Assembly: GCA_902538185.1 (NCBI GenBank) | Contig: CACBED010000001.1 | Span: 184,285 to 248,284, forward strand | Source: an uncultured OCS116 cluster bacterium | GTDB lineage: Bacteria; Pseudomonadota; Alphaproteobacteria; Rhizobiales; TMED25 | DNA length: 64,000 nt | Direction of reading: 5' to 3' | Shown: positions 1 through 64,000 of the stretch, in pieces | Layout of the letters: each line of letters starts with the position of its first letter | How positions within the stretch are numbered: the stretch's first letter is position 1 | Made by a program: the position numbers and the translations under genes | The notes under the pieces: generated by a model | The model's input: the letters and a program-made list of their open reading frames with translations, nothing else | What the model was told of the DNA's origin: nothing | The model's database searches: none

Positions 1-1
1 G

Positions 2-730
2 GACGCGAATAAAGTATCGCGAATTGTTAATGATGGCATGATGAAGTGGGTTGATGCCCACCCGGACAAATTTGTAGGTCTTGGAACTGTTCCATTACAA
101 GAGTTGGATATAGCTTTAGATACACTTGATTACATAAAGAAAGAGACAAATCTCAAGGGTTTACAGATCCTGACAAATGTAAATGGCATGGAAATATCTG
201 ATGACTCATTAGATAAATTCTGGGCAAAAGTTGAAGAATATGATCTTGCAGTAATGCTACACCCATTAGGTTTTTCTCATGGGAAGAGATTTGGAAATTA
301 CTACTTTACTAATGTAATTGGCAACCCATTAGATACGACAGTTGCCTTACATTATATAATTTTTAACGGACTTCTTGAAAGATACAAAAATCTAAAAATA
401 TTAGGAGTTCACGGGGGAGGATTTTTACCTGCGTACTCCGGTCGAATTGACCATTCATGGGGAGCACGGAAGGACTCTTATGGTGATTTACCTAATCCTC
501 CAACTAGTTATTTGAAGAAGTTGTATTTTGATACAACTGTGTTCACGCATGAGCAGCTCGAGTATCTGGTCAATAATTATGGGGATGACCACGTTGTGCT
601 GGGAACAGACTATCCATATGACATGGCGGAGTATTTCCCAGTTCAACACATTGTAGATAGTAACTTGACTGATGCACAAAAGAAAAATGTTGTCGGACAG
701 ACCGCACTAAAGTTGTTTGATATAGAATAA
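2..730 (+). CDS. amidohydrolase-2 family protein (ACMSD-like metal-dependent decarboxylase/hydrolase), 5' end cut by window edge
   Basis: The frame is open from nt 2 with no upstream stop. The translation has HGGGFLPAYSGRIDHSW and LGTDYPYD, typical of the amidohydrolase_2/ACMSD family. Confidence 0.75.
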   Translation, partial: DANKVSRIVNDGMMKWVDAHPDKFVGLGTVPLQELDIALDTLDYIKKETNLKGLQILTNVNGMEISDDSLDKFWAKVEEYDLAVMLHPLGFSHGKRFGNYYFTNVIGNPLDTTVALHYIIFNGLLERYKNLKILGVHGGGFLPAYSGRIDHSWGARKDSYGDLPNPPTSYLKKLYFDTTVFTHEQLEYLVNNYGDDHVVLGTDYPYDMAEYFPVQHIVDSNLTDAQKKNVVGQTALKLFDIE

Positions 731-732
731 TA

Positions 733-1713
733 TTAAATACTTGTCAGCTTCCTGTCTTTTTCATTGGATGCTTTTGTAGTCTCGCCTTTGGCGTACTTTC
801 CTGTTAGCTGAGGCGTGTGAGCACCTTCAAGTCCTCGATCTTCAATATGGGTTTTTCTGGTAACTCGTTCCCAAGTTCTTTTCAGGGGATCTCTAACATT
901 AAAATTTAGAGTTCCAATTTGCTCAATTTCTAATTCAATTTTATCACCATCCATGAATGGATTAAGCCCTCGATGGTTCGTACCTGTAGCTACTATATCT
1001 CCAGGCTCTAATGCATGTATTGAGCTTAACCATGAAATACATTTTGGAATCTTATGTGCCATATCGTCTGTATTAAAGTTTTGCATTACCACACCGTTAT
1101 TTCTTAGAACTATTTGTAGGTTTTGAGGATCATCTATTTCATCTTTGGTAACTAAACATGGTCCAATTGGTGTATATGTTGCTCGTGATTTCATTTGAAA
1201 GAAAAAGTTTGATGCAATAAGGCCTCTTGCAGATCCATCAATTATATTTGTGTAGCCGAAAACATAATCCATTGCGTTCTCTTCGCTGACATTTTCTGCC
1301 CTCTTTCCTATAATCAGTGCGAGCTCAGCTTCTCCCTCAAATATTGATGCCGGTATGTCGGTTAACTCCATTGTATCTCCGTTACCGATAACTGTATTTG
1401 TTGCCTTATGGAAAGCATTGATTGGAGCAGGCTCAGACCTTGTGCCATCTTCCATATAATTTACAGCCATACAATCAATATTATTTGGACGTGGGCAAGG
1501 ACTCCTTAATTGTACCTCATTACTTGGAATACCATCGTTTGCTGCTACAAATTGTTCCAAAGAAGCTTTATACTTGTCATAATTTTCTATTAAACCATTA
1601 ATCAGGTCTCTGTTATCTCTCACCGGTATATCGGATAATTGTTCAGTAATATCAACAACGCTGTCTCTCTTTAAAACGCCTAATCTGAAGTCATTAAAAT
1701 ATACAAATCTCAT
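733..1713 (-). CDS. fumarylacetoacetate hydrolase (FAH) family hydrolase/isomerase
   Basis: GEAELALIIGK, IGPCLVT, GDIVATGT and IEQIGTLNFNV match FAH-family core motifs. It carries an extra ~45-aa K/T-rich C-terminal tail. It is convergent with the previous gene, with only 2 nt between the stop codons. Confidence 0.8.
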   Translation of the reverse strand: MRFVYFNDFRLGVLKRDSVVDITEQLSDIPVRDNRDLINGLIENYDKYKASLEQFVAANDGIPSNEVQLRSPCPRPNNIDCMAVNYMEDGTRSEPAPINAFHKATNTVIGNGDTMELTDIPASIFEGEAELALIIGKRAENVSEENAMDYVFGYTNIIDGSARGLIASNFFFQMKSRATYTPIGPCLVTKDEIDDPQNLQIVLRNNGVVMQNFNTDDMAHKIPKCISWLSSIHALEPGDIVATGTNHRGLNPFMDGDKIELEIEQIGTLNFNVRDPLKRTWERVTRKTHIEDRGLEGAHTPQLTGKYAKGETTKASNEKDRKLTSI

Positions 1714-1734
1714 TTTATCTCCCTAATCTAGCTT

Positions 1735-2574
1735 TTATATTATCAAATCTTCACTCGTGACGTCCCCCAGATAGACGTATCCAGTTTCTTCGACGCTTCC
1801 TGATCCAATATACAAACCAACAGCATGAATTGGGTCAGTTTCACTCGTGTTGTAAAGCCAATGCTCGACACCTTGAGGTATATAATGAAAATGTCCAGCT
1901 TCAATATATGTTTGTTCACCACCAGCCCCTGCAATACCCTTGCCTGATATAATATAATAAATTTCCTCACAATTTGTATGCATATGTTTTTTATGAATTG
2001 CACCTGGCATAAATTTAGCATTAAAGACTGTCGTAGTTGAGCCATTTTTTTTACTTATCGGAAGGCGAAAATCTGTTATTGACCATCCATCACCTTCATC
2101 CATCTTTTCGGGCTCTATGTCGTCAATATGGACTAATATACCCTCATTGAAACCAGTCCTTTCTTTTTTCAAATCCTCTTCTGTGACAGGACCGCAGTAT
2201 TCATAACCCGTATCTTCTACATCTTTTGCGCCAATGTAAAATCCAATAACTTCAGCATCTGAGTCAGTTGTTTCATTGTGGAAGAAGTGTTCTGAGTTTT
2301 TTGGCATAACTCTAAAATGTCCAGCTCTTACATTTGTTCTCTCACTGCCTTGTCCCACAACCCCATGCCCTTTGAGATACATCGCTATCTCTGGGCATCG
2401 AGAGTGTAGATGTTTGCTGTGAGTAGAACCTGGTTTGAATATTGAGTGAAAAACAGTTGTCGACGATCCCGACTCACCTGTTATTGGTAGTCTGAATTCA
2501 GATATGTTCCACCCGTTTTTTTCTTCCATTTTTGATATTGGAACATCTTTTATGTGAACTGGAGGGTATTTCAT
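1735..2574 (-). CDS. bicupin (two-domain cupin) metalloenzyme, substrate unknown
   Basis: There are two tandem cupin modules, each with a G..H.KH.H....E...Y...G metal motif (GSTHSKHLHSRCPEIAMYLKGHG and GAIHKKHMHTNCEEIYYIISGKG). Confidence 0.75.
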   Translation of the reverse strand: MKYPPVHIKDVPISKMEEKNGWNISEFRLPITGESGSSTTVFHSIFKPGSTHSKHLHSRCPEIAMYLKGHGVVGQGSERTNVRAGHFRVMPKNSEHFFHNETTDSDAEVIGFYIGAKDVEDTGYEYCGPVTEEDLKKERTGFNEGILVHIDDIEPEKMDEGDGWSITDFRLPISKKNGSTTTVFNAKFMPGAIHKKHMHTNCEEIYYIISGKGIAGAGGEQTYIEAGHFHYIPQGVEHWLYNTSETDPIHAVGLYIGSGSVEETGYVYLGDVTSEDLII

Positions 2575-2585
2575 GCATTACTCCT

Positions 2586-2774
2586 TTAAAAAAAATACTT
2601 AACGATAATTGATATTAGCCATCCATAGACAAGAGCTCCAAGGATCGCACCATATAATAAGAATTGCACTGGTCCTGGAATTTCCCCTTTTCCTTTATAG
2701 AGAAATAATGATAAATGAATAATCCCCAATATTGCGCCCAGAATGTACCATTTGTAAGTAAATATAAAATCCAT
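2586..2774 (-). CDS. small (62 aa) two-helix membrane protein, translationally coupled to upstream permease
   Basis: The internal ATG at 2774 overlaps the stop of the 477-aa membrane protein as TAATG. The product MDFIFTYKWYILGAILGIIHLSLFLY...LLYGAILGALVYGWLISIIV has two hydrophobic spans. The listed ORF start at 2810 would overlap the upstream gene by 37 nt. Confidence 0.4.
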   Translation of the reverse strand: MDFIFTYKWYILGAILGIIHLSLFLYKGKGEIPGPVQFLLYGAILGALVYGWLISIIVKYFF

Positions 2775-4207
2775 TAAATAACAACAAATTTGTTTGCGAT
2801 TATAACCCATATTGATAATAGCACGCCACCAATAATTGTAAATAAACCGTTCCAGTTCAAGCCCGCATAATGCGGTGTCACACGGCCTAATTTAGCGATC
2901 AATAAAGTTGATGCTGTAAAAGGCGAACTTATCCCTGTTATTGCCCAGCCCGCACACAGAGCTACAATGATACTATTTGGAGGGATCCCCATTATTTCTG
3001 CAGATGGAATTAATGGTCCAATCATATAAACAGCAAGTATGGGATTCATTCCAATTTGTCCACATACGGGCATAATCCATACAATAGCAATGAGTATTAT
3101 GGGAGCTGGTATGCCGTTTAAAAAACTTATGCTCTCTCCCGCAAAGTGATTAATTAAGCTCGATCCCATTATCCCAATAAATGCAGCCATTATCAGCACA
3201 ATAAGCTCTTGCTTGTAATTATATATATCTTCATTGATAAACTCATCAACTCTATGTGCCGTGTTATAAATTATTTTCTTTGTGTTACCTGTATTCTGAT
3301 ATGCAATCCAAATTATACTGTAAATAGGCACAACGAACATAACAACTGGTACCGCATTAAGATTCGTATAGTTCATGAGAGTAAAGATAATACCCAATAG
3401 AGTGATAAAAATAAAAGCTAATGGTATCAAAGTGTGCCACGTTCCTGAAGTTTTCAGGTCTGGGATTTGCATTCTCGATTTAACCTTTCGAGTCGCTACA
3501 TAGTCAAGAAACCAGCCAACAGTTATCAGAATTAGAGCGCTAATAATGCAAGATAGAGCAGCGCCAGTCCATGTCGTATTTGGAATAACGGACGTTGTTA
3601 TGGCTATTGAGAATGTTAGGGGAGACCAACATGTCATGGCCACGAAACCACGTTGAACCGCCAGAAGCATTGCCTTTCTATTTAATGCGCGAGAGTCGGG
3701 GTCTTTTATCTCACTACTGCCTTTCTCAGCCAGGCTACCAAGTAAAGAAATCGAGCCAAAACTGAGTATAACACCAAACATATGCCCCCCGAACGTTAAT
3801 GTAAGGTATCTTATTGAAGTTTTTTGTTCAGCCAGGTACCGCCCACACTTTTCCATTGCGGGTGACGATGAGGCAGCTTTCCTCAAACAGCAAAGCGATA
3901 AAAAAAAGGTTGCTACAAAAGTTGATTTTGTAAGAGCTTCTAGAGATACCTTGGTCCAGTCAGGTAATACAAGAATAGAAACTATAGTCAAAATAGAGCC
4001 AAGGGCTATAAATAATTTTCTCGATAGGGACAGATCATTCAGAGACATTGAGAGGTATAACAAAATTAAGAGAGCCGATATTACATAAGAAATATAAGAC
4101 CCTGACCACTCAGCCATTATGACAGATACCATCACGAGTGGCATAATGAGTGTAGTTATTGTTCTAAACTTTGGCTCAGTATTCTGGTAGCTATTAAATA
4201 TATTCAT
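2774..4207 (-). CDS. polytopic integral membrane protein (about 12 hydrophobic spans), putative permease of unknown family
   Basis: This is a 477-aa ORF that is hydrophobic throughout. I recognise no diagnostic motif. Confidence 0.65.
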   Translation of the reverse strand: MNIFNSYQNTEPKFRTITTLIMPLVMVSVIMAEWSGSYISYVISALLILLYLSMSLNDLSLSRKLFIALGSILTIVSILVLPDWTKVSLEALTKSTFVATFFLSLCCLRKAASSSPAMEKCGRYLAEQKTSIRYLTLTFGGHMFGVILSFGSISLLGSLAEKGSSEIKDPDSRALNRKAMLLAVQRGFVAMTCWSPLTFSIAITTSVIPNTTWTGAALSCIISALILITVGWFLDYVATRKVKSRMQIPDLKTSGTWHTLIPLAFIFITLLGIIFTLMNYTNLNAVPVVMFVVPIYSIIWIAYQNTGNTKKIIYNTAHRVDEFINEDIYNYKQELIVLIMAAFIGIMGSSLINHFAGESISFLNGIPAPIILIAIVWIMPVCGQIGMNPILAVYMIGPLIPSAEIMGIPPNSIIVALCAGWAITGISSPFTASTLLIAKLGRVTPHYAGLNWNGLFTIIGGVLLSIWVIIANKFVVI

Positions 4208-4214
4208 CTAATTT

Positions 4215-5420
4215 TCATGAAGATTTAACGAATACAAAATTTAATACGATAATTGTTATTAAAGCAAGAGTTGTTGTCGTTAGCTGAGCGATGCTAAAAA
4301 CAAATGATGATGTCATATGAATATTAGCAAGGGTGATGGTTATCAAGGCACCCCAACCAAAGTGAAGAAACCCTCCCAAGGCAGATGCTGAGCCTGCAAC
4401 TTCTGGTTTCACCGAATTGAGTGCCGCTGCATAGCAATTTCCAAGCAATAGTCCTGTACCGAAATTCGAAATTGCAAATGCAATCAGAACGGGAAGAGGT
4501 GTTTGCACCTCACTTATTCCGAAAAATAACTGCAGAACCCCACCTGAGCAGCTAAAGAGTCCACCAATAATTACAATTTGGTCAACAGTAATGTAATCCA
4601 ACATCTTTCTTGAAATGAAAGTGGCAAGAACAAAAAGAGATGGCATAATCATGACATAAAAACCAAAAACTTCAGGAGAAACACCCATAATAACAATAAA
4701 AATGATTGGAGACGCTACGACGTATGCCTGCATGGCCCCACTTGCAAATGCTACGATCATACTGTAGGACGTAAATTTTACATTCTTTAGTAAATCTCTG
4801 TAGTTAGTTAGAAGAGTTGTTATTTTTGGTGGATCTCGCATCTCTTTTGGTAGCGTTTCTTTCAAATTGAAGAAAATAAGAACTAAAACAATCAAACCCG
4901 TAAGTGAGGTGAAAAGGAATGTAGCTCTCCAATCAAACCAACCTGTTAAAAAACCACCAATAAAGGGGGCCAGTATAGGTCCAATTGCCATAGCGATTGC
5001 AACATAGGACATTGCTTTTGCAGCAGCTAAGCCTTCTGAGGTATCTCTAATTATTGCTCTGCTAATTACTAGAGTGGAACATGCCCCCGTGGCCTGTGCA
5101 ACCCGACAAAGCAAGAGAGTGTGAATATCATCTGCATTGGCGCATAAGTAACTTGCAATCGTAAAAAGCAATATTCCCAACAAAACAATTGGTTTTCTTC
5201 CAAATTTATCAGATAGCGGTCCAATTATTAGTTGGGTCGAAGCAAATGCCGCGAGATAAACAGGCACCATTGTTTGAACAATTGATCTTGGAATATTTAA
5301 TTCAGCGGCAATTGATGGAAGGCCGGGTAAGAAAATTGTAGAGGCAATTTGCCCAGCAAACAACATAGTGAATAATACAGACATTGGAGCATTTTGCTTG
5401 ATTTTGTTGGCGATCATCAT
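4215..5420 (-). CDS. MFS transporter, Bcr/CflA-type drug-resistance-like
   Basis: It has the MFS signature GPLSDKFGRKP after TM2 and a 12-TM profile. Its ATGA start overlaps the stop of the upstream MFS gene. Confidence 0.8.
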   Translation of the reverse strand: MMIANKIKQNAPMSVLFTMLFAGQIASTIFLPGLPSIAAELNIPRSIVQTMVPVYLAAFASTQLIIGPLSDKFGRKPIVLLGILLFTIASYLCANADDIHTLLLCRVAQATGACSTLVISRAIIRDTSEGLAAAKAMSYVAIAMAIGPILAPFIGGFLTGWFDWRATFLFTSLTGLIVLVLIFFNLKETLPKEMRDPPKITTLLTNYRDLLKNVKFTSYSMIVAFASGAMQAYVVASPIIFIVIMGVSPEVFGFYVMIMPSLFVLATFISRKMLDYITVDQIVIIGGLFSCSGGVLQLFFGISEVQTPLPVLIAFAISNFGTGLLLGNCYAAALNSVKPEVAGSASALGGFLHFGWGALITITLANIHMTSSFVFSIAQLTTTTLALITIIVLNFVFVKSS

Positions 5421-6625
5421 ACTCCAATTTCCCTATTTTTTGTATGTAACCATGCTTGAGTCAAGATTACTGCCAATACTCCGATAAGCCCGACAAAAAT
5501 AAATGTCTCAGTAATTCCAAATATATCGGAAAATATTCCATTCAATATTGAGCCAAGACCACTACCACCAATAGCGGTTGCAAGCCAAAGACTTGCGACT
5601 CTGGCCCTGTAAGTATCGGTTAGTTGCATTTGCACAGTTGATTGCATATCGATAGCAACATTTGTAACGCATGCTCCACTTATAAAGGCGGCTAGAATCG
5701 CTAAATACCAATTATCAACATAGCCAAGTATCGTAACAAATAATAAACCTAAAATAAGGGAAATCCTTGCAATCATTGGAATCCCATTATCATTGTATGT
5801 TTTTTTCCTTGATGCAATTAAAAATGAAGAAATTAAAGCCCCGGCTCCAGCTGCAGCCATAATTTGACCAAGACCCTCAACACCCATATTGAATTTGCCA
5901 TCAGCCAATGCGGGAAGTAATTCATGGCAACCGCGAATAATGACCGATGATATAAATGTTAAAATTATGCATTCAAAAATAACAGCATTTCTGTGCGCAA
6001 ATCTAGCTCCATCTATCAATTCTGAAATAAAGTTTGACTCTTTCTTTATACTTTCACCTTGTTTCGGTGTTAACACAATCATCGGCAGGGTTATCAATGC
6101 TGGCAGGAAAAAGAATGAAGAAAACAAGATGGTATATTTCGTTCCAATTAAACCAATGAGGATACCTCCAACGCTTGGTCCAATAATTCTTGCAATTTGA
6201 AAGTTCATTGCATTGAAGGCAACTGCATTTGCAATTGTTGGTTTATCAACAATGCGAGGTACGATTGTCTGCCTAGCGGAGCCTTGTGCACTATTTGCTG
6301 TACCAATTATTACAGCTACTGTGCACAATGAAAATATGGATAGGCTATCTGTAATGTGCATTATAAAAATAGTGAATGCCGCCAATGCTTGTATTATCTG
6401 AGCTATGATAGCAGTTCTAAGAGGTTCGATCCGGTCTAATAGTACCCCAAAAAAAGGTATTGTTGTGATGTATGGTACGAACAAGAAAAAAGACAGCAAA
6501 CCAACATAAGCACTTGAACCGGTAAGATCCCAGGCAATCCAGCTCATTACGAGTCGCGTGATCCACACTGCTTGCATAGATGGCGCCATGCCAAGAAAAT
6601 AGTATCTGAAATACTTGCTGTGCAA
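5417..6625 (-). CDS. MFS transporter (EntS/MFS_3-like)
   Basis: It is a 402-aa protein with a 12-TM-like hydrophobic profile. The N-terminal FRYYFLGMAPSMQAVWITRL is typical of the MFS_3 group. Confidence 0.7.
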   Translation of the reverse strand: MHSKYFRYYFLGMAPSMQAVWITRLVMSWIAWDLTGSSAYVGLLSFFLFVPYITTIPFFGVLLDRIEPLRTAIIAQIIQALAAFTIFIMHITDSLSIFSLCTVAVIIGTANSAQGSARQTIVPRIVDKPTIANAVAFNAMNFQIARIIGPSVGGILIGLIGTKYTILFSSFFFLPALITLPMIVLTPKQGESIKKESNFISELIDGARFAHRNAVIFECIILTFISSVIIRGCHELLPALADGKFNMGVEGLGQIMAAAGAGALISSFLIASRKKTYNDNGIPMIARISLILGLLFVTILGYVDNWYLAILAAFISGACVTNVAIDMQSTVQMQLTDTYRARVASLWLATAIGGSGLGSILNGIFSDIFGITETFIFVGLIGVLAVILTQAWLHTKNREIGV

Positions 6626-6731
6626 TGCAGGGTAACGAATTTTATCCTCAATGGGTAAGTGATGTGACTATTCGAATATAATTTACCATATTATTCTATA
6701 CAATAATAAATAAATTGTTTATGTAATTCAT

Positions 6732-7574
6732 ATGATAGAGCTAGATTACAATCAAAAAATTCAGTCACTAAAAGATGCCTCCTCACAGGTTTTTATAAAA
6801 ACGAATGAGAACACTGAAATTTCATTCCGTCAATGGGGCGAGGTTGGTCCGATATTAGTTATGCTGCACGGTGGGTATGGGTCATGGATGCACTGGTTAA
6901 ACAATATATACGAACTATCAAAAAAATTTCGAATAGTAGTTCCCGATATGCCGGGCTTTGGTGAGTCTGAATTATTACCATATCTTCCAACGCTAGATCA
7001 ATACGCACAAATATTGGTGGATGCACTCGACGAATTATTACCTGATGAACAATACAATATAGTAGGATTCTCATTTGGCTCTGCCATTGGATCTCATATG
7101 ATGGAATTTGTCCGTGAGAAAGTCTTACGATTAACGCTCGTTGGATATAATAGAACAGGTAATATGCCATTTAAGCGACCAAAGATGAAAAGTTGGAGAG
7201 AAGTAAATTCGAAGGAAGAATTATTTGAGGCACAACGTTTTAACTTATCAGTCATGATGTTACACAAAGATGAAAAGATTGATGATTTGGCGATCACAGT
7301 TCAGACTCTTAATACACGCGGAGGTAAGGTACGCAGCCTTGATATTGTTGCAACTCACGATCTGCCAGCTAGATTATTGGGGGTTGACAAGCCCATTGAT
7401 ATTATTTGGGGTGAGTTTGATGTGACTCTAATCAATGGAATTGATAATGCTAAAGATAGGATGAAAGAGCTCATTCCTGAGGTAAATTGTCATGTTATTG
7501 ATAATACAGGTCACTGGGTTCAATTTGAAGAACCTGAAGAATTTAATAAAATTATCTATGATATTTATAAGTAG
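6732..7574 (+). CDS. alpha/beta-fold hydrolase
   Basis: It has an HGGYGSW oxyanion-region motif, a GFSFGS nucleophile elbow (GxSxG) and a C-terminal GHW catalytic His context. Confidence 0.75.
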   Translation: MIELDYNQKIQSLKDASSQVFIKTNENTEISFRQWGEVGPILVMLHGGYGSWMHWLNNIYELSKKFRIVVPDMPGFGESELLPYLPTLDQYAQILVDALDELLPDEQYNIVGFSFGSAIGSHMMEFVREKVLRLTLVGYNRTGNMPFKRPKMKSWREVNSKEELFEAQRFNLSVMMLHKDEKIDDLAITVQTLNTRGGKVRSLDIVATHDLPARLLGVDKPIDIIWGEFDVTLINGIDNAKDRMKELIPEVNCHVIDNTGHWVQFEEPEEFNKIIYDIYK

Positions 7575-7692
7575 CTAACATCTCGAAAAGTAAATTTAAA
7601 ATTATTATTATTGAATCTAAATTAAATTTGGTTAAAATGCATTGGATGAAATCTTTTTCTTATAATAAGCAGAAAGTTTAACTATCAAATAA

Positions 7693-8754
7693 ATGTATAC
7701 AGCCTTAATAGTTTATTTGATTGCTGCAATAGGAATATCTTTTTTCTGTTCTATGCTCGAAGCTGCCCTTCTGAGTACTACACCTTCTTACACACAAGCG
7801 AAATTAAATGAGGGCACGCGAACAGGTAAGCTTCTTAACGAATTCAAAAATAATATTGATAAACCATTATCAGCAATTTTAACGCTAAATACGATTGCCA
7901 ATACATTTTGCGCGATTGGTGTTGGGAAAGAAGCGTCCAAACTTTGGCCAAACCATATCACGGTAACAGCCCTATTTGTCCCAATAGCGATGACCTTTGC
8001 AATCCTTGTCTTCTCAGAAATAACGCCAAAAACAATAGGAGCGAATAACTGGAAAAGACTTGCCCCTTTCACGGCAAAAAGTGTTCAGTTTCTTCTAATT
8101 TTACTTATGCCTGTAATTTGGTTTTTGCAGGTTTATACGAAAAAGTTCCTAATGAAAAATAATGATAATAAAGAGATCTTTTCAAGGGCCGATTTTCTAG
8201 CTATGGCCGATATAGGATCGAGCGAAGGAGAGCTAGATGAAGTTGAAAGCAAGCTTATTTATAACCTGCTTCATTTCAAAACTGTTCAAGTTAAAGATGT
8301 AATGACACCAAGATCTGTAATCGTATCAGAGCCAGCAGATATGTATGCGAACGAATTTTATGAGCTTCAAGAAGAGCTAATTTTTAGTCGAATTTTACTT
8401 GAAGAGAGCAAAGAGTCAGAAAATATCATTGGTTATGTTTTAAAAGACGAGGTCTTAGAGCACTTACTTGATGATGAAAATCATAAACAGCTGAAGGACT
8501 TCAAGAGAAATATTATCACAGTGCCAGAAACCCACAATATGCTAAAAATGTTCAATGATTTTATTAAAAACCACGAGCATATTGCTCTTGTCATTGACGA
8601 ATATAATGGGGTTGCTGGCATCATAACTATGGAAGATGTTATTGAGACAATATTGGGGGATGAGATTGTTGATGAGACTGATAAAGTGGCTGACTTGCAG
8701 GAATATGCTATTCAACAAGGTAAATCGATGTCTGATAACGTTAAAAAAGCATAA
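7693..8754 (+). CDS. CNNM/DUF21 transmembrane domain + CBS-pair protein (TlyC/CorC-like), no CorC_HlyC C-terminal domain evident
   Basis: The N-terminal SMLEAALLS...LTLNTIANT is the DUF21 signature. It is followed by a CBS-like VKDVMTPR...GIITMEDVIE pair. Confidence 0.75.
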   Translation: MYTALIVYLIAAIGISFFCSMLEAALLSTTPSYTQAKLNEGTRTGKLLNEFKNNIDKPLSAILTLNTIANTFCAIGVGKEASKLWPNHITVTALFVPIAMTFAILVFSEITPKTIGANNWKRLAPFTAKSVQFLLILLMPVIWFLQVYTKKFLMKNNDNKEIFSRADFLAMADIGSSEGELDEVESKLIYNLLHFKTVQVKDVMTPRSVIVSEPADMYANEFYELQEELIFSRILLEESKESENIIGYVLKDEVLEHLLDDENHKQLKDFKRNIITVPETHNMLKMFNDFIKNHEHIALVIDEYNGVAGIITMEDVIETILGDEIVDETDKVADLQEYAIQQGKSMSDNVKKA

Positions 8755-8761
8755 TCGCTTT

Positions 8762-9439
8762 TTATCTTAAAATTTTTCTTATAATTGGCCATGCATATCT
8801 CAAACTCAGAAAACTTGCCAGTGACCCAACAACATAGGTAAATGCAGCGGCGGTCAGGACCGTATTACAAGCCCTATGGTACTCACTCGGTATTTTCTCC
8901 TTAAGAATTGGTAGCGCCCTCTTATAGCTGGCATCAAATTCAACATCCAGAGTAATGAGATGTAAAACGACATTTATAATTATACTAAGCGCAACGAGGA
9001 CCCCAGCAATTTTAATGAGTGGTATCAAACCAGTTGCAATGATGGGCCCAATACCGATATACATTATACCGCCTGCAAGTCTTGATATCCACGTCGTACT
9101 TTTAATGATTTTTTGACGTCTTGATAAGGGCTCATATCCCTCTTTATCTTGAATGGCATGGCCAATCTCATGCGTTATAATCGATAGAGCAGTAAGGCTT
9201 TTACGGTTTAACCTATATTTTTTTATTCTGATTTTTTTTCTATCAGGGTCGTAATGGTCACCGATTTCTGTTGGCTCAATATCGACGTTTTTTATTTCAA
9301 AATCATTCAATATATCTTGGCCAAGCTCCTGCGCTGTAAATGGCATTCCATCGAGCTCATTATCATACTTATTAATGGTGTAGTGAAATACAAGAATAGG
9401 AAGTACGTAAATTGCAAGACCAATAAAAATGAAAGCCAT
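8762..9439 (-). CDS. membrane zinc metallopeptidase (YugP-like)
   Basis: It has an HEIGHAIQ zinc-binding motif, plus an N-terminal and two C-terminal hydrophobic helices. Confidence 0.7.
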   Translation of the reverse strand: MAFIFIGLAIYVLPILVFHYTINKYDNELDGMPFTAQELGQDILNDFEIKNVDIEPTEIGDHYDPDRKKIRIKKYRLNRKSLTALSIITHEIGHAIQDKEGYEPLSRRQKIIKSTTWISRLAGGIMYIGIGPIIATGLIPLIKIAGVLVALSIIINVVLHLITLDVEFDASYKRALPILKEKIPSEYHRACNTVLTAAAFTYVVGSLASFLSLRYAWPIIRKILR

Positions 9440-9460
9440 TACGAAAATTTACCTCATTAT

Positions 9461-10087
9461 TTAAAGCGTGAAATTGACCAGTACATTTAAACCTAGACCA
9501 ACAGATAAAATTATAAACAAAATTCCAATGAACTTATGTATAAAACGGTAATTACTTTTTATTAGTTCAAATATCATTCCGGTGGTCACCAAATAAACGA
9601 GAAGTACATACCAGAGAGTATCAACAATTCCAGCTGTAATAACTAGTGTAGCATTTAGAGTTAAATTATTATCTATCGACATGAATTGAGAGTAAATAGC
9701 AACAAACCAGATAAAGATTTTGGGGTTAAGTATTGAGATGGCAAAACCTTGGGCAAACGAAGTGACCCCACTTTTTACTGATGTATCTTCAAAATCAATT
9801 TGGTCTGTATTTCTCAGCGACTGAACCCCAAGATAAAATAAAAAAGCAATCGATAGGACTTGTAATCCATTAAAAATGAGGGAGCTTGTTTGAATGATCA
9901 GCCCAATCCCCAAAACTGCAAATAATGCATAAATAGCAATTCCTATACCATGAGCAATTGCGGTTATGATACCATTGACCCGGCTCTTTGTGATCGCATT
10001 ATTTATTACAACAACCATACTAGGACCTGGAGACATCGCTCCGAGAAGGCATAAAAGAAATATTTGAATAAATAACATTAATGTCAT
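9461..10087 (-). CDS. LysE/RhtB family amino-acid exporter
   Basis: It is 208 aa with about 6 TM spans. The N-terminal GAMSPGPSMVVV is characteristic of LysE-type translocators. Confidence 0.8.
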   Translation of the reverse strand: MTLMLFIQIFLLCLLGAMSPGPSMVVVINNAITKSRVNGIITAIAHGIGIAIYALFAVLGIGLIIQTSSLIFNGLQVLSIAFLFYLGVQSLRNTDQIDFEDTSVKSGVTSFAQGFAISILNPKIFIWFVAIYSQFMSIDNNLTLNATLVITAGIVDTLWYVLLVYLVTTGMIFELIKSNYRFIHKFIGILFIILSVGLGLNVLVNFTL

Positions 10088-10116
10088 GGTTCATCCTATC
10101 ATTGCGTAATTTATTA

Positions 10117-10944
10117 TTATTCAAACAGATCGTTATGGGGTAATGGATAATTGGTAATTAATAGCTCTTTACCGACACCCGCATGAGCTTTTTTGATATT
10201 ATTCATTCCATACTGCAACTGCCATTCTTTTTGGTTAAAATCTTTGTATAGATTTGTAATAAATTCACAATTATCGTAGGTAATTAAAAATTGATGTTTA
10301 GTCTTGGATAATACTGCATGAAGACGCTCATGATCAAAGTCTATGTGAAGGTCACCATTTTTTCCGTAAAGTGCGGATTTACTTGCTGAAAAATAGGGGG
10401 GATCTATAAATAAAAATACATTATTTCCGCTCATTTTAATGATCTGCTCATAATCTTCTGAGTACAGTTTGAACTCTTTAATCACAGAATGTGACTGGCG
10501 TAATCTTTCGATAGATGTATGCGTAAACCTTTTCTGAAAGGACTCTTCTGAATAGCCGCCACTATCTGCAATACCTGAAAAAGTTATTCTATTTAAAATA
10601 AAAAAATCAATGCCGCGATCTAAAATTGTTAGATTTGAGTCTCTCCTTTCCATGACCTCCGCGTACAGCTTTTTACCATCTTTATAACTGTCACAAATAT
10701 TAATTAAGCGTAGACATAATTCATCTATATCCTCCTTAACTGAGTGCCATAGCGCATATAATTCATAATTCAAATCATTAGCAATTAGTTTTTTAACCTC
10801 AAAATCCTGTTGAATGTAAAAGCCAAAAGATCCCCCACCAAAAAAAGGCTCTCTATATTCTCTAAATTTTTCAGGAACAAAATCTCTAAGAAAGTTAATA
10901 GCTCTAGACTTTCCACCTGGGTATCTCAAGGGGCTCTTAATCAT
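10117..10944 (-). CDS. DNA N6-adenine methyltransferase, D12 class (Dam-like, alpha group)
   Basis: It has an N-terminal PLRYPGGKSR, the AdoMet motif I FFGGGS, and the catalytic motif IV DPPY (nt 10393-10404). The I-to-IV order indicates the alpha group. Confidence 0.85.
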   Translation of the reverse strand: MIKSPLRYPGGKSRAINFLRDFVPEKFREYREPFFGGGSFGFYIQQDFEVKKLIANDLNYELYALWHSVKEDIDELCLRLINICDSYKDGKKLYAEVMERRDSNLTILDRGIDFFILNRITFSGIADSGGYSEESFQKRFTHTSIERLRQSHSVIKEFKLYSEDYEQIIKMSGNNVFLFIDPPYFSASKSALYGKNGDLHIDFDHERLHAVLSKTKHQFLITYDNCEFITNLYKDFNQKEWQLQYGMNNIKKAHAGVGKELLITNYPLPHNDLFE

Positions 10945-11025
10945 TTCTCAAATTCGTTTAAAGTTATTGGTGCCTGAAGTGACATTATTTATCTTTTGTA
11001 TTTCTTTTTTTGTAGATGGGTTTCA

Positions 11026-11053
11026 TGGTATACTTTTTATACACAGTTTGACA
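11026..11053. promoter_or_regulatory. candidate overlapping divergent promoters between methyltransferase and helicase operon
   Basis: On the + strand there is an extended -10-like TGgTATACT (11026-11034), about 42 nt before the 11076 ATG. On the - strand there is TTGTCA-N16-TATACC (11053 to 11026), upstream of the methyltransferase gene. The two share the palindrome GTATAC (11028-11033). This is pattern only. Confidence 0.25.
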
Positions 11054-11075
11054 ATTTTTAATTACGAGTGATTTT

Positions 11076-13214
11076 ATGGCCCTTAGGGATTGTAAGTTTG
11101 AACGCACCTATAAAACCGATGAAGTCGGCAATGATGGTATGGGCCATTTCTACCAGGCTGCCCTAAAGAATTCAATTAAATGGAGAGCTGCATCGGGCTA
11201 TTTCACCTCATCATTTTTAGAACTCTTCAAAAAAGAAGTTCTGCAATTTGTAATAGATGGCGGTAAGATAGAATTAGTTTGCAGCCAAGTCCTAAAAGAA
11301 GATGATATAGAAAAGATAGAGAATGGCTATCTTTTGCGGTACAGCATTTACAATGAGATAATAGAAACTGTTTTACAGGAAATGATCGATAACGAAGATC
11401 ATAAGGATGCAATCGGGTTTCTTGCAACGCTCATTAAGTTCGAGAAACTTGATATAAAAATTAATTTTTACAAAGACAAGAATGGAATTATGCATATTAA
11501 AAGCGGCTATTTCTCTGACAAAAACAATAAAGATGCCGTTGCCTATAACGGTTCTGGAAATCTTACATATATGGGGGCTGGAGAAGAGGGAAATTTTGAA
11601 ACGCATGATGTATTTAATTCATGGGATGAGACCGATAGGTATCAAGATAAAAAAGAATTGGTTGATGAGTTATGGGAAAATAAAAGGAAAAATCATGAAG
11701 TGATTGATTTTCCTGAGGTTGCCAAGGATCGACTTAGGACCTATTCCAAAAATGATTTAGCAGAGCTAGATACGCCAAATATAAAGAAAAATAATTATAG
11801 TTCTGCATCCCAAAATAGTGATCCTGGGACGAAGGTTGCATTGAAAAAAAGTAAATTAGACAACCTATTTCCATATCAGGAAGAAACTATAGAAAATTGG
11901 TATAAAAATTCACAAAGAGGAATTATTAAGCATGCAACTGGCGTTGGCAAGACCATCACAGCATTAAAGATAGTTTATGATCATATGGAAAAAGGAAAGC
12001 CTGTGCTCATTATTGTTCCAACGGACCCACTGCAAGCTCAATGGCATAAAGAAATAAGAAATGAAATATCAAATGCTTCAGTCGTTCTCTGCGGTGGGAA
12101 GGGTAATAACAAATGGAAAAACATGAATTTCTATCATATGCTAAAAAGTACTGTAAATAACAATCCTGGGCTCATAATAATTAGCGTGGTTAAGACGGCC
12201 ACAGAAAATGAAACATTCCAAAACAAAATATCGAATAATTTATCAGATGCATTGCTCGTCGTCGACGAAGTGCATCACATTGCAACAAAAAATAGAATTA
12301 AAATTTTGGATTTTCAAGTCGAATCAAAGTTAGGGTTAAGTGCAACCCCTGACATATATAACGATGATGATAATTACTACAACAGAATAATTGATTATTT
12401 TGGAGGCATTATTGAACCAAAAATTGAATTAAAAGATGCGATTTGGAAATATGGTAGACTTTCTTTTTATGAGTATCATCCAAATTTTCTATATCTCACT
12501 GAGTCAGAGGAAGATGAATGGTTAAGCTATACAAAGAGAATAAAAAAACTCAGAGGGATAAAAAATAGTAGTAAAAGTGACTCCAATAAAATTGATCAGG
12601 ATATTAAATTGCTACTAATACAGAGGGCGAGGATAGTTAAAACGGCAGAAAATAAAGCCACAGTTATTCCTGAGATTTTGGAAAAGTATTATCTACCTGG
12701 ACAGTCTTGGCTCATTTATTGCCAAGAGGATACACAGTTATCTGAAGCAAAGAGATTAGTTGATGAATGCCAGATAGAATATATTTTTCAGTACACCTCA
12801 AAGAATATAGGTAATAGAGATGTCGAGCTAGATAATTTTAAAAATATGGGAGGGGTTCTGCTTGCAGTGAATTGTCTTGATGAAGGTATTGATATACCAC
12901 AAATCACGCACGCCATTATACTAGCTTCATCAAAGAATCCTCGACAGTTTGTTCAGAGAAGGGGCAGAGTATTAAGAAAGGGAGCCGGTAACAAAAGCAA
13001 TGCCCATATATACGACTGTTTCATTGAGCCAAAGGACAATTACGAAGACTTTGATGGAATTATGCGAAATGAGATGAAAAGAGCAGAGGAGATGGCAGAC
13101 GCAGCCACAAATAAAGACTCATCGTTGCTACTCATCAGAGAAAGACTTGATTTACTTATTGAAAATAGTATAGAATTCTCTGGTCTTTATGATGAGAATG
13201 AAGAAAATTACTAA
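11076..13214 (+). CDS. HKD (phospholipase-D family) nuclease domain fused to SF2 DEAD/DEAH-type (ResIII-like) helicase
   Basis: There is a single HKD motif, MHIKSGYFSD...NGSGNLT (nt 11493-11561). The helicase motifs are I HATGVGKT (11934-11954), II VVDEVHH (12264-12275), III LSATP and VI QRRGRVLR. Confidence 0.85.
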   Translation: MALRDCKFERTYKTDEVGNDGMGHFYQAALKNSIKWRAASGYFTSSFLELFKKEVLQFVIDGGKIELVCSQVLKEDDIEKIENGYLLRYSIYNEIIETVLQEMIDNEDHKDAIGFLATLIKFEKLDIKINFYKDKNGIMHIKSGYFSDKNNKDAVAYNGSGNLTYMGAGEEGNFETHDVFNSWDETDRYQDKKELVDELWENKRKNHEVIDFPEVAKDRLRTYSKNDLAELDTPNIKKNNYSSASQNSDPGTKVALKKSKLDNLFPYQEETIENWYKNSQRGIIKHATGVGKTITALKIVYDHMEKGKPVLIIVPTDPLQAQWHKEIRNEISNASVVLCGGKGNNKWKNMNFYHMLKSTVNNNPGLIIISVVKTATENETFQNKISNNLSDALLVVDEVHHIATKNRIKILDFQVESKLGLSATPDIYNDDDNYYNRIIDYFGGIIEPKIELKDAIWKYGRLSFYEYHPNFLYLTESEEDEWLSYTKRIKKLRGIKNSSKSDSNKIDQDIKLLLIQRARIVKTAENKATVIPEILEKYYLPGQSWLIYCQEDTQLSEAKRLVDECQIEYIFQYTSKNIGNRDVELDNFKNMGGVLLAVNCLDEGIDIPQITHAIILASSKNPRQFVQRRGRVLRKGAGNKSNAHIYDCFIEPKDNYEDFDGIMRNEMKRAEEMADAATNKDSSLLLIRERLDLLIENSIEFSGLYDENEENY

Positions 13215-13235
13215 TAAACTATAATTTTAGAACCC

Positions 13236-13436
13236 ATGACAAATCCGCAGAAAATTACAAGCGTTAGACTTCTCAAGGACTCACTGGAGAAATCAGATGA
13301 GTCTTCAGAGCTTCAAATAAATCATGATCTGCTTGAAAAATTATATGAGATGTTTGCGAATGAAACAACTTATCCTAATAAAAGTCCTATAAATGGACTT
13401 CAACGTATATTGGATACGCATAATGGAAATAAATGA
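13236..13436 (+). CDS. 66-aa acidic hypothetical micro-protein between helicase and ATPase genes
   Basis: The ORF starts 21 nt after the helicase stop. Its stop overlaps the ATPase ATG (13423) by 14 nt. There is no obvious Shine-Dalgarno sequence and no recognisable motif. Confidence 0.35.
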   Translation: MTNPQKITSVRLLKDSLEKSDESSELQINHDLLEKLYEMFANETTYPNKSPINGLQRILDTHNGNK

Positions 13437-15396
13437 AATCAAGCTCGAAAATTGGATGCCGTATTACGGCAAGCAATCTATTCAATTATCTCACGGAAAA
13501 GATAGAAATGTAAATATTGTACTTGCAAGAAACGGTAAAGGTAAAACATCTGTTATGTATGCTGTATTTTGGTGTTTATACGGTAAGGTTATGGATAACA
13601 GGACAAGAGAACAATTAGCCGAAAGTGAATATTTAAATTTTCGTGCTTTGGATGAGGGTGACCTTAGGTGCTCAGTTCAAATCATTTTCATGCATAAGGG
13701 GATAGAGTATGAGTTTACAAGAGCTGCTGATTATTCTGGGGGGGATGCAAAAACCACATTCTCAGCCCGCAGGGATCGAGCCAGTATTAGTAACACTGAT
13801 GCACAATCCGAAATTTTAAGGATAGTTCCAGAAAGAATGGCAAGGTTTTGGTTGCTTGATGCTAAGCTACTAGATGAATATTTCCAGCTTCTCGCCTCAA
13901 AGAGTCATGGGCAAGTCAAAGAATTTGAGAGAGATATTAAAAAAGCATTGGGCTTTGAAGTTTTTCAGACTGCGGAAAATCTGTTCGGTCAATATCATGG
14001 TAAGCTAAATTCCATGGTAAAAAATGACGCAGCTCAGGATAAAAGGAAAGTGAAACTAGTCGATGAACACAACATAGTAACAACTAAGATTAAAAATGCA
14101 GATGAAGAGATAAAAAACCTCGAGAAGATAATAGAAGACAATCAAGTTATAGTAGATCAGGTTAGTAATGCGATTAAAGATGTTCAGGAGCTTGCCGAAG
14201 CGAGTGCTAGTATAAAAGCAAATAAAATAAAAATTGATGAATGTGACAATAAAATAGAGGTATTGGAAGGCGAATTACGAAAATTGAATGATGGCTTGTG
14301 GTCATGTATCTTTGTTGAAGAAAGCAGGGATTTACAAAGTAAAACCCAAAATCGAATTAATCAAATCATGATGGAACAAAATAATTTCCGTGATATTGAA
14401 GCAAAAGTTGAAGTAATAAGAAATTCTTTAAATAATGAATGCTGTGAAATATGTAATTCGCCAGTTAGCCAATCAGCATCAGATTTTCTAAATAGGAAGC
14501 TTACAGAATTGGAGAGTAAAATCAATGTTCAGGATCAGGAAGATGAAAAACATTTTTTGAGAAATACACTAAATATACTAAAAGAAGCTGAAAAAGATGC
14601 TGACATGAAGGTCAAACAAAAGGTAATCGACATTTCAAATGATATTGGAAAGATACATACAGATAGAGTTGGTTACGAGACTCTTTACAATGAAGCGAAA
14701 GACAAAAGAAAAAATTATAACACCAATGATCTCTCCCTAGATCAGGAGATTAAGAAGTTAAAGACAGCCGAAAACATGATTGAGCGATCACAAACCGGTA
14801 TTAAGGATCAAAACGAAATCATAGAAAAGGCTAACGATAGGATTAAAGAGATAGAAGACACCGATTTATGGAAAGCGACTATTGAGAGCAGTGGTAATAA
14901 AAAAAAATTAGACCAATTAAATGCTCTAATATCAATCTTTAAATCTGCAAATAACGCCTATGTAAAGGAATTCGGTGAAGGTATTGAGGATACTGCAAAT
15001 GAGATATTTACAGAGATGTACACAGCAGAGACAGCAAAAAAGAAAATTAACCTGAACAGAAGATTTGGGCTAGATCTATACATTGGAAATAAAAAAATGC
15101 GTTATAGCACAGGAATGGCGGTTATGTCTCTACTCACTTTTTCATTGGCACTCAACAGATATCAAGAATTTGAGAGGCCAATGATTACCGATGAAATATT
15201 ATCTGATCTTGATGATGAACACAAAAGTAGCACCATTAAGTCACTTGCAAATTTATCTAGTCAGGTTCTGATATTTGCCCATAGCGGTACACAAATTGAA
15301 AACATTAAAGAATTGCTGCAGGATAGACTGGGTTATTACTACACAATTGATAATATAGACGAGCATTATAATTCTATCAAAAAAGAGCAGATTTGA
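13423..15396 (+). CDS. Rad50/SbcC/DndD-like SMC-type ABC ATPase with long coiled coil and central CxxC (zinc-hook-like)
   Basis: The N-terminal IKLENWMPYYG...LARNGKGKTS is a Walker A (13525-13548). About 340 aa of K/E/N/I-rich coiled-coil-like sequence follows, with CCEIC at its centre (14440-14454). The C-terminal part has the signature-like YSTGM, the Walker B PMITDE (15181-15195), the D-loop SDLD and the H-loop FAHS. I prefer the ATG at 13423 over the listed 13393 because the ABC N-terminal consensus begins there. Confidence 0.8.
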   Translation: MEINEIKLENWMPYYGKQSIQLSHGKDRNVNIVLARNGKGKTSVMYAVFWCLYGKVMDNRTREQLAESEYLNFRALDEGDLRCSVQIIFMHKGIEYEFTRAADYSGGDAKTTFSARRDRASISNTDAQSEILRIVPERMARFWLLDAKLLDEYFQLLASKSHGQVKEFERDIKKALGFEVFQTAENLFGQYHGKLNSMVKNDAAQDKRKVKLVDEHNIVTTKIKNADEEIKNLEKIIEDNQVIVDQVSNAIKDVQELAEASASIKANKIKIDECDNKIEVLEGELRKLNDGLWSCIFVEESRDLQSKTQNRINQIMMEQNNFRDIEAKVEVIRNSLNNECCEICNSPVSQSASDFLNRKLTELESKINVQDQEDEKHFLRNTLNILKEAEKDADMKVKQKVIDISNDIGKIHTDRVGYETLYNEAKDKRKNYNTNDLSLDQEIKKLKTAENMIERSQTGIKDQNEIIEKANDRIKEIEDTDLWKATIESSGNKKKLDQLNALISIFKSANNAYVKEFGEGIEDTANEIFTEMYTAETAKKKINLNRRFGLDLYIGNKKMRYSTGMAVMSLLTFSLALNRYQEFERPMITDEILSDLDDEHKSSTIKSLANLSSQVLIFAHSGTQIENIKELLQDRLGYYYTIDNIDEHYNSIKKEQI

Positions 15397-15779
15397 TGTA
15401 CTTTAATTTTGAAAAATTTAAAAGATTTGGATTTGATGAGGCCGAAGACGTTATCGTTAAAAAATGGGTTGAGAACAAAATATTTAGTGATGAAAAGTAT
15501 GCTTTTCAGCTTGCATTAGCATTAGCTAATAAACTTCATTTAAAGCCTCAAATTATGAAAAGATTTAAGCAGAAATATGCACCGGGCACTGTGGATTCTG
15601 TTACTGCACTTTGTGAGTTGACAGCAAATAATTACGCTAAAGAATATCCTGATAAATGCGCGCAAGATACCATACATGTACTGGCGTCAATGCTTGCTTC
15701 TGCGGGAGTGAGATATATAGATGAAAATATTATATTAGATGGACAAAATATTGATATAGAAAAGTTGTTCCAAAATTAA
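15396..15779 (+). CDS. 127-aa hypothetical protein, last gene of the helicase/ATPase operon
   Basis: Its ATG overlaps the ATPase stop as TGATG. It looks helical and has no motif I can name. Its size and position resemble dndE after dndD, but homology is unverified. Confidence 0.55.
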   Translation: MYFNFEKFKRFGFDEAEDVIVKKWVENKIFSDEKYAFQLALALANKLHLKPQIMKRFKQKYAPGTVDSVTALCELTANNYAKEYPDKCAQDTIHVLASMLASAGVRYIDENIILDGQNIDIEKLFQN

Positions 15780-15817
15780 AGTATTCATTAGAGATATCAT
15801 TTTTTTCAGGAAATTTA

Positions 15818-16306
15818 TTATTCAAATTTAGATTTATATTTCTGAACGATATATTGTATGTCGTCATTCCATTCTATTACAGCTTTCTCCATGCCTCTGA
15901 AATTTCTATTCTTATCGAGGAAACCAATTATTGTTCTCAATAATTTGTTATAGCGCTTTTTAGAATTTGGCTCTCCCCACTCTTGCATATATGCGCCTCC
16001 GCCGATAAAAGGAAGTTGCTGAGTCATTACTTCATCAATAATATATCGCCTGCTTTTCTCTGGTGCACCCATATTTCCAACATTATAACCCATAAGGGAT
16101 AGCAAGCCTTTCTCTGGACGCAAAGCTTTTTTATGGGGGAACTTCATTGCAATTTCTGATCTCCTGGCCCATTCAGATCTTATTATGATAATTTGCTCTT
16201 CGGCTTGTGCTTTCACAGTTGGTTTCTCAAGATATTTAATTGCATTTTCGTATAACCGGAAAATCTCAATATCATTTAATTTCTTAATTTTATCAGCTGA
16301 GATCAT
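15818..16306 (-). CDS. 162-aa basic hypothetical protein, convergent with the operon
   Basis: This is a clean ORF filling the gap between the operon end and the ThDP-enzyme gene. It is K/R-rich and I recognise no family. Confidence 0.5.
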   Translation of the reverse strand: MISADKIKKLNDIEIFRLYENAIKYLEKPTVKAQAEEQIIIIRSEWARRSEIAMKFPHKKALRPEKGLLSLMGYNVGNMGAPEKSRRYIIDEVMTQQLPFIGGGAYMQEWGEPNSKKRYNKLLRTIIGFLDKNRNFRGMEKAVIEWNDDIQYIVQKYKSKFE

Positions 16307-16315
16307 GGGTTTAAG

Positions 16316-17950
16316 CTACCAATTTATGAAAGATCCATACCCTGGATGTTTAAAGTCGCACGGGACTTCGATCAAAGTTGGTTTATTTAAATTTAACACA
16401 TCTAAAACAGTGTCGCCTATTTTTGATAAATCATCAACTCTTACACCATGTGCGCCAAATGATTTGGCGAGTCCAACAAAATCAGGTGATTGAATATCCA
16501 CGCCGCTCCTTCTTCCGTAGAGATGGTCTTGATGGCGTCTTTCTACACCATAGCCTTGATCGTTGAATACAAAAAGAATAACGGGTATGTTGTGTTCTAC
16601 GGCAGTCATAAGATCTTGGATTGTAAACATGACACCTGCATCACCGTGCATAGCGACAACCGGTACATCTGGTTTTGCAACCTTCGCCCCGATAGCAGAT
16701 GGCAGGGCAAAGCCGAGCGTTCCAAAACCTGATGGAACGAACCATGTTCTGGGCAAGTACGTTTTCCAATAAGAGCGCATCCAAAAAACGATGGTCGTTG
16801 GATCATTAAATACGATTGTTTCATGTGGCAAAGCTGATCTTAATTGATCGAGAACGTCAACTTCAACAGGTTTACCTAATGCTGTGTGAATTTTGTCGAT
16901 CAATGCTTTAATCTCAGGTTTGCGTTCACTGGTATTGAATTTGATTTTTCTATTTTTAATATGTTTATTGAGTCTTGTGAGCGCATTTTTTAAATCGCTT
17001 ACCACGCCTATATGCACTGGATGGTTTCTGCCAAGCTCAGCTGGGTCAATATCGATTTGGATGACTTTACCTGGAAACTTTAATGTCCAGCCACCCGTTG
17101 GGAAGTAAGACAGGCGGCTACCAAGTATAATAACAAGATCGGTATCATCAATAAATTCTCTAACTGGTTTTTCATTACTCCAATTTCCAACATGTAAGGG
17201 ATGATCGAATGGAACAGAGCCTTTTCCCGTTTGAGATGTAATTACAGGCGCATTGAGGCTTTCAGCAAGATTAATACATTCTTCTGATGCATCTGCATGA
17301 ACGACACCACCACCAGACCAAATTATTGGTTTTTTTGAATTTGATAAGGCATCGATTATTTGATTTAATTCTTCATCACTTGCTTCTCTTCTATGGCTCG
17401 AGGATTTATCACCAATAGCGATATCAGTATCTATCTTAAATGCGTCGCCGCCAATCTCAACTAGTGAGGGTTTAGGTCTTCTGCTTTTCAATGCTGTCAT
17501 TGCCGTTCTAATCGAGTCGGGGATTTCATGTGGCATTGTTGCTTGATAACCGAAATCAATAACAGGTCTAAATATTCCATATTGATCTCTCACGTCGTGG
17601 AAATAGCCTCGTCCCTTTGCTCGCACATGGGCAGGATTATCATTGAGAATATGGAGTATTGCTGATGAGTCATTATGAGCGGTACCCATTGCCGTGAGTG
17701 TATTTAATGCGCCTGGACCACCACTTGTAAGAGCAACACCTATATTTCCTGTTGCGCGGTAATATCCATCAGCCATAAAAACAGCACTTTGTTCATGCCT
17801 AACATTGATAGCTCTTACCGATGGATGATCAAGGAAGGCATCATAAACACTTAAGGTATCAACACCAGGTATTCCGAATATAGTAGTTAGCCCTTCGTTG
17901 ACTAGCGACTCAACTAATACATGCGCGCCTGACCTTTTTTTCATCATCAA
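16316..17950 (-). CDS. thiamine-diphosphate-dependent enzyme (acetolactate synthase large-subunit-like fold)
   Basis: The N-terminal GAHVLVESLVNEGLTTIFGIPG is the Pyr-domain start. The ThDP-binding motif is GDAGVMFTIQDLMTAVEHNIPVILFVFNDQGYG. Confidence 0.85.
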   Translation of the reverse strand: MMMKKRSGAHVLVESLVNEGLTTIFGIPGVDTLSVYDAFLDHPSVRAINVRHEQSAVFMADGYYRATGNIGVALTSGGPGALNTLTAMGTAHNDSSAILHILNDNPAHVRAKGRGYFHDVRDQYGIFRPVIDFGYQATMPHEIPDSIRTAMTALKSRRPKPSLVEIGGDAFKIDTDIAIGDKSSSHRREASDEELNQIIDALSNSKKPIIWSGGGVVHADASEECINLAESLNAPVITSQTGKGSVPFDHPLHVGNWSNEKPVREFIDDTDLVIILGSRLSYFPTGGWTLKFPGKVIQIDIDPAELGRNHPVHIGVVSDLKNALTRLNKHIKNRKIKFNTSERKPEIKALIDKIHTALGKPVEVDVLDQLRSALPHETIVFNDPTTIVFWMRSYWKTYLPRTWFVPSGFGTLGFALPSAIGAKVAKPDVPVVAMHGDAGVMFTIQDLMTAVEHNIPVILFVFNDQGYGVERRHQDHLYGRRSGVDIQSPDFVGLAKSFGAHGVRVDDLSKIGDTVLDVLNLNKPTLIEVPCDFKHPGYGSFINW

Positions 17951-18031
17951 ATCCCTTCCTAAAGATAAATTTTTAAAATATATTATAACAGATTTGTATC
18001 TTTACTGTCTATTTTTTGAAGGAGCTAGATT

Positions 18032-19129
18032 ATGGTTGAAACATCGCCATTACCAAAGGGAACAAAAAGGTATGACCCACCGGTCGTAAAAAATTTTTTA
18101 TCGACAGCACTCATAAGAGTTGGGGTTGAACCTGATGATGCTGATCTTGTTGGCGATGTTTTAGTGGGAGCAGATCTGAGAGGCGTAAGAAGTCATGGGG
18201 CTGCGCGTTTGAGTTACTTTATTGTGAGGCTTGAAAAGGGTACATTAAATCTCCACCCAAACTTTGATTTAAAAATGAATACAAAAACAACAGGGCTCCT
18301 TGATGCAGATAATGCTATTGGAATAATTGCTGCAAACAAAGCGATGCAAAAGGCTATGGAGGTTGCTGAAGAGTATGGAACAGGATTTGTCGGGGTTGCT
18401 AACTCCAGCCATTTTGGTTTTGCTGGTTATTGGTCGGATATTGCCATGCGCAGAGGTTTTATAGGCATTTCCATGTCAAATAGTGGCGGCAGAATGACGC
18501 CAACTTATGCGCGAGAGTCTATGCTTGGCACCAATCCAATGTCTGTTGCGATACCAGGTGGTGACTATACAAATTTCCTATTGGATATGGCGACAACTAC
18601 AGTTGCGGTTGGAAAAATTGAGACGGCTTTGCGTGAAGGTAGGGATATAACAGAAGGATGGGTATCTCCAACGGGTGATGAACCCGTTTTAGATGACAAT
18701 GGCGTACTAACTTATGGTGCACCTCTGCTCCCACTTGGCGGGGCTGGAATGGATAGAGGTGGCCATAAAGGTTACGGTTTAAACTTGATGGTTGAGCTTC
18801 TATGCGGTGCTATTACCGGAACATCTTTTGCCGATCGAATTAAAGGTGCGCGCGGTACTGAGAGACCCGCTATGGGTCACCTGATGGGAGCGATTAGGCT
18901 TGATGGATTTCGGGACCCCAAGGAAATTCAAAAAGAGATGGACGCAACGTATGATATTATTCGAAATGCAAAAAAAGAGCCCGGCCAAGATAAAGTTTAT
19001 ATTCATGGTGAACCTGAAGCTATGGCAATAGAAGAGAATACGAAACTGGGTATTCCAATTACACCAGCTGTTTATGAACAATTAGAAAAAATTGCAGATA
19101 AATATGGGATTAACGCCCTTCTTGAATAG
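18032..19129 (+). CDS. Ldh_2 family (malate/L-lactate/sulfolactate-type) NAD(P)-dependent dehydrogenase
   Basis: GADLRGVRSHGAARL, SSHFGFAGYW and GGHKGYGL are characteristic of the Ldh_2 family. An AAGGAG Shine-Dalgarno sequence lies 7 nt upstream. Confidence 0.8.
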   Translation: MVETSPLPKGTKRYDPPVVKNFLSTALIRVGVEPDDADLVGDVLVGADLRGVRSHGAARLSYFIVRLEKGTLNLHPNFDLKMNTKTTGLLDADNAIGIIAANKAMQKAMEVAEEYGTGFVGVANSSHFGFAGYWSDIAMRRGFIGISMSNSGGRMTPTYARESMLGTNPMSVAIPGGDYTNFLLDMATTTVAVGKIETALREGRDITEGWVSPTGDEPVLDDNGVLTYGAPLLPLGGAGMDRGGHKGYGLNLMVELLCGAITGTSFADRIKGARGTERPAMGHLMGAIRLDGFRDPKEIQKEMDATYDIIRNAKKEPGQDKVYIHGEPEAMAIEENTKLGIPITPAVYEQLEKIADKYGINALLE

Positions 19130-19130
19130 A

Positions 19131-19751
19131 TTATTCAAGGGGTATCATGACAATTTTTTGGTATGCTTCGGACTCTTTCAAATTATTGTACCATCTATCG
19201 ATATTTGGTGTTGCTGGTCTTTCCTCGACAATAGAGTGATAGCGATGAATGACAGGTCCGACTGGAAAATCAGCAATGGTTAACTTATTACCACCGATAT
19301 ATTCTTTATCTTCGAGATGTTTGTCTAATATCGCCCATAATTCATTTCCACGCATAATATTCCTATTGATCTCATCCCAGTTCCTATCTTCGGGCTTAGT
19401 CCTTATCATTCCATGATAGATAGGTCTCATCATTGGGTTTATTGCAAATAATTGCCAGTCCATCCAAAGTTCTAAAATAGCTCTTTCCCCATCATCGACT
19501 GGTGATAAGTCACCGGAACTAAATTTATTTGCGATGTAGCGCACAATTGTATTTGACTCCCAGAGGATAATATCACCGTCAATAAGTGTTGGAACGAGCC
19601 CCATTGGATTTAGATCTAAGTAATCTTGTTTATCATTCTTGCCAAACTTACCGCCAACATCTTCTCTTTCATATGGTATTTTTAACTCCTCCAATATCCA
19701 CGTCACTTTCATTACATTACCAGAAGTTTTTCTGCCTTTTATATGTAACAT
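19131..19751 (-). CDS. glutathione S-transferase
   Basis: The N-terminal thioredoxin-like part has SGNVMKVTWILEELKIPYE, LNPMGLVPTL and ESNTIVRYI. Confidence 0.8.
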   Translation of the reverse strand: MLHIKGRKTSGNVMKVTWILEELKIPYEREDVGGKFGKNDKQDYLDLNPMGLVPTLIDGDIILWESNTIVRYIANKFSSGDLSPVDDGERAILELWMDWQLFAINPMMRPIYHGMIRTKPEDRNWDEINRNIMRGNELWAILDKHLEDKEYIGGNKLTIADFPVGPVIHRYHSIVEERPATPNIDRWYNNLKESEAYQKIVMIPLE

Positions 19752-19761
19752 TCACACGTCC

Positions 19762-20856
19762 CTATATTTTATATTTTTCAACTTTATTCTCATCGATTTC
19801 TATACCAAGCCCTGGACCTGATCTTAGTATAATTTTCCCATCTTGAATAGTCATAGGGTTTTTGATGATATCGTCAGCGAGATATTGGATGCTGACATTG
19901 CTGAACCAATCAAGCTTACTTGCTACATGAGATATGTGACCTATCGTAGCGGCACTAACGGATGAGTCTCCAGCTTTACCACTAACATTCACATGCATAT
20001 TCTGCTCCTTCATATAATCGACGGCTAAGAGTAAAGCTTTAATTCCACCAAATTTTATTAATTTTAAACTCGCACCATCAGCTGCGTCCATTTTTTTGTG
20101 AAGAATAAGATCTGATTGCGAGTGTATTCCTTCATCTGCGCTTAGTGGAATATCCATAAGAGAATTACATTTTTTCATGGTCTCAACATCGTAACCATTT
20201 ACTGGCTGCTCCATATAATCCAGGACAGTGGCATCTATTTTCGAGCATAAATCGAAGGCATCTTTTGATGAATATCCTGCATTAGCGTCTGCTGTAAGTT
20301 GGATATGTTCACCCAGGACCCTTCTTAAATTTTCAGCCCTAGATAAATCTTCAGGGATTGTATTTGCTCCCACTTTTATTTTAAATGCAGAAAAGCCATC
20401 ATCTTTCATTTTTTTTGCTTCATCCGTCTCATTTTTCGCCCCTGCAATACGCCAAATAATGGGTAGTTCTTTTCGCTGCTTTATTCCAATTAGTTCAGAG
20501 AACGTTTTTTTCTGAGTTTTGGCTAATAGATCAACCAATGCAACTTCTATAGCGGATTTTGCGGCGTAGTTTCCATAGATTGATCGTTGTATCAGTTCAT
20601 ATATCTCTCCGACACTCTCTATTTCTTTGTTTATGATCTCATTTTTAATATATTCAAGGGCCAATATCATTCCGGTTGCACTCTCCCCAGTCATAGATAG
20701 TGATGAAGCTGCCTCACCCCATCCCGAGATATCATCAGTACTTTTAACTTTTACAAGTATGCTATTACTTTTTTCAATTATAACTTTCGACATACGTATT
20801 GTCTCTTGGAGAGGGAGGGCAATATTGTGAATTGTAATTTCTTTAATCTTTAACAT
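19762..20856 (-). CDS. enolase-superfamily enzyme, muconate-lactonizing (MLE) subgroup (racemase/epimerase/cycloisomerase type)
   Basis: It has the KxK motif FKIKVG, the metal ligands in TADANAGY, MEQPV and SADEG, and the second-base Lys in LKLIKFGG. Confidence 0.85.
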   Translation of the reverse strand: MLKIKEITIHNIALPLQETIRMSKVIIEKSNSILVKVKSTDDISGWGEAASSLSMTGESATGMILALEYIKNEIINKEIESVGEIYELIQRSIYGNYAAKSAIEVALVDLLAKTQKKTFSELIGIKQRKELPIIWRIAGAKNETDEAKKMKDDGFSAFKIKVGANTIPEDLSRAENLRRVLGEHIQLTADANAGYSSKDAFDLCSKIDATVLDYMEQPVNGYDVETMKKCNSLMDIPLSADEGIHSQSDLILHKKMDAADGASLKLIKFGGIKALLLAVDYMKEQNMHVNVSGKAGDSSVSAATIGHISHVASKLDWFSNVSIQYLADDIIKNPMTIQDGKIILRSGPGLGIEIDENKVEKYKI

Positions 20857-20869
20857 GTGATTTTTTGGT

Positions 20870-22117
20870 TCAAAAATTTATTTTAAGCCTGCGTATGTTT
20901 AGCAGCATCCAACTAAAGAATAAAATCTCAATAATTATTAACATACCAAATGCATAATTATAAGCAACCACCGGATATGTACCAGATTCATCAGGTCCCC
21001 ATATATCTAATATATAACCAATACCGAACTGAATAATAAAAACCAATAAGAATGTTGAGACTGCGATGGTTGATATAGACCTTGCTGAATAGCCTGGGGG
21101 GTATGTTTTATTAAGTATGGGATGCACTAAAACACCTATATTTCCAGTAAGTCCTAAAATGACCCATTGCCAATAGCCATCCGTATCAATATTTAGTGCA
21201 AAGAAAATTTGAACAATAAAAAGCATCATCAATCCTGTAGCAAGGTATTTTGCTCTGTTGACACCCTTTTTAGATAAATAATCTACTAAGGCACCATTAC
21301 CGAGTGTTCCAAAGGACATTGCTACAGCAACAATTAAGAGTCTCAAGCCAATTTCTTCTTGCGACAGACCGGCAACATCAGCCATCCATCCATTTGCCCA
21401 TAGCCCTTGAATAGTAAAAAAACTTGCTAAACCTAGAGCTGAGACAGGTGCGAGTGTATAAAAATTTTTATTTTTTATGATCTGCATATAAACGTAAAAA
21501 TTAGACTCATCACTGGATTGGTTTTCACTTTTTTTGTTGGGCATTGATAGGATAACCACGGAAAGTAGTATTAGGCAGATTATAAAACCTATGAAAAATA
21601 GATCTCTCCATTCATAGAAGTTCATGAATATTTGTAGAGGCTTGGTGGATAATATAGCTCCAATGGAACCACTAAATAATATCATACCGTTTGCGGTTGC
21701 CCAAAATTGACTGGGAAACCATATTGTTACGGATTTTAACGCTGTGGTCAGGCAAGATCCAATACCCAAGCCGAGAAAGGCCCGACCAATAACAAGCATT
21801 AAATAACTATCTGCATATGTTGTGATGATGCATCCAATTATTGCTAGGATAATTTCGCCAATATATATTTTTTTTGGGCCATATTTATCCAAAAGAATGG
21901 CAAGAGGAATATATTGGGCGGCCCCAGCGAAGAAAAAAATACTTGTTAAAAAACCAATCTCAGTTGCATTTAGTGAAAATGTTTGTGTTAATTCTGGGGC
22001 CAATATTGCATTCGTATTTCGCAGGAAGAAAGATAATAAATAGCCCACTCCAAATGGTAATATAATAATAAAAATAAGTTTTAATTTATTGTAGACCATG
22101 ATTTTATTACATGGCAT
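20870..22117 (-). CDS. MFS transporter
   Basis: It is a 415-aa hydrophobic protein of about 12 TM spans, with LLDKYGPKK after TM2. The exact start is uncertain. Confidence 0.75.
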   Translation of the reverse strand: MPCNKIMVYNKLKLIFIIILPFGVGYLLSFFLRNTNAILAPELTQTFSLNATEIGFLTSIFFFAGAAQYIPLAILLDKYGPKKIYIGEIILAIIGCIITTYADSYLMLVIGRAFLGLGIGSCLTTALKSVTIWFPSQFWATANGMILFSGSIGAILSTKPLQIFMNFYEWRDLFFIGFIICLILLSVVILSMPNKKSENQSSDESNFYVYMQIIKNKNFYTLAPVSALGLASFFTIQGLWANGWMADVAGLSQEEIGLRLLIVAVAMSFGTLGNGALVDYLSKKGVNRAKYLATGLMMLFIVQIFFALNIDTDGYWQWVILGLTGNIGVLVHPILNKTYPPGYSARSISTIAVSTFLLVFIIQFGIGYILDIWGPDESGTYPVVAYNYAFGMLIIIEILFFSWMLLNIRRLKINF

Positions 22118-22165
22118 TATTTGTAAATGCTGTCTACTACTTTGTGAAATGGGATGAGGATAAAG

Positions 22166-23197
22166 ATGAAAAAGAAAATTGCAATAATCGGAACAGGAGC
22201 CAATGGTAGCTGCGTTTCTGCAGATCTAATCAGTAATGGTTTGGATGTAAAAATGATTGATCAGTGGCCTCAGCATGTTGAAAAGATGCGAAAAGATGGA
22301 CTTAAGATTGAAATGCCGAACCGAACATTAGAAGTCAATGTTGATGCCTATCATTTATGTGACGTAGCAACATTTACCGAGAAGTTTGACATTGTCCTAG
22401 TTTTTGTCAAAGCATATGATACGGCTTGGACATGCGAACTAATAAAGCCATACTTAGCTGATGATGGAATCTTGGTAGGGGTTCAAAATTGTATGATGGC
22501 AGAACAAATTTCTGAAATAGTTGGGTCGCACAGGACCATAGGATGTGTTGCTGAGCTATCGTCTGAATTGTTTGACCCAGGGTCAGTTAAAAGAAATACT
22601 CCCCCTGAGGGAACGTGGTTTGGTCTTGGTGCGCTGACCCCTGAAATGAAAATTAGAATTGCAGATGTTGAAGAAGTACTGAAATTTGCTGGCAAGGTCG
22701 GCATAAGCGAGGCAATTTTATCAGCAAAATGGATGAAATTAATTGTTAATGCAATGGGAATGGGGATAAAGGCCATTGGGGATCTGCGGCCTGCTGAAGC
22801 TTTTGAAATGGATGGTATGAGAGACCTTATGCTGAAGGCCGGAGAGGAAGCGCTTAAGGTTGGTGAAGGTCTTGGTTATAAATTAGAGCCAATTATGGGA
22901 TTAACCCAAGAAGAAATTAATACATCAAACAGAGTCCAGGAACTCTTACTTGATACTATCACAAAACATGTCGGTCCTACGGCATTAAATACCGTACTGC
23001 AAGATCACAGGAAAGGACGCCTAAGTGAAGTTGACCTTATCAATGGATGGGTATCTGAAGGCGGCCAAAAACTTGGTATTGAAACTCCAATTAATGATAA
23101 AATTGTCGAAGTGACAAAGAGGATTTATGCAGGTGAAGTGACATCATCAAAAAACCTCGTAGAGGATGTTATAAGCTCACTTAAAGGTAAAATTTAA
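22166..23197 (+). CDS. ketopantoate reductase (ApbA/PanE) family oxidoreductase
   Basis: It has the Rossmann start KIAIIGTGANGS. I prefer the ATG at 22166 because a GAGGA lies 5 nt upstream of it. The listed start is 22154. Confidence 0.7.
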   Translation: MKKKIAIIGTGANGSCVSADLISNGLDVKMIDQWPQHVEKMRKDGLKIEMPNRTLEVNVDAYHLCDVATFTEKFDIVLVFVKAYDTAWTCELIKPYLADDGILVGVQNCMMAEQISEIVGSHRTIGCVAELSSELFDPGSVKRNTPPEGTWFGLGALTPEMKIRIADVEEVLKFAGKVGISEAILSAKWMKLIVNAMGMGIKAIGDLRPAEAFEMDGMRDLMLKAGEEALKVGEGLGYKLEPIMGLTQEEINTSNRVQELLLDTITKHVGPTALNTVLQDHRKGRLSEVDLINGWVSEGGQKLGIETPINDKIVEVTKRIYAGEVTSSKNLVEDVISSLKGKI

Positions 23198-23198
23198 A

Positions 23199-24269
23199 AT
23201 GTCCCAGAAAGAACTTGGTTTAGCAGTTATTGGTTCTGGAAGGATTGGATCTCTGAGAGCAATCCTAGCATCTGGTCACCCTGCCGTAAAATATTTAGGA
23301 GTTTCTGATATAAATATTGAAAATGCAAAAAAACTCGCAGCCAAATCCAATGCTCAAAAATTTACAGATAACAATCATGAATTAATCTCAGATCCGAATG
23401 TCAATGTTGTGATTGTGTCGACAAGTGAGCATGAGCATTTTGACTCAGTAATGCATGCGCTTGAATTAGGTAAGCCGGTTTTAGTTGAAAAACCAATAGC
23501 ACTTTCGGTTGATGAGGCTGATAAAATGATAAAAAAATCTGAAGAGACAGGAACATTATTCAGAGTCGGTTATGCTCAACGTTTCAAAAGAAGATATCTC
23601 TCAGGTAAAGATCAGCTGCTTGAAGGACGAATTGGAAATATCCTATCTATTTCGGCACGGGCTTGTAATACACGTGCACAAGGCATTGAAATATTGAAGA
23701 GGTCAAGTACGGCGACGCCTGTGGTAGATGTTCTAACGTATTGGGTTGATGTTGCATGTTGGTATCTTGATGGCATTGAGCCAGTTGAAGTCACTGCTCG
23801 AGGTGCGGGAACAGTTTTTCGAGAAGCAGGATTTGATGTAAATGATACTACATGGAGTTTAATCAAATTTGATAATGGTGCAATCGTAAACTTAGGCGTA
23901 TTTTTTGCACTTCCATCGCACTCTCCACAGTTAGGTATGGGTGTAAGATTTGAGGTATATGGGGATGATGGGGCACTAATTCTAAATGATGATCATACAG
24001 ACGAGTTGTTAATTACAAATAACGGAATACCTCATGCCTATATTCCCGATCTTGAGTTTAATACTGCATTTTTATCTAGCTCAACCCCCGGTAATTGGCA
24101 TCTTGGAGATTATTGGGGTCCTGTAGCTGATGAGACTCGAGTCTGGTTAGACCACTTATCAATGGATCGACCATGCCCAATTGCAACACCCAAAGACGCA
24201 AGAAAGAATTTAATAATTACACTTGCAATGGAAGAGTCTGCGAAGTTGAATAATACAATCAAATTATGA
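23199..24269 (+). CDS. Gfo/Idh/MocA family NAD(P)-dependent oxidoreductase
   Basis: It has LAVIGSGRIG and KPVLVEKPIA motifs. It starts 1 nt after the previous stop. Confidence 0.8.
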   Translation: MSQKELGLAVIGSGRIGSLRAILASGHPAVKYLGVSDINIENAKKLAAKSNAQKFTDNNHELISDPNVNVVIVSTSEHEHFDSVMHALELGKPVLVEKPIALSVDEADKMIKKSEETGTLFRVGYAQRFKRRYLSGKDQLLEGRIGNILSISARACNTRAQGIEILKRSSTATPVVDVLTYWVDVACWYLDGIEPVEVTARGAGTVFREAGFDVNDTTWSLIKFDNGAIVNLGVFFALPSHSPQLGMGVRFEVYGDDGALILNDDHTDELLITNNGIPHAYIPDLEFNTAFLSSSTPGNWHLGDYWGPVADETRVWLDHLSMDRPCPIATPKDARKNLIITLAMEESAKLNNTIKL

Positions 24270-24281
24270 TACCGCTCGTAT

Positions 24282-25385
24282 ATGTTTAAAATAAAAAATA
24301 TTGAGACATACATAATTCAGGTACCGCTTTTGGTGCCACTAAAAATGTCAGGTATCCATATTGAGCATTGTGATAATACAGTTGTAAAAATAACCGCGAA
24401 TAACGGAAAAGTTGGTTGGGGTGAGGCCCCTTATGCCCCCTTTTTTAACGGTGAAACATCTCGCGGTATGGTTGCTGCAATTGATTTTATGAAAGATAGA
24501 ATACTGGGAAAAGAAATTTTGCAACAAAGTGATATTAAAGACGTCATATCATCAACTATCTATGGAAACTCAGGTGCTAAATCTGCGATTGATATGGCAT
24601 TATATGATCTATTTGGTAAATCAGAGGATAAACCACTATACGAAACTCTTGGCGGAGCTAAGAGAGACAAGGTTCCAATGATTTGGCTGGTTGCTGGTGG
24701 TGATGATGAGTTTAAGTTGCTGTCAGAAAAAGTCGACCAAGGTTTTGTTTCTTTCAAGGTTAAAGTAGGCACAAATAATGTTCACGAGGATATAGAGAGA
24801 TCCTATCAGGCCCAGAGAATTCTTGATCATAATTATACGCTTTCAGCGGATGCCAACCAGGGTTTTAATAGAAGCGACGCGTTAATTTTTGCTTCAAAGA
24901 CGGGTGATATTGGATTGGACTTTTTTGAACAGCCGGTAACTGGAAAAGATGTTGATACAATGGTGGAATGCAACGCAAGATCGTATGCACCTATTGGTGT
25001 GGATGAAGGAATCCACAATATTGATGATATTAAGATACATCATGATCGTAAGGCGGCAAATGGCGGTAGTCTCAAAATGATCAAATTTGGAGGCGTCGCA
25101 CAATTATTTGAAGCTGCAAATCTGATGCATTCATATGATATGCATATAAATCTTGCTGGAAAAGCTGCAAACACATCAATTGGAAGTGCGGCGATAGCCC
25201 ACTTCACCAGAGCACTACCATCTCTTGACTGGGATGCGAGTTTATCCAGTCAATATTTGTCAGATGATATAGCAGAAAATCCAGTCAAAGTTATCGAAGG
25301 TCACATAATCACTCCCGACGACGGTCCTGGCCTCGGAATAAATATTGATGAAGATAAATTAAACCAATACAGTATTAAATTGTAA
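24282..25385 (+). CDS. enolase-superfamily enzyme, MLE subgroup; paralog of 19762-20856
   Basis: FKVKVG, SADANQGF, FEQPV, VDEG and LKMIKFGG match the catalytic residues of the paralog. It is colinear with the other copy along its full length. Confidence 0.85.
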   Translation: MFKIKNIETYIIQVPLLVPLKMSGIHIEHCDNTVVKITANNGKVGWGEAPYAPFFNGETSRGMVAAIDFMKDRILGKEILQQSDIKDVISSTIYGNSGAKSAIDMALYDLFGKSEDKPLYETLGGAKRDKVPMIWLVAGGDDEFKLLSEKVDQGFVSFKVKVGTNNVHEDIERSYQAQRILDHNYTLSADANQGFNRSDALIFASKTGDIGLDFFEQPVTGKDVDTMVECNARSYAPIGVDEGIHNIDDIKIHHDRKAANGGSLKMIKFGGVAQLFEAANLMHSYDMHINLAGKAANTSIGSAAIAHFTRALPSLDWDASLSSQYLSDDIAENPVKVIEGHIITPDDGPGLGINIDEDKLNQYSIKL

Positions 25386-25403
25386 ATTTATAATCTGAAA
25401 AAA

Positions 25404-26303
25404 ATGGCTCAAATAAAAATTATTGATGACTCAACTAAGGGTACACTATTCACCTTTGGTTTCATTCTGACAGTGCCATTTATTGAGGCATCTGTAAAAC
25501 TTCTCGGCGATGCCATGGCGCCTCCGCAGGTTTCTTTTACCAGATTCATGCTACATGTTATAGTATTGAGCGTTTATATATATTTGTATCTTCCAAAAGA
25601 GGAGTGGATCGCCAAACCTAGCTGGCCGTTATTAGTAAGAGGCATTCTTGCAAGTCTTGGGACATTATGTGTCTATGCCGGATTATCAGTCCTCCCACTT
25701 GTGGATGCTGTTGCTATTTTTTTCATACAACCCATCATTATAACAGCTTTGTCATCTATACTATTGAGAGAAAAAGTCGGCATTTATAGGTGGATTGCTG
25801 TTTTGGCTGGAATGGGTGGAGCTCTGCTTGTGATCGGACCAAATTTTGATGATGTAGGATGGGGCGCAGTATTTCCAGCCTTAGCGGCATTATTTCACGG
25901 TCTCTCAGCATTGATGGCAAGAAAATGGGCAAATGCAGCAAGACTTCCCGTGTTTCAATATTATACGGCAATTACTGCAGTTATCATGATGACAGCTATA
26001 TTCATTTTTGGTGGCATTACAGGATATGATCGCGTTGCACTTGTAATGCCAGACACATTCCAATGGTTTTTACTGGCAGTTATAGCTTTTGGATCAATTA
26101 TAACAAATTTACTACTAACGCAGGCATTCAGGATAACCCCATCATCAATTATTGCACCATTTCTATATTTACAAATCATTGGATCAACAATTATGGGATA
26201 TTATATTTTTAATCAACTACCGAGTTCGCAAACTATTTTTGGGGCATGTCTTGTCATATTAGCAGGTCTTGCAATATGGTGGAGAGAGAGTAGATCAGTC
26301 TGA
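25404..26303 (+). CDS. DMT superfamily (EamA-type) transporter
   Basis: It is 299 aa with a 10-TM-like profile made of two EamA-like halves. Confidence 0.75.
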   Translation: MAQIKIIDDSTKGTLFTFGFILTVPFIEASVKLLGDAMAPPQVSFTRFMLHVIVLSVYIYLYLPKEEWIAKPSWPLLVRGILASLGTLCVYAGLSVLPLVDAVAIFFIQPIIITALSSILLREKVGIYRWIAVLAGMGGALLVIGPNFDDVGWGAVFPALAALFHGLSALMARKWANAARLPVFQYYTAITAVIMMTAIFIFGGITGYDRVALVMPDTFQWFLLAVIAFGSIITNLLLTQAFRITPSSIIAPFLYLQIIGSTIMGYYIFNQLPSSQTIFGACLVILAGLAIWWRESRSV

Positions 26304-26304
26304 T

Positions 26305-26859
26305 TTAATAGCTGCTATGCGAGGAAATAAAAAGTTCACACACACTATCTGTTCTATTACTCCAGGCGTGATTTCCTCCAAGATTGACTATGGTATCACC
26401 CTGATTTAGCTGAACTTGATCTTCGTCTAAAATTAAAAAGATGGAGCCTTTCATTACGTAAATATAATCTAGAGAATTATTTTTGTGCATATATGGATGC
26501 TTTGAATTTTTGGCACTGAAGAGCTCGATTGAATTAATGGATTTGTAAAAATTTTTGACATCCTCTCTTGTAACTTTGTTAATGTACTCATTTTCAGGGG
26601 GTATAGTCACAAATCTACATATTGATCCTGATTTTGGAGGTATCAGAGTGTGTGGGTAACTGTCACTTTTCTCTTTCGCGTCATTACCAAAATTAGCAGG
26701 GCTGCGTAATGTCGCCCATATTTTTGTTGATTTATATCCTGGTCTAGCATTATCGGTAATGATATCTTCAGCAATTCCATCACTTATTCTTTTTATTTCG
26801 CCATTTGGAAGTTGCCCAATTACTATTCGCCTTATGTCAGTCATTATCATCACCACCAA
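26305..26859 (-). CDS. single-domain cupin protein (paralog of next gene)
   Basis: The C-terminal LDYIYVMKGSIFLILDED...GDTIVNLGGNHAWSN is a cupin barrel motif. The start is ambiguous (Met codons at 26859, 26850 and 26844). It overlaps the upstream gene's stop. Confidence 0.6.
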   Translation of the reverse strand: MVVMIMTDIRRIVIGQLPNGEIKRISDGIAEDIITDNARPGYKSTKIWATLRSPANFGNDAKEKSDSYPHTLIPPKSGSICRFVTIPPENEYINKVTREDVKNFYKSINSIELFSAKNSKHPYMHKNNSLDYIYVMKGSIFLILDEDQVQLNQGDTIVNLGGNHAWSNRTDSVCELFISSHSSY

Positions 26860-27385
26860 TCATAATAAAGAGCATTTCGTTTGGCCCATGACTATTATCC
26901 CATGAATGAAAATGACCAAGCTGAACAATTATGTCACCCTCATACATGACTAATTCGTCTTCGGGTAAAACATGGGTTCTTTTGCCCTTTGTCACAACAC
27001 CATAATCAACCGTGCGGGTGCGATGCATATTCCAATGCTTCTCACTCTTCATTTTTTCAGAGAGTCCTGTTCTATTCATCGACGCAAAAAATTTATCTGC
27101 TTTTTCTTGGTCAATTTTTTTATTATCTTCTTTCTTTGACTCAATAACTCTAAAGTGTGCGCCATTTAATGGTGGTGAGTGAGAGAGCGGTCTATCTGCG
27201 CCGTCTGAATGATTTGAGATATCAACCGGGCAGTTATCAAATGTCCAGATTTCATTAAAATAGATTGTTGAACCACCACCTCGATTATACTGGTAGGGGT
27301 TTTCAGTATCTGACACAACATAAGATCGGCCATCCTCCGTGTTTCCTACAATTACCCTTCTCGGTGGTTTTGGTTGTGGGCTCAT
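26837..27385 (-). CDS. single-domain cupin protein
   Basis: VDYGVVTKGKRTHVLPED...GDIIVQLGHFHSWDN has the same architecture as the downstream paralog. Confidence 0.6.
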   Translation of the reverse strand: MSPQPKPPRRVIVGNTEDGRSYVVSDTENPYQYNRGGGSTIYFNEIWTFDNCPVDISNHSDGADRPLSHSPPLNGAHFRVIESKKEDNKKIDQEKADKFFASMNRTGLSEKMKSEKHWNMHRTRTVDYGVVTKGKRTHVLPEDELVMYEGDIIVQLGHFHSWDNSHGPNEMLFIMIGGDDND

Positions 27386-27391
27386 TGGATC

Positions 27392-28078
27392 TTACATATC
27401 AAAAACTGCTACCGCCCTTACTGGCGAGCCTGTTCCATCCCTCCAAGCTAACGGTAGACAAATGAATGTGAATTCCCCCCTCCCGATTAGTTTCTCGAGA
27501 TTACATAAGCTCTCCAGATGTGTGATATTTACCTCATGACATATTTTATGTACGAGCGAGTTTACATCTCCAATTGGGCCCGGTCGCATCGAGTCGATAC
27601 CAAAATGAACGAAACCCTGTTCTGCGATCCATTTTGTTGCCTCAATATTCACTCCAGGGTTATCGGTTGAATAAGCAGCTGATGGGAAAGTCCTCTCGTG
27701 ATGGCCTGTGCAAAGTAGTAAAGTTCCATTTTCTGGAATCGGTTGGCCTGTTTTTTTAACGGCTTCTTCCAAATCTGAGGACGTTATCTCTGATTTTGGT
27801 TCTACGTGTCGTAAATCGATACAAATACCTTTCACAATACAATTTTCAAGTGGATATTCATTAATTGGCGTTCCATCAATACTAAAATGTCTTGGGGCAT
27901 CAATGTGTGTTCCCCCATGGTCAGGCATCGAAAAATAATGCACGGAGTTCCCTTGGATATTGCCAGAGTCTGCAAAAGCTTCTTCGTGACTTTTCCAAAC
28001 ACCATGAATGATAGGAGGCTGTCCTGGGTATTGTGGGGTGCGGTGATATAGCTCACGGCTTAAGTCTATTATTTCCAT
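27392..28078 (-). CDS. cyclase family protein (kynurenine/arylformamidase-like metal hydrolase)
   Basis: HGGTHIDAPRHF is the hallmark motif of the putative-cyclase / kynurenine formamidase family. Confidence 0.8.
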   Translation of the reverse strand: MEIIDLSRELYHRTPQYPGQPPIIHGVWKSHEEAFADSGNIQGNSVHYFSMPDHGGTHIDAPRHFSIDGTPINEYPLENCIVKGICIDLRHVEPKSEITSSDLEEAVKKTGQPIPENGTLLLCTGHHERTFPSAAYSTDNPGVNIEATKWIAEQGFVHFGIDSMRPGPIGDVNSLVHKICHEVNITHLESLCNLEKLIGRGEFTFICLPLAWRDGTGSPVRAVAVFDM

Positions 28079-28087
28079 ATTAATCTC

Positions 28088-29485
28088 CTAAAAACTGATG
28101 TTGTTATTATACAGAATATTAGCTTCAATGTTATAGGCTATTTGAAGTATTTTACTTTCGTCCCATTTCTTGCCTACAATTTGCATTGCAATTGGCATAT
28201 TTGACTTATCCCTTCCAATTGGTAAGACCAAAGCCGGTAAGCCCGTAACATTAAAGGGACTAAAGAACTGTCTATGATAATTAGCTGAATAATCATAATT
28301 TTTTTGATTTATTTTTGCGTTAAGGTCCTCTATCAGTGGCGCTGTAAAAGGTGTGGCCGGTGTTATTAATGCGTCAAATTTTTTAATTTTATTTTCAATC
28401 AATCTTGTCATTTTGATTTTGTTATCAAGTGCCGTCAGATAATCATCTATATCTACTTTTACGGACCATTCCATTCTCTTTCGAACATCAGGATCAAAAC
28501 TTTTAGGATTTTCAGAATACTGTTTGATGTGAACTTTTGTGAATTCCGGGCCTGCGATGCCATAGAATAAATCTTGTATTATATCCACATCCTCAAAATT
28601 GATTGTTGTTATGCTAGTGCCAAGATCTTCGAGTAAAGATTTTGCGTGTTCATATGAACCTTCTACCTCACCATCTAGTTCTTGGTTTTGATATATGTCA
28701 GGACATATCGCAATTTTGAGACCCTTAATATCACTTTCAAGTTGTGACAAATCAATTTTCTTATGCTCAACTGATTTCATGTCATTTTGGTCATATCCCT
28801 CTAAGGCGCTATAGGCCAAGGCTGTGGAATAAACAGATTCGCACATTGGTCCAACGTGGTCTATACTCGGTGAGTTTGGAAAAACCCCACTGAGGCTGAT
28901 TGCGCCATGGGTTGGTTTTAGACCCACAATACCGCATAGTGATGATGGCGTCCGAATAGATCCTCCTGTGTCTGTTCCAAGTGAGATGGGAACAAATTTA
29001 CTTGCCACTGCAGCGGCAGAACCACCACTGGAGCCCCCGACAATTTTTAGTGGGTTGTGTGGATTCCTCGTTGTCCCAAAATGTGCATTTATAGTTGTAG
29101 AGGCTGCTGCGTATTGATGAGTATTTGTTTTGCCTAGTAATATGGCACCTGCATCGTTCATCTTAGATATACAATATGCATCATGCTCTGGAATAAAGTC
29201 CTTATACAAAGCTGATCCATTTGTGGTACGAGTTCCTGCGGTGTTAATTATATCTTTTGCAGCATATGGGATGCCATGAAGGGGACCCTTGTATACCCCA
29301 TTTAAGATTTCACTTTCTGCTTCTTTTGCCCTTTTCAGGGCTTCGTCTTCTAGTATTGTTATGAATGCATTGAATTTGTGATTGTGCTCTGAAATTCTAT
29401 TCAAGTAATATTCGGTAACTTCCCTTGGGGACAGCTCTTTGCTTTTGATGGATTTGATAATTTCTCTTATATTGTTAAATTTCAT
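28088..29485 (-). CDS. amidase (amidase-signature family)
   Basis: It has the AS-family core GGSSGGSAAAVA plus GTDTGGSIRTPS. Confidence 0.85.
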   Translation of the reverse strand: MKFNNIREIIKSIKSKELSPREVTEYYLNRISEHNHKFNAFITILEDEALKRAKEAESEILNGVYKGPLHGIPYAAKDIINTAGTRTTNGSALYKDFIPEHDAYCISKMNDAGAILLGKTNTHQYAAASTTINAHFGTTRNPHNPLKIVGGSSGGSAAAVASKFVPISLGTDTGGSIRTPSSLCGIVGLKPTHGAISLSGVFPNSPSIDHVGPMCESVYSTALAYSALEGYDQNDMKSVEHKKIDLSQLESDIKGLKIAICPDIYQNQELDGEVEGSYEHAKSLLEDLGTSITTINFEDVDIIQDLFYGIAGPEFTKVHIKQYSENPKSFDPDVRKRMEWSVKVDIDDYLTALDNKIKMTRLIENKIKKFDALITPATPFTAPLIEDLNAKINQKNYDYSANYHRQFFSPFNVTGLPALVLPIGRDKSNMPIAMQIVGKKWDESKILQIAYNIEANILYNNNISF

Positions 29486-29615
29486 TCGAATCTTATTTTT
29501 TAAAATAAATTATATACATTTTAGTCATTTAATTATATAAACACAAAATATCTCACGCATAAACATAGATTCTATAATCTTGTTAATATGAGTAGATTTT
29601 GGCACTGTTAAATTA

Positions 29616-29642
29616 TCGACAACTGTCAGCCAATAGTATAAT
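29616..29642 (+). promoter_or_regulatory. candidate sigma70-type promoter for rplS
   Basis: TCGACA (29616-29621), a 15-nt spacer and TATAAT (29637-29642) lie about 38 nt upstream of the rplS ATG. The spacer is short, so this is pattern only. Confidence 0.3.
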
Positions 29643-29679
29643 GATAGCAGGAATAAGTCATGCTTAGTTGGGTGTTAAA

Positions 29680-30105
29680 ATGAATTTAATACAAGAACTT
29701 GAAAAAGAACAGTTAGACAAGCTAAGGGAAAGCAAACAAATACCAGATTTTACTCCTGGGGATACCGTTCGAGTGAATGTTAAAATTAGCGAAGGTACCA
29801 GAGAAAGAGTTCAAGCCTATGAAGGCGTTGTCATTGGAAGATCTGGTTCAGGTATTAATGAAAGCTTCACGGTGAGAAAGATTTCATACGGTGAAGGAGT
29901 TGAAAGAGTTTTTCCTGTATATTCTCCAACTATCGAGTCTATCTCTGTGGTAAAAAAAGGTAAGGTAAGAAGAGCAAAACTATACTATCTAAGAGATAGG
30001 AGAGGCAAATCTGCTCGAATAGCTGAAAAGATTGACGTAAATCGTCAAAAAGCAAAAGAAGTATCTCAACCCGAGGCCACAGGCGAAGAGAATGAATCAA
30101 AATAA
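29680..30105 (+). CDS. rplS: 50S ribosomal protein L19
   Basis: [12 protein letters not shown]...[30 protein letters not shown] is the canonical L19 sequence. I prefer the ATG at 29680 over the listed TTG at 29668. It has a C-terminal extension of about 25 aa that is rich in acidic residues. Confidence 0.9.
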
Positions 30106-30135
30106 ATCCTGTAACCAATAAAAGAGGATTTCACT

Positions 30136-31176
30136 TTGAATTATAAACTTCTAAAAGAATTGTGCGAGACTCCCTCTGTAGCGGGTAGGGAAGTACGAAT
30201 AAGAAATTTCATACACGAACATGTAAAAGCCTATTTTGATGAGATTGAAATTGATCCGCTTGGCTCTTTAATTTGCAAAATAAACTCAAAGAAAAAAAAT
30301 AAAAAGAAAATATTACTGCTCTGCCATATGGACGAGATTGGATTTCTTGTGAGTCATATTAACAGCAAAGGATTTGTATTTGTTGATCCGGTTGGTGGCT
30401 TTGATCCAAGAAATCTATTTTCAAGAAGGGTGCTAATTTGTACAGAAAAAGAGGATATCCGAGCCGTAATGAATCCACAAGGAAAGCCGGTACACACCCA
30501 AAGTCCTGCAGACCGAAAAAAAATTCCAGAGCCAGATGAATTCTTCATAGATACAGGACTGGGTGAGAAAGCTAAGGATAAAATAAAAATTGGTGATTTC
30601 GTTGTCATGGACGAGCCTTTTCTAGATATGCCTGAGAAAATTGTTTCAAAAGCGCTTGATAACAGGATTGCATGTTGGATTGGTATTGAAATTGCGAAGT
30701 ATTTTTATGAGAATAAGATTGAACTAAGTAATGATCTCGTTATCGTATTTACAACCCAAGAAGAGGTGGGATTGAGAGGGGCAAAGACTGCCTCATTTGA
30801 TGTTAAACCAGATATAGCGATCGGAGTTGATACAACTCTGGCCTGTGATACACCAGGTGTTCCTGAAAAAGATTGGATCACTCAGCACGGGAAAGGCTTT
30901 GGTTTACACATAAAAGACTCTTCTTTTATATCTGATAATGATCTGGTTGAAGAATTTGTTAAATTAGCAGAAAAAAGTAAGATTTCGTATCAGAGGACAA
31001 TACTAAGCCGGGGTGGCCAGGATGGAGCCGCAGGTCAGCAGGCCGGATCCGGAGCAAAAGCTATAGCAATAGTAGTAGGAACAAGATATATTCATACAGT
31101 AACAGAAATGATAGATAAAAAAGACTTGTCAAACGCACTAAATATTCTCAAGAAATACATTGAGGGTTTAAAATAA
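30136..31176 (+). CDS. M42 family metallo-aminopeptidase (FrvX/YsdC-like)
   Basis: LLKELCETPSVAGRE, HMDEIGF, ALDNR and TTQEEVGLRGA are M42 motifs. It uses a TTG start with GAGGA 6 nt upstream. Confidence 0.8.
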   Translation: MNYKLLKELCETPSVAGREVRIRNFIHEHVKAYFDEIEIDPLGSLICKINSKKKNKKKILLLCHMDEIGFLVSHINSKGFVFVDPVGGFDPRNLFSRRVLICTEKEDIRAVMNPQGKPVHTQSPADRKKIPEPDEFFIDTGLGEKAKDKIKIGDFVVMDEPFLDMPEKIVSKALDNRIACWIGIEIAKYFYENKIELSNDLVIVFTTQEEVGLRGAKTASFDVKPDIAIGVDTTLACDTPGVPEKDWITQHGKGFGLHIKDSSFISDNDLVEEFVKLAEKSKISYQRTILSRGGQDGAAGQQAGSGAKAIAIVVGTRYIHTVTEMIDKKDLSNALNILKKYIEGLK

Positions 31177-31214
31177 TTTTTTTAGAATAAATAACAAATT
31201 TTGGATACAGTGAA

Positions 31215-32624
31215 ATGAGCAAATCAAGAACTATTTATGATAAAATATGGGATGACCATCTTGTAAACACAAATGATGATGGAACATCACTTATTTATAT
31301 AGACAGGCATTTGGTCCACGAGGTGACTTCACCACAAGCATTTGAAGGTCTGAGGATGACCAAAAGGAAGGTTAGGTGTCCAGAAAAGACACTTGCTGTC
31401 GTAGATCACAATGTTCCTACTACTGATCGTAAAAATGGTATTGAGGATGAAGAGTCAAGAATACAAGTGGAAGCCCTTGAGAAAAACTGTAAAGAATTCG
31501 ATGTTGAGTATTTTAATGAGTTAGATATAAGACAAGGTATTGTTCATGTTGTAGGACCGGAACAAGGTTTTACATTGCCAGGAACAACAATAATGTGCGG
31601 TGACAGCCATACGTCAACACATGGCGCTTTCGGAGCACTTGCGATGGGCATTGGCACATCTGAAGTTGAACATATTCTTGCTACCCAAACCCTAATTCAA
31701 AGAAAGGCAAAAAATTTTAGAGTCAATGTTGGTGGAACAGCTCCAGATGGAGTAACCGCAAAAGACATTATTCTCTCCATTATTGGTGAGATCGGAGCTG
31801 GCGGTGGAACAGGATCTGTAATTGAATATACAGGTAAAGCGATTTCTGACCTATCTATGGAAGGAAGAATGACGGTCTGTAACATGTCCATTGAGGGTGG
31901 CGCAAGGGCTGGGCTGATAGGCCCCGATGAAAAGACTTTTTCTTATATTAAAGATCGACCAAGGTCGCCAAAAGGGGATGATTTTGATAGAGCGGTGGGT
32001 TATTGGAATGCACTTAATTCTGATAAGGATGCATATTTCGATAGAGATGTATATCTTGATGCGGCTGCGTTACCACCAGTTGTTACATGGGGGACAAGCC
32101 CTGAAGATGTGGTATCAATTAATGGTGAGGTTCCGGATCCAGAAGGCATAGATGATGAAATTAGAAAAGAGACAAAGAAAAGTGCACTTGAATATATGGA
32201 TTTGAAGCCTGGTACTAAAATAAAAGATATTGAGTTAGATGTTATATTTATAGGGTCTTGTACTAATGGAAGAATTGAGGATTTAAGAGAGGTTGCCAAG
32301 GTGGTAGAGGGTCACCATGTGAATGAAAATTTAAATGCAATGATAGTACCTGGATCAGGTTTGGTAAAGGAGCAAGCAATAAATGAAGGTCTTGATAAAA
32401 TTTTCATGGCAGCTGGATTTGAGTGGAGAGAGCCCGGATGCTCGATGTGCCTTGCCATGAATCCTGATAAGCTATTACCAGGGCAGAGATGTGCTTCTAC
32501 ATCCAATAGAAATTTCGAAGGAAGACAGGGGTTTCGAGGAAGAACCCACCTTGTGTCTCCTGCAATGGCAGCCGCTGCAGCTATCGCTGGCCGTTTCGTT
32601 GATGTAAGAGATTTTGTGAAGTAG
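31215..32624 (+). CDS. leuC: 3-isopropylmalate dehydratase large subunit
   Basis: It has the [12 protein letters not shown] start, the Fe-S Cys contexts GSCTNGR and CSMCLAMN, and is 469 aa long. Confidence 0.95.
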
Positions 32625-32634
32625 GAAGTCATTT

Positions 32635-33240
32635 ATGGAGAAATTTAAAAATATTACTGCTGTTGCTGCCCCATTACCTGAAGTGAATGTTGATACAGAT
32701 AAAATAATTCCAAAGCAATATTTGAAAACAATCGAAAGAACAGGACTGGGTAAAGGCTTGTTTTCTGAGTTACGCTATAACGATGATGGAACAGAAAATA
32801 AAGATTTTGTCTTAAATAAGTCTCAATACAGAAATGCCAAAATACTTGTCGCGGGGGATAACTTCGGCTGTGGATCAAGCAGGGAGCACGCACCTTGGGC
32901 GCTTCTTGACTACGGTATAAAGGTTGTTATTTCCACGTCATTTGCTGATATATTTTACAATAACTGTTTTAAAAATGGCATGTTACCTATTGTTCTTGAT
33001 GAAAAAGAGGTTAGTCTCCTGATGGAAGAAACAGAGAGGGGATCTAATGCAACTCTTTCAGTTGACCTTGAAAGTCAAGAGATTACTACCTCTGATGGTA
33101 ATAAAATTAACTTTAAGATCGACAAATTTCTCAAACACTGCTTGCTAAATGGTCTAGATGATATTGCGCTAACCCTGGAAAAAAACAGCGAAATTGGGAG
33201 CTACGAGGATAAAATTAAAAGTCAAAGACCATGGCTCTAA
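32635..33240 (+). CDS. leuD: 3-isopropylmalate dehydratase small subunit
   Basis: It has [15 protein letters not shown] and [11 protein letters not shown] motifs and lies next to leuC. Confidence 0.95.
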
Positions 33241-33272
33241 TAATACTAAACGTGGAAATATTGAGGTAAGTA

Positions 33273-34382
33273 ATGAGTTCATATAATTTACTTATGCTTC
33301 CCGGGGATGGAATAGGACCGGAGGTAATAAATGAAGTTGAAAGAGTAATTGAATGGTTCAATAAGAACTCTAACCATAAATTTGAAATTGAAAAAGATCT
33401 CGTTGGAGGTGCCGCATATGATGAGCATGGTCAATCAATCTCTGATGAAGCCATGGCTCTTGCCCATAAATCCGATGCAGTAATATTCGGTGCAGTGGGT
33501 GGACCAAAGTGGGATAATGTGCCATTTGAGGTGAGACCAGAAGCTGGCCTACTGAGACTTCGAAAAGAACTCGATTTATTTGCCAACCTGAGACCCGCAA
33601 TTTGTTACAAAGCGCTTGCAGAAGCATCAAGCCTCAAGAAGGAGCTTGTAGAAGGACTTGATATATTAATATTGAGAGAATTAACTGGCGGGGTATATTT
33701 TGGTGAACCGAAAGAGATTACTGACCTTCCTGATGGTCAAAAAAGGGCTGTAGATACTCAGGTATATACTTCCAGTGAGATAGAGAGGATAGCTCGAGTC
33801 GCTTTTGATCTTGCTAAAACCCGAAAAGGAAAAGTAACGTCGACAGAAAAGAGAAATGTTATGATTTCAGGTGTTTTTTGGAATAATGTCGTCTCCGAAG
33901 TCCACAAGAACGAATATCCAGAAATGGAGCTTGAGCATATGTTAGCTGATGCATGCGCTATGCAGCTTGTCAGAAAACCAAAACAGTTTGATCTTATTGT
34001 CGCGGACAATTTGTTTGGTGATATACTATCGGATGAAGCTGCTATGCTCACAGGATCTATGGGAATGCTTCCGTCAGCATCTCTTGGAGCTGTTAATCCA
34101 AATACGGGTAAGAGGAATGCAATGTATGAACCTGTTCACGGCTCTGCTCCAGATATTTCCGGACAAGGTATAGCAAACCCAATCGCCGAGATCGCATCTT
34201 TTGCAATGGCTTTACGCTATTCATTCAACCTAACAGAAGAGGCAAAGATGATAGAGGACTCGATTTCTGCAGCATTAGATCAAGGCATTAGAACACCAGA
34301 CATAATGCAAGATGGAATGAAAAAAGTTGGCACAAAAGAAATATCCGATGCAATAATTGCAGAAATGAATTCAAGAGCTTGA
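33273..34382 (+). CDS. leuB: 3-isopropylmalate dehydrogenase
   Basis: It has [24 protein letters not shown] and [11 protein letters not shown] motifs. Confidence 0.95.
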
Positions 34383-34392
34383 GTAAAAAACC

Positions 34393-35409
34393 ATGTCAAT
34401 AAAGATCGCGGTTGTTGGTGCAACAGGAAATGTTGGGAGAGAGATATTAAATATTCTTGACGAGAGAATGTTTCCTTGTGACGAAGTTATGGCACTCGCA
34501 TCCAGAAAGTCAATGGGTAGAGAGCTATCTTATGGTGATAAAACCCTAAAAGTGAAAAATCTTGAAACCTACGATTTTTCAGACATTGACATCGCTCTTT
34601 TTTCTGCAGGCTCAAAAATATCAGAAAAGTGGGGACCTATCGCAGCTTCTGCCGGGGCTATCGTAATTGATAATTCGTCATTTTGGAGGTATCACGATGA
34701 TGTTCCACTGATTGTTCCAGAAGTCAATCCCGATGATATAAAGTATTATAAAAACAGGGGAATTATTGCAAACCCAAATTGTTCGACTTCGCAATTAGTT
34801 GTAGTGTTAAAACCTCTTCATGATTTTGCGAAGATAACAAGGGTTGTCGTATCGACATATCAATCAGTGTCTGGGGCTGGCAATGCAGCAATGGAAGAAC
34901 TATTTAATCAAACAAAAGGTATATTTGTAAATCAGGCAGCAGAGCCCGAAAACTTTACAAGACAAATCGCTTTCAATGTCATACCCCATATAGATATTTT
35001 TCATGATGACGGTTTTACAAAAGAGGAATGGAAGATGTCATCTGAGACAAAGAAAATCATAGATAAAAATATTAAGCTGACTGCCACTTGTGTAAGAGTC
35101 CCCGTTTTTGTTGGCCATTCCGAGGCAGTCAATATTGAATTTGAGAAATCAATCAGCCCTGAAAAAGCACGAGCAATTCTTAGAGACTCACCAGGTGTTA
35201 TGCTAGTGGATGATCCCGAAGATGAAAAATATGTAACACCAATCGAGTGTGTTGGCGATTATGCAACTTTTGTAAGCAGGGTCCGTGAAGACATATCGGT
35301 AAAGAATGGTCTTGCTATGTGGGTTGTTTCAGATAATCTTCGAAAAGGCGCTGCGCTTAATGCTGTTCAGATTGCAGAGTTACTACTTAACAAAAAATAC
35401 GTTGGCTAG
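34393..35409 (+). CDS. asd: aspartate-semialdehyde dehydrogenase
   Basis: It has VVGATGNVG, the active-site context NPNCST and YQSVSGAG. Confidence 0.9.
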   Translation: MSIKIAVVGATGNVGREILNILDERMFPCDEVMALASRKSMGRELSYGDKTLKVKNLETYDFSDIDIALFSAGSKISEKWGPIAASAGAIVIDNSSFWRYHDDVPLIVPEVNPDDIKYYKNRGIIANPNCSTSQLVVVLKPLHDFAKITRVVVSTYQSVSGAGNAAMEELFNQTKGIFVNQAAEPENFTRQIAFNVIPHIDIFHDDGFTKEEWKMSSETKKIIDKNIKLTATCVRVPVFVGHSEAVNIEFEKSISPEKARAILRDSPGVMLVDDPEDEKYVTPIECVGDYATFVSRVREDISVKNGLAMWVVSDNLRKGAALNAVQIAELLLNKKYVG

Positions 35410-35477
35410 AAAAATTTTTATGGAATTTTGAATTAGAACAATTATAAATATACTGTGATTAATTTAATAAAGATCAA

Positions 35478-35852
35478 ATGAACAAACCATTATCCCCACA
35501 TTTATCAATTTACAAATTTAAATTAAGTTTACTTATGTCGATTGCGCATCGGATAACCGGTGGGGCGCTCTATTTTTCTATGATAATTTTTATGGGTTTT
35601 TTAGCTTCACTAGCACTTGGGGAACAATACTATGTAATCTTTTCAACTATAATTAGGTCATGGATTGGGAAGTTAATTATGTTAGGGATAACATGGGCCA
35701 TATTCCATCATATGCTAGGGGGACTTCGACATTTTATTTGGGACATTGGTAAAGGCTTTGAGGTAAAAACAGTTGATCAGCTGGCAGCGATTACACTGCT
35801 TGGCGGGGTACTTTTAACTTTAATTTACTGGCTCGTTTTCTTCATTATATAG
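35478..35852 (+). CDS. sdhC: succinate dehydrogenase cytochrome b556 subunit
   Basis: It has PLSPHLSIYKF...SIAHRITG and is the first gene of the sdhCDAB order. Confidence 0.85.
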   Translation: MNKPLSPHLSIYKFKLSLLMSIAHRITGGALYFSMIIFMGFLASLALGEQYYVIFSTIIRSWIGKLIMLGITWAIFHHMLGGLRHFIWDIGKGFEVKTVDQLAAITLLGGVLLTLIYWLVFFII

Positions 35853-35865
35853 CGGGATAAAATCT

Positions 35866-36192
35866 ATGACACATTCACCAACGAGACATTTTATTTTGCA
35901 AAGAATTACAGCAATCTTAAATATTCCAATCTTGATTTTTCTTTTGTATTTAATATTTACAATACCTGGAATGAGTTATGACGGAGTTGCAAGCCTCTTC
36001 CAAAAACCATCAATTCTTTTTCTCTCTTTACTCCTAACGTTTAATTTTGCTTTCCATATGAAATTAGGTATGCAAATGATAATTGAGGACTATATTCACG
36101 AAAATAAAAATTTAAAATTGGCACTTTTATTAAACAATATCTTCGTTTCAATCGTTATTATTGGGTGTACATATTCACTATTAACTTTATAA
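35866..36192 (+). CDS. sdhD: succinate dehydrogenase hydrophobic membrane anchor subunit
   Basis: It is a 108-aa, 3-TM protein with FILQRITAI, located between sdhC and sdhA. Confidence 0.75.
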   Translation: MTHSPTRHFILQRITAILNIPILIFLLYLIFTIPGMSYDGVASLFQKPSILFLSLLLTFNFAFHMKLGMQMIIEDYIHENKNLKLALLLNNIFVSIVIIGCTYSLLTL

Positions 36193-36223
36193 TTTACACT
36201 ATCTGAAGGGATAAATTTACATA

Positions 36224-38038
36224 ATGTCAAACACACATACTATAAACGGAAGAGAGTACACTTTTGTTGACCATACTTATGATGTGGTCGTTGTTGGCGC
36301 TGGAGGGGCAGGTTTAAGAGCCACACTTGGATGCTCTCAGGCAGGTCTAAAAACAGCATGTGTTACAAAACTATTTCCAACAAGAAGTCATACTGTAGCT
36401 GCACAAGGTGGGGTAGCTGCTGCACTCGGAAATATGGGTGAGGATGATTGGAAATGGCATATGTATGATACCGTGAAAGGTGCAGACTGGCTTGGTGATC
36501 AAGATGCAATTGAATATTTATGCAAAGAAGCTCCCCAAGCAGTTTATGAACTTGAACATTTTGGATTACCATTTAGCAGAAGAGAAGATGGGAAAATCTA
36601 CCAAAGACCATTCGGTGGTATGACGACACATTATGGTGAAGGAATTGCACAAAGAACTTGTGCTGCTGCAGACCGAACAGGTCATGCAATGCTACACACG
36701 CTTTACGGTAAAGCAATAAGTAATTCAGCGGAGTTTTTTATAGAATACTTTGCTATTGACCTAATAATGGATAAAAATGGAGCCTGCCTTGGAGTGGTAG
36801 CGCTATGTTTGGAAGACGGCACAATTCATAGATTTCAAGCACAGAAAACAATTCTTGCCACAGGTGGCTATGGACGTGCTTATTTTTCAGCGACATCTGC
36901 GCATTCATGCACGGGAGATGGAAATGCTATGGTTCTCAGAGCTGGCTTACCATTACAGGATATGGAATTTGTACAGTTTCATCCAACGGGAATATATGGG
37001 GCTGGTTGCTTAATAACAGAAGGATCAAGAGGTGAAGGTGGATATCTAACAAACTCAGAGGGTGAGAGATTTATGGAAAGATACGCTCCATCAGCCAAAG
37101 ACTTAGCGAGTAGAGATGTGGTCTCGAGATCCATGACGATTGAAATTAGAGAAGGTAGGGGTGTGGGTAAAGATAAAGATCACATTCATCTCCATCTCGA
37201 GCATTTAGCGCCGGAAGTACTTGCTGAAAGATTGCCAGGGATATCTGAAACAGCTAAAATATTCTCAGGGGTTGACGTAACAAAAGAGCCGATTCCTGTC
37301 TTACCAACAGTTCATTATAATATGGGTGGAATTCCAACCAATTTCCACGGGGAAGTTCTCACAAAAATCAACGGGGATCCCGACTGTGTTGTTGATGGAT
37401 TAATGGCTATCGGGGAAGCAGCTTGCGTTTCGGTCCATGGTGCAAACAGACTAGGCTCAAACTCCCTTATAGATTTGGTCGTTTTTGGTAGAGCTGCTGG
37501 GCTGAGAGCTGCAGATACAACGACAGCAAATGCTAATCAGCCACCACTTCCTGATAACGCTGGACTCAATTCTCTAGAAAGACTTGATAAGTTTAGGTAT
37601 GCAGATGGCAATACATCAACCTCTGAATTACGATCCCAAATGCAAAAAATAATGCAGAATAACTGTGCTGTGTTTAGAACAGGTGAAGTTTTAGATGAAG
37701 GAAAAGATCTCATTAATAAAACTTGGAACGGTCTTGACGATATCAAGATTAATGACAGGTCACTAATATGGAATACGGATCTATTAGAAGCTCTTGAGTG
37801 GGATAACTTAATTGTACAGTCTGTTGTTACTGTTGAAAGTGCAGCAAATAGAAAAGAAAGTCGTGGCTCGCATGCTCGCGAGGATTATACAGAAAGAGAT
37901 GATAAGAATTGGATGAAGCATACGCTGGCGTGGATAGATAATGATGAGAGAACTACCACAATAGATTATAGGCCTGTGCATGAATATACTCTGAGCAATG
38001 AAGTAGCTTATATTCCACCAAAAGAGAGGGTATATTAA
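36224..38038 (+). CDS. sdhA: succinate dehydrogenase flavoprotein subunit
   Basis: It has the FAD motif [13 protein letters not shown], the covalent-FAD His context SHTVAAQGG, and [11 protein letters not shown]. Confidence 0.95.
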
Positions 38039-38045
38039 GGTAAGC

Positions 38046-38831
38046 ATGGTTGAATTAGCACTCCCAAGAAATTCCAAAATTACAGAAGGAAAGAAGTGGC
38101 CCAAACCACAAAACGAAAATAATATTCGTGAATTTAAAGTATATAGATGGAATCCAGAGGATAATCAAAACCCATCCATTGACACATACTATATCGATAC
38201 TGAAGATTGTGGCCCAATGGTTTTAGATGCTTTGATGAAGATTAAAAGCGATATTGACACTTCCTTAACTTTTCGTAGATCTTGCCGTGAAGGAGTATGT
38301 GGCTCATGTGCAATGAATATTGATGGTGTTAACAGATTGGCTTGCACAACAGCAATTGAGGACGTAAAGGGCGCAGTGAGTATTTATCCGCTGCCTCATC
38401 AAAAAGTGATTAAAGATTTGGTTCCAGACCTAAAGAATTTTTTTGAACAGCATAAATCTGTTGAACCTTGGTTGCATACTAAGGAGGAAGATCCAAAAGA
38501 AGAGTGGCTTCAATCAAAAGAGGATAGAGAGCAACTTGACGGTTTATATGAGTGTATCATGTGCGCATGCTGTTCAACTTCATGTCCAAGTTATTGGTGG
38601 AATTCCGATAAATATCTTGGTCCGGCTGCCTTACTTCAAGCTTATCGTTGGATAATTGATAGCAGGGACGACGAAAGAGATGAACGACTTGATAAGTTGG
38701 AAGATCCATTTAAATTATATCGCTGTCACACTATCATGAACTGTGCGAAGGCATGCCCTAAAGGACTAAATCCTGCAAAAGCAATTGCTGGTATTAAGAA
38801 AATGTTAGTTGAAAGAAGGGTTTCCAAATAA
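38046..38831 (+). CDS. sdhB: succinate dehydrogenase iron-sulfur subunit
   Basis: It has three Cys clusters: [25 protein letters not shown] and [13 protein letters not shown]. Confidence 0.95.
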
Positions 38832-38841
38832 TCTCAGGGCT

Positions 38842-39024
38842 CTACTCCCCCTTAGGCTCTAATATTTGTTTTCCTCGGTACATCCCAGTTTTTAAATCGA
38901 GATGGTGTGGTCTATGCAATTCACCAGTTGATTTATCTTCAACATAAGCTTGACTTTTCAGAAAGTCAGTTGATCTGCGCATACCTCTTTTTGATTTGGT
39001 TACCTTCGTTCTTGGGACCGCCAT
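38842..39024 (-). CDS. rpmF: 50S ribosomal protein L32
   Basis: It has the canonical L32 start [19 protein letters not shown] prefer the ATG at 39024; the listed ORF begins 5 codons upstream. Confidence 0.9.
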
Positions 39025-39159
39025 AATCAATAACTCCAATTTATAAAATTAAATAAGATTTATTACATATACATATTCATTTATTATTTGTCATCATTAA
39101 TATATATTAAATTCAAATTTTTTATTAATGACTATTTTATTATTTATATCTGTAAGATA

Positions 39160-40038
39160 ATGACTCTAGGCAAAAGCTATAATATTTTGCGATCAGAGAT
39201 TGATCAACTGCTTATCAGAAAGATTGGCATTTCTGAGTTTCCTGCGACGCTAGTCGAACCAATCAAGTATATTTTTGTTAACAAGGGGAAAAAAGTAAGG
39301 GCTATACTTTTAGCAGAGTCGTGTGCACTTTTTGGTATCCATTACACAAAAATACTTCAAATTGCACTAGCATTGGAATGTATCCATACATATTCACTCA
39401 TACATGACGACCTCCCCGCAATGGATGATGACGACTACCGGAGGGGCGAGTTGACTTTACATAAAAAGTATGATGAAGCGACTGCAATATTAGTCGGGGA
39501 TGCACTAATATCACTGGCATTTGAATTGATTTCTGGAGAAAAAGATTTATCAGCTGAATGCAGGGTTAGGCTAATAAATAACTTGGCATTGAATAGTGGG
39601 GGGAAAGGCATGGTTGGTGGACAAATGCTTGATCTTAGACTTAATCCAGCCGAGGCATCTATCGAAAGTATAAAAAAAATGCAACAGATGAAGACAGGAG
39701 ATCTCTTCGGTTTTGCATTCACAGCTGGACCGATTATTGCAGGCAGTGGGAGTGATGATGAAGAGAAATTATTTGAGTTTGGGAAGCTATTTGGTTTGAT
39801 ATTTCAAATAAGTGACGACCTTATTGATGTGGAGTCAACACTAACAGAGGCAGGTAAATCCGTAAATAAGGATCAAAAAATGGATAAAGCAACTTATGTG
39901 GACCATTATGGGATAGAGGAAGCAAAAAAACTTATGCAAAATTATATAAAAGAAGCGAAGGTTATTTTGGAAAAATATGGATCAAAAGCACGGCCATTAA
40001 TTACATTATGCGAAAGTCTACCAAATAGAAGATCATAA
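39160..40038 (+). CDS. ispA: (2E,6E)-farnesyl diphosphate synthase / polyprenyl synthetase
   Basis: It has the first Asp-rich motif LIHDDLPAMDDDDYRRG and the second, FQISDDLID. I prefer the ATG at 39160; the 24 upstream codons of the listed ORF are A/T-rich promoter-like sequence. Confidence 0.85.
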   Translation: MTLGKSYNILRSEIDQLLIRKIGISEFPATLVEPIKYIFVNKGKKVRAILLAESCALFGIHYTKILQIALALECIHTYSLIHDDLPAMDDDDYRRGELTLHKKYDEATAILVGDALISLAFELISGEKDLSAECRVRLINNLALNSGGKGMVGGQMLDLRLNPAEASIESIKKMQQMKTGDLFGFAFTAGPIIAGSGSDDEEKLFEFGKLFGLIFQISDDLIDVESTLTEAGKSVNKDQKMDKATYVDHYGIEEAKKLMQNYIKEAKVILEKYGSKARPLITLCESLPNRRS

Positions 40039-40890
40039 AATAATATTATCAATCAATCTTGTTTCCCCAAGCCTTATTGCGCCAAGTAATATATACTGAC
40101 CACCTAACTTTTTATATTCTTCAACATTACTAAGATTATTGGTCTTTCTTAGTTCTAAATAATCAACATTTAAACCATCTTTATTGAGTCTCTCTATTTC
40201 CGTATCTAGAATTGACATATAATCCCCGGTATTTTTTTGAATTTTTTTACTTGCTCTGACAAGTGACTCATATAAATATACAGCTTTTGATCGCTGATCA
40301 GGATTTAGATAGCTATTTCTTGATGACATTGCTAAACCATCATTTTCCCTGATAATGGGGGCAAGAACAATATCAATTGATGTAAATAGTTGCTGGACCA
40401 TATCCTTTATAAGAATATACTGTTGGTAATCTTTCTGCCCAAATATCGCAATGTCAGGTTGAATGATATTCATTAATTTATTCACAACTAATAAGACTCC
40501 ATAAAAATGCCCTGGCCTGTATCGCCCACACAGCTCGTTCATAAGACTGGGGTTATTAGTTGTGATCAGATTTTTTTCATTGGCAGGGTAAATCTCCTTG
40601 TCACTTGGGCAAAAAACACAATCCACATTTAATTTTTTAAGTAGCTTAATATCTTCATCAAGAGTTCTCGGGTATTTTGTATAGTCCTCTTCAGGGGCAA
40701 ATTGTTTTGGATTTACATAAATGGAAACAATAGTTTTTGTTGCGCCGCACCCTCTTATTTTGCTTATTAAACTTAAATGTCCTGCATGTAGATTTCCCAT
40801 AGTTGGAACAAAACCAACTACCTCACTATTTTCTTTCCAAGATAGAACCTCAGCTTTTAAATCTGATAAATTTTCAGAAACTATCAACAT
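40033..40890 (-). CDS. panC: pantoate--beta-alanine ligase
   Basis: It has VPTMGNLHAGHLSL (the HIGH-type motif), FGQKDYQQ and MSSRN. Its 3' end overlaps the ispA 3' end by 6 nt (convergent). Confidence 0.9.
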   Translation of the reverse strand: MLIVSENLSDLKAEVLSWKENSEVVGFVPTMGNLHAGHLSLISKIRGCGATKTIVSIYVNPKQFAPEEDYTKYPRTLDEDIKLLKKLNVDCVFCPSDKEIYPANEKNLITTNNPSLMNELCGRYRPGHFYGVLLVVNKLMNIIQPDIAIFGQKDYQQYILIKDMVQQLFTSIDIVLAPIIRENDGLAMSSRNSYLNPDQRSKAVYLYESLVRASKKIQKNTGDYMSILDTEIERLNKDGLNVDYLELRKTNNLSNVEEYKKLGGQYILLGAIRLGETRLIDNIIL

Positions 40891-40891
40891 T

Positions 40892-41707
40892 CTATTTGAA
40901 CGAGTGTTTATCTGTGGGGTATTTTAGTGTTTTAACTTCTTGAATGTATTGCTTTATTGCATCTTCTATTGTGTTAGTTCCATCCATGTAATTCTTTGAG
41001 AACTTTGGTAATTGACCTTGAGAAACACCCAAAATATCGTAAAGAACTAGTATTTGCCCATCAACTTCTGAACCTGCTCCGATGCCAATTATTGGTATGG
41101 ATATTTCACTTGCTAGCTCTTTTGCTGTTTGTGAGGATACACATTCAAGAAGCAATAGGTCAGCGCCTGAGTCCTCTATTTTCTTTGCTTCTTGAATGAG
41201 TGCATTTGCCTCATTTGAACCCTTGCCCTGAACTTTATAACCTCCCATCTTGTTTACTGATTGCGGTCTCAATCCAATGTGTGCGCATATCGGTATATCT
41301 GAAAGTGCTAGCTTCTCAATAATATTTATTTGAGACCTATTCCCTTCTAATTTTACCATTTGTGCCCCACCATCCTGCATCAGTCTTTTTGCATTATCTA
41401 GGGCAATATTTGCATTATAGAAACTCATAAACGGCATATCAGAAATTAAGAAAGAATAATTCACCGATGATGCAACGATTTTTGTGTGATAAATCATATC
41501 TTCAATTTTAACCGGTACCGTTGTTTTATGTCCCTGCACTACCATTCCTAAGGAGTCCCCAACAAGTATTATCTCCGTTCCGGCCTTATCGACTAAATTT
41601 GCAAAAGTTGCGTCATAGGCAGTAAGACACGCAATTTTCTCTCCTTTTGATTTTAAATCTCTCAGAGTATTTAGGGTAACGGATTTTAATTCATTATTAG
41701 TATACAT
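40892..41707 (-). CDS. panB: 3-methyl-2-oxobutanoate hydroxymethyltransferase
   Basis: It has LTAYDATFA, LVGDSLGMVVQGH, VKLEG and HIGLRPQS. Confidence 0.9.
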   Translation of the reverse strand: MYTNNELKSVTLNTLRDLKSKGEKIACLTAYDATFANLVDKAGTEIILVGDSLGMVVQGHKTTVPVKIEDMIYHTKIVASSVNYSFLISDMPFMSFYNANIALDNAKRLMQDGGAQMVKLEGNRSQINIIEKLALSDIPICAHIGLRPQSVNKMGGYKVQGKGSNEANALIQEAKKIEDSGADLLLLECVSSQTAKELASEISIPIIGIGAGSEVDGQILVLYDILGVSQGQLPKFSKNYMDGTNTIEDAIKQYIQEVKTLKYPTDKHSFK

Positions 41708-41715
41708 TTCTGCGC

Positions 41716-42936
41716 CTAAATATTCTTTTCATAGTTCTCATCGATGTAATTATACAGAATTTTTTTAAAATCATCTGCTATATTTTTACCTCTGAGTATT
41801 TTGAACTTATTTCCATCAACAAAAACTGGAGCTGCAGGTTCTTCACCAGTCCCGGGTAGTGAAATCCCAATATTCGCGTGTTTTGACTCCCCTGGTCCAT
41901 TTACAATGCAGCCCATAACAGCAACCTTTAGTTGATCAACGCCGACATAAAGCTTACTCCATTTTGGCATTTCTTTCTCAATATATTTTTCAATATCAAT
42001 GGCAAGTTCCTGAAATACGGTTGAAGTTGTTCTTCCACATCCAGGACACGCAACAACATCAGGCCGGTAAGCTCTAATTCCCAAGGATTGGAGTATTTCT
42101 TTTGCAACCTTGACTTCCTCAATACGATTTTCGTTAGGTCTAGGTGTTAGTGATACTCTTATTGTGTCACCGATATTTTGATTTATTAAAATTGATAGTG
42201 CCGAGACTGAGGAGACAATTCCTCTCATACCCATCCCAGCCTCAGTCAGACCAAGGTGCAGGGGGTATACAGTTTTTTCTGCGAGGCTTGTGTAAACTTT
42301 TATAAGTTCTGAAACATTGCTTACTTTTGCCGAAAGAATTATCTTTGATTTCTTCATTCCAATTTCTTCTGCCCTTCTTGCTGAATAGATTACTGATTTA
42401 ATCAGTGCGTCGCGTAGTATTTCGGCTGAGCTTTTTTTCACTTCAGCGCGGTTATTTTCATCCATTAAAAGGGTCAACAATTCCTGATCAATACTACCCC
42501 AATTCGCGCCAATTCTTATGGGCTTATCGTTTTTGCACGCTATTTCTATAATTTCAGAAAACTGCTTATCTTTTTTATTTTTAAAGCCAACATTTCCTGG
42601 GTTTATCCTGTACTTATCTAAAGTTTTCGCACAATCGGGGTAATCTTTTAATAATTTATGACCGATGTAATGAAAATCACCTACTAAGGGAATAGAATAG
42701 CCAGCTTTATCTATACCTTCTCTTATAAATGGAACCGCTTTGGCAGCTTCCTCTCGGTCAACTGTTATTCGCACAATTTCTGAGCCTTCTTCATATAATT
42801 CAATTATCTGTTGAGTTGTTTTCTTTATATCAGCGGTATCCGTATTCGTCATTGATTGAATGACAATGGGTTCACCACCTCCGATGGCTATACCGCCTAT
42901 TTTTACAACTATTGAATTTCTGTCCTTTGGCATCAC
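41716..42936 (-). CDS. ispG: 4-hydroxy-3-methylbut-2-en-1-yl diphosphate synthase
   Basis: It has [24 protein letters not shown] and [10 protein letters not shown] motifs. Confidence 0.9.
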
Positions 42937-43049
42937 GCTCGGGCTCTATTTAAATGTATAGAATATTTATATATGAATTAATTAATAAAAAAAATAACCA
43001 ATTTATAAATTGATATATGGTTTTTTTTAAATATTCTTATAGAATATAA

Positions 43050-43140
43050 AGGTAAGTATTACAAAAAGTAATTATTACTCTGGAGACTGACCCAAACCGG
43101 GAGTTAAATAGAGACCTTAATAATATTAATCTCTCCATAT
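43050..43140 (+). promoter_or_regulatory. structured leader upstream of the corrin operon; possible degenerate cobalamin-riboswitch-like element
   Basis: It sits in a 235-nt leader before cbiX. CUGGAGACUGAC (43080-43091) resembles the CUGGAGCUGAC core segment of the E. coli btuB riboswitch. AGAGACCU (43110-43117) resembles the AGACCUG part of the B12 box. GGAGA and AGAGA can each pair with the downstream UCUCUCC (43130-43136), giving mutually exclusive helices. No GCCACUG element is present. Confidence 0.3.
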
Positions 43141-43171
43141 TTGCTCTTAAGATATTTATTGAAAGTGTAAG

Positions 43172-44206
43172 ATGTTACCTGAATCAAAGAGACAAAAAAT
43201 AGCAAGCTATTTCAAGGTTGGTAAGCCCAAGCGGGGTATTATGCTTTGCGGTCATGGAAGTCGCAGTGAGCCGGCTGTAGCTGAATTTGCGAATTTAGTT
43301 TTCAGATTAAAAATATTGCTACCAAATATACCAATAGAGTTTGGTTATTTAGAATTCGCAAAGCCTATTATAAGCGATGGATTAGATAAACTAAGAGAGG
43401 CTGGTGTTACTGAAATAGTCGCATTGCCAGCAATGTTATTTGCCGCCGGCCATGCTAAAAATGATATACCGTCTGTGCTAAATACATACAACTACAAATA
43501 TCCAAAACTCAAGATCACATACAGTAGGGAATTGGGTATAGATAATCTGATGATCAAGGCGGCATCCGAAAGGATAATTGAGTCAATTGATAGTGCGAAA
43601 TTAAAGATTGACAAACATGACTCGATGCTTCTGGTCGTTGGTAGGGGAGCATCTGATCCGGATGCAAACTCAAATATATCAAAGATTACACGATTACTAT
43701 GGGAAGGCATCGGGTTTGGTTGGGCTGAAACAGCTTACTCAGGTGTTACTTTTCCACTTGTATCACCTGCCCTTGAGAAGATTGTTCAGGTTGGATACAA
43801 AAGAATTATTGTATTCCCCTATTTTTTATTTACTGGGATCCTTGTCGATAGAATATATAAATCCGTAGATGAGGTAAGTAAAGCACATAGCAACGTAGAG
43901 TTTTTAAAAGTGCCCTATCTTAATGATCATCCAAAAGTGGTAGAGACTTTTTGTGATAGAGTAATTGACGTAATTGATGGTGACATAAATATGAATTGTC
44001 AACTTTGCAAATATCGAGAACAAGTTTTAGGCTTTGAGGATGAGGTTGGATTGGCTCAAGAAAGTCACCATCACCATGTTGAAGGGGGCGGTCAATCGCA
44101 TGATCACACCCATGATCACACCCACGATCACACCCATGACCATTCTCATCATCATCCCTACCCGCATGCGGACCATCCACTAGGTCCAGTAACTCTTAAA
44201 AAATAG
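43172..44206 (+). CDS. cbiX: sirohydrochlorin cobaltochelatase, long form (two CbiX domains + Fe-S motif + His-rich tail)
   Basis: It has two CbiX-like halves (MLCGHGSRS... and LLVVGRGASDP...). The MxCxxC motif MNCQLC is at 43991-44008. The C-terminal tail is HHHHVEGGGQSHDHTHDHTHDHTHDHSHHHPYPHADH. Confidence 0.8.
   Translation: MLPESKRQKIASYFKVGKPKRGIMLCGHGSRSEPAVAEFANLVFRLKILLPNIPIEFGYLEFAKPIISDGLDKLREAGVTEIVALPAMLFAAGHAKNDIPSVLNTYNYKYPKLKITYSRELGIDNLMIKAASERIIESIDSAKLKIDKHDSMLLVVGRGASDPDANSNISKITRLLWEGIGFGWAETAYSGVTFPLVSPALEKIVQVGYKRIIVFPYFLFTGILVDRIYKSVDEVSKAHSNVEFLKVPYLNDHPKVVETFCDRVIDVIDGDINMNCQLCKYREQVLGFEDEVGLAQESHHHHVEGGGQSHDHTHDHTHDHTHDHSHHHPYPHADHPLGPVTLKK
44099..44134 (+). repeat. 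three tandem 12-nt repeats (CATGATCACACC x2, CACGATCACACC) encoding (HDHT)3 inside cbiX
   Basis: The repeats were read directly from the sequence. They are in frame and lie within the His-rich tail. Confidence 0.85.
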
Positions 44207-44211
44207 AAATC

Positions 44212-44847
44212 ATGCAACAATACATAAGAGAGCCCACTGAAATATATAAAAAGTCATTTGATACAATATCATCTGAAGTTGATCTAACAGGCTATAATGA
44301 TCAAGAAAAAAAAATAGTGACAAGAATAATACATTCTTGCGGTGATGTATCAATTGCAGAGGATATTTTTATTTCTGAGAATGCAATTGAATGTGGAATT
44401 AGCGCCATGAAATCGGGTGAAAAAATATACGTTGACAGTAAGATGGTCGCAGCTGGAATAATTAAGAGAAATATAAAGCTGAGCAGAATCTTCTGTCATA
44501 TTGGCGATGAAGATGTTGTTGGTATGGCAAAAAAATTAAATACAACCAGGTCAGCTGCTGCGGTCGAGCATTGGAAAGAGGGGATGTCTAACTCTATACT
44601 TGTTGTTGGTAACGCTCCTACCGCATTGTTCAGGGTATTAGAAATAATTAATGAATATAATATACAGCCAAGTCTAGTCATTGGAATGCCATTGGGCTTC
44701 GTTGGTGCGGTTGAAGCGAAAGAGGAGCTTATAAATTTTTATCAATCAACTGGGTTAAATATTATAACTATCCGCGGGAGACGAGGCGGAAGTGCTATGG
44801 CCTCAGCAACAATTAATGCGATAAGTTTGTTGATTGATGACAAATAG
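44212..44847 (+). CDS. cbiC: precorrin-8X / cobalt-precorrin-8 methylmutase
   Basis: IIHSCGD, VVGNAPTAL and IGMPLGFVGA are typical of CobH/CbiC. Confidence 0.85.
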   Translation: MQQYIREPTEIYKKSFDTISSEVDLTGYNDQEKKIVTRIIHSCGDVSIAEDIFISENAIECGISAMKSGEKIYVDSKMVAAGIIKRNIKLSRIFCHIGDEDVVGMAKKLNTTRSAAAVEHWKEGMSNSILVVGNAPTALFRVLEIINEYNIQPSLVIGMPLGFVGAVEAKEELINFYQSTGLNIITIRGRRGGSAMASATINAISLLIDDK

Positions 44848-46063
44848 AAAAATACAACTAATTGGATTAGGCGCTGGAGGTATTGACACATTGCCAACCA
44901 GTCACAAAGAATTAATCTTTTCCGCAGATGTAATATTCGGAGCTGATAGACATCTAGAAGATATTCCCACAAATATCAAAAAAAAGTCATGGTCAAAGAA
45001 TATTAGAAATGATCTCAAGAAGATAAAAAATATAAAGAATAAAAAAATATGTATTTTAGCAACGGGTGACCCACTTTTTTATGGTGTTGGGAATCTAATT
45101 ATGGAATTTTTTTCAATCGACGAAGTGGATATATTGCCAAGCCCATCGATATTATCATTATGTTGCGCAAAAATTGGACAAAACATTAAAGATGTGGATG
45201 TAGTTTCTCTTCATGGAAGAGATTTCAACTCGATAATAAGGTATTTACGGCCAAATAGTAAGTTATTTGTTTTATCTCATGACAAGAATACCCCAACTAA
45301 AATCATTAATTTATTAAAGGATTTGAACTTCGAGAGTAGTTTAATTTATATTTTTGAAAATGTTGGCAGGAATGATGAGAAAATTACAAAAAAAATTATC
45401 AAAGATTATCATAATTTTAGTTGTGCTAATTTAAATTCAGTTTTTATTGATATTCGTGCCTCAAAAGATACGAATTTTTATCCAAATTCAGTCGGGTTAG
45501 CTGACTCATTATATAAAAATGATGGGCAAATCACAAAAAGTGAGATTAGAGCGATAACGATTTCAAAATTGGAGCCATTAAATAGTTCTATTATGTGGGA
45601 TATTGGTGGTGGTTCTGGATCTATATCCATTGAGTGGTCATTGATAAACAATGCTGCAAAAATATATACGATTGAACAAAATAAGAAAAGAATTGGTTTT
45701 ATAAAGGAAAATATAGAAAAATTTGGAATCAAAAATATAACACTTTTACACGAATCCGCGCCAGATACATTAGAAATGTTGGAAAAGCCAGACAGGATAT
45801 TTATTGGTGGAGGTCTTGCCTCAGATAAGGGAGATAAGATTATAAATAAGTCACTAGACTGCTTGAAGCAGACAGGAATAATTGTAGCAAATGGTGTTAC
45901 AGCTGAAACTGAGAGTCTCTTGATTGGCATGTACAAGGTTTTTGGTGGTGAATTATCAAAATATTCAGTCTCTAACCTAAAAAAAATTGGCAAATTACAT
46001 GCATGGGATCAACAGATGCATGTTACTCAATGGAAATATAAGAAAGGACCAGATGCTCGGTAA
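44837..46063 (+). CDS. cobL: precorrin-6Y C5,15-methyltransferase (decarboxylating), CbiE+CbiT fusion (CobL type)
   Basis: The N-terminal tetrapyrrole-methylase half has IQLIGLGAGG and LATGDPLFYG. The C-terminal class-I methyltransferase half has MWDIGGGSGSISIEW. The ATG at 44837 overlaps the cbiC stop by 11 nt. Confidence 0.85.
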   Translation: MTNRKIQLIGLGAGGIDTLPTSHKELIFSADVIFGADRHLEDIPTNIKKKSWSKNIRNDLKKIKNIKNKKICILATGDPLFYGVGNLIMEFFSIDEVDILPSPSILSLCCAKIGQNIKDVDVVSLHGRDFNSIIRYLRPNSKLFVLSHDKNTPTKIINLLKDLNFESSLIYIFENVGRNDEKITKKIIKDYHNFSCANLNSVFIDIRASKDTNFYPNSVGLADSLYKNDGQITKSEIRAITISKLEPLNSSIMWDIGGGSGSISIEWSLINNAAKIYTIEQNKKRIGFIKENIEKFGIKNITLLHESAPDTLEMLEKPDRIFIGGGLASDKGDKIINKSLDCLKQTGIIVANGVTAETESLLIGMYKVFGGELSKYSVSNLKKIGKLHAWDQQMHVTQWKYKKGPDAR

Positions 46064-46745
46064 GGCTTATGGCATTGGAGTTGGGCCAGGAGACCCGAAA
46101 TTATTAACTGTAAAAGCAACGGAAATCCTTGAGCAGCTAAAAATCGTTTTTTATCCATCCTTTGGTAAAAATAGTATCGCTTTGGATATTGCGCGTTCAC
46201 ATATAAGAACTGACGCAAAATTGATCGAAATGAACATTCCTCTATTCCCTAATGAGGCAAAGGTGGCTGCTTATCAAAACTTTGCTAACCAAATAAAGGA
46301 GTATCTAAATAATCAAGTTGATGTCGGGGTATTATGCGAAGGGGACCCTCTATTTTTTGGCTCTTTCATTACAATCCGGGACTTATTGAAGGAAAGTTAT
46401 CAAGTAAAGGTAGTCTCAGGAATTTCATCCATAATGTCTGCATTTGTCCACGTGGATGATTTCATGGGGCAAGGCGATGACTCAATAAGTATAATTACAG
46501 CAGGGACTGATGAGTTTCTTATAAGGGATAAAATTTCCACGTCGAATACAACGATAATAATAAAGGTTGCCAAGCATCTTAAAAAAATAAAAAAAATAGC
46601 TACGGATTTGGGTTTATTAGAGACTTCTATGTATATTAGTCAGATCGACCAAGCGCACCAATACTCTGATCGTCTGAATATGATCTCAGATGAAGTGATT
46701 GAATACTTCTCAATAATTATAATTAAAAATCATAAGTTAAACTGA
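46053..46745 (+). CDS. cbiL: precorrin-2 / cobalt-factor-II C20-methyltransferase
   Basis: It has MLGKAYGIGVGPGDPKLLT and LCEGDPLFFGS. I prefer the ATG at 46053, which overlaps the cobL stop by 11 nt, over the listed 45987. Confidence 0.85.
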   Translation: MLGKAYGIGVGPGDPKLLTVKATEILEQLKIVFYPSFGKNSIALDIARSHIRTDAKLIEMNIPLFPNEAKVAAYQNFANQIKEYLNNQVDVGVLCEGDPLFFGSFITIRDLLKESYQVKVVSGISSIMSAFVHVDDFMGQGDDSISIITAGTDEFLIRDKISTSNTTIIIKVAKHLKKIKKIATDLGLLETSMYISQIDQAHQYSDRLNMISDEVIEYFSIIIIKNHKLN

Positions 46746-48547
46746 TGAAAAATCCAAAGACAGCCGTAATTGTTGTATCGAAATTCAACCTGGATCTGGC
46801 AGTGCTTGTTCTAAAAAAAATTGAAAATTGCCAAATTCATGGTTTGAACATCATTGATACAAAGGTAGATGTCTCATTTAAAAACCTGGCGAAGCACATT
46901 CAGTTACTTCAAAAAGAAAAAACTAATATAATAGCAATTTGTTCAATACCAATTATTATAAGATCGCTGGAGGCAAAGCTACCAAAAAAACATAGCGGTT
47001 CTTGCATAGTAGCATTATCACCAGACGGTAAATATGCAATACCATTATTAGATACTCATTCTGGGGCGAATGAATTAGCAACTAAACTTGCAACAATTTT
47101 AAATTCTAAGCCAGTCATTACGACACAAAGTGATACTTTTTTAGGAGTTTCTCCTGATAACCCACCGCCAGGATTTTTACTCGATCCAGATTGTAATTAC
47201 AAGGAATTCATTTCGGAGCTACTAGATAAGCGGTCATTAAAAAATGTGCCTGCATATAGCTGGCTTCAAAGCAAAAATATTAGAGTTTCCGGTACGTCGA
47301 AACTCGAAATCAAATTTTCGATTAATTCATCGATAAAGCCAAATAAAGAATTACTTGTTTATCGACCTCAAAAACTTATCATTGGAATTGGAACTGTTTC
47401 AGGCGCATCCTACAAAAAATTGAAAAAACTTGTTTTAGAGACACTTGAAAAGAAAGACTTATCAATTCACTCCGTTAGAGCGATTGCAACTATAGATTTA
47501 AAAAGAAATGAGCGCGCGATCAATAAACTGGGTCAATATTTAAATAAACCAATTATTCACTATAAAGCAAGTGAGCTAAACAAGATAAGTGCTCAGTTAG
47601 CAAATTCTTCCGAGTATGTTTTTAGGACCGTAGGATCTCACAGTGTTGCTGAGGCTGCCGCATTGGTAGCAGCCGGCAAGTCATCCAAGCTGATAGTTGA
47701 AAAAAATAAATCAACTGAGGCTACGTGTGCAGTTGCATGTAGTCGCCTGGTTATCAAAAACCTTCCAAGTACACAAAATGGGACGCTGTCTATTATTGGT
47801 CTTGGGCCAGGAAGCGATGCTTGGAGGACAATCGAGGTTAATAATATTCTTGATGAGTCAACCCATTATGTTGGTTTTTCAGGTTACCTTGATCAAATCA
47901 AGAAAATAAGAAATAAAAAGTATTATCGTTATCCAATTGGACAAGAAGAGGAGCGGGCGTTAAAGGCTATTTCTCTTGCAAGGCAGGGAAATAACGTGGC
48001 TTTAGTGTGTTCAGGTGACCCCGGCATATTTGCTATGGGATCTATTGTATATGAGATTTTGGAGAATGAAGAAGATGAAAGCGATATTGATATCAAAATG
48101 ACGCCAGGTATATCAGCATTTCAAGCTGCATCAGCAAAGGTTGGAGCGCCATTTGGAAATGATTTTTGCATAATATCATTATCAAATTTATTAACTCCAG
48201 AAAACGTCATATTAGACAGGCTCCATGCAGCTCTTAAAGGAGATTTTGTTTTGGGCATATATAACCCAACATCCAGCAAGAGAAAGTATTTCTTTAAAAT
48301 TGTACTAGATCATATTCAATCTGTCAGATCATCTGATACACCTGTCGTAATTGCAAAAAATGTTGGAAGAAAAAAAGAATTTATTCAATGTTTAAAACTC
48401 CATGAAATTAAATCCGATAATATTGATATGTTCACGTTATTAATCATTGGTTCATCTCAAACAAAGAGCTTCACGAAACACAAAGATTCAACCAACGTAT
48501 ACACACCAAGGGGTTATAAATTAGAAAAAAATAGGGGTATTGCATGA
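46745..48547 (+). CDS. CbiG (cobalt-precorrin-5A hydrolase) fused to CbiH/CobJ (C17-methyltransferase)
   Basis: The N-terminal ~340 aa have CbiG features (IATIDLKRNE...VGSHSVAEAAALVAAG). The C-terminal ~250 aa form a tetrapyrrole methylase (LSIIGLGPGS..., VCSGDPGIFAMGS). Its ATGA start overlaps the cbiL stop. Confidence 0.8.
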   Translation: MKNPKTAVIVVSKFNLDLAVLVLKKIENCQIHGLNIIDTKVDVSFKNLAKHIQLLQKEKTNIIAICSIPIIIRSLEAKLPKKHSGSCIVALSPDGKYAIPLLDTHSGANELATKLATILNSKPVITTQSDTFLGVSPDNPPPGFLLDPDCNYKEFISELLDKRSLKNVPAYSWLQSKNIRVSGTSKLEIKFSINSSIKPNKELLVYRPQKLIIGIGTVSGASYKKLKKLVLETLEKKDLSIHSVRAIATIDLKRNERAINKLGQYLNKPIIHYKASELNKISAQLANSSEYVFRTVGSHSVAEAAALVAAGKSSKLIVEKNKSTEATCAVACSRLVIKNLPSTQNGTLSIIGLGPGSDAWRTIEVNNILDESTHYVGFSGYLDQIKKIRNKKYYRYPIGQEEERALKAISLARQGNNVALVCSGDPGIFAMGSIVYEILENEEDESDIDIKMTPGISAFQAASAKVGAPFGNDFCIISLSNLLTPENVILDRLHAALKGDFVLGIYNPTSSKRKYFFKIVLDHIQSVRSSDTPVVIAKNVGRKKEFIQCLKLHEIKSDNIDMFTLLIIGSSQTKSFTKHKDSTNVYTPRGYKLEKNRGIA

Positions 48548-49299
48548 GGATTTTTTTTATTGGTGCAGGTCCAGGGGACCCTGATCTGCTTACGCTAAAA
48601 GCGCATAAAATACTCAGTAAAACCAAAATGTGTTTATATGCAGGTTCTCTTGTACCGAAGGAAATATTGTCAATTGTACCAAAAGAAGCGAATTTAATTG
48701 ATACATCAGATCTAACCATGAAACAGATCGAACAATTATATATCAGAGCAAAAGAATTAAATGTGGATGTTGCGCGGGTTCATTCAGGTGATGTGAGCGT
48801 TTATGGGGCTTTGTCAGAGCAAATAACCCTTCTTCAGAAACACAATATAGATTTCCGAATAGTCCCTGGTATCCCCGCTTATGTAGAGGCAGCAGCGCAG
48901 TTGAAAACTGAACTGACTGCACCAGGTCAAGTTCAAAGTGTAGTACTAACAAGAACCTCATTTGGTTCAACACCGATGCCAGAGGGTGAAGATCTGAAAA
49001 CCTTTGCTAAAACAGGTGCGACTTTAGTTATTCATCTATCGATCAGGAGGTTAAATTATATTTATCGTGAACTAACTCCAATTCTAGGAGATGATGCGCT
49101 TGTTGCAGTACTTTACAGGATAGGTTGGCCAGATCAGCAAATTATATTAGATCGATTGGATAATATTGCTTCGAGGGTTCGAGAAAAAAAAATAACAAGA
49201 ACCGCACTCATAATTACTGGAAAGAATTTTAAAAAAAAATCAGATATAAATAGCGTACTTTATGACGAAAATTTTAATCACTTATTTAGACCAAAATGA
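48544..49299 (+). CDS. cbiF: precorrin-4 / cobalt-precorrin-4 C11-methyltransferase
   Basis: It has IFFIGAGPGDPDLLTLKA, RVHSGDVSVYGA and VPGIPAY. It has an ATGA start overlap. Confidence 0.9.
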   Translation: MRIFFIGAGPGDPDLLTLKAHKILSKTKMCLYAGSLVPKEILSIVPKEANLIDTSDLTMKQIEQLYIRAKELNVDVARVHSGDVSVYGALSEQITLLQKHNIDFRIVPGIPAYVEAAAQLKTELTAPGQVQSVVLTRTSFGSTPMPEGEDLKTFAKTGATLVIHLSIRRLNYIYRELTPILGDDALVAVLYRIGWPDQQIILDRLDNIASRVREKKITRTALIITGKNFKKKSDINSVLYDENFNHLFRPK

Positions 49300-50021
49300 A
49301 CAAGTAAGTTAGTCTTAATAGTTTCTATTGAAGAACTCTTTCTTGCTACATCATTTTCCCTACCTATCATTATTATAGGTATATTTAGTACTCGACAGGC
49401 GTAGATTTTTGCATATGTTTCTGCACTGCCACTATTTCGTGTCACAAGATGGGTTATTTTATTATTCCGCATGTTAATTAGCTCACTTGCTACACGAAAT
49501 GGACCTCGACCTACTATATACTTCTTTCCTTTACTAATAAATTTTTGATATTTATCTATGGTTCTGACCATCATCCATTTGTGAGATTTTTCAAATATTT
49601 CTAAATTTTTTTTGCCAATTGTTAAGAAAATACGTGAATTTCTTGGAAGACTGTTAGTCATAAAACTAGCTTCAATAAAACTCGAAGCCTCAAACCAAGA
49701 GTCTGATGGGGTTTTTTTCCAAGCCGGTCTATGCAATTGGTAAAGTTTTATATTTAAATCTTTCGTAGCAGCTAAAACATTGTTCGATATTTGTTTAGAG
49801 TATGGATGGGATGCATCAACAACCGCATCTATAGATTCATTTGATAGGTAATCCTTCAATCCTTCTACGCCACCGAAACCACCAATCCTACTCAAGTAAT
49901 TGCCTAATCTTGGCTTTTCTGTATTACCCTGAAGTGAGAGTATTGTAATAAAAGAATCTGATAGAGCGTCTGCCAACTTATTACTCTCGGATGTCCCCCC
50001 AATTATAAGGATCTTATGCAT
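49278..50021 (-). CDS. cbiJ: precorrin-6A / cobalt-precorrin-6A reductase
   Basis: KILIIGGTSES, DASHPY and VTRNSG are typical of CobK/CbiJ. Its 3' end overlaps the cbiF 3' end by 22 nt (convergent). Confidence 0.8.
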   Translation of the reverse strand: MHKILIIGGTSESNKLADALSDSFITILSLQGNTEKPRLGNYLSRIGGFGGVEGLKDYLSNESIDAVVDASHPYSKQISNNVLAATKDLNIKLYQLHRPAWKKTPSDSWFEASSFIEASFMTNSLPRNSRIFLTIGKKNLEIFEKSHKWMMVRTIDKYQKFISKGKKYIVGRGPFRVASELINMRNNKITHLVTRNSGSAETYAKIYACRVLNIPIIMIGRENDVARKSSSIETIKTNLLVHFGLNK

Positions 50022-51099
50022 CTCTGCTCTCGATTTTCGCTAAAATATCCCCTGTTCGATCAACAATCATAATATCAATTGAGACACCATCTTTTTTGAG
50101 GTACTTAACTACCACATCCTGTGCAGCGATCGCAACATTTTTCGCCAGCTCAAATTTTTTTGGACCAAGTATGGACAAACATTGGTTAGCGGTACTAATT
50201 TCTTTTAGTTCAACATGATCAGAACTATTTGGGCTTAATTTTTTGATCTCTGATCTGAGTTTTTCTAAATTTACCTGACTCCTACTAGAGTGCAAGTCCA
50301 TTTCGCCTTGTGATAATTTTAATAATTTTGCAAAGCCTCCTGCAATTGTAACTCTTGGCACAGTATTCTTTTTTAGATACTTTAACATACCGCCCACAAA
50401 ATCACCCATATCAATCATAGATTGGGGGGGTAAGTTATATTCTTTTTTTGCTGCTTTCTCAGAGACTGAGCCCGTACACGCTGCAATATGCACTGTATTT
50501 GTTTTGATTGCCACATCAATGCCGCGATGTATTGAATGAATCCAAGCAGAGCAGGAAAATGGAATAACAATACCGGTTGTACCTAATATTGAAATACCAT
50601 TAATAATTCCAAGTCTTTCATTCCATGTTTGTTTTGAAATCTCTCTACCCTCTGGCACCTCAATAATAATATCTACATTCAGATTATTCTTGGCAATGGA
50701 TAATTTCTTCAAATTATCCTCAATCATCTTCCTAGGTCCAGGATTTATTGCTGGCTCACCAACGTCTAGGGGTAATCCTGGGAGTGTTACGGTACCGACA
50801 CCATTACCGGCCTTAAAATAAATACCGTTCTGATCATTCCTTTTAACTATTTTCGAGATAATGAGTAAGCCGTCGGTAACATCGGGATCGTCCCCAGCAT
50901 CCTTTATCACTCCAGCACTCACTGATTGCTGAGTTACATCTTGATATGCTATATTAAATTTAGGGGATTGGCCATTGGGTAATTTAATAGTAACTATATC
51001 GGGACATTTACCTGTCACAAGTCCTATGAATGCCGCTTTTGAAGCAGCTGTTGCGCACGCGCCGGTTGTCCATCCTCTACGTAGATTTTTTTGTAACAT
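50014..51099 (-). CDS. cbiD: cobalt-precorrin-5B (C1)-methyltransferase
   Basis: LRRGWTTGACATAASKAA, GDDPDVT and LGTTGIVIPFS are CbiD hallmarks. Confidence 0.85.
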   Translation of the reverse strand: MLQKNLRRGWTTGACATAASKAAFIGLVTGKCPDIVTIKLPNGQSPKFNIAYQDVTQQSVSAGVIKDAGDDPDVTDGLLIISKIVKRNDQNGIYFKAGNGVGTVTLPGLPLDVGEPAINPGPRKMIEDNLKKLSIAKNNLNVDIIIEVPEGREISKQTWNERLGIINGISILGTTGIVIPFSCSAWIHSIHRGIDVAIKTNTVHIAACTGSVSEKAAKKEYNLPPQSMIDMGDFVGGMLKYLKKNTVPRVTIAGGFAKLLKLSQGEMDLHSSRSQVNLEKLRSEIKKLSPNSSDHVELKEISTANQCLSILGPKKFELAKNVAIAAQDVVVKYLKKDGVSIDIMIVDRTGDILAKIESRDA

Positions 51100-51128
51100 A
51101 AAGATAATAATAATTTCAATTTTTTTAA

Positions 51129-51923
51129 ATGCAAATATTCGATAAATTAAAATTACCAGAATTCAATAGTGGAGAGGTCTGGCTCGTCGGCGCGGGTCCT
51201 GGAGATGTAAAATTATTAACAATATTTGCGGTGTATGCACTATCAAAAGCAGATGTCATTATACACGACGCACTAGTTTCTAAAGAAATTTTAAAATTTG
51301 CAAAAGAGGATGCGACTCTAATTTATGCAGGAAAGAGAGGGGGTAAACCATCCCATAATCAAACTGATATTTCGAAACTTATAATTCAACATGCTAAAGA
51401 TGGTCAAAGGGTGCTAAGGTTAAAGGGAGGAGACCCATTTGTTTTTGCGAGAGGTGCTGAAGAATCTTTTACGTTGAATGAAAATAATATTTCATACCGT
51501 GTCATTCCCGGTATTACATCATCCATCGGAGGAATGGCCTCAGCTTCAATTCCAGCGACATCAAGAAATACAAACTCTTCTATCTTATTTTTAACAGGTC
51601 ATAATACAAATGGTGAGATGCCAGATGATATTAATTGGCAGGCTGTTGCCAAGATTCCTGTTGTTGTCATGTATATGGCAATAAAACACTTACCTATAAT
51701 TGCCAAAAGACTCATAAAGGAAGGCAGGTCATCTCAAGATTGTGTCGCGGTAATACAAGATGCAACACTACCATCTGAAAGAATACTTGAGTCAAGCTTG
51801 ATTAATATAAATAGTGATATTGAAAAAAATCAAATTAAGGCGCCTGCGATTGTTGTTCTTGGTCCCGTCGTTGGATTAAGATCAAAATTAATTCAAAATG
51901 TTATAAAAGATGCCATCAACTAA
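51129..51923 (+). CDS. cobA: uroporphyrinogen-III C-methyltransferase (SUMT)
   Basis: It has VWLVGAGPGDVKLLT, RLKGGDPFVFARG and IPGITS. Only 29 nt separate it from the divergent cbiD. Confidence 0.85.
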   Translation: MQIFDKLKLPEFNSGEVWLVGAGPGDVKLLTIFAVYALSKADVIIHDALVSKEILKFAKEDATLIYAGKRGGKPSHNQTDISKLIIQHAKDGQRVLRLKGGDPFVFARGAEESFTLNENNISYRVIPGITSSIGGMASASIPATSRNTNSSILFLTGHNTNGEMPDDINWQAVAKIPVVVMYMAIKHLPIIAKRLIKEGRSSQDCVAVIQDATLPSERILESSLININSDIEKNQIKAPAIVVLGPVVGLRSKLIQNVIKDAIN

Positions 51924-53238
51924 ACTATGCATTTCTTCTTCGATGACCGGTAGTGGGAAGACGGTTTTCACGTCATCATTGATTAAATCGCTTATCAATA
52001 ACGGCTATAGTGTATCTGCGGGCAAAATTGGACCCGATTACATTGATCCAACATACACAAGATATATAACAAATAGAGCTGTATTTAATTATGATACTTG
52101 GGCAATGACCGAAGAAAAAATTAGGTATCTTATTCATGAGTCAACTCAAAAGAATGATATTCATATTATTGAAGGCGTAATGGGTCTCTTCGATGGTACA
52201 AAAAATCAGTCATCTTCAACTGCAGAGTTTGTAAAAAAATTTAAAATTCCTGTTCTGCTTATCCTTGATTCAAGCGGTCAATCTCAAACCTTAGCAGCAA
52301 TATGTAAGGGCATAATGAATTACGATACTGAAATTAATTTTATCGGTGTTATTTTAAATAATATCTCAAGTGAAAGACATTATAATTTGATAAATGAAGA
52401 GCTAGAGAAAAGTAAAATAAAGGTTTTAGGATATCTACCGAAATCAGATGATTTAATTTTTCCCAGGCGTCATTTAGGGCTTTTCTTAGCTGAGCATGTT
52501 GAAAATTACCAATATTTAATTAATTGTGCAGCTAATCTAATAGAAAAATATATAGACATTGAAGAGATCATCAAATTATCAAATGTTGTAGATGACGATC
52601 AAGAATCCAAAATTAGAGAGTCAGGTAAGGCTTCGATTGATCTCGGTCAGAGAGTTTCCATTGCAAAAGACCCGTCTTTTTCTTTTATCTATGACAATAC
52701 ATTAAGACAATGGAGAAAGGAAGGGCGTGAAGTAGATTTTTTTTCTCCACTGCATGATGAAGGTCCATCGGTCAATTGTACTGGTATATATCTCCCAGGA
52801 GGCTACCCTGAGTTAAATTGCGAAAAATTGGCAAATTGCAATAACTTTATGAATTCTATGAAAAGTGCAGCTAAACAAAGAAAATTTATTTATGGAGAGT
52901 GTGGCGGCTACATGGTTTTGGGAAAGTCAATTATTGATAAGGATAACAAAGAGCATGCCATGTTGGGGCTTTTGAGTTTAGTCACAAGCTTTAATAAGAG
53001 AAAATTAAGTCTTGGATACAGAGAGGTTAAGGCAAAGGAGTCAAACTGTTTTGCGAAAGAGAATGCTTACATGTGCCATGAATACCATTATTCATCAATC
53101 ATGAAAGAGTCCGGACAACATCTATTCGAGAGTCTGGACAAAAATGGTGCTCAAAGAAAATATGGCTTAATAAATGAAAATGTATTTGGTTCATACTTGC
53201 ATATAATTGATAATAAATTGATGAAAACTGGAGATTAA
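51910..53238 (+). CDS. cbiA: cobyrinate a,c-diamide synthase
   Basis: It has the N-terminal P-loop-like SSMTGSGKT, GPDYIDP, and the glutaminase-domain GECGGYMVLG. It overlaps the cobA stop by 14 nt. Confidence 0.85.
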   Translation: MPSTKLCISSSMTGSGKTVFTSSLIKSLINNGYSVSAGKIGPDYIDPTYTRYITNRAVFNYDTWAMTEEKIRYLIHESTQKNDIHIIEGVMGLFDGTKNQSSSTAEFVKKFKIPVLLILDSSGQSQTLAAICKGIMNYDTEINFIGVILNNISSERHYNLINEELEKSKIKVLGYLPKSDDLIFPRRHLGLFLAEHVENYQYLINCAANLIEKYIDIEEIIKLSNVVDDDQESKIRESGKASIDLGQRVSIAKDPSFSFIYDNTLRQWRKEGREVDFFSPLHDEGPSVNCTGIYLPGGYPELNCEKLANCNNFMNSMKSAAKQRKFIYGECGGYMVLGKSIIDKDNKEHAMLGLLSLVTSFNKRKLSLGYREVKAKESNCFAKENAYMCHEYHYSSIMKESGQHLFESLDKNGAQRKYGLINENVFGSYLHIIDNKLMKTGD

Positions 53239-53239
53239 A

Positions 53240-53776
53240 ATGATTTATGAATATCAAAATAAACTGCCTCAGATTGACAATAAAAGCTGGGTTGCGCCAA
53301 ACGCTGTGATAATTGGTAGCGTCATCTTAGAGGAGGAGACGAGTATCTGGTGGAATGCTGTATTGAGGGGTGATAATGAAAAAATACATGTAGGTAAAGG
53401 CTCAAATATACAAGATGGATCTGTAGCTCATACAGACCCTGGCTTTGGTTTACATATTGGGCAAAATGTTACTGTGGGTCACATGGCCATGATACATGGA
53501 TGTACAATTGGTGACGGTTCACTGGTCGGAATTGGATCAATTATTCTCAATGGGGCAAAAATTGGGAAAGGTTGCTTGATAGGGGCTAATTCTTTTATTG
53601 CGGAAAATAAAGAGATTCCAGATAACTCAATTGTGCTTGGCGCACCCGGAAAAATTATTGGTGAAGTTCAGGAAAAACATAGAGCTATGATGGAAAGAGC
53701 ACAAAAGAGTTATGTGCGAAGATCCGTTGCGTACAAAACTGATTTACATGATATAACCGATAATTTCAAATATTAG
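53240..53776 (+). CDS. gamma-class carbonic-anhydrase-like / hexapeptide-repeat (LbH) protein
   Basis: It has the left-handed beta-helix repeats and IWWNAVLRGD...GSNIQDGSVAH...VTVGHMAMIHG pattern of YrdA/PaaY-like proteins. It starts 1 nt after the cbiA stop. Confidence 0.8.
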   Translation: MIYEYQNKLPQIDNKSWVAPNAVIIGSVILEEETSIWWNAVLRGDNEKIHVGKGSNIQDGSVAHTDPGFGLHIGQNVTVGHMAMIHGCTIGDGSLVGIGSIILNGAKIGKGCLIGANSFIAENKEIPDNSIVLGAPGKIIGEVQEKHRAMMERAQKSYVRRSVAYKTDLHDITDNFKY

Positions 53777-53852
53777 GAATTGAATTGAATTATTTAAAAA
53801 TTGTTGTAATATTAACCTATAAAGTTGATGTAGTTAAATAAGGAAGGTTACC

Positions 53853-54071
53853 ATGAATAAATTAGTAATTGGAGTTATTGTAGTTATTGCCGTGGCTGTG
53901 CTTGGATATTTTGTTATGCAACAAGCTGGAACAGACAGGTCTGCTGACTCAGGTACAGGTGGTGAGCTCATGAGAACAAATCAAACAGAAGGCCCAGTTG
54001 AAATTGGAAGTAAAACTGTTGAGATTGAATTACTTGACGAGTTCGCAACATACGGTCAATCGTTCAATTAA
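53853..54071 (+). CDS. 72-aa protein with N-terminal membrane anchor/signal, unknown function
   Basis: It has a strong AAGGAAGG Shine-Dalgarno sequence about 6 nt upstream and a hydrophobic N-terminus LVIGVIVVIAVAVLGYFV. A clear intrinsic terminator follows. Confidence 0.5.
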   Translation: MNKLVIGVIVVIAVAVLGYFVMQQAGTDRSADSGTGGELMRTNQTEGPVEIGSKTVEIELLDEFATYGQSFN

Positions 54072-54095
54072 TCGTTTATATACATATACAAAAAC

Positions 54096-54124
54096 AAAGG
54101 GGCTATTTAATAGCCCTTTTTTAT
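54096..54124 (+). terminator. rho-independent terminator
   Basis: There is a 7-bp perfect stem, GGGCTAT (54100-54106) / ATAGCCC (54110-54116), with a TTA loop, followed by a T6 run. Flanking A/T residues can extend the stem. Confidence 0.75.
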
Positions 54125-54204
54125 TGCCTCCACATGATGATTATCATATAAAATTAATACATATAAGCTTATCTTCATTCTAGAGTAAAACTGTATATTG
54201 AATT

Positions 54205-55314
54205 ATGAATTTAACCATTAGTGATAGATTTGATCGACTGGTAAAAGACAAAGAAATTCAATTTGATCAAAAACAATATGAATTAATAAATGTACTTGCA
54301 GAGAAGAGCGAAGAATTTATAGCTTATACTAAGCAGTCTCTTCTAAAAAGAATCATCAATAAGAAAGTGAACAGACCTCTCGGTATGTACATATACGGTC
54401 AAGTGGGACGCGGTAAATCCATGATAATGGATCTATTTTTCAATAATATTGATATCTCGCAAAAGAGGCGGGTTCATTTCAATGAATTCATGAATGAAGT
54501 TCATGAGCAAATCTTTATTTGGAGAAAAAAAAACGAGGTATCAAAAAATGGTGATAGTGATCCTGTTTTGATGGTTGCTAAATTAATAGAAAAAGATTGT
54601 AAACTCCTCTGCTTTGATGAATTTCAAGTAGAAGATATTGCTGATGCAATGATATTGGGTAGGCTGTTCAAGATATTATTTGAAATGGGTATATTAATTA
54701 TTGCAACATCAAATATTCATCCAAGGAATTTATACTCAGAGGGATTGAATAGGGATAATTTTATTCCCTTCATCGATAAATTAGAAGAGAATATGGAAAT
54801 TTATAATCTTCAAGCTGAGAAAGATTACAGGATAGATAGAATTAAAAATAAAAGAGTATATTTTTCCCCAATCAATGGACAAAATAAAAAAATTTTTTAT
54901 GAGGCTTGGCAAAACCTAATTGGTAGTATAGAAGTTACAAGTAGGTCTATACCCCTAAAGGGAAGGGAGATAGAAGTCTCAGTCTCTGCTGGAAAGTTCG
55001 CAAACTTCTCATTTCAAGAATTATGCGTGAAACCTCTTGGGGTTGCTGATTACCTCGCAATATCTAATAACTATAATATTATCTTTATTTCAGATGTGCC
55101 GAAATTGGACTCGAAAAAAAGAAACGAAACAAAAAGGTTTATAAATTTGATAGATACATTTTATGAAAATAAAAAGATATTGTTTATATTAGCAGAGACC
55201 CATCCAAAAGATATTTTGATTGGTGGAAAAGATGCTAATATCTTTCAGAGAACTATATCACGTTTGGAAGAAATGCAATCGTCAGACTATTTGGATAGTA
55301 TAATTTCAGAATAA
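54205..55314 (+). CDS. zapE: AFG1-like ATPase (cell-division protein ZapE family)
   Basis: It has the Walker A YGQVGRGKSMIMD and Walker B LLCFDEFQVEDI, typical of the AFG1/ZapE family. Confidence 0.8.
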   Translation: MNLTISDRFDRLVKDKEIQFDQKQYELINVLAEKSEEFIAYTKQSLLKRIINKKVNRPLGMYIYGQVGRGKSMIMDLFFNNIDISQKRRVHFNEFMNEVHEQIFIWRKKNEVSKNGDSDPVLMVAKLIEKDCKLLCFDEFQVEDIADAMILGRLFKILFEMGILIIATSNIHPRNLYSEGLNRDNFIPFIDKLEENMEIYNLQAEKDYRIDRIKNKRVYFSPINGQNKKIFYEAWQNLIGSIEVTSRSIPLKGREIEVSVSAGKFANFSFQELCVKPLGVADYLAISNNYNIIFISDVPKLDSKKRNETKRFINLIDTFYENKKILFILAETHPKDILIGGKDANIFQRTISRLEEMQSSDYLDSIISE

Positions 55315-56301
<987 letters not shown>

Positions 56302-56328
56302 TTTTCATATTGAAATAAGTAATTTTTA

Positions 56329-57498
56329 ATGAATATACATGAACATCAAGCAAAACAGCTTTTAAGAGAGTATAAAGTACCTGTATTAAATGGGTTTATA
56401 GCTTTTAATTCTAAAGAATTAGATGAACATATTGATATCCTTCAGGGCCCAAAGTGGGTTGTGAAAGCTCAGATTCATGCTGGTGGTAGGGGCAAAGGCG
56501 GTGGCGTTAAGGTTGTAGATAATTTCGATGAGGTAAAATTAGCTTTTAATAAAATGTTAGGGATGAAACTTGTAACAAACCAAACTGGACCCGACGGTAA
56601 AGTAGTAAAAAGGGTGTACATAGAAGATGGATGCAACATTGATAAAGAATTTTATTTATCGTATCTAATTGATAGGAAGACCAAAGCAATATGTCTGATA
56701 GCTTCATCAGAGGGAGGAATGGACATTGAAGAGGTTGCTGATAAAAATCCAGAAAAGATAGCCAAAATATATTTGGACGCATCCAGAAAAGAACTCAATG
56801 GTGAAAATATTGATGAAGTTTTGAGGATTTTAAACCTTGATACTGAACACAAAGGAAAATTAACGGCTGTTTTAAATAATTTACTTTTATTATTTATAGA
56901 GAAAGATGCGAGTCTTATTGAAATTAATCCCTTTGTCTTATCCACTGAAGGTCATTTGATCTGCCTAGATGCAAAAATGAATTTTGACTCAAATGCTCTT
57001 TTTCGACATCAAGATATTTTGAGCTTGAGAGATCCTGAGGAGGAAGATCCCCTAGAAATTGAGGCTTCAAATCACGGATTAAGTTACGTAAAGCTTGATG
57101 GCACAATTGGCTGCATGGTAAATGGTGCAGGTTTGGCAATGGCAACAATGGATATTATAAAGTTATATGGAGAGGAGCCAGCAAATTTTTTAGATGTGGG
57201 CGGCGGCGCTACCAAAGAGCAAGTAATGAATGCATTTAAAATTATCCTAAGTGATAAGAATGTAAAGGGAATACTTGTTAATATATTCGGCGGAATAATG
57301 CGCTGCGAAATAATTGCACAAGGAATAATAGAGACTGCAAGCGAGCTAAATTTATCTATACCGTTGGTTGTGAGATTGGAGGGTACCAATGTGGATTTAG
57401 GTAAAAAATATCTGGAAGAGTCTGGTTTAAATATTATACCCGCAAATGATTTAGACGAGGCTGCCAAAAAGATAGTAGATGCAGTATCAAAGGTATGA
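56329..57498 (+). CDS. sucC: succinyl-CoA synthetase beta subunit
   Basis: It has MNIHEHQAKQLL, KAQIHAGGRGKGGGVK and NIFGGIMRC. Confidence 0.95.
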   Translation: MNIHEHQAKQLLREYKVPVLNGFIAFNSKELDEHIDILQGPKWVVKAQIHAGGRGKGGGVKVVDNFDEVKLAFNKMLGMKLVTNQTGPDGKVVKRVYIEDGCNIDKEFYLSYLIDRKTKAICLIASSEGGMDIEEVADKNPEKIAKIYLDASRKELNGENIDEVLRILNLDTEHKGKLTAVLNNLLLLFIEKDASLIEINPFVLSTEGHLICLDAKMNFDSNALFRHQDILSLRDPEEEDPLEIEASNHGLSYVKLDGTIGCMVNGAGLAMATMDIIKLYGEEPANFLDVGGGATKEQVMNAFKIILSDKNVKGILVNIFGGIMRCEIIAQGIIETASELNLSIPLVVRLEGTNVDLGKKYLEESGLNIIPANDLDEAAKKIVDAVSKV

Positions 57499-57504
57499 TG
57501 AATA

Positions 57505-58374
57505 ATGTCCATCTTAGTAAATAATAATACAAAAGTTATTTGCCAGGGATTTACTGGTAAGCACGGAACATTCCACTCACAACAAGCAATTGAATATGGA
57601 ACGCAGTTAGTTGGTGGGGTAACTCCAGGTAAAGGTGGTGCTGAGCATTTAAATCTTCCAATTTTCGATAATGTTGCTGATGCCGTTACGAGTACAGGTG
57701 CGAATGCGTCTGTAATCTATGTTCCACCACAATTTGCTGCTGCGGCAATAATTGAAGCAATAGGTGCTGAGATTGGAATTATTGTCTGTATCACAGAAGG
57801 CATACCTGTTCTCGATATGCTGGAGGTGAGAGCACTTCTCAATAAGTCAAATTCTATTCTGGTGGGCCCTAATTGTCCTGGAATTATAACACCCGGAGAG
57901 TGTAAGATTGGGATCATGCCAGGGCATATACACCGTGCTGGTTCAATTGGTATTGTCTCTCGCTCTGGAACACTTACTTATGAGGCTGTTGCACAAACTA
58001 CAGCTGTGGGTTATGGACAGTCGACTTGTGTTGGTATAGGAGGTGACCCAATAAAAGGGATAGACTTTATCGAAGTTATTGACAGGTTCTATTCTGACCC
58101 GAAGACAGAGGCAATAATAATGATTGGAGAAATTGGTGGATCAGCGGAAGAGGAAGCAGCCGAATTTATAAGAAAAAACAAAAAAGGTAAACCCATTATT
58201 GGATTTATTGCAGGTCTTACAGCCCCTCCTGGAAGGCGTATGGGCCATGCTGGCGCCATTGTAGACGGTAATTCAGGCTCCGCAGAAACGAAAATAGATG
58301 CAATGAAAAGTGCGGGAATTGTTATGTCAAGTTCACCCGCAATGCTCGGATCAACCCTCAAAAATATCAAATAA
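57505..58374 (+). CDS. sucD: succinyl-CoA synthetase alpha subunit
   Basis: It has [14 protein letters not shown], the SRSGTLTYE context, and the phosphohistidine loop GHAGAI. Confidence 0.95.
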
Positions 58375-59370
58375 TTATGAGTTATCAGAGACTAGTTTGA
58401 GATGGCGTGCCTTATTTCTAGGATGAGCTTTTTGGTGGACATCGAGTAATTCCTTCTGATTAACCTTTGTATACATCTGTGTTGTAGACAAACTTGCATG
58501 ACCAAGTAACTCTTGTATAGAACGAAGGTCGACTCCGGCTTGTAGTAAGTGTGTTGCATATGAATGCCTCAAAGAATGTGGCGTCGCATTTTCAGGTAAA
58601 TTAAGGCTAGCTCTCATTTTTTGCATAATTATTTGCACGATGCGGGGACTCAGTCTATCTCCTCTTACCCCGATAAATAAAGGGTCATCAAAATTATATT
58701 TCTTTGGATATAGTTCTATATATTTCTTTATATTTTCTTTTACATCAGACAACAATGGAACTTCTCGATATTTATTCCCTTTTCCTCTCACTCGGATAGT
58801 ATCCTGCCATTCTTCTACGGGTGCATCTTTTATATTCAACTCCAGAGCCTCGCTTATTCTTAGGCCACATCCATACAGTAGAAGAAAAATACATTTATTT
58901 CTAATTTGGACCCAATCTGGAGACTTTTCATTAATATCAGGATTTTGTGCGTCAATGATTAGATCTTTTGCCTGCTCATACGTAAGGGGTTTTGGAATAC
59001 TTTGTGGTAGCTTAGGCATTCTAATATTATTTATTGCATTATTTTTTATAATTTCTATTTTTTCAAAATATTCGAATAGAGATCTTATGCTTGACATCAG
59101 CCTTGCAATCGTTCTTGTGCTATTTCCATCCCTTTTTTTTCTTGCCATGAAAGCTCTGAAATCTGAGGCAATAAGAGTCTCAAGATTTCTCAACGACAAA
59201 GGTCCCCCTACGTGCTCAATTAAGAAATGTATGAATGAGTTAATATCTCTGTAGTAAGCGTCGACTGTATGTGATGACACTCTTTTCTCATTTTTTAAGT
59301 AGCTTATCCAAGTATTCAACGCCTGATTTAAGTCATCTTTAGCTAGCTCTATCTTGAAAATACTACTCAT
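58375..59370 (-). CDS. tyrosine site-specific recombinase, XerC/XerD family
   Basis: The catalytic residues sit in GLRISEALEL, HSLRHSYATHLL and LGHASLSTTQMYT. The Xer-like N-terminal SAM-like domain has YYRDINSFIHFL. Confidence 0.85.
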   Translation of the reverse strand: MSSIFKIELAKDDLNQALNTWISYLKNEKRVSSHTVDAYYRDINSFIHFLIEHVGGPLSLRNLETLIASDFRAFMARKKRDGNSTRTIARLMSSIRSLFEYFEKIEIIKNNAINNIRMPKLPQSIPKPLTYEQAKDLIIDAQNPDINEKSPDWVQIRNKCIFLLLYGCGLRISEALELNIKDAPVEEWQDTIRVRGKGNKYREVPLLSDVKENIKKYIELYPKKYNFDDPLFIGVRGDRLSPRIVQIIMQKMRASLNLPENATPHSLRHSYATHLLQAGVDLRSIQELLGHASLSTTQMYTKVNQKELLDVHQKAHPRNKARHLKLVSDNS

Positions 59371-59384
59371 GTGTTAGTTGCAAT

Positions 59385-60041
59385 CTATCTTATCTTTTGA
59401 CCCGTTGAAGCCCAATCATCTAAAAAGTTTGATAAGCCAATATCAGTGAGTGGATGCTTCACTAGTTCCTTTAATATTTTTGGAGGTATTGTTGCGACAT
59501 CGGCTCCAATCATCGCAACCTGTGTAACATGATTTATATTTCTAATGGATGCCGCCAAAATCATGGTATTGAGATCGTCATAGTTATCATAAATCGCTCT
59601 AATCTCTCCAATAAGATCGACTCCATTTATACCTGTATCATCAAGCCTACCAATAAATGGGGATACGTAAGTTGCGCCTGCCTTTGCTGCAAGTAATGCT
59701 TGGGGAGCGGAAAAACAAAGTGTAACATTGGTGGGGATTTTTAACTCAGTAAATTTATTACACGCTTCTAGACCCTCCCATGTTAGTGGGATCTTGACAA
59801 CAACATTTGGTGCTAAGCTATGAAGAATCTTTCCCTCTTCAATCATTCCGTTTATGTCAGTTGCGGTAACCTCAGCACTAACTGGGCCTGGCACTATTTC
59901 ACATATATTTTTTATTGTTTCTTTAATATCATTACCTGATTTTGCGATCAATGATGGATTTGTAGTAACTCCATCAACTAGATTCATTTCTGAAAGTTCA
60001 CTTATCTCTTTTATTTCAGCAGTATCGACAAAAAATTTCAT
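59385..60041 (-). CDS. tal: transaldolase (short, fructose-6-phosphate-aldolase-like type)
   Basis: It has the [13 protein letters not shown] start, the GVTTNPSL motif and the Schiff-base Lys context VVKIP. It is 218 aa long. Confidence 0.85.
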
Positions 60042-60178
60042 ATAATCTCCAACCAGGTTAAATATCAGAAATATCTATATAAACCAAATGACAAACTTAT
60101 CAAATTTACGTAGACTTACCAATAGTATTTTATAATTATTATAACTTAGTTAAATATTCATAAAAATATCCTTGTTAA

Positions 60179-62344
60179 ATGAAACATCCTCATCTCTTGT
60201 CAGTACTTTTACCAATAAATATAAATTATCCATTCACATATTCATGCACTGAGGCCTTAGAGATAGGCACCATCGTAAAAGTTTCATTCAGAAATCGCGA
60301 GCTATATGGGGTCGTGTGGTTTCAAGAGGAGCATGTTACAAATTTTGATAGAAAAAAAATTAAGCCGATAATTACAAAAAAAATAGGGGATGATTACATT
60401 TCCCTGCCTGCAGACTTGTTAAGTTTTTTAAACTGGGTTTCGACATATTATATGGTACCCCTCGGGCTTGCTCTAAAAGCGTCATTTAAAAAACAATTCT
60501 TTGAAAAGCAAGGAAAGAAAAAAATTTATTACACGTTTAATCCCTTACACACTTCAAAAATAACACAAAAACAAGAGACGGTGATTGAATTACTACGAGC
60601 GCATGACACACTAGAGAGAAATAGAATAATCTCAATCTCAGGTCTGTCAAATGACATAATAAGAAGAATGATTAGAAATGGTATATTGAAAGAGTCCGAG
60701 TCATTTGTTGAGGTAGAAGAAAAGATCTATCTCGAAACGAATATCGATTTCACTCCAGAGCAAAACTGTGCGATGGAGAAGATAAGCACTTCTCTCAAGC
60801 AACAGAAAGTTACATTAATTGATGGAATAACTGGATCTGGTAAAACGGAGCTATACCTCGAGGCAGCAACCAGAATATTAAGACAGGGACAGCAAGTTTT
60901 AATTATGTTGCCTGAAATAACTTTAACACAAGAGTTTTTAAAAATTTTTAGAAGTCGATTTAAAAATCAAGTCGGGGAATGGCACTCAGGATTATCAGAG
61001 GCTAGACGGAGACAGCTGTGGTTTGATATCTTAAATAAAAAAATTAGACTTGTTGTTGGCGCAAGATCAAGTCTTTTTTTACCATTTATCGATCTCGGGT
61101 TAATTGTCGTTGATGAAGAGCACGACTCATCTTACAAGCAAGAAGAGGGCATGATTTATAATGCACGCGATATGGCAATACTCAGAGCGAAGCAACTTAA
61201 AATAGCTTGCATATTATCTTCGGCTACACCTTCAGTTGAAACCTTTGAAAATATTGTATCAAATAAATATAGTAGAGCCGCGCTAAATAAAAGATTTTAT
61301 GGAACGAAATTACCAACTATAAGTTTTATCGATATGCGAAAGGCTGAAAAAGAAACGAACTCTTTTTTACCTGTCGAGTTGATTGAAGATTTAAAAAAAA
61401 CTAAAGAGAGAAATGAGCAGTCACTCATATTCCTGAATAGGCGTGGTTACTCACCCATGTCTATTTGTGGAAACTGTGGTGTGCGAGTAGACTGCCCTCA
61501 TTGCGATGCATGGCTTGTATTACACAAAAATACGTTGAAATATAAATGCCATTATTGCGGCCATACAGAGGAATCAGACATAAAGTGTAAAAACTGCCAC
61601 TCATCTGATAAAATCATCCAAACAGGGCTTGGAATCGAAAAAATAGATGAGGAGCTTAATAGATTATTACCTGATATGTCGAGAATAATATTTTCTAGTG
61701 ATTATCTACCAAGCTCTGGTTCTGTATCTGCGGCTTTGAGACAAATTAAAGAAAACAAAATTGATTTAATAATTGGGACGCAATTAATATCGAAGGGGCA
61801 TAATTTTCCAAGTTTAACATATGTAGGTATTTTAGAAGCCGATTTTGGTCTCGAAGTTACAGACATAAGGGCATCTGAACGTACCTTCCAAATATTAAAT
61901 CAGGTTTCAGGAAGGGCTGGCCGTGTAAAGCAAGAAAGCAAAGTGAAAATTATGACACACATGCCAGATCATCCATTATTACAATCATTAAAAAACAACC
62001 AAAAGCATGAATTTTATAATGCAGAATTGTCAATAAGAAATTCCTCACAAATGCCACCTTTTGCACGCTTGGTCGCTATCATTGTGAGCTCAAAAAATAG
62101 AAAACTTCTGAATGAATATAGCCAGAAACTAGCTCTCATTAATAATTTTCCAAAAGATGTAGAATTATTGGGACCGATAGAAGCACCAATATCAAGAATG
62201 AGACAATATTACAGACAAAGATTCTTAATCAGAGGACCCAAGAACTGCAATATACAATTATATATTAAAAGGTGGTTGGACTCACTCAAATTACCACCAC
62301 AAATAAGAATAACAATAGATGTAGACCCACAAAATTTCCTCTGA
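60179..62344 (+). CDS. priA: primosomal replication-restart helicase PriA (protein N')
   Basis: It has the Walker A GITGSGKTE, VVDEEHD, and the Cys-rich insertion CGNCGVRVDCPHCDAWLVLH...CHYCGH...CKNC. Confidence 0.9.
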   Translation: MKHPHLLSVLLPININYPFTYSCTEALEIGTIVKVSFRNRELYGVVWFQEEHVTNFDRKKIKPIITKKIGDDYISLPADLLSFLNWVSTYYMVPLGLALKASFKKQFFEKQGKKKIYYTFNPLHTSKITQKQETVIELLRAHDTLERNRIISISGLSNDIIRRMIRNGILKESESFVEVEEKIYLETNIDFTPEQNCAMEKISTSLKQQKVTLIDGITGSGKTELYLEAATRILRQGQQVLIMLPEITLTQEFLKIFRSRFKNQVGEWHSGLSEARRRQLWFDILNKKIRLVVGARSSLFLPFIDLGLIVVDEEHDSSYKQEEGMIYNARDMAILRAKQLKIACILSSATPSVETFENIVSNKYSRAALNKRFYGTKLPTISFIDMRKAEKETNSFLPVELIEDLKKTKERNEQSLIFLNRRGYSPMSICGNCGVRVDCPHCDAWLVLHKNTLKYKCHYCGHTEESDIKCKNCHSSDKIIQTGLGIEKIDEELNRLLPDMSRIIFSSDYLPSSGSVSAALRQIKENKIDLIIGTQLISKGHNFPSLTYVGILEADFGLEVTDIRASERTFQILNQVSGRAGRVKQESKVKIMTHMPDHPLLQSLKNNQKHEFYNAELSIRNSSQMPPFARLVAIIVSSKNRKLLNEYSQKLALINNFPKDVELLGPIEAPISRMRQYYRQRFLIRGPKNCNIQLYIKRWLDSLKLPPQIRITIDVDPQNFL

Positions 62345-62512
62345 GAATTTCTTAATCAACACTAAAGGAAAAATAAACAGTTCACTTGTTGAAATATAGA
62401 GAGATTTTATTGCACATAATGCCCACCTGTGATAATGAATATATGTTTTCTTATTATACTTAATTGTCTAGTCTGTGAACGCAAAAATATAAAAAGAGGT
62501 AATTGCTAACAA

Positions 62513-63070
62513 ATGTCAAATGAGACATCCATACCAGAAGTTGCCAAGAGATATGCAAAGGCTACATTTGATCTCGCTGAAGCTGAAAATTTATCAGAGG
62601 CGATACTAAAAGATCTAGCAGCACTAAAAAAAATAATTAATGATAACGAAGATTTGAGCAGATTAATATCAAGCCCTACCTTTACTTATACTGACCAAAT
62701 TAGCGTAATGAATGAAATCTTCAAGAAGCAAGATGTCTCCGTCTTGGTAAAAAATTTAGTGAACGTTCTTATCAGAAATCGTAGGATAAATTTATTGGTC
62801 TCAATTATCAACGCATATGATCATATAATGAAAAGTAACAGTGGTGAAATTATTGCGGAGGTGATTACGGCTGTTGAGTTAAAAGATGATCAAAAGCAAG
62901 AAATTATTAGTAATTTAAAAAAAATGACTGGTAAAGAAATTCAAATCCAATCAAAAATCGAACCAGAAATTATAGCTGGTATAAAAGTTAAAATTGGATC
63001 GCAGATGATTGATGCATCTGTATCAACGAAATTGAATAATTTAAAAATTCTTATGAAAGGTGCAAACTAA
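62513..63070 (+). CDS. atpH: F0F1 ATP synthase delta (OSCP) subunit
   Basis: It has [13 protein letters not shown] and the C-terminal [17 protein letters not shown]. Its stop overlaps the atpA ATG as TAATG. Confidence 0.85.
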
Positions 63071-64000
63071 TGGATCTAAAAGCAGCAGAAATATCAGCAA
63101 TATTAAAAGAGCAAATAAAAAACTTTGATTCCAACGCTGAAGTATCAGAGGTTGGACAGGTATTATCTGTAGGTGATGGAATTGCAAGGGTCTATGGTCT
63201 GGATAATGTTCAAGCCGGTGAAATGGTTGAATTTACAAACGGTATTCAGGGCATGGCTTTGAACCTTGAAATAGACAATGTTGGTATAGTTATTTTTGGT
63301 GATGACAAAGATATCCATGAAGGAGATGTTGTAAAGAGAACGGGAGATATTGTTGAGGTCCCTGTTGGAAAAGAACTTCTTGGTAGGGTAGTGGATGCAC
63401 TTGGTAATCCAATTGATGGAAAAGGTCCTATTAAGGCCAAAGAAAATGGTCGTGTTGATATTAAGGCACCCGGCATTATGCCTCGTAAATCAGTGCATGA
63501 ACCAATGCAAACTGGCCTAAAAGCAATTGATGCTCTAATTCCAATTGGCAGGGGTCAGAGGGAATTGATCATTGGAGATAGGCAAACAGGAAAAACAGCA
63601 ATTGCTTTAGATACAATATTAAACCAGAAATCTGTAAACGCAACTGATGATGAAAGTGCAAAATTGTATTGCGTATATGTTGCAATTGGGCAAAAACGAT
63701 CTTCAGTAGCCCAGTTGGTAAAAATCCTAGAGGATAATGGGGCCCTTGAGTATTCCGTTGTTGTTGCAGCCACTGCTTCCGATCCTGCTCCACTGCAATA
63801 TCTGGCACCATTTTCAGGTTGTACAATTGGAGAGTATTTTAGAGACAATGGAATGCATTCACTAATCGTTTATGATGATTTATCTAAGCAGGCGGTCGCT
63901 TATCGTCAAATGTCACTGCTATTAAGGAGACCTCCAGGCAGGGAAGCTTATCCTGGTGATGTATTCTATTTGCATTCAAGGCTATTAGAGCGTGCTGCAA
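63070..64000 (+). CDS. atpA: F0F1 ATP synthase alpha subunit, 3' end cut by window edge
   Basis: My own translation from 63070 gives [20 protein letters not shown]...[17 protein letters not shown] (P-loop)...[27 protein letters not shown]. It is absent from the ORF track because there is no stop codon within the window. Confidence 0.95.

Follow-up and report, generated by a model that had tools for sequence, protein, structure and literature searches.

PbeABCD was described by Xiong et al. (2019) in Haloterrigena jeotgali A29, in a form linked to the DNA phosphorothioation (PT) genes dndCDEA (PMC6459918). The combined DndCDEA-PbeABCD system gives ~10^4-fold protection, needs all four pbe genes and depends on DNA modification: PbeABCD is inactive once PT modification is absent, and no visible cleavage of viral DNA was seen (PMC6459918). 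In the same study, 155 of 320 PbeAC pairs without dnd genes had methyltransferases (MTases) within 10 kb (PMC6459918). The Aravind group re-annotated the family as the CxC ABC ATPase–DndE system, included methylase-linked versions, and predicted cleavage mediated by the HKD domain (PMC10853773). We found no experimental test of any methylase-linked Pbe system in the literature.

We analyzed a 64-kb stretch of DNA (the window) from a marine alphaproteobacterium and focused on six adjacent genes that a first-pass annotation had proposed to be an undescribed defence system. We consider the block to be, more likely than not, a horizontally acquired island carrying a PbeABCD-type restriction module together with a DNA methyltransferase that replaces the DndCDEA phosphorothioation genes. 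Its features are the following:

10088-16315, strandless: inserted island of 6.2 kb with six genes
10117-10944, - strand: MTase gene, 275 aa; M.CbeI-like enzyme of the alpha class with a D12 fold, presumed to mark self DNA; divergent from pbeA
10945-11075: intergenic region of 131 nt separating pbeA from the MTase gene, presumed promoter site
11076-13214, + strand: pbeA, 712 aa; single N-terminal HKD (PLD-family) nuclease domain and SF2 DExH helicase/translocase
13236-13436, + strand: ORF at the pbeB position, 66 aa, acidic; starts 21 nt past the pbeA stop
13423-15396, + strand: pbeC, zinc-hook Rad50/DndD-like ABC ATPase of 657 aa; ATG at 13423
15396-15779, + strand: pbeD, 127 aa; small ATPase partner, the cognate of DndE according to the literature
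15818-16306, - strand: convergent ORF for a basic protein of 162 aa (pI 9.6), read as island cargo

All ORFs of the first-pass annotation were found again with exactly its coordinates, overlaps and motifs, the HKD, helicase, Walker and DPPY motifs are conserved, and its domain calls (D12-fold MTase, HKD nuclease fused to an SF2 helicase, zinc-hook Rad50/DndD-like ATPase) were correct. The claim of a tightly coupled four-gene operon also held: the pbeC start overlaps the 3' end of the 66-aa ORF by 14 nt, and the pbeC stop overlaps the pbeD ATG at 15396 as TGATG. About 60 nt next to pbeA are better conserved between the window and the related locus L001 than the distal half of the intergenic region. 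Because a promoter scan of this region gave sites no more numerous than chance, we only infer its promoter role.

The island is flanked by a LysE gene and a gene for a ThDP enzyme, and has a G+C content of 0.33-0.35 compared with 0.38-0.44 in the flanks. Eight Tara contigs from close relatives carry an empty site, where 25 nt separate the ThDP-enzyme gene from the LysE gene after it, and homology between these contigs and the window ends at the LysE start and the ThDP stop. Because such contigs exist, the whole 6.2-kb block is a strain-specific insertion. Clusters at 90% identity contain 1-5 members for the island genes and 42-375 for the eight flanking genes that were looked up. We searched the island for terminal repeats and an integrase and found neither. 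The genome itself is apparently small (~1.4 Mb, going by the longest contigs among its cluster mates), as in a streamlined marine bacterium.

Judged by its sequence, the four-gene operon is PbeABCD, alias the CxC ABC ATPase–DndE system. We made this assignment because PADLOC models of PbeA and PbeC match, the last gene product is homologous to PbeD, the 66-aa ORF has the position and size of PbeB, the catalytic residues are intact and the operon is translationally coupled. PbeA matched PADLOC model PDLC02707 at E 3e-176, with residues 3-682 on model positions 2-667 of 672; it also passed the Pfam models ResIII and Helicase_C and gave a weak match to PLDc_2. Across 40 homologues the HKD residues H140, K142, G159, S160, and N162 are invariant, and so are helicase motifs I, II, III, and VI and the stretches GxGKT (289-293), DEVH (397-400), SAT (422-424), and QRRGR (627-631). 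PbeC matched the PADLOC PbeC model along its full length (E 5e-58), ahead of DndD (E 2e-25). All 74 homologues compared keep its hook cysteines C341 and C344, and Walker A (G40-K41-T42), the signature (S562xG564), Walker B and D590 are conserved.

The PADLOC comparison thus recovered PbeA and PbeC but not the two small components, whose models did not match the window proteins, the sequences being too diverged. The 127-aa protein also had no direct match in Pfam, PADLOC or the PDB. By profile comparison it is homologous to a PbeD family: the profile from the window and L001 aligned with that of 35 loci at a hhalign probability of 96.6% (E 6e-10, 115 columns). This 35-locus family in turn matched bona fide DndE at 38% (E 3e-4), a weak deeper link. 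In 71 of 74 loci the space between pbeA and pbeC holds an ORF of at least 40 aa (median 67 aa), and PbeB of H. jeotgali likewise has 66 aa (PMC6459918). By position and size the 66-aa ORF of the window is therefore a putative PbeB. Its product is 62% identical to that of L001 and 27% to that of L002, and its profile reached a hhalign probability of 12.6% (E 0.002) against the main PbeB cluster, too low to demonstrate homology.

Compared with DndCDEA-PbeABCD of H. jeotgali A29, the window has the same four-gene order and sizes (helicase PbeA, 66-aa PbeB, PbeC of ~650 aa, small PbeD), but the partner is a SAM-dependent DNA methyltransferase instead of DndCDEA. With the CxC systems (Krishnan 2020; Rakesh 2024; PMC10853773) the window shares an HKD::SF2 protein, a small disordered protein, a zinc-hook ATPase, a DndE-like partner and a linked methylase, with no PT genes. 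Those systems, however, have C5 and circularly permuted N4 methylases, often with MTaX1, whereas the window has a divergent alpha-class D12 MTase and contains no MTaX1-like or ~876-aa partner. The methylase-linked arrangement has thus already been catalogued by comparative genomics, and the initial proposal that the locus is undescribed does not hold.

The first-pass annotation had set the Dnd family aside for want of DndC and DndA; the restriction partner of that family is what the window carries. The canonical system (DndABCDE-FGH) was rejected as a match: in the 64-kb window, profiles built from survey loci detected only PbeC, through that of DndD, and no DndC, DndE, DndB or DndA. Type I and III systems and DISARM resemble the locus in coupling an SF2 translocase to a nuclease, by fusion or pairing, under the control of methylation, and DISARM also employs a PLD nuclease with a helicase. 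A zinc-hook ABC ATPase with a DndE-like protein is, in contrast, specific to the Dnd/Pbe lineage. The earlier exclusions of these systems were upheld: HsdS, HsdM and Mod were not found, nor were DrmA and DrmB (DUF1998), and the weak matches to Res and EcoAI, like those to DrmD (E 1e-5 or worse), cover the helicase core only. The suggested resemblance to Hma proved unrelated. Hma combines a helicase (HmaA), an m5C methylase (HmaB) and a DUF499 ATPase (HmaC) and is related to BREX (PMC8565338, PMC12839542), whereas the window ATPase is of the ABC type with a zinc hook, so that the likeness ends at the three-word description. Hma models (PADLOC 2021) were absent from the complete PADLOC match lists of helicase and methylase and from the best 25 of 43 matches of the ATPase.

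The MTase passed Pfam MethyltransfD12 (PF02086, E 3e-38), matched PADLOC MTase_II at E 1e-105 and carries FxGxG and DPPY motifs. Its top relative in the PDB is M.CbeI (7M6B), to which it is 47% identical along its full length (E 1.6e-80); DpnM reached E 8e-16 and E. coli Dam E 4e-5. It barely passed the TIGR00571 subfamily model (116 bits, threshold 114.85) and scored 35.6 against a cut-off of 441 with the Dam equivalog model NF008152. M.CbeI is an m4C enzyme for GGCC that has a DPPY motif (PMC3425538, PMC8616854). Because this N4-cytosine enzyme is the nearest characterised relative, the reading of the window MTase as a Dam-like m6A enzyme is doubtful. The window enzyme shares the D12 fold, FxGxG and DPPY with the alpha-class MTases M.CbeI and DmtB, which modify the inner C of GGCC, and invariant motifs with M.CbeI; the likeness is one of sequence. 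Its mark would most likely be N4-methylcytosine in GGCC; m6A at some other motif would be less likely. The observed/expected ratio of GATC is 0.96, with no depletion, and that of GGCC is 0.78, the second lowest among 16 palindromes, a mild depletion that is weak evidence.

We then considered whether the MTase and the Pbe operon belong together. The MTase lies 131 nt upstream of pbeA, divergently and within the same insertion, and a functional link is predicted. PbeA, a ~65-aa protein, PbeC and a ~125-155-aa protein recur in this order in almost every one of 80 unrelated genomes, and the order MTase-PbeA-B-C-D was found again in two related metagenome contigs; the block is therefore more than a chance juxtaposition. 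Among the 80 Pbe loci a methylase is present at 36, dnd genes at 21 and both at none, an exclusivity that fits alternative marking modules next to Pbe. The general logic proposed at the outset, a modification enzyme with a nuclease/translocase and an ABC ATPase, was supported. The MTases adjoining PbeA belong to PF01555 in 32 of the 80 genomes, with weak D12 matches in 3 and an M.CbeI-like D12 enzyme in 1. This alpha-class partner is the unusual feature of the locus.

A tentative alternative, in our view possible but doubtful, is that Pbe works independently of the methylase and is set off by infection (abortive or suicide defence); PbeB would restrain the HKD nuclease until a phage factor removes PbeB, the MTase being an orphan or a leftover of a restriction-modification (R-M) system. 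The same idea was put forward for CxC systems (PMC10853773), and 24 of the 80 Pbe loci show neither an MTase nor dnd genes within their flanks. Most M.CbeI-like MTases lie away from Pbe (adjacent in 1 of 80 metagenome loci, 49 of which had a flank of 2.5 kb or more on one side), and because of this the MTase could be an independent neighbour of the operon. Yet enzymes of this MTase family are encoded directly beside pbeA in three or more settings, divergently in the group of the window, L001 and L002 and co-directionally in Rhodoluna (L038) and in metagenome contig L100, which spans independent lineages and both orientations. In a sister strain the methylase, HKD domain and 162-aa gene are still 96–99% identical to those of the window, while the helicase domain has been swapped along with PbeB, C, and D (27–50% identity); the MTase is 96% identical and PbeB, C, and D only 27-40%. 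Such a stable MTase beside diverged partners is awkward if PbeCD reads an MTase-specific mark, and the very fast evolution of PbeB (27-62% identity among close strains) would suit a methylase-independent trigger. The mutual exclusion of MTase and dnd genes, one or the other of which accompanies Pbe at 57 of 80 loci, speaks for a marking partner, as do the position of the MTase in the same inserted block and the dependence of the one tested system on DNA modification (PMC6459918).

That dependence also underlies a second, quite unlikely explanation, in which Pbe is inert here without its phosphorothioation partner (possibility 1 of Xiong et al.) or relies on dnd genes elsewhere in the genome; our search for DndC, DndE, DndB and DndA, which found none, covered the 64-kb window. 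Against inertness, every ORF is intact with conserved catalytic residues, dN/dS between strains is 0.08-0.27 and thus well below 1, and strains maintain and even exchange the module together with the MTase. A 6-kb inert insert is also unlikely to last in an apparently streamlined ~1.4-Mb genome.

The 162-aa gene had been counted as a part of the system. It adjoins pbeD in the window, L091 and L092, and L001 has a PDDEXK_1 nuclease in its place. Its family comprises 1169 representatives that share a conserved C-terminal core. Members are widespread, some fused to WYL or zinc-ribbon domains, and their gene contexts, housekeeping or otherwise lacking annotation, have no relation to Pbe or R-M. 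The family had no Pfam, NCBIfam or PDB match and no nuclease motif, and in the other 82 loci its profile picked up no member close to PbeA. As this distribution indicates, the gene belongs to the inserted island but is no conserved Pbe component. M.CbeI comes from a type II system, where its partner is the endonuclease CbeI (PMC3425538), and the window MTase and the 162-aa gene bracket the operon and stayed nearly identical while its middle was swapped, but it is very improbable that an unrelated Pbe operon is enclosed here by a small type II R-M pair of its own standing, made up of the methylase and either the 162-aa protein or, in L001, the PD-(D/E)XK protein, given the nature and spread of the 162-aa family and the absence of its gene from L001, L038 and L100, all of which keep the MTase-Pbe pairing.

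Our preferred reading remains a Pbe module linked to a methylase, and from the identity of its parts we infer how it might work. The M.CbeI-like methylase would mark host DNA. PbeC, as a dimer formed through its zinc hook, and its small partner PbeD would load on DNA and scan it, and where the mark is absent the PbeCD complex may engage PbeA. The SF2 motor of PbeA would then translocate on the DNA; a second copy of the single HKD domain would be required to complete an active site, and PbeA could either nick or cut the DNA, or the stalled complex could block replication. PbeB, which evolves fast, may act as a regulator or may sense phage proteins, and the 162-aa gene would be unrelated or accessory cargo.

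The six open reading frames (ORFs) of the island match the first-pass annotation exactly in strand, spacing and overlap, and are as follows:

10117-10944, minus strand, D12-class methyltransferase (MTase)
11076-13214, plus strand, 712-aa protein, assigned below as PbeA
13236-13436, plus strand, 66-aa ORF in the PbeB slot, starting 21 nt past the pbeA stop
ATG at 13423, plus strand, 657-aa ATPase (PbeC), overlapping the 66-aa ORF by 14 nt
start at 15396, plus strand, 127-aa ORF (PbeD), overlapping the ATPase stop as TGATG
15818-16306, minus strand (convergent), 162-aa basic protein of pI 9.6

The motifs cited in that annotation are also present, at positions conserved among 40 homologues of the 712-aa protein and 74 of the ATPase. 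The HKD nuclease residues H140, K142, G159, S160 and N162 are invariant across the 40 homologues, as are helicase motifs I (G289-T293), II (D397, E398 and H400), III (S422-T424) and VI (Q627-R631). The 74 ATPase homologues invariably carry the hook cysteines C341 and C344, and their Walker A, signature and Walker B motifs are conserved. In a comparison with the 73%-identical closest related island (L001), about 60 nt directly 5' of pbeA (window 11020-11075) are better conserved than the remaining intergenic region. Both GGTATAC...TATACA and a TTGACA box lie within this stretch, possibly a site of regulation common to the two islands; a scan for promoters and terminators returned sites no more frequently than in shuffled sequence.

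Profile searches showed that the operon is not the undescribed system that had been suggested: PADLOC clearly assigns it to PbeABCD, whose methylase-linked kind has already been catalogued bioinformatically. The 712-aa protein matches PbeA (E 3e-176, residues 3-682 against positions 2-667 of the 672-position model) and the ATPase matches PbeC (E 5e-58, the runner-up family being DndD at 2e-25); for the methylase, the match is to a type II MTase model (1e-105). The domains found with Pfam and NCBIfam (ResIII, Helicase_C, a weak PLDc_2, AAA_23 and MethyltransfD12) agree with this, and the score for TIGR04095, "DNA phosphorothioation system restriction enzyme", is 318 bits, under the model cut-off.

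PbeABCD was defined as a four-gene cassette adjoining dndCDEA in haloarchaea, where PbeB has 66 aa and PbeD 152 aa; it gives about 10^4-fold protection against the virus SNJ1, for which all four genes and phosphorothioate (PT) modification are required (PMC6459918). A later re-annotation describes PbeA as a fusion of an HKD endoDNase with an SF2 helicase, PbeB as a small, rapidly evolving protein, PbeC as the "CxC" zinc-hook ABC ATPase, a sister of DndD, and PbeD as a cognate of DndE (PMC10853773). Both groups reported dnd-less versions adjoining DNA methylases (PMC6459918, PMC10853773). These made up 155 of 320 dnd-less PbeAC pairs in one study, whose supplementary tables do not give the MTase classes (PMC6459918); the methylases of the other study were C5 and permuted N4 cytosine enzymes, in many cases accompanied by an MTaX1 protein (PMC10853773). 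Our literature search found no experiments on methylase-linked Pbe. The locus departs from the described versions in two properties of its methylase, class and orientation, and has neither MTaX1 nor a large HTH partner. Judged by its encoded proteins, the locus appears to have those defining features of the PbeABCD (CxC-DndE) family that sequence can reveal, PbeB being placed by position and size, and we regard it as a further instance of this known, bioinformatically catalogued kind, to which it adds a D12 partner class. The defining features of Hma, with which the first-pass annotation had compared the locus, and of DISARM, type I, type III and canonical Dnd systems were not found, for Hma among all PADLOC matches of the helicase and the methylase and the best 25 of 43 of the ATPase.

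None of the three small proteins (66, 127 and 162 aa) has a direct match in Pfam, PADLOC, NCBIfam or PDB, even at E ≤ 10, and a word-indexed homologue search with the 127-aa and 162-aa proteins returned only self-matches. The single detectable close relative of the 127-aa protein lies in the L001 island (51% identity). We took the 127-aa protein as PbeD because a profile of these two sequences matches the family found at the PbeD position in 35 loci (hhalign 96.6%, E 6e-10, 115 columns). That family in turn matches a second PbeD family (91.9%) and, weakly, Pfam-verified DndE (38%, E 3e-4). A PDB search with a profile of 37 PbeD-like proteins gave no DndE match, and the DndE relationship of the 127-aa protein is taken from the literature. 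Single-sequence AlphaFold2 models were poor (pLDDT 51.5 for the 162-aa and 55.6 for the 127-aa protein), and the best Foldseek hit of the PbeD model (E 2.5) is meaningless. In 71 of 74 loci the PbeB slot holds an ORF, of 67 aa in the median; here the slot is filled by the 66-aa ORF, for which homology to the main PbeB cluster was not demonstrable.

The methylase had been read as Dam-like and m6A-forming, a reading that its nearest characterised relative by sequence makes unsafe. Its full length aligns with PDB 7M6B (E 1.6e-80, 47% identity), and it is much more distant from DpnM (8e-16) and E. coli Dam (4e-5). The 7M6B structure is that of M.CbeI from Caldicellulosiruptor bescii, an alpha-class enzyme with a DPPY motif that was initially annotated as an adenine methylase and was shown by experiment to form N4-methylcytosine in GGCC; DmtB, 57% identical to M.CbeI, has identical specificity (PMC3425538, PMC8616854). 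The window enzyme fails the Dam equivalog model (35.6 bits, cut-off 441) and clears the cut-off of the broad "dam" subfamily model by about one bit. As weak evidence in the same direction, GGCC has an observed/expected ratio of 0.78 in the host part of the window, the second lowest of the 16 palindromic tetramers, and the ratio for GATC is 0.96. We consider m4C at GGCC a better guess for the product than m6A; "Dam-like" calls made on motifs alone can mislead.

At least 1387 relatives of PbeA were found at E ≤ 1e-20 among 8000 scored candidates. A scan of one genome per GTDB species gave 80 PbeA loci, which represent many phyla as well as archaea; ORFs were predicted there, neighbouring genes were clustered and a representative of each cluster was annotated. 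The core order of PbeA, a protein of about 65 aa, PbeC and a protein of about 125-155 aa is nearly universal. Methylases of the PF01555 (N6_N4) family accompany 32 of the 80 loci, mostly co-directional and a short distance upstream, and frequently in two copies. Three loci have weakly D12-like proteins, and one, in Rhodoluna (L038), has a close relative of the window D12 methylase whose end overlaps the pbeA start. Genes for DndC, D, E, B or A occur in 21 loci, and 24 have neither methylase nor dnd genes within their flanks. Methylase and dnd genes, present in 36 and 21 loci respectively, are mutually exclusive beside Pbe in this sample, with 0 of 80 loci having both. Methylase-linked Pbe is therefore common, and the rare feature here is the D12 partner. 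Conversely, PbeA and PbeC adjoin one (L100) of 80 metagenome loci with M.CbeI-like methylases, 49 of which had a flank of 2.5 kb or more to one side; an initial metagenome scan with the lone MTase sequence found nothing.

Other neighbours were seen in the same survey. GmrSD, Uma2 and a DndH-like HerA protein lie near some dnd-linked Pbe loci. Directly downstream of pbeD, 18 of the 80 genomes encode a protein of about 820-1060 aa with RNA_pol_A_CTD (HhH) and Sigma70_r4 (HTH) domains (L003-L016, L021, L025, L034, L042 and L045; for example L007:7082-9712). It occurs with or without PF01555 methylases, is not found in the window, and may be the MTaX1-type partner of the literature.

Eight Tara Oceans contigs from close relatives (L083-L090) carry the empty site, in which the ThDP-enzyme gene is followed 25 nt on by LysE (positions 7975-8001), and homology of the island site to these contigs stops at both gene ends. 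The entire 6.2-kb block at window 10088-16315 is therefore inserted, the 162-aa gene with it, and was acquired as one piece. The G+C content of the island is below that of its flanks, and clusters at 90% identity have 1-5 members for island genes and 42-375 for the eight flanking genes looked up. The island ends showed no terminal repeats or target-site duplication in a repeat search, and no mobility gene was found. The more distant L001 island (PbeA 74% identity) occupies the same LysE site. It has an extra unannotated 448-aa gene between LysE and the methylase (L001:1226-2572, plus strand), and a PD-(D/E)XK nuclease (PDDEXK_1, with a Cas4-like cysteine pattern; L001:8501-9310, minus strand) replaces the 162-aa gene, which suggests a variable accessory-effector slot. 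Because the two flanking genes are 25 nt apart in the empty-site contigs, the site evidently has variable cargo by strain: none, the island described here, or that of L001.

The 162-aa protein belongs to a family of 1169 representative proteins at E ≤ 1e-3, seen by exhaustive search alone. The family shares a C-terminal core of about 100 residues in which G67, Y74, G77, R86, W110, R118 and D149 are invariant; this core either stands alone or follows a WYL, zinc-ribbon or DUF3553 domain. Searches of Pfam, NCBIfam and PDB gave no match to it, also with the family profile against PDB and NCBIfam, and it may represent a domain family not yet described. Relatives sit in contexts unrelated to Pbe, and scanning 10 kb around PbeA in the remaining 82 loci with the profile gave no family member. 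On the family search, contexts and profile scan, we rejected the 162-aa protein as a core Pbe component or a restriction endonuclease, and regard it as cargo in the variable slot downstream of pbeD.

A sister-strain island, carried on two contigs of the same sample (L002:994-4859 and L092:828-1689), was compared with window 11076-15779 and the adjoining genes:

Identity of the sister island to the window
MTase, 96%
PbeA residues 1-125 (HKD domain), 98%
PbeA residues 126-300, 76-90%
PbeA helicase region (beyond about 300), about 50%
PbeB, 27%
PbeC, 27-40%
PbeD, 28%
162-aa protein, 99%

On the right, nucleotide homology ends precisely where the 162-aa gene does, and a recombination breakpoint lies within pbeA. 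From this pattern, the helicase domain and PbeB, PbeC and PbeD were swapped as one cassette within a near-identical frame, which suggests that they co-adapt physically. Such a swap fits poorly with PbeC and PbeD reading the specific mark of an unchanged methylase. It suggests that the helicase and PbeBCD may form an interchangeable sensor and motor module, with mark discrimination residing in the nuclease-proximal part or being indirect.

How Pbe acts is disputed between replication block without cleavage (PMC6459918) and HKD-mediated cleavage (PMC10853773), and the sole experimentally examined system is PT-linked and archaeal (PMC6459918). In the mechanism that we tentatively propose, the methylase would mark self DNA, and PbeC, dimerised through its zinc hook, would scan DNA together with PbeD. 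Unmarked DNA would engage PbeA, which would translocate and then cut or block replication; since each PbeA has one HKD motif, cutting would need two copies. PbeB may act as a regulator. The main alternative, a modification-independent suicide mode released by a trigger with the methylase as a bystander, seems to us doubtful. Less likely are that the Pbe module is an inert remnant here, where the island genes are under purifying selection (dN/dS 0.08-0.27), or that the methylase and the 162-aa protein form a separate type II pair. In a more far-reaching reading, which we hold less probable than not, the Pbe machinery would be indifferent to the type of mark, and base methylation, probably m4C at GGCC made by an alpha-class enzyme, would here replace phosphorothioate; the strain mosaic is in line with it.

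The practical value of the locus is modest, since it contributes one more instance and a class of partner but no new principle; its interest lies mainly in the cassette swap and in being a compact test case. Pbe is widespread, and a small, bacterial, methylase-linked version is suited to a direct test of the base-methylation reading and of the HKD requirement, the likely product, m4C in GGCC, being readily assayed with HaeIII or by sequencing. If Pbe is indeed indifferent to the type of mark, the locus would offer a compact model, open to cloning, of how one SMC-like/DndE-like scanner is coupled to unrelated DNA marks.

Follow-up and report, generated by a model that had tools for sequence, protein, structure and literature searches.

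A five-gene island occupies positions 10117-15779 of the window, which is the whole stretch of 64,000 nucleotides that was analysed. It consists of a divergently transcribed DNA methyltransferase gene followed by pbeA, pbeB, pbeC and pbeD, with the features listed here.

10117..10944, minus strand: DNA methyltransferase gene, D12/'Dam-family' fold, M.CbeI-like, transcribed divergently from pbeA
10945..11075, strand not applicable: methylase-pbeA intergenic region, 131 bp, divergent
11076..13214, plus strand: pbeA, 712 aa, ATG start; single-HKD PLD nuclease domain, disordered linker and SF2 (XPB/SauUSI-like) ATPase
11076..11741, plus strand: PLD-fold nuclease domain of PbeA, residues 1 to ~222; domain model pLDDT 89.8, pTM 0.87
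11493..11561, plus strand: HKD motif of PbeA, H140-x-K142...D148...G159-S160-x-N162, invariant in 67/67 homologues
11778..11843, plus strand: low-complexity linker of PbeA, residues 235-256; pLDDT <50, predicted disordered
11862..13025, plus strand: SF2 helicase-like ATPase core of PbeA, two RecA lobes, residues ~263-650, with GxGKT, DEVH, SAT and QRRGR
13236..13436, plus strand: pbeB, small acidic protein of 66 aa, assigned by position, size and composition
13423..15396, plus strand: pbeC, Rad50/DndD-like ABC ATPase with coiled coil and Zn hook; alternative start at 13393
14443..14454, plus strand: CxxC zinc-hook motif of PbeC, C351 and C354 (numbering from the 13393 start)
15396..15779, plus strand: pbeD, divergent DndE-like protein of 127 aa

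The open reading frame on which the original prediction was based was recovered in full, together with all the sequence strings quoted for it. MHIKSGYFSD (with H140, K142 and D148) and NGSGNLT (with G159, S160 and N162) lie in the N-terminal part of the chain, the linker string NIKKNNYSSASQNSDPGTK spans residues 235-253, and the helicase motifs are GVGKT (289-293), DEVH (397-400), SATP (422-425) and QRRGRVLR (627-634). Across 67 aligned homologues, whose identity to PbeA is 31-75%, there is no variation at H140, K142, G159, S160, N162 or any helicase motif residue, and the motif set is far beyond what chance would produce. The spacing between the HxK and the aspartate is HxK-x5-D in 62 of the 67 sequences, compared to the canonical x4. 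A scan of the whole chain for a second, cryptic HKD motif found just one HxK, as had been anticipated. With one HKD motif per chain, a PLD active site requires two copies of the domain.

Pfam assigns ResIII (2e-25, residues 263-426) and Helicase_C (2e-14, residues 533-636) to the C-terminal half of the protein, and PLDc_2 scores 18.8 bits at the N-terminus, under its cutoff of 27. When residues 1-232 were modelled, the significant Foldseek matches in the PDB were all to members of the PLD superfamily, with single-HKD nucleases first. The SauUSI nuclease domain ranks highest, and NgoAVII-R, BfiI, Zucchini and NucT are among the matches. The modelling confirms a predicted PLD fold for the N-terminal domain despite the sub-cutoff PLDc_2 score, and its H140 and K142 are the residues found invariant in the homologues. 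The proposed architecture of an HKD nuclease, a low-complexity linker and a complete ResIII-type helicase is thus borne out by Pfam, the structure models and the low pLDDT of the linker; the nuclease domain is present where it was placed, but the model extends it from ~1-200 to ~1-222. The full-length AF2 model has a pLDDT of 84 and its top Foldseek match is SauUSI (PDB code: 7CLG, 1e-20), and the A1 profile of PbeA matches XPB (6e-36) and SauUSI (9e-25) across residues 116-454. An SRA or other DNA-reader domain was not detected in PbeA by Pfam, and in the AF2 model a short helical tail closes the chain, whose last residue is 712. The absence of a target-recognition domain of its own implies that the choice of site must fall to partner proteins.

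The family identity of the protein is clear. The PADLOC PbeA model PDLC02707 matches it end to end (E = 3e-176, residues 3-682), and the ORF at 11076-13214 is PbeA, the nuclease-plus-motor subunit of the already-described PbeABCD anti-virus system. The gene is a member of a known family and does not define a new enzyme class. TIGR04095, 'DNA phosphorothioation system restriction enzyme', scores 318 bits on the helicase half, under the model cutoff of 600, and PGAP gives relatives this same label. In an annotated plasmid locus the same order is found, namely an MTase, a helicase, a 'DNA modification system-associated small protein', an AAA ATPase and a hypothetical protein. A total of 1427 PbeA homologues were found. 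Identity to the best-scoring loci in species-representative genomes is only 35-37%, and the nearest metagenome proteins outside the clade of this PbeA are at most 41% identical. The previous statement that HKD-helicase fusions lack experimental characterization is outdated: SauUSI, a PLD plus SF2 helicase enzyme, has been characterized biochemically and crystallized (PMC3141236, PMC7913695), and work has also been published on PbeABCD (PMC6459918) and on MtsD (bioRxiv 10.64898/2026.09.23.753747).

Other families were compared as well. Models for DISARM, Dpd, the type IV CRISPR DinG, Cas3 and BREX helicases give weak, partial matches limited to the PbeA ATPase core and were discarded as family assignments; PADLOC places the protein in PbeA, not in Gao_RL (MANTIS).

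PbeA had been regarded as a standalone enzyme. It is in fact encoded by the first gene of a translationally coupled operon, pbeA-pbeB-pbeC-pbeD, situated beside the methylase gene. pbeB and pbeC share 14 nt, from the preferred pbeC ATG at 13423 to the pbeB stop codon, and the pbeD ATG overlaps the pbeC TGA ('TGATG'). The operon architecture is conserved. PbeA and PbeC are separated by a small ORF with a median length of 67 aa in 71/71 loci with an adjacent PbeC, PbeC is encoded downstream of PbeA in 71-78 of the 80 species loci, and PbeD-like ORFs come after PbeC. The 131-bp gap between the methylase gene and pbeA presumably holds both promoters; consensus scans for promoters and terminators over 9900-16500 gave counts at or under shuffle expectation and are uninformative as to signals of the operon. 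In a composition profile, the GC content of the island is ~0.32-0.38 against 0.35-0.44 in the flanks, a contrast too weak to be an argument for recent horizontal transfer. Proteins encoded in the flanks fall into clusters of at least 90% identity with proteins of a MAG labelled 'Rhodobiaceae bacterium', which tentatively points to a marine alphaproteobacterial MAG as the source.

For pbeC, the assignment comes directly from PADLOC, with PbeC at 5e-58 and DndD at 2e-25. Walker A (G50-K51-T52), the signature residues S572/G574 and the Walker B D600 are kept in at least 90% of 71 sequences. The zinc-hook cysteines C351 and C354, located at the midpoint of the protein, are invariant in all 71. The curated libraries (Pfam, NCBIfam and PADLOC) are silent on pbeB and pbeD, and locally built HMMs were used for these assignments. 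No match to PbeB was found in the HMM libraries of Pfam, PADLOC or NCBIfam. The pbeB product is 62% identical to its counterpart in the relative locus L001, and its size is the same as that of the published PbeB (PMC6459918). It is noted that PbeB is small, acidic and fast-evolving. PbeD likewise has no direct match in Pfam (including DndE), NCBIfam or PADLOC. An HMM of the main PbeD cluster matches the pbeD product at 5.7e-13, and jackhmmer, started from this product on a small database, arrives at a Pfam-verified DndE with 1.6e-14. With hhalign, the alignment to DndE is collinear over the full length (E = 3.7e-4) at a probability of only 36%. In the description of the system, PbeD is a DndE cognate with two RHH domains.

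The methylase matches Pfam MethyltransfD12 (3e-38) and TIGR00571 (116 bits against a cutoff of 114.85), and carries DPPY at residue 181 and FFGGG at residue 34. Its best solved relative is M.CbeI (PDB code: 7M6B; 46% identity over 267 aa) at E = 6e-80, where E. coli Dam reaches ~5e-5; by BLASTP the match to M.CbeI has E = 4e-90. Experiments have established M.CbeI as an m4C methylase of GGCC, and it had been mis-annotated as a D12 adenine-specific enzyme (PMC3425538). Based on this kinship, the methylase is probably an alpha-class N4-cytosine methylase, and the mark would probably be N4-methylcytosine, possibly at GGCC. A single, indirect hint at GGCC as the target is that this tetranucleotide occurs at 0.78 of Markov expectation (z = -2.9), a deficit that GTAC shares equally. 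A Dam-like reading was considered. GATC occurs 243 times against 247 expected, a normal frequency, and the Dam assumption was then abandoned for the M.CbeI-like reading. It should be mentioned, as a caution for annotation, that the Pfam/TIGRFAM label 'Dam/D12 adenine-specific' is here attached to a protein much closer to a proven N4-cytosine enzyme.

The founding PbeABCD example has dndCDEA as its linked modification module. In the entire 64-kb window there are no homologues of DndA/B/C/E, and no genes for an N6_N4 MTase or for MTaX1. The M.CbeI-like MTase, on the other hand, flanks PbeA also in the close relatives L001 (74% PbeA identity) and L082 (69%), and in a distant actinobacterial locus, L037 (33%), it is co-oriented with PbeA and ends 14 bp upstream of it. 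By score PbeA groups with methylase-linked relatives, with its lowest scores against Dnd-linked ones, and the methylase is likely the self-marking partner of pbeABCD. In the literature, methylase-linked and solitary versions are both accepted as members of Pbe. The methylases are left untyped in the supplementary tables of Xiong et al., and a Dam/D12 enzyme beside pbeAC is not identifiable there.

A separate observation concerns the methylase by itself: it is transcribed divergently and its specificity is read solely from 46% identity, so that it could be an orphan. A full alternative along these lines would have the methylase as an orphan or a relic of a lost type II system, and the solitary pbeABCD as inactive for want of a modification partner. 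Xiong et al. raised such inactivity for the 320 of 553 pbeAC pairs without dnd genes (PMC6459918), and the position of the methylase on the opposite strand would fit. However, the catalytic motifs are intact in PbeA, PbeC and the methylase, and the MTase-pbeABCD block is kept in three contigs with differing outer flanks and also in Rhodoluna. Moreover, no restriction-enzyme gene was found adjoining the methylase. We regard this alternative as the least probable of those weighed here. A narrower proposal is that the island is a minimal, five-gene, methylation-only Pbe, in which an M.CbeI-like alpha-class m4C methylase replaces both the PT machinery and the beta-class methylase with MTaX1 or HARE-HTH protein. 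We put this forward tentatively, as a possibility that may well fail.

The only experimental study of the Pbe family concerns the H. jeotgali system (PMC6459918). There, PbeABCD gave ~10^4-fold protection against virus with all four genes required; the defence relied on PT in the host DNA, and virus with PT-modified DNA evaded it. The DNA of SNJ1 was intact by Southern blot up to 6 h post-infection while its replication was blocked, and a pbeA deletion (pbeBCD alone) retained low-level resistance. From these two observations, DNA cleavage by PbeA has never been demonstrated, and a 2025 review describes the nature of the Pbe restriction event as still obscure. Rakesh et al. 2024 re-annotated PbeA as an HKD endoDNase plus SF2 helicase in systems often coupled to cytosine methylases, and their 'CxC-type ABC ATPase / DndE-anchored' system is another description of PbeABCD (PMC10853773).

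These results could mean that PbeABCD stops replication of the invader without cutting it, with PbeA serving mainly as a translocase or remodeller; the uncut SNJ1 DNA and the weak resistance of pbeBCD without pbeA are what such a system would give (PMC6459918). The HxK...GSxN residues, however, are invariant in 67/67 homologues, down to 31% identity, which makes phosphodiester chemistry hard to deny as a selected trait, and Rakesh et al. use this conservation to make the case for cleavage (PMC10853773). In addition, nicking or limited cleavage could escape a Southern blot. A purely non-nucleolytic defence is for these reasons considered unlikely, though it is the strongest of the alternatives.

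Rakesh et al. also put forward abortive infection, or suicide, as an alternative (PMC10853773): a viral factor would remove or modify PbeB, a negative regulator, and so free PbeA to act on host DNA, with the methylase being incidental. A small, acidic and fast-evolving protein in every locus would suit such a regulator, and 28 of the 79 species loci have no modification gene within the available flanks. Most loci, however, do carry a methylase or dnd genes, and the same type of methylase recurs with PbeA in unrelated lineages. The dependence of the H. jeotgali defence on PT, and the escape of PT-modified virus, indicate a logic of self and non-self rather than suicide. We judge the suicide model very unlikely.

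Taken together, it is reasonably probable that the ORF encodes PbeA as the nuclease-motor effector of a methylation-linked PbeABCD system working in the following way. The methylase would mark host DNA. PbeC, the Zn-hook ABC ATPase, and PbeD, a DndE-like DNA binder, would load on DNA, scan it and provide site recognition. PbeA may be a constitutive homodimer in which two single-HKD PLD domains form one composite active site, with its flexible linkers of ~22 residues tethering the composite nuclease to two XPB/SauUSI-like dsDNA translocase motors. On unmarked DNA, PbeA would be recruited or licensed, translocate at the expense of ATP, and then nick or cleave the invader, or at least block its replication. 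PbeB, small and acidic, could be a regulator or adaptor. We infer the dimerization by analogy to SauUSI, BfiI and MtsD, and the cleavage of DNA by PbeA, the mark that is read and the manner of its reading are proposed here with the same reserve.

[quoted passage not shown] One HKD per chain fused to a translocase-type SF2 motor is compatible with this collision model. Cleavage or restriction by SauUSI and MANTIS is moreover stimulated by two sites or inverted-repeat sites, which implies that site-pair effects are real in the class of PLD-helicase enzymes. In contrast, the solved single-HKD nucleases among the top structural matches are, where described, pre-formed dimers. SauUSI is a stable dimer in solution by SEC-MALS, held through its nuclease domains with a buried interface of 1970 Å^2 and a pre-formed HxK site, BfiI is also dimeric, and MtsD, which acts downstream of an ATPase/MTase complex on unmethylated DNA, is described as dimeric (bioRxiv 10.64898/2026.09.23.753747). 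Constitutive PLD-domain dimers in SauUSI and MtsD argue against an active site assembled by collision. PbeA furthermore has no DNA-recognition domain to start translocation, and it is genetically dependent on PbeBCD (PMC6459918). Assembly by collision is thus improbable, and the pre-formed homodimer is the version of the mechanism that we favor.

The mechanism of Pbe poses a puzzle, as no cleavage of DNA was seen in the founding study, although the HKD residues are invariant family-wide. With five genes in a compact arrangement and one small methylase of maybe simple specificity, the island would be convenient for reconstitution. The reconstituted island could tell if PbeA cuts DNA, if it is a pre-formed dimer, and how an ABC ATPase and a DndE-like protein read a base modification. 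If the methylation-only reading is right, a PbeCD scanner and a PbeA effector can re-pair with unrelated self-marking enzymes, and m4C, not a given methylase lineage, is suggested as the mark read by the methylase-linked branch.

We have compared the island to other systems that join a nuclease to a motor. The type I HsdR and type III Res subunits, like PbeA, couple a ResIII-type SF2 translocase to a nuclease in methylation-based defence, but their nuclease is PD-(D/E)xK, assembled with their own Mod/HsdMS, and the PbeA nuclease is PLD. Xiong et al. likewise report no PD-(D/E)xK (PMC6459918). BfiI, Nuc/NucT, NgoAVII-R/CglI-R and Zucchini have the one-HKD PLD fold of PbeA, and in BfiI a pair of protomers makes one active site. 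In these systems, however, the nuclease is unfused to a motor and sites are recognised by B3-like DNA-binding domains; NgoAVII and CglI pair the nuclease with a separate SF2 ATPase subunit, whereas PbeA fuses both.

SauUSI has an N-terminal single-HKD PLD nuclease, an unstructured linker (residues 192-220, analogous to residues 235-256 of PbeA) and an SF2 translocase ATPase in the same order. It is the best structural match for PbeA, whether the complete chain or just the nuclease domain is compared, and the closest solved protein by fold and sequence profile. The two differ at the C-terminus, where the 953-aa SauUSI has a coupler and an SRA target-recognition domain (806-953) that the 712-aa PbeA does not have. 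SauUSI works alone and attacks methylated DNA as a 5mC/5hmC reader; PbeA, in contrast, depends on PbeBCD, and the H. jeotgali PbeABCD spares modified DNA. MtsD of MANTIS / Gao_RL is, like PbeA, a SauUSI-like PLD-helicase effector without a TRD (bioRxiv 10.64898/2026.09.23.753747). The partners are different. The MANTIS ATPase MtsA is an AAA+ protein of the ORC/Cdc6 clade and its small protein MtsB is DUF3870, to which pbeB has no Pfam match, whereas the island encodes a Rad50-like Zn-hook ABC ATPase and a DndE-like protein.

Against its own family, the island stands apart by its modification gene. The founding PbeABCD has dndCDEA, and most methylase-linked relatives have a beta-class N6_N4 methylase with MTaX1 or a HARE-HTH protein, while an M.CbeI-like alpha-class methylase takes this place here. 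The island shares with the described PbeABCD (PMC6459918; PMC10853773) the union of PLD, ResIII and Helicase_C in one chain, the order of the four genes, a PbeB of 66 aa and an ABC ATPase with a Zn hook, and its last gene encodes a small, putatively DndE-like protein.

The ORF at 11076-13214 is recognised by the PADLOC PbeA model (E = 3e-176, residues 3-682), and the next large ORF downstream by the PADLOC PbeC model (5e-58). The window locus belongs to the PbeABCD family as a new and divergent member, and its methylase gene faces away from the four pbe genes. Along with pbeC, the island comprises:

10117-10944, minus strand: methylase, labelled D12 (Pfam) and dam (TIGR00571), i.e. adenine-specific
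11076-13214, plus strand: pbeA, ATG start, 712 aa
13236-13436, plus strand: pbeB, a 66-aa acidic ORF
15396-15779, plus strand: pbeD, a 127-aa ORF matched by the main PbeD cluster HMM (5.7e-13)

PbeABCD was described as a phosphorothioate-dependent antiviral system that conferred ~10^4-fold protection and needed all four genes; the published PbeA combines PLD, ResIII and Helicase_C domains, PbeB has 66 aa and PbeD 152 aa (Xiong et al. 2019, PMC6459918). In a later re-annotation, PbeA is an HKD endoDNase joined to an SF2 helicase, PbeB a small fast-evolving protein, PbeC a 'CxC' Zn-hook ABC ATPase and PbeD a DndE cognate (Rakesh et al. 2024, PMC10853773). In 71/71 loci, PbeA and PbeC are separated by a small ORF equivalent to pbeB (median 67 aa). 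PbeC has the Walker A, signature and Walker B residues, and its midpoint CxxC (C351/C354) is invariant in 71/71 sequences. The pbeD product is joined to Pfam-verified DndE by iterated search, and the hhalign alignment of PbeD to DndE is full-length and collinear but weak (E = 3.7e-4, 36% probability). The genes are coupled by overlaps, the pbeB stop with the pbeC ATG at 13423 and pbeC with pbeD at a shared 'TGATG', and the gene order is identical on one annotated plasmid carrying relatives. It should be mentioned that PGAP names PbeA relatives either 'DNA phosphorothioation system restriction enzyme' or 'DEAD/DEAH box helicase family protein'. Convergent with pbeD is a 162-aa ORF (15818-16306, minus strand) of low, island-like GC (about 0.32-0.35) that has no match in Pfam, PADLOC or NCBIfam; a PD-(D/E)xK-family gene (L001:8501-9310) occupies the equivalent position in L001, the closest relative of the window locus. 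Within the island, this ORF may represent a variable accessory gene.

All motif strings of the original prediction, which described a single-HKD nuclease fused to a helicase, are found in PbeA: MHIKSGYFSD (H140, K142, D148) and NGSGNLT (G159, S160, N162), the low-complexity linker (residues 235-253), and the ATPase motifs GVGKT (289-293), DEVH (397-400), SATP (422-425) and QRRGRVLR (627-634). Pfam matches are ResIII (2e-25), DEAD and Helicase_C, with PLDc_2 below threshold (18.8 bits, cutoff 27). A cryptic second HKD, which would have refuted the prediction, can be dismissed, since the full chain has one HxK. In the full-chain AlphaFold2 model, mean pLDDT is 84 (below 50 for residues 235-256); within the PDB the model matches SauUSI best (7CLG, E = 1e-20), with XPB helicases next. 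The family profile matches XPB at 6e-36 and SauUSI at 9e-25, the latter over residues 116-454, spanning the HKD region into the motor. Residues 1-232 modelled separately (pLDDT 89.8, pTM 0.87) match exclusively PLD-superfamily structures, the best being the SauUSI nuclease domain, NgoAVII-R, BfiI, Zucchini and NucT. The fusion is thus confirmed, and the N-terminal domain is a genuine single-HKD PLD fold. The accompanying view that such fusions are uncharacterised is outdated, the architecture being known from PbeA, TIGR04095, SauUSI and MtsD.

Database searching returned 1427 PbeA homologues. H140, K142, G159, S160, N162 and all ATPase motif residues are invariant in the 67 that were aligned (31-75% identical to PbeA). 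The chief evidence against any nucleolytic role is that viral DNA remained intact in the founding study, where weak resistance also persisted after pbeA deletion (PMC6459918); a 2025 review terms the restriction event obscure. The invariance nonetheless argues that catalysis is under selection. An HMM built from the homologues also weakly matches (1.7e-6) a 721-aa ORF at 60179-62344 (plus strand), presumably an unrelated SF2 helicase.

The methylase passes TIGR00571 'dam' marginally (116 bits against 114.85). Among solved structures, none comes nearly as close to it as 7M6B (46% identity over 267 aa): the E-value is 6e-80, against about 5e-5 for E. coli Dam, with which its similarity is remote. 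7M6B is M.CbeI, formerly annotated as a D12 adenine methylase, which retains the DPPY motif and was proven experimentally to produce N4-methylcytosine at GGCC (PMC3425538, PMC8616854). The methylases of L001, of a second close relative, L082, and of a Rhodoluna locus, L037, are likewise 45-46% identical to M.CbeI; identity between the window enzyme and that of L037 is only 38%. Judged by sequence, the window methylase is probably not Dam, and the adenine-specific label is probably a systematic mis-annotation of its subfamily. With 83 sites where shuffles give 118 +/- 10 (Markov ratio 0.78, z = -2.9), GGCC is under-represented in the window; it and GTAC (0.77) tie as the 4-bp palindromes most strongly depleted, and GATC is at expectation. 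Restriction pressure aimed at GGCC could explain the depletion, but this is only a hint, 64 kb being a small sample.

The methylase is the sole modification gene of the 64-kb window, in which no homologues of DndA/B/C/E, N6_N4 methylase or MTaX1 were found. The island is flanked by metabolic and transport genes, among which a 477-aa ORF (2774-4207, minus strand) has no Pfam or NCBIfam match. PbeA relatives are encoded in at least 575 species-representative genomes. Partners scored within the available flanks of 79 species-representative loci were a beta-class N6_N4 methylase directly upstream in 33, DndC in 17 and a D12-type methylase in one (L037, co-oriented, 14 bp upstream); 28 had no recognised partner. 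The N6_N4-methylase loci often also carry MTaX1 or a large sigma70-r4/RNAP-alpha-CTD/HARE-HTH protein. The same divergent D12-type methylase accompanies both close relatives, L001 (74% identity) and L082 (69%), and relatives about 40% identical to the window PbeA have the N6_N4 type. The window PbeA scores highest against methylase-linked and lowest against Dnd-linked loci. An M.CbeI-like partner fits the published coupling to cytosine methylases, via a different methylase class; the one feature for which we found no description is an M.CbeI-like alpha-class methylase partnering a minimal five-gene Pbe island.

Other genes recur in these neighbourhoods. Directly downstream of PbeD, 17/79 species loci, mostly N6_N4-methylase ones, encode a large protein (L033:14621-17095, L083:4833-8795, L087:10612-11925 and 14 others; 824 to 1320 aa in two full-length examples) with Sigma70 region 4, RNA polymerase alpha-CTD and HARE-HTH domains, named 'sigma factor-like helix-turn-helix DNA-binding protein' by PGAP and absent from the window. 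GmrSD-type (DUF262/DUF1524) nuclease genes lie near PbeA at L065:14994-17168, L074, L080 and L021, three of these loci being Dnd-linked and one without dnd genes, consistent with defence-island clustering. A LysE-family transporter gene adjoins both the L001 and window islands, which suggests a shared insertion site; between LysE and methylase, L001 has an extra 448-aa gene (L001:1226-2572, plus strand) without Pfam match that is absent from the window.

It is possible that the PbeA active site is assembled by collision, as originally predicted, yet such assembly is without precedent among the SauUSI and MtsD relatives. Because both of these are dimeric and PbeA lacks a target-recognition domain, we favour by analogy a constitutive PbeA dimer, which PbeCD would recruit or license where DNA is unmarked; PbeB is a putative regulator. 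SauUSI, the nearest solved relative of PbeA, is a stable solution dimer formed via its PLD domains, with the HxK site pre-formed and an unstructured 26-residue linker running to the translocating ATPase (PMC3141236, PMC7913695). Like PbeA, the MANTIS effector MtsD is a PLD-helicase without a target-recognition domain; it is dimeric and acts on unmethylated DNA after recognition by an ATPase/small-protein/methylase complex (bioRxiv 10.64898/2026.09.23.753747).

What the first reader, a model, noticed from the sequence alone, without database searches (positions are those of the whole stretch)
13423..15396. Rad50-like ABC ATPase with a CxxC hook at the midpoint of its coiled coil
The split ABC head has Walker A LARNGKGKTS at the N-terminus. 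The C-terminus carries YSTGM, Walker B MITDE, D-loop SDLD and H-loop FAHS. The two halves are separated by about 340 residues of K/E/N/I/D-rich sequence with few helix breakers. The only cysteine cluster in that region is NNECCEICNSP (nt 14440-14454), about 52% along the chain. That is where Rad50 and SbcC carry the zinc-hook CxxC that bridges two molecules. Among defence-associated proteins, a hook-bearing ABC ATPase is known in RloC (a restriction-linked anticodon nuclease). This protein has no extra effector domain, so its partner nuclease would presumably be the HKD-helicase.
Basis: partly seen in the sequence, partly recalled or inferred. Interest (0 to 1): 0.75.

Follow-up and report, generated by a model that had tools for sequence, protein, structure and literature searches.

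The report
PbeC defence ATPase with zinc hook
The gene encodes a Rad50-like ATPase whose conserved cysteine pair sits at the tip of its coiled coil, but this is the already described PbeC subunit of the PbeABCD anti-phage system, here in a divergent copy next to a Dam-type adenine methylase.

Summary
ORF 13423-15396 (+) encodes a 657-aa split ABC ATPase with all the cited motifs and a cysteine cluster, C340-C341-x-x-C344, at 52% of its length.

The hook reading is well supported:
- C341 and C344 are each present in 114 of 115 aligned homologs that are only about 20% identical. The family consensus is CP[TVL]CGQ.
- An AlphaFold2 model (pLDDT 91.8) places them in the only non-helical turn between the two long arms.
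- A profile of this region finds the P. furiosus Rad50 zinc-hook crystal structure as its best PDB match, with the cysteines aligned.

The feature is not new. The protein is PbeC (PADLOC E 5e-58), which the literature calls the "CxC-clade Zn-hook ABC ATPase", sister to DndD. The whole pbeABCD cassette is present: HKD-helicase PbeA, a 66-aa PbeB, PbeC and a 128-aa PbeD.

What is particular here:
- No dnd (phosphorothioation) genes occur in the 64-kb window.
- A divergently transcribed Dam-family methylase is the only modification gene. Only one of 80 related loci shares it.
- The ATPase active site is rewired.

Zinc binding and dimerisation remain untested. Verdict: a new, divergent member of a known kind; modest interest.

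The parts
10117..10944 (-). Dam-family (D12 class) N6-adenine DNA methyltransferase. It is transcribed divergently from pbeA and is the candidate self-marking module.
   Evidence: Pfam MethyltransfD12 E 3e-38. NCBIfam TIGR00571 dam scores 116 bits against a cut-off of 114.85. PADLOC MTase_II E 1e-105. The same arrangement occurs in L001. The functional link to Pbe is inferred, not shown.
11076..13214 (+). pbeA: HKD (PLD-family) nuclease domain fused to an SF2 helicase/translocase.
   Evidence: PADLOC PbeA E 3e-176. Pfam ResIII E 2e-25, Helicase_C, and a weak PLDc_2 hit. The HKD motif is intact: H140-I-K...GSGN. NCBIfam dnd_restrict_1 scores 318 bits, below its 600-bit cut-off.
13236..13436 (+). 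pbeB candidate: a 66-aa small protein. Its stop overlaps the pbeC start by 14 nt.
   Evidence: An ORF of 50-90 aa fills the pbeA-pbeC gap in 73 related loci. Sequence similarity exists only to L001 (E 2e-23). PbeB of H. jeotgali is also 66 aa, and the family is described as a rapidly evolving small protein.
13423..15396 (+). [quoted passage not shown] This is the finding.
   Evidence: PADLOC PbeC E 4.8e-58 over the full length. 2129 homologs at E<=1e-3. AF2 model with pLDDT 91.8 and pTM 0.70.
14443..14454 (+). Hook: C341-E-I-C344, the predicted zinc ligands at the coiled-coil apex. The loop spans residues 339-349, nt 14437-14469.
   Evidence: Each Cys is present in 114 of 115 homologs. In the AF2 model, helix 207-338, a non-helical stretch 339-349 and helix 350-365 follow one another, with block pLDDT of 93 and 90. 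The hook profile aligns CPtCgq onto CPVCGR of the Rad50 hook 1L8D at E 1.9e-5.
15396..15779 (+). pbeD candidate: 127-128 aa. Its ATG overlaps the pbeC stop (TGATG); an alternative TTG start lies at 15393.
   Evidence: An ORF of about 125 aa lies directly downstream in 75 of 81 loci. It aligns with that family (A2, A5). The literature calls PbeD a DndE cognate. Here hhalign against canonical DndE gave only 37% probability, E 3.7e-4, and the AF2 model was of low confidence.
15818..16306 (-). 162-aa ORF of unknown function at the edge of the island. Whether it belongs to the system is unknown.
   Evidence: No Pfam, PADLOC or NCBIfam hit and no homolog in the 81 loci. In L001 this position holds a Cas4-like PD-(D/E)XK nuclease.

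Best explanation
The ORF is PbeC, the Zn-hook ('CxC-clade') ABC ATPase of a PbeABCD-type anti-phage cassette.

Proposed mechanism:
1. The N- and C-terminal halves form a Rad50-like ATPase head. The roughly 355 residues between them fold back into an antiparallel coiled coil.
2. The turn of that coiled coil (residues 339-349) presents C341 and C344.
3. Each chain offers only two conserved ligands, so two PbeC chains are expected to share one zinc ion. This joins them tip to tip as in Rad50/SbcC, while ATP joins the heads.
4. Together with the small downstream protein PbeD (reported to be a DndE-like DNA binder), this would give a DNA-clamping or DNA-scanning complex.
5. That complex licenses the upstream HKD-nuclease/SF2-translocase PbeA against DNA that lacks the host mark.
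6. PbeB is a small regulatory subunit.
7. In this locus the host mark is most likely N6-methyladenine made by the adjacent Dam-family methylase, rather than phosphorothioate.

What is shown here: family identity, cassette composition, conservation of the cysteine pair, its predicted apex position, and similarity to the Rad50 hook.

What is inferred: zinc binding, hook-mediated dimerisation, DNA scanning, the role of the methylase, and the restriction outcome.
For: Identity: PADLOC gives PbeC E 4.8e-58 and PbeA E 3e-176.

Cassette: pbeA lies directly upstream in 79 of 81 related loci. A pbeB-sized ORF is present in 73 and a pbeD-sized ORF in 75.

Hook:
- C341 and C344 are each present in 114 of 115 homologs. 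The consensus is C-P-[TVL]-C-G-Q.
- All 80 full-length relatives in genomes carry CxxC at 0.52-0.55 of their length.
- The AF2 model (pLDDT 91.8) puts the pair in the only loop between helices 207-338 and 350-365.
- The only proline of the coiled-coil region, P347, lies in this loop.
- The hook-only profile has the Rad50 hook structure 1L8D as its top PDB hit, with the cysteines in register.
- The full-length profile also hits the hook structures 1l8d, 5gox and 6zff.
- Foldseek's best hits are Rad50.

DndD paralogs in the same loci lack the cysteine pair, as the literature states.

Literature:
- PbeC is the CxC-type Zn-hook ABC ATPase, PbeA the HKD+SF2 protein, PbeB the small protein and PbeD the DndE cognate. 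These systems are often coupled to methylases instead of PT (PMC10853773).
- All four pbe genes are needed for protection, and 155 of 320 solitary pbeAC pairs lie near MTases (PMC6459918).

No dnd genes occur in the window. All four ORFs are intact and have overlapping stops and starts.
Against: - No experiment or solved structure shows zinc binding or hook dimerisation in any PbeC. The library search for 'DndD' together with 'zinc hook' returned no paper. No PDB sequence match to the single protein was found.
- The monomer AF2 model cannot show the intermolecular zinc site, and no model coordinates were available to measure how the arms pack.
- The window's hook (C-E-I-C-N-S) departs from the consensus CPxCGQ.
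- The DndE-like nature of PbeD could not be reproduced convincingly. hhalign probability was 37%, no Pfam DndE hit appeared, the model had pLDDT 66, and Foldseek found nothing.
- The methylase link rests on adjacency in only two related genomes, which share the same LysE flank. Of the 80 related loci, only L001 has a D12 methylase homolog.
- Xiong et al. saw no cleavage of viral DNA, so the effector step is uncertain.
- The ATPase site deviates from the family at E148K, R595D and E623T. This could mean altered or lost activity.
Confidence: 0.8

Rival explanations
1. The cassette is a canonical phosphorothioate-dependent PbeABCD whose dnd modification genes lie elsewhere in the genome, or it is an inactive solitary copy. 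Under this reading the neighbouring Dam-family methylase is an unrelated orphan or an R-M remnant in the same defence island. The hook reading of PbeC is unchanged.
For: The only experimentally tested Pbe system is PT-dependent. Of the 80 related loci, only L001 carries a D12 methylase, whereas 44 of the 79 loci analysed for flanking genes carry an N6_N4 methylase co-directional with pbeA and 18 carry dndD/E. In L001 a 448-aa unknown ORF sits next to the methylase and could be a lost restriction partner. The two loci share the LysE flank, so the adjacency may simply be inherited.
Against: No DndB/C/E homolog occurs anywhere in the 64-kb window. The methylase sits 131 nt from pbeA in a divergent promoter arrangement, and this is retained at 54% PbeC identity. 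Both source papers report frequent methylase coupling of solitary pbeAC.
Confidence: 0.2
2. The conserved cysteine pair is not an intermolecular zinc hook. It would instead be an intramolecular element, for example a disulfide or redox switch, or a metal site completed by other residues of the same chain or by PbeD.
For: Zinc binding has not been tested. The window protein has a third cysteine (C340) next to the pair. Some PbeC subfamilies use a CxC spacing instead, so the geometry is not strictly that of Rad50.
Against: There are only two conserved ligands per chain, and no other conserved Cys or His lies in the flanking columns. The consensus CPxCGQ and its flanks align in register with the Rad50 hook of 1L8D. 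C340 is not conserved outside the closest relative. The cytoplasm is reducing, a general point that makes a disulfide unlikely.
Confidence: 0.1
3. The protein is a DndD-type modification ATPase or a housekeeping Rad50/SbcC repair paralog, not a defence-system subunit.
For: There are weak full-length hits to DndD (PADLOC E 1.6e-25; TIGR03185 at 56 bits). Rad50 is the closest solved structure.
Against: The DndD score is far below its cut-off of 245.85 bits. DndD proteins lack the apex cysteines. No dndC/E or Mre11/SbcD-type partner is adjacent, and the flanking partners are PbeA, B and D. The coiled coil, at about 355 aa, is much shorter than that of SbcC or Rad50.
Confidence: 0.03

Closest known systems
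PbeC of PbeABCD, also called the 'CxC-clade' Zn-hook ABC ATPase (Xiong et al. 2019, PMC6459918; Rakesh et al. 2024, PMC10853773, which cites its ref. 24 for the first description)
   Same: - Full-length profile match.
- Length of about 650 aa.
- Coiled-coil insert with a Cys pair at the apex.
- Gene order pbeA (HKD+SF2) - pbeB (about 66 aa) - pbeC - pbeD (about 125 aa).
- Coupling to a DNA methylase instead of dnd genes is a known variant.
   Different: - Only 20-26% identical to every cluster representative; the one closer relative is 54% identical.
- The methylase is a divergently transcribed Dam-family N6-adenine enzyme, not the C5/N4 cytosine or co-directional N6_N4 methylases reported and seen in 44 of 79 loci.
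- It lacks the roughly 850-aa HARE-HTH protein that follows pbeD in 47 of 79 loci.
- The active site is rewired: E148K, T591E, R595D, E623T.
- The hook reads CEICNS rather than CPxCGQ.
Rad50 / SbcC zinc hook (for example P. furiosus Rad50, PDB 1L8D)
   Same: - Split ABC head.
- Antiparallel coiled coil.
- CxxC at the apex with the same CPxCG-type consensus in the family.
- Best sequence-profile and structural matches in the PDB.
   Different: - The coiled coil is much shorter.
- There is no Mre11/SbcD partner; the nuclease partner is an HKD-helicase.
- The Walker B region of the family is DTPxGRLD, without a catalytic Glu.
- The role is defence, not repair.
DndD (phosphorothioation ATPase)
   Same: Sister clade with the same size and head motifs (FFDGE, SAGExQ, DTPxGRLD). 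It is likewise paired with a small DNA-binding partner.
   Different: DndD has no apex cysteines. It is linked to dndC/E/B, which are absent here. The TIGR03185 score is far below its cut-off.
RloC (anticodon nuclease with a Rad50-like zinc hook; PMC2610378, PMC3458546)
   Different: RloC carries a C-terminal anticodon-nuclease domain and acts on tRNA. Here the chain ends with the ABC head and the effector is a separate HKD-helicase. No direct homology test to RloC was run.
Lamassu LmuB
   Same: An SMC/Rad50-like defence ATPase. Some clades keep a Zn-hook (PMC12663957). It gives a PADLOC hit at E 2e-17 and a Foldseek hit to 9hqu_A.
   Different: The profile match is much weaker than to PbeC. 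No LmuA or LmuC genes are adjacent.

Membership tests
PbeC / CxC-clade Zn-hook ABC ATPase | Full-length match to PbeC family profiles | tested here: met
   PADLOC PDLC02747 gives E 4.8e-58 over residues 3-622 of a 632-position model. More than 20 further PbeC models also hit.
PbeC / CxC-clade Zn-hook ABC ATPase | Split ABC head with a coiled-coil insert of about 400 residues | tested here: met
   Walker A, signature, Walker B, D-loop and H-loop are all located. The AF2 model shows long helices across 178-532.
PbeC / CxC-clade Zn-hook ABC ATPase | [quoted passage not shown] | tested here: met
   C341 and C344 are each present in 114 of 115 homologs and lie in loop 339-349 of the AF2 model. The spacing here is CxxC. 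Other PbeC subfamilies have CxC.
PbeC / CxC-clade Zn-hook ABC ATPase | Zinc binding and hook-mediated dimerisation | not testable with these tools
   This needs metal analysis, SEC-MALS, or a multimer structure prediction.
PbeABCD cassette | HKD nuclease + SF2 helicase (PbeA) directly upstream | tested here: met
   PADLOC PbeA E 3e-176. The HKD motif is intact. PbeA is upstream in 79 of 81 related loci.
PbeABCD cassette | Small PbeB ORF between pbeA and pbeC | tested here: met
   A 66-aa ORF lies at 13236-13436. ORFs of 50-90 aa occupy this gap in 73 loci. Membership rests on position and size only, because the sequence is not conserved.
PbeABCD cassette | PbeD directly downstream, homologous to DndE (two RHH domains) | tested here: inconclusive
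   The positional ortholog is present and aligns with the 125-aa family. For DndE homology, hhalign gave probability 37% and E 3.7e-4, there was no Pfam DndE hit, the AF2 model had pLDDT 66 and was all-helical, and Foldseek gave no match.
PbeABCD cassette | Linked DNA-modification module (dndCDEA or a methylase) | tested here: met
   No dnd genes occur in the window. A Dam-family methylase is adjacent. Functional coupling was not tested.
PbeABCD cassette | Confers phage resistance | not testable with these tools
   This needs a plaque assay with the cloned cassette.
Rad50 / SbcC | Rad50-type head and a CxxC zinc hook at the coiled-coil apex | tested here: met
   Profile against PDB Rad50 heads gives E 9e-21. 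Foldseek to 7zr1_C gives E 4e-21. The hook profile against 1L8D gives E 1.9e-5 with the cysteines aligned.
Rad50 / SbcC | Operonic Mre11/SbcD phosphoesterase partner | tested here: not met
   The neighbours are PbeA, PbeB, PbeD and a methylase. No metallophosphoesterase hit was found.
DndD | Score above the TIGR03185 cut-off and linkage to dndC/dndE | tested here: not met
   The score is 56.1 bits against a cut-off of 245.85. No dndB/C/E occurs in the window.
RloC | C-terminal anticodon-nuclease domain fused to the hook-bearing ATPase | tested here: not met
   The whole 657-aa chain is accounted for by the ABC head and the coiled coil. There is no extra domain.
Lamassu LmuB | Adjacent LmuA effector and LmuC | tested here: not met
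   The PADLOC LmuB hit is only E 2e-17 against 5e-58 for PbeC, and no neighbour hits LmuA or LmuC.

The most novel reading that the evidence does not exclude
The window and its single close relative define a distinct Pbe subtype with two special features. First, self/non-self marking would be done by a Dam-family N6-adenine methylase rather than by phosphorothioate or cytosine methylation. Second, the Zn-hook ATPase has reverted to a canonical Walker-B 'DE' catalytic site and lost the family's otherwise near-invariant E148, R595 and E623. On this reading it is a mechanistically different ATPase cycle inside a Rad50-like restriction machine that reads m6A.
Probability: 0.3. Interest if true: 0.45.

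Novelty: new member of a known kind. Interest (0 to 1): 0.27.

Why it matters
It shows that a tool-free reading of raw sequence can correctly recover a Rad50-type zinc hook. It also shows that the feature is the published hallmark of PbeC, so it is not a discovery.

Some real value remains:
1. The zinc hook of PbeC has, as far as the searched literature shows, only been predicted. The proposed C341A/C344A and zinc-content experiments are still worth doing.
2. How PbeABCD stops phage without visible DNA cleavage is unresolved. A compact, methylase-coupled, dnd-free cassette such as this 5.7-kb one would be a convenient model for it.
3. The coordinated active-site substitutions give a natural experiment on which glutamate drives ATP hydrolysis in the DndD/PbeC clade.

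Tried and rejected
- The word-indexed homolog search for PbeC found only 6 proteins. The exhaustive phmmer search was needed.
- The single-sequence PDB search found nothing. Profiles were needed.
- The look-up of encoding contigs could not locate the window's own protein, so the organism stayed unidentified. The genome scan pattern did not match the window's divergent FDGE region, so its own genome was not retrieved.
- Two attempts to read Krishnan et al. 2020, the first description of the CxC clade, failed because the paper is not held. Its content is cited only through PMC10853773.
- The test of PbeD as a DndE-like protein was inconclusive. There was no Pfam DndE hit in 68 members and no PDB sequence hit. 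hhalign probability was 37%. After a second database search the model had pLDDT of only 66, and Foldseek gave no match.
- A literature search for 'PbeC' from 2023 onward returned only unrelated uses of the acronym.
- Rfam, tRNA and promoter/terminator scans added nothing.
- GC content of the island (0.33-0.37) is only slightly below that of its flanks, so there is no clear signature of horizontal transfer.
- Readings as DndD, Rad50/SbcC, RloC or LmuB were considered and rejected on the membership tests.
Full report
**1. Observation**

The ORF is real. The ORF listing gives 13393..15396 (+), and translation from the finding's ATG at 13423 gives 657 aa. Homolog alignments and tblastn hits from DndD relatives all begin at residue 1 of the 13423 version, so 13423 is the likely start. 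The upstream 66-aa ORF ends at 13436 and overlaps it by 14 nt.

All cited motifs are present:
- LARNGKGKTS at 34-43
- YSTGM at 561-565
- MITDE at 587-591
- SDLD at 594-597
- FAHS at 618-621

The protein has seven cysteines, at 51, 83, 274, 295, 340, 341 and 344. The cluster CCEIC is encoded at nt 14440-14454 and lies at 52% of the chain. Residues 178-532 are 51% K/E/N/I/D. They contain a single proline, P347, next to the cysteines. From the stated start the pair is C341/C344.

**2. Is the cysteine pair meaningful?**

An exhaustive phmmer search of 1.84 billion representatives found 2129 homologs at E<=1e-3. The best 150 are almost all 640-670 aa and only 20-26% identical to the query. Of the 149 full-length homologs in hand, 144 carry a CxxC at residue 326-352 (438 in one longer protein). 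Four more distant ones carry CxC there, and one has neither.

In a 115-sequence alignment (A1), C341 and C344 are each present in 114 sequences. C340 is not conserved. The local consensus is C-P-[T/V/L]-C-G-Q-x-[L/I/V]. All 80 full-length relatives recovered from species-representative genomes carry CxxC at 0.52-0.55 of their length.

The AlphaFold2 model built on A1 is confident, with mean pLDDT 91.8 and pTM 0.70. It shows:
- a continuous helix at 207-338;
- a non-helical stretch at 339-349 that holds the cysteines, with block pLDDT of 93 and 90;
- further helices at 350-365, 373-392, 396-430, 439-478 and 491-532, which lead back to the C-terminal head lobe.

The two arms have comparable lengths of 161 and 183 residues. 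However, the N- and C-terminal lobes must meet to form the ABC head, and this forces the two arms to run antiparallel.

A profile of the hook region alone (A3) finds the P. furiosus Rad50 zinc-hook structure 1L8D as its best PDB hit (E 1.9e-5). The profile's CPtCgq aligns in register with Rad50's CPVCGR, and the flanks align as well. The full-length profile hits Rad50 heads at E 9e-21 and also the hook structures 1l8d, 5gox and 6zff. Foldseek's best structural matches are Rad50 (7zr1_C, E 4e-21), followed by other Rad50 entries, SMC, JetC, MukB and LmuB.

**3. What it is**

PADLOC identifies the protein as PbeC (E 4.8e-58, full length). It identifies the upstream 712-aa protein as PbeA (E 3e-176). 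PbeA combines a weak PLDc_2 hit, an intact HxK...GSxN motif at residue 140, and ResIII/Helicase_C domains.

In 81 related loci, pbeA lies directly upstream of pbeC in 79. A 50-90-aa ORF fills the gap between them in 73, and an ORF of about 125 aa follows pbeC in 75. The window has all of these. The 66-aa ORF lies at 13236-13436. The 128-aa ORF has an ATG at 15396 that overlaps the pbeC stop as TGATG. This is a complete pbeABCD cassette.

The literature already describes it:
- Xiong et al. [quoted passage not shown] They also found that 155 of 320 solitary pbeAC pairs lie near methylases (PMC6459918).
- Rakesh et al. 2024, citing their earlier classification of ABC ATPases, state the following. 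[quoted passage not shown] PbeA is an HKD endoDNase fused to an SF2 helicase. [quoted passage not shown]

My data reproduce the DndD contrast. DndD genes found in 18 of the related loci have no cysteine pair at the apex.

One refinement concerns the spacing. PADLOC PbeC models capture both CxC-hook proteins (P0003, P0004, P0006) and CxxC-hook proteins (P0007, P0008). The two differ by a one-residue indel at the hook. The window belongs to the CxxC subfamily (models PDLC02747/02725) but scores far lower than typical members, 195 bits against 976 for P0008.

**4. What is particular to this copy**

(a) Divergence. Only one relative above 26% identity was found: P0002, 54% identical, on Logan contig L001.

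(b) Modification module. No homolog of DndB, DndC, DndE, the N6_N4 methylase, MTaX1 or the roughly 850-aa protein was found anywhere in the 64-kb window (tblastn). The flanks are housekeeping genes: a LysE exporter, a Zn peptidase, CNNM and a TPP enzyme.

The only modification gene is a Dam-family D12 N6-adenine methylase at 10117-10944. It is transcribed divergently and sits 131 nt from pbeA.

Among the 79 related loci with pbeA, the neighbours were as follows:
- 44 have an N6_N4 methylase co-directional and directly upstream of pbeA;
- 47 have a roughly 850-aa RNA_pol_A_CTD/Sigma70_r4/HARE-HTH protein directly after pbeD;
- 18 have dndD and dndE, 14 have dndC and 6 have dndB;
- 7 have MTaX1.

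Only L001 has a D12 methylase like the window's. L001 shares the LysE flank, so the adjacency may be inherited rather than independently selected.

(c) Active site. The DndD/PbeC clade as a whole has FFDGE, SAGExQ, a Walker B region hhhDTPxGRLD with no Glu after the Asp, and a conserved Glu after the H-loop. The window protein and P0002 alone have K148, DE591, D595 and T/A623, and their signature motif reads xS[ST]GMAV (YSTGMAV in the window). This looks like a coordinated rewiring. E148/R595 becomes K148/D595, and the canonical Walker-B glutamate is regained. I could not follow it up structurally.

**5. Mechanism**

The best-supported reading is that PbeC dimerises in two ways: through ATP-engaged heads, and through a zinc ion shared between the two C341/C344 pairs, as in Rad50. 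Each chain offers only two conserved ligands, which argues for an intermolecular site.

With PbeD as a DNA-binding adaptor, the dimer would clamp or scan DNA. It would then license PbeA, the HKD nuclease-translocase, against DNA that lacks the host mark. PbeB would act as a regulator. Here the mark is probably m6A from the adjacent methylase.

Shown here: family identity, cassette structure, conservation of the cysteines, their predicted apex position, and Rad50-hook similarity. Inferred: zinc binding, dimerisation, scanning, the methylase coupling and the outcome for the invading DNA.

The DndE-like nature of PbeD rests on the literature. My own tests were inconclusive.

**6. Verdict**

The hook interpretation is strongly supported in silico, but the feature is the published hallmark of a known defence-system subunit.

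The locus is a new, divergent member of a known kind. Its Dam-type methylase partner is rare: only one of the 80 related loci has it. It also has an unusual ATPase active site. Interest is modest at 0.27. The zinc hook of PbeC and the mode of action of PbeABCD remain experimentally open, and this compact dnd-free cassette would be a reasonable model for studying them.

Noticed in passing
window 13423-15396 (PbeC residues 148, 566-567, 591, 595, 623): The window PbeC and its one close relative (P0002) differ from 113 other homologs at near-invariant head positions: E148K, T/S591E (restoring a canonical Walker-B 'DE'), R595D and E623T/A. The signature motif RSAGAEQ becomes xS[ST]GMAV (YSTGMAV in the window). 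DndD and mainstream PbeC all have DTPxGRLD with no Glu after the Walker B Asp. This looks like a coordinated rewiring of the catalytic site.
   Followed up: partly
related loci L002-L081, directly downstream of pbeD (e.g. L077:4584-7190): In 47 of 79 related loci a roughly 850-aa protein with RNA_pol_A_CTD, Sigma70_r4 and HARE-HTH domains follows pbeD on the same strand at a median distance of 3 nt, like a fifth cassette gene. It is absent from the window and from L001.
   Followed up: partly
related loci, directly upstream of pbeA (e.g. L046:7663-8847): 44 of 79 related loci carry an N6_N4_Mtase (PF01555) gene of about 375 aa, in most (38) lying upstream of pbeA and co-directional with it. 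7 carry MTaX1 and 18 carry dndD/E. The window instead has a divergently transcribed Dam-family D12 methylase, seen otherwise only in L001.
   Followed up: yes
PbeC family hook column (window residues 341-344): PADLOC PbeC models cover proteins with a CxC hook (P0003, P0004, P0006) and proteins with a CxxC hook (window, P0007, P0008). The two differ by a one-residue indel between the cysteines. The literature name 'CxC clade' therefore hides two hook spacings, and the CxxC form matches the Rad50 consensus CPxCG.
   Followed up: partly
window 15818-16306 (-): A 162-aa ORF at the island edge has no Pfam, PADLOC or NCBIfam hit and no homolog in the 81 loci. In L001 the same position holds a Cas4-like PD-(D/E)XK nuclease (L001:8501-9310), and L001 has an extra 448-aa unknown ORF beside the methylase.
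   Followed up: partly
window 15396-15779 (PbeD): The published assignment of PbeD as a DndE (double RHH) cognate could not be reproduced with confidence. None of 68 members hit Pfam DndE. hhalign against 18 canonical DndE sequences gave 37% probability over 106 colinear columns. The AF2 model had pLDDT 66 and was all-helical, and Foldseek found no match.
   Followed up: yes
window 13423-13436 and 15394-15398: The gene junctions overlap. The pbeB stop lies 14 nt inside pbeC, and the pbeC stop TGA shares its A with the pbeD ATG (TGATG). This suggests translational coupling of pbeB, pbeC and pbeD.
   Followed up: no
window 1-64000: No tRNA genes and no Rfam families reach threshold in the whole window. 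GC content of the Pbe island (0.33-0.37) is only slightly below that of its flanks (0.35-0.44).
   Followed up: no
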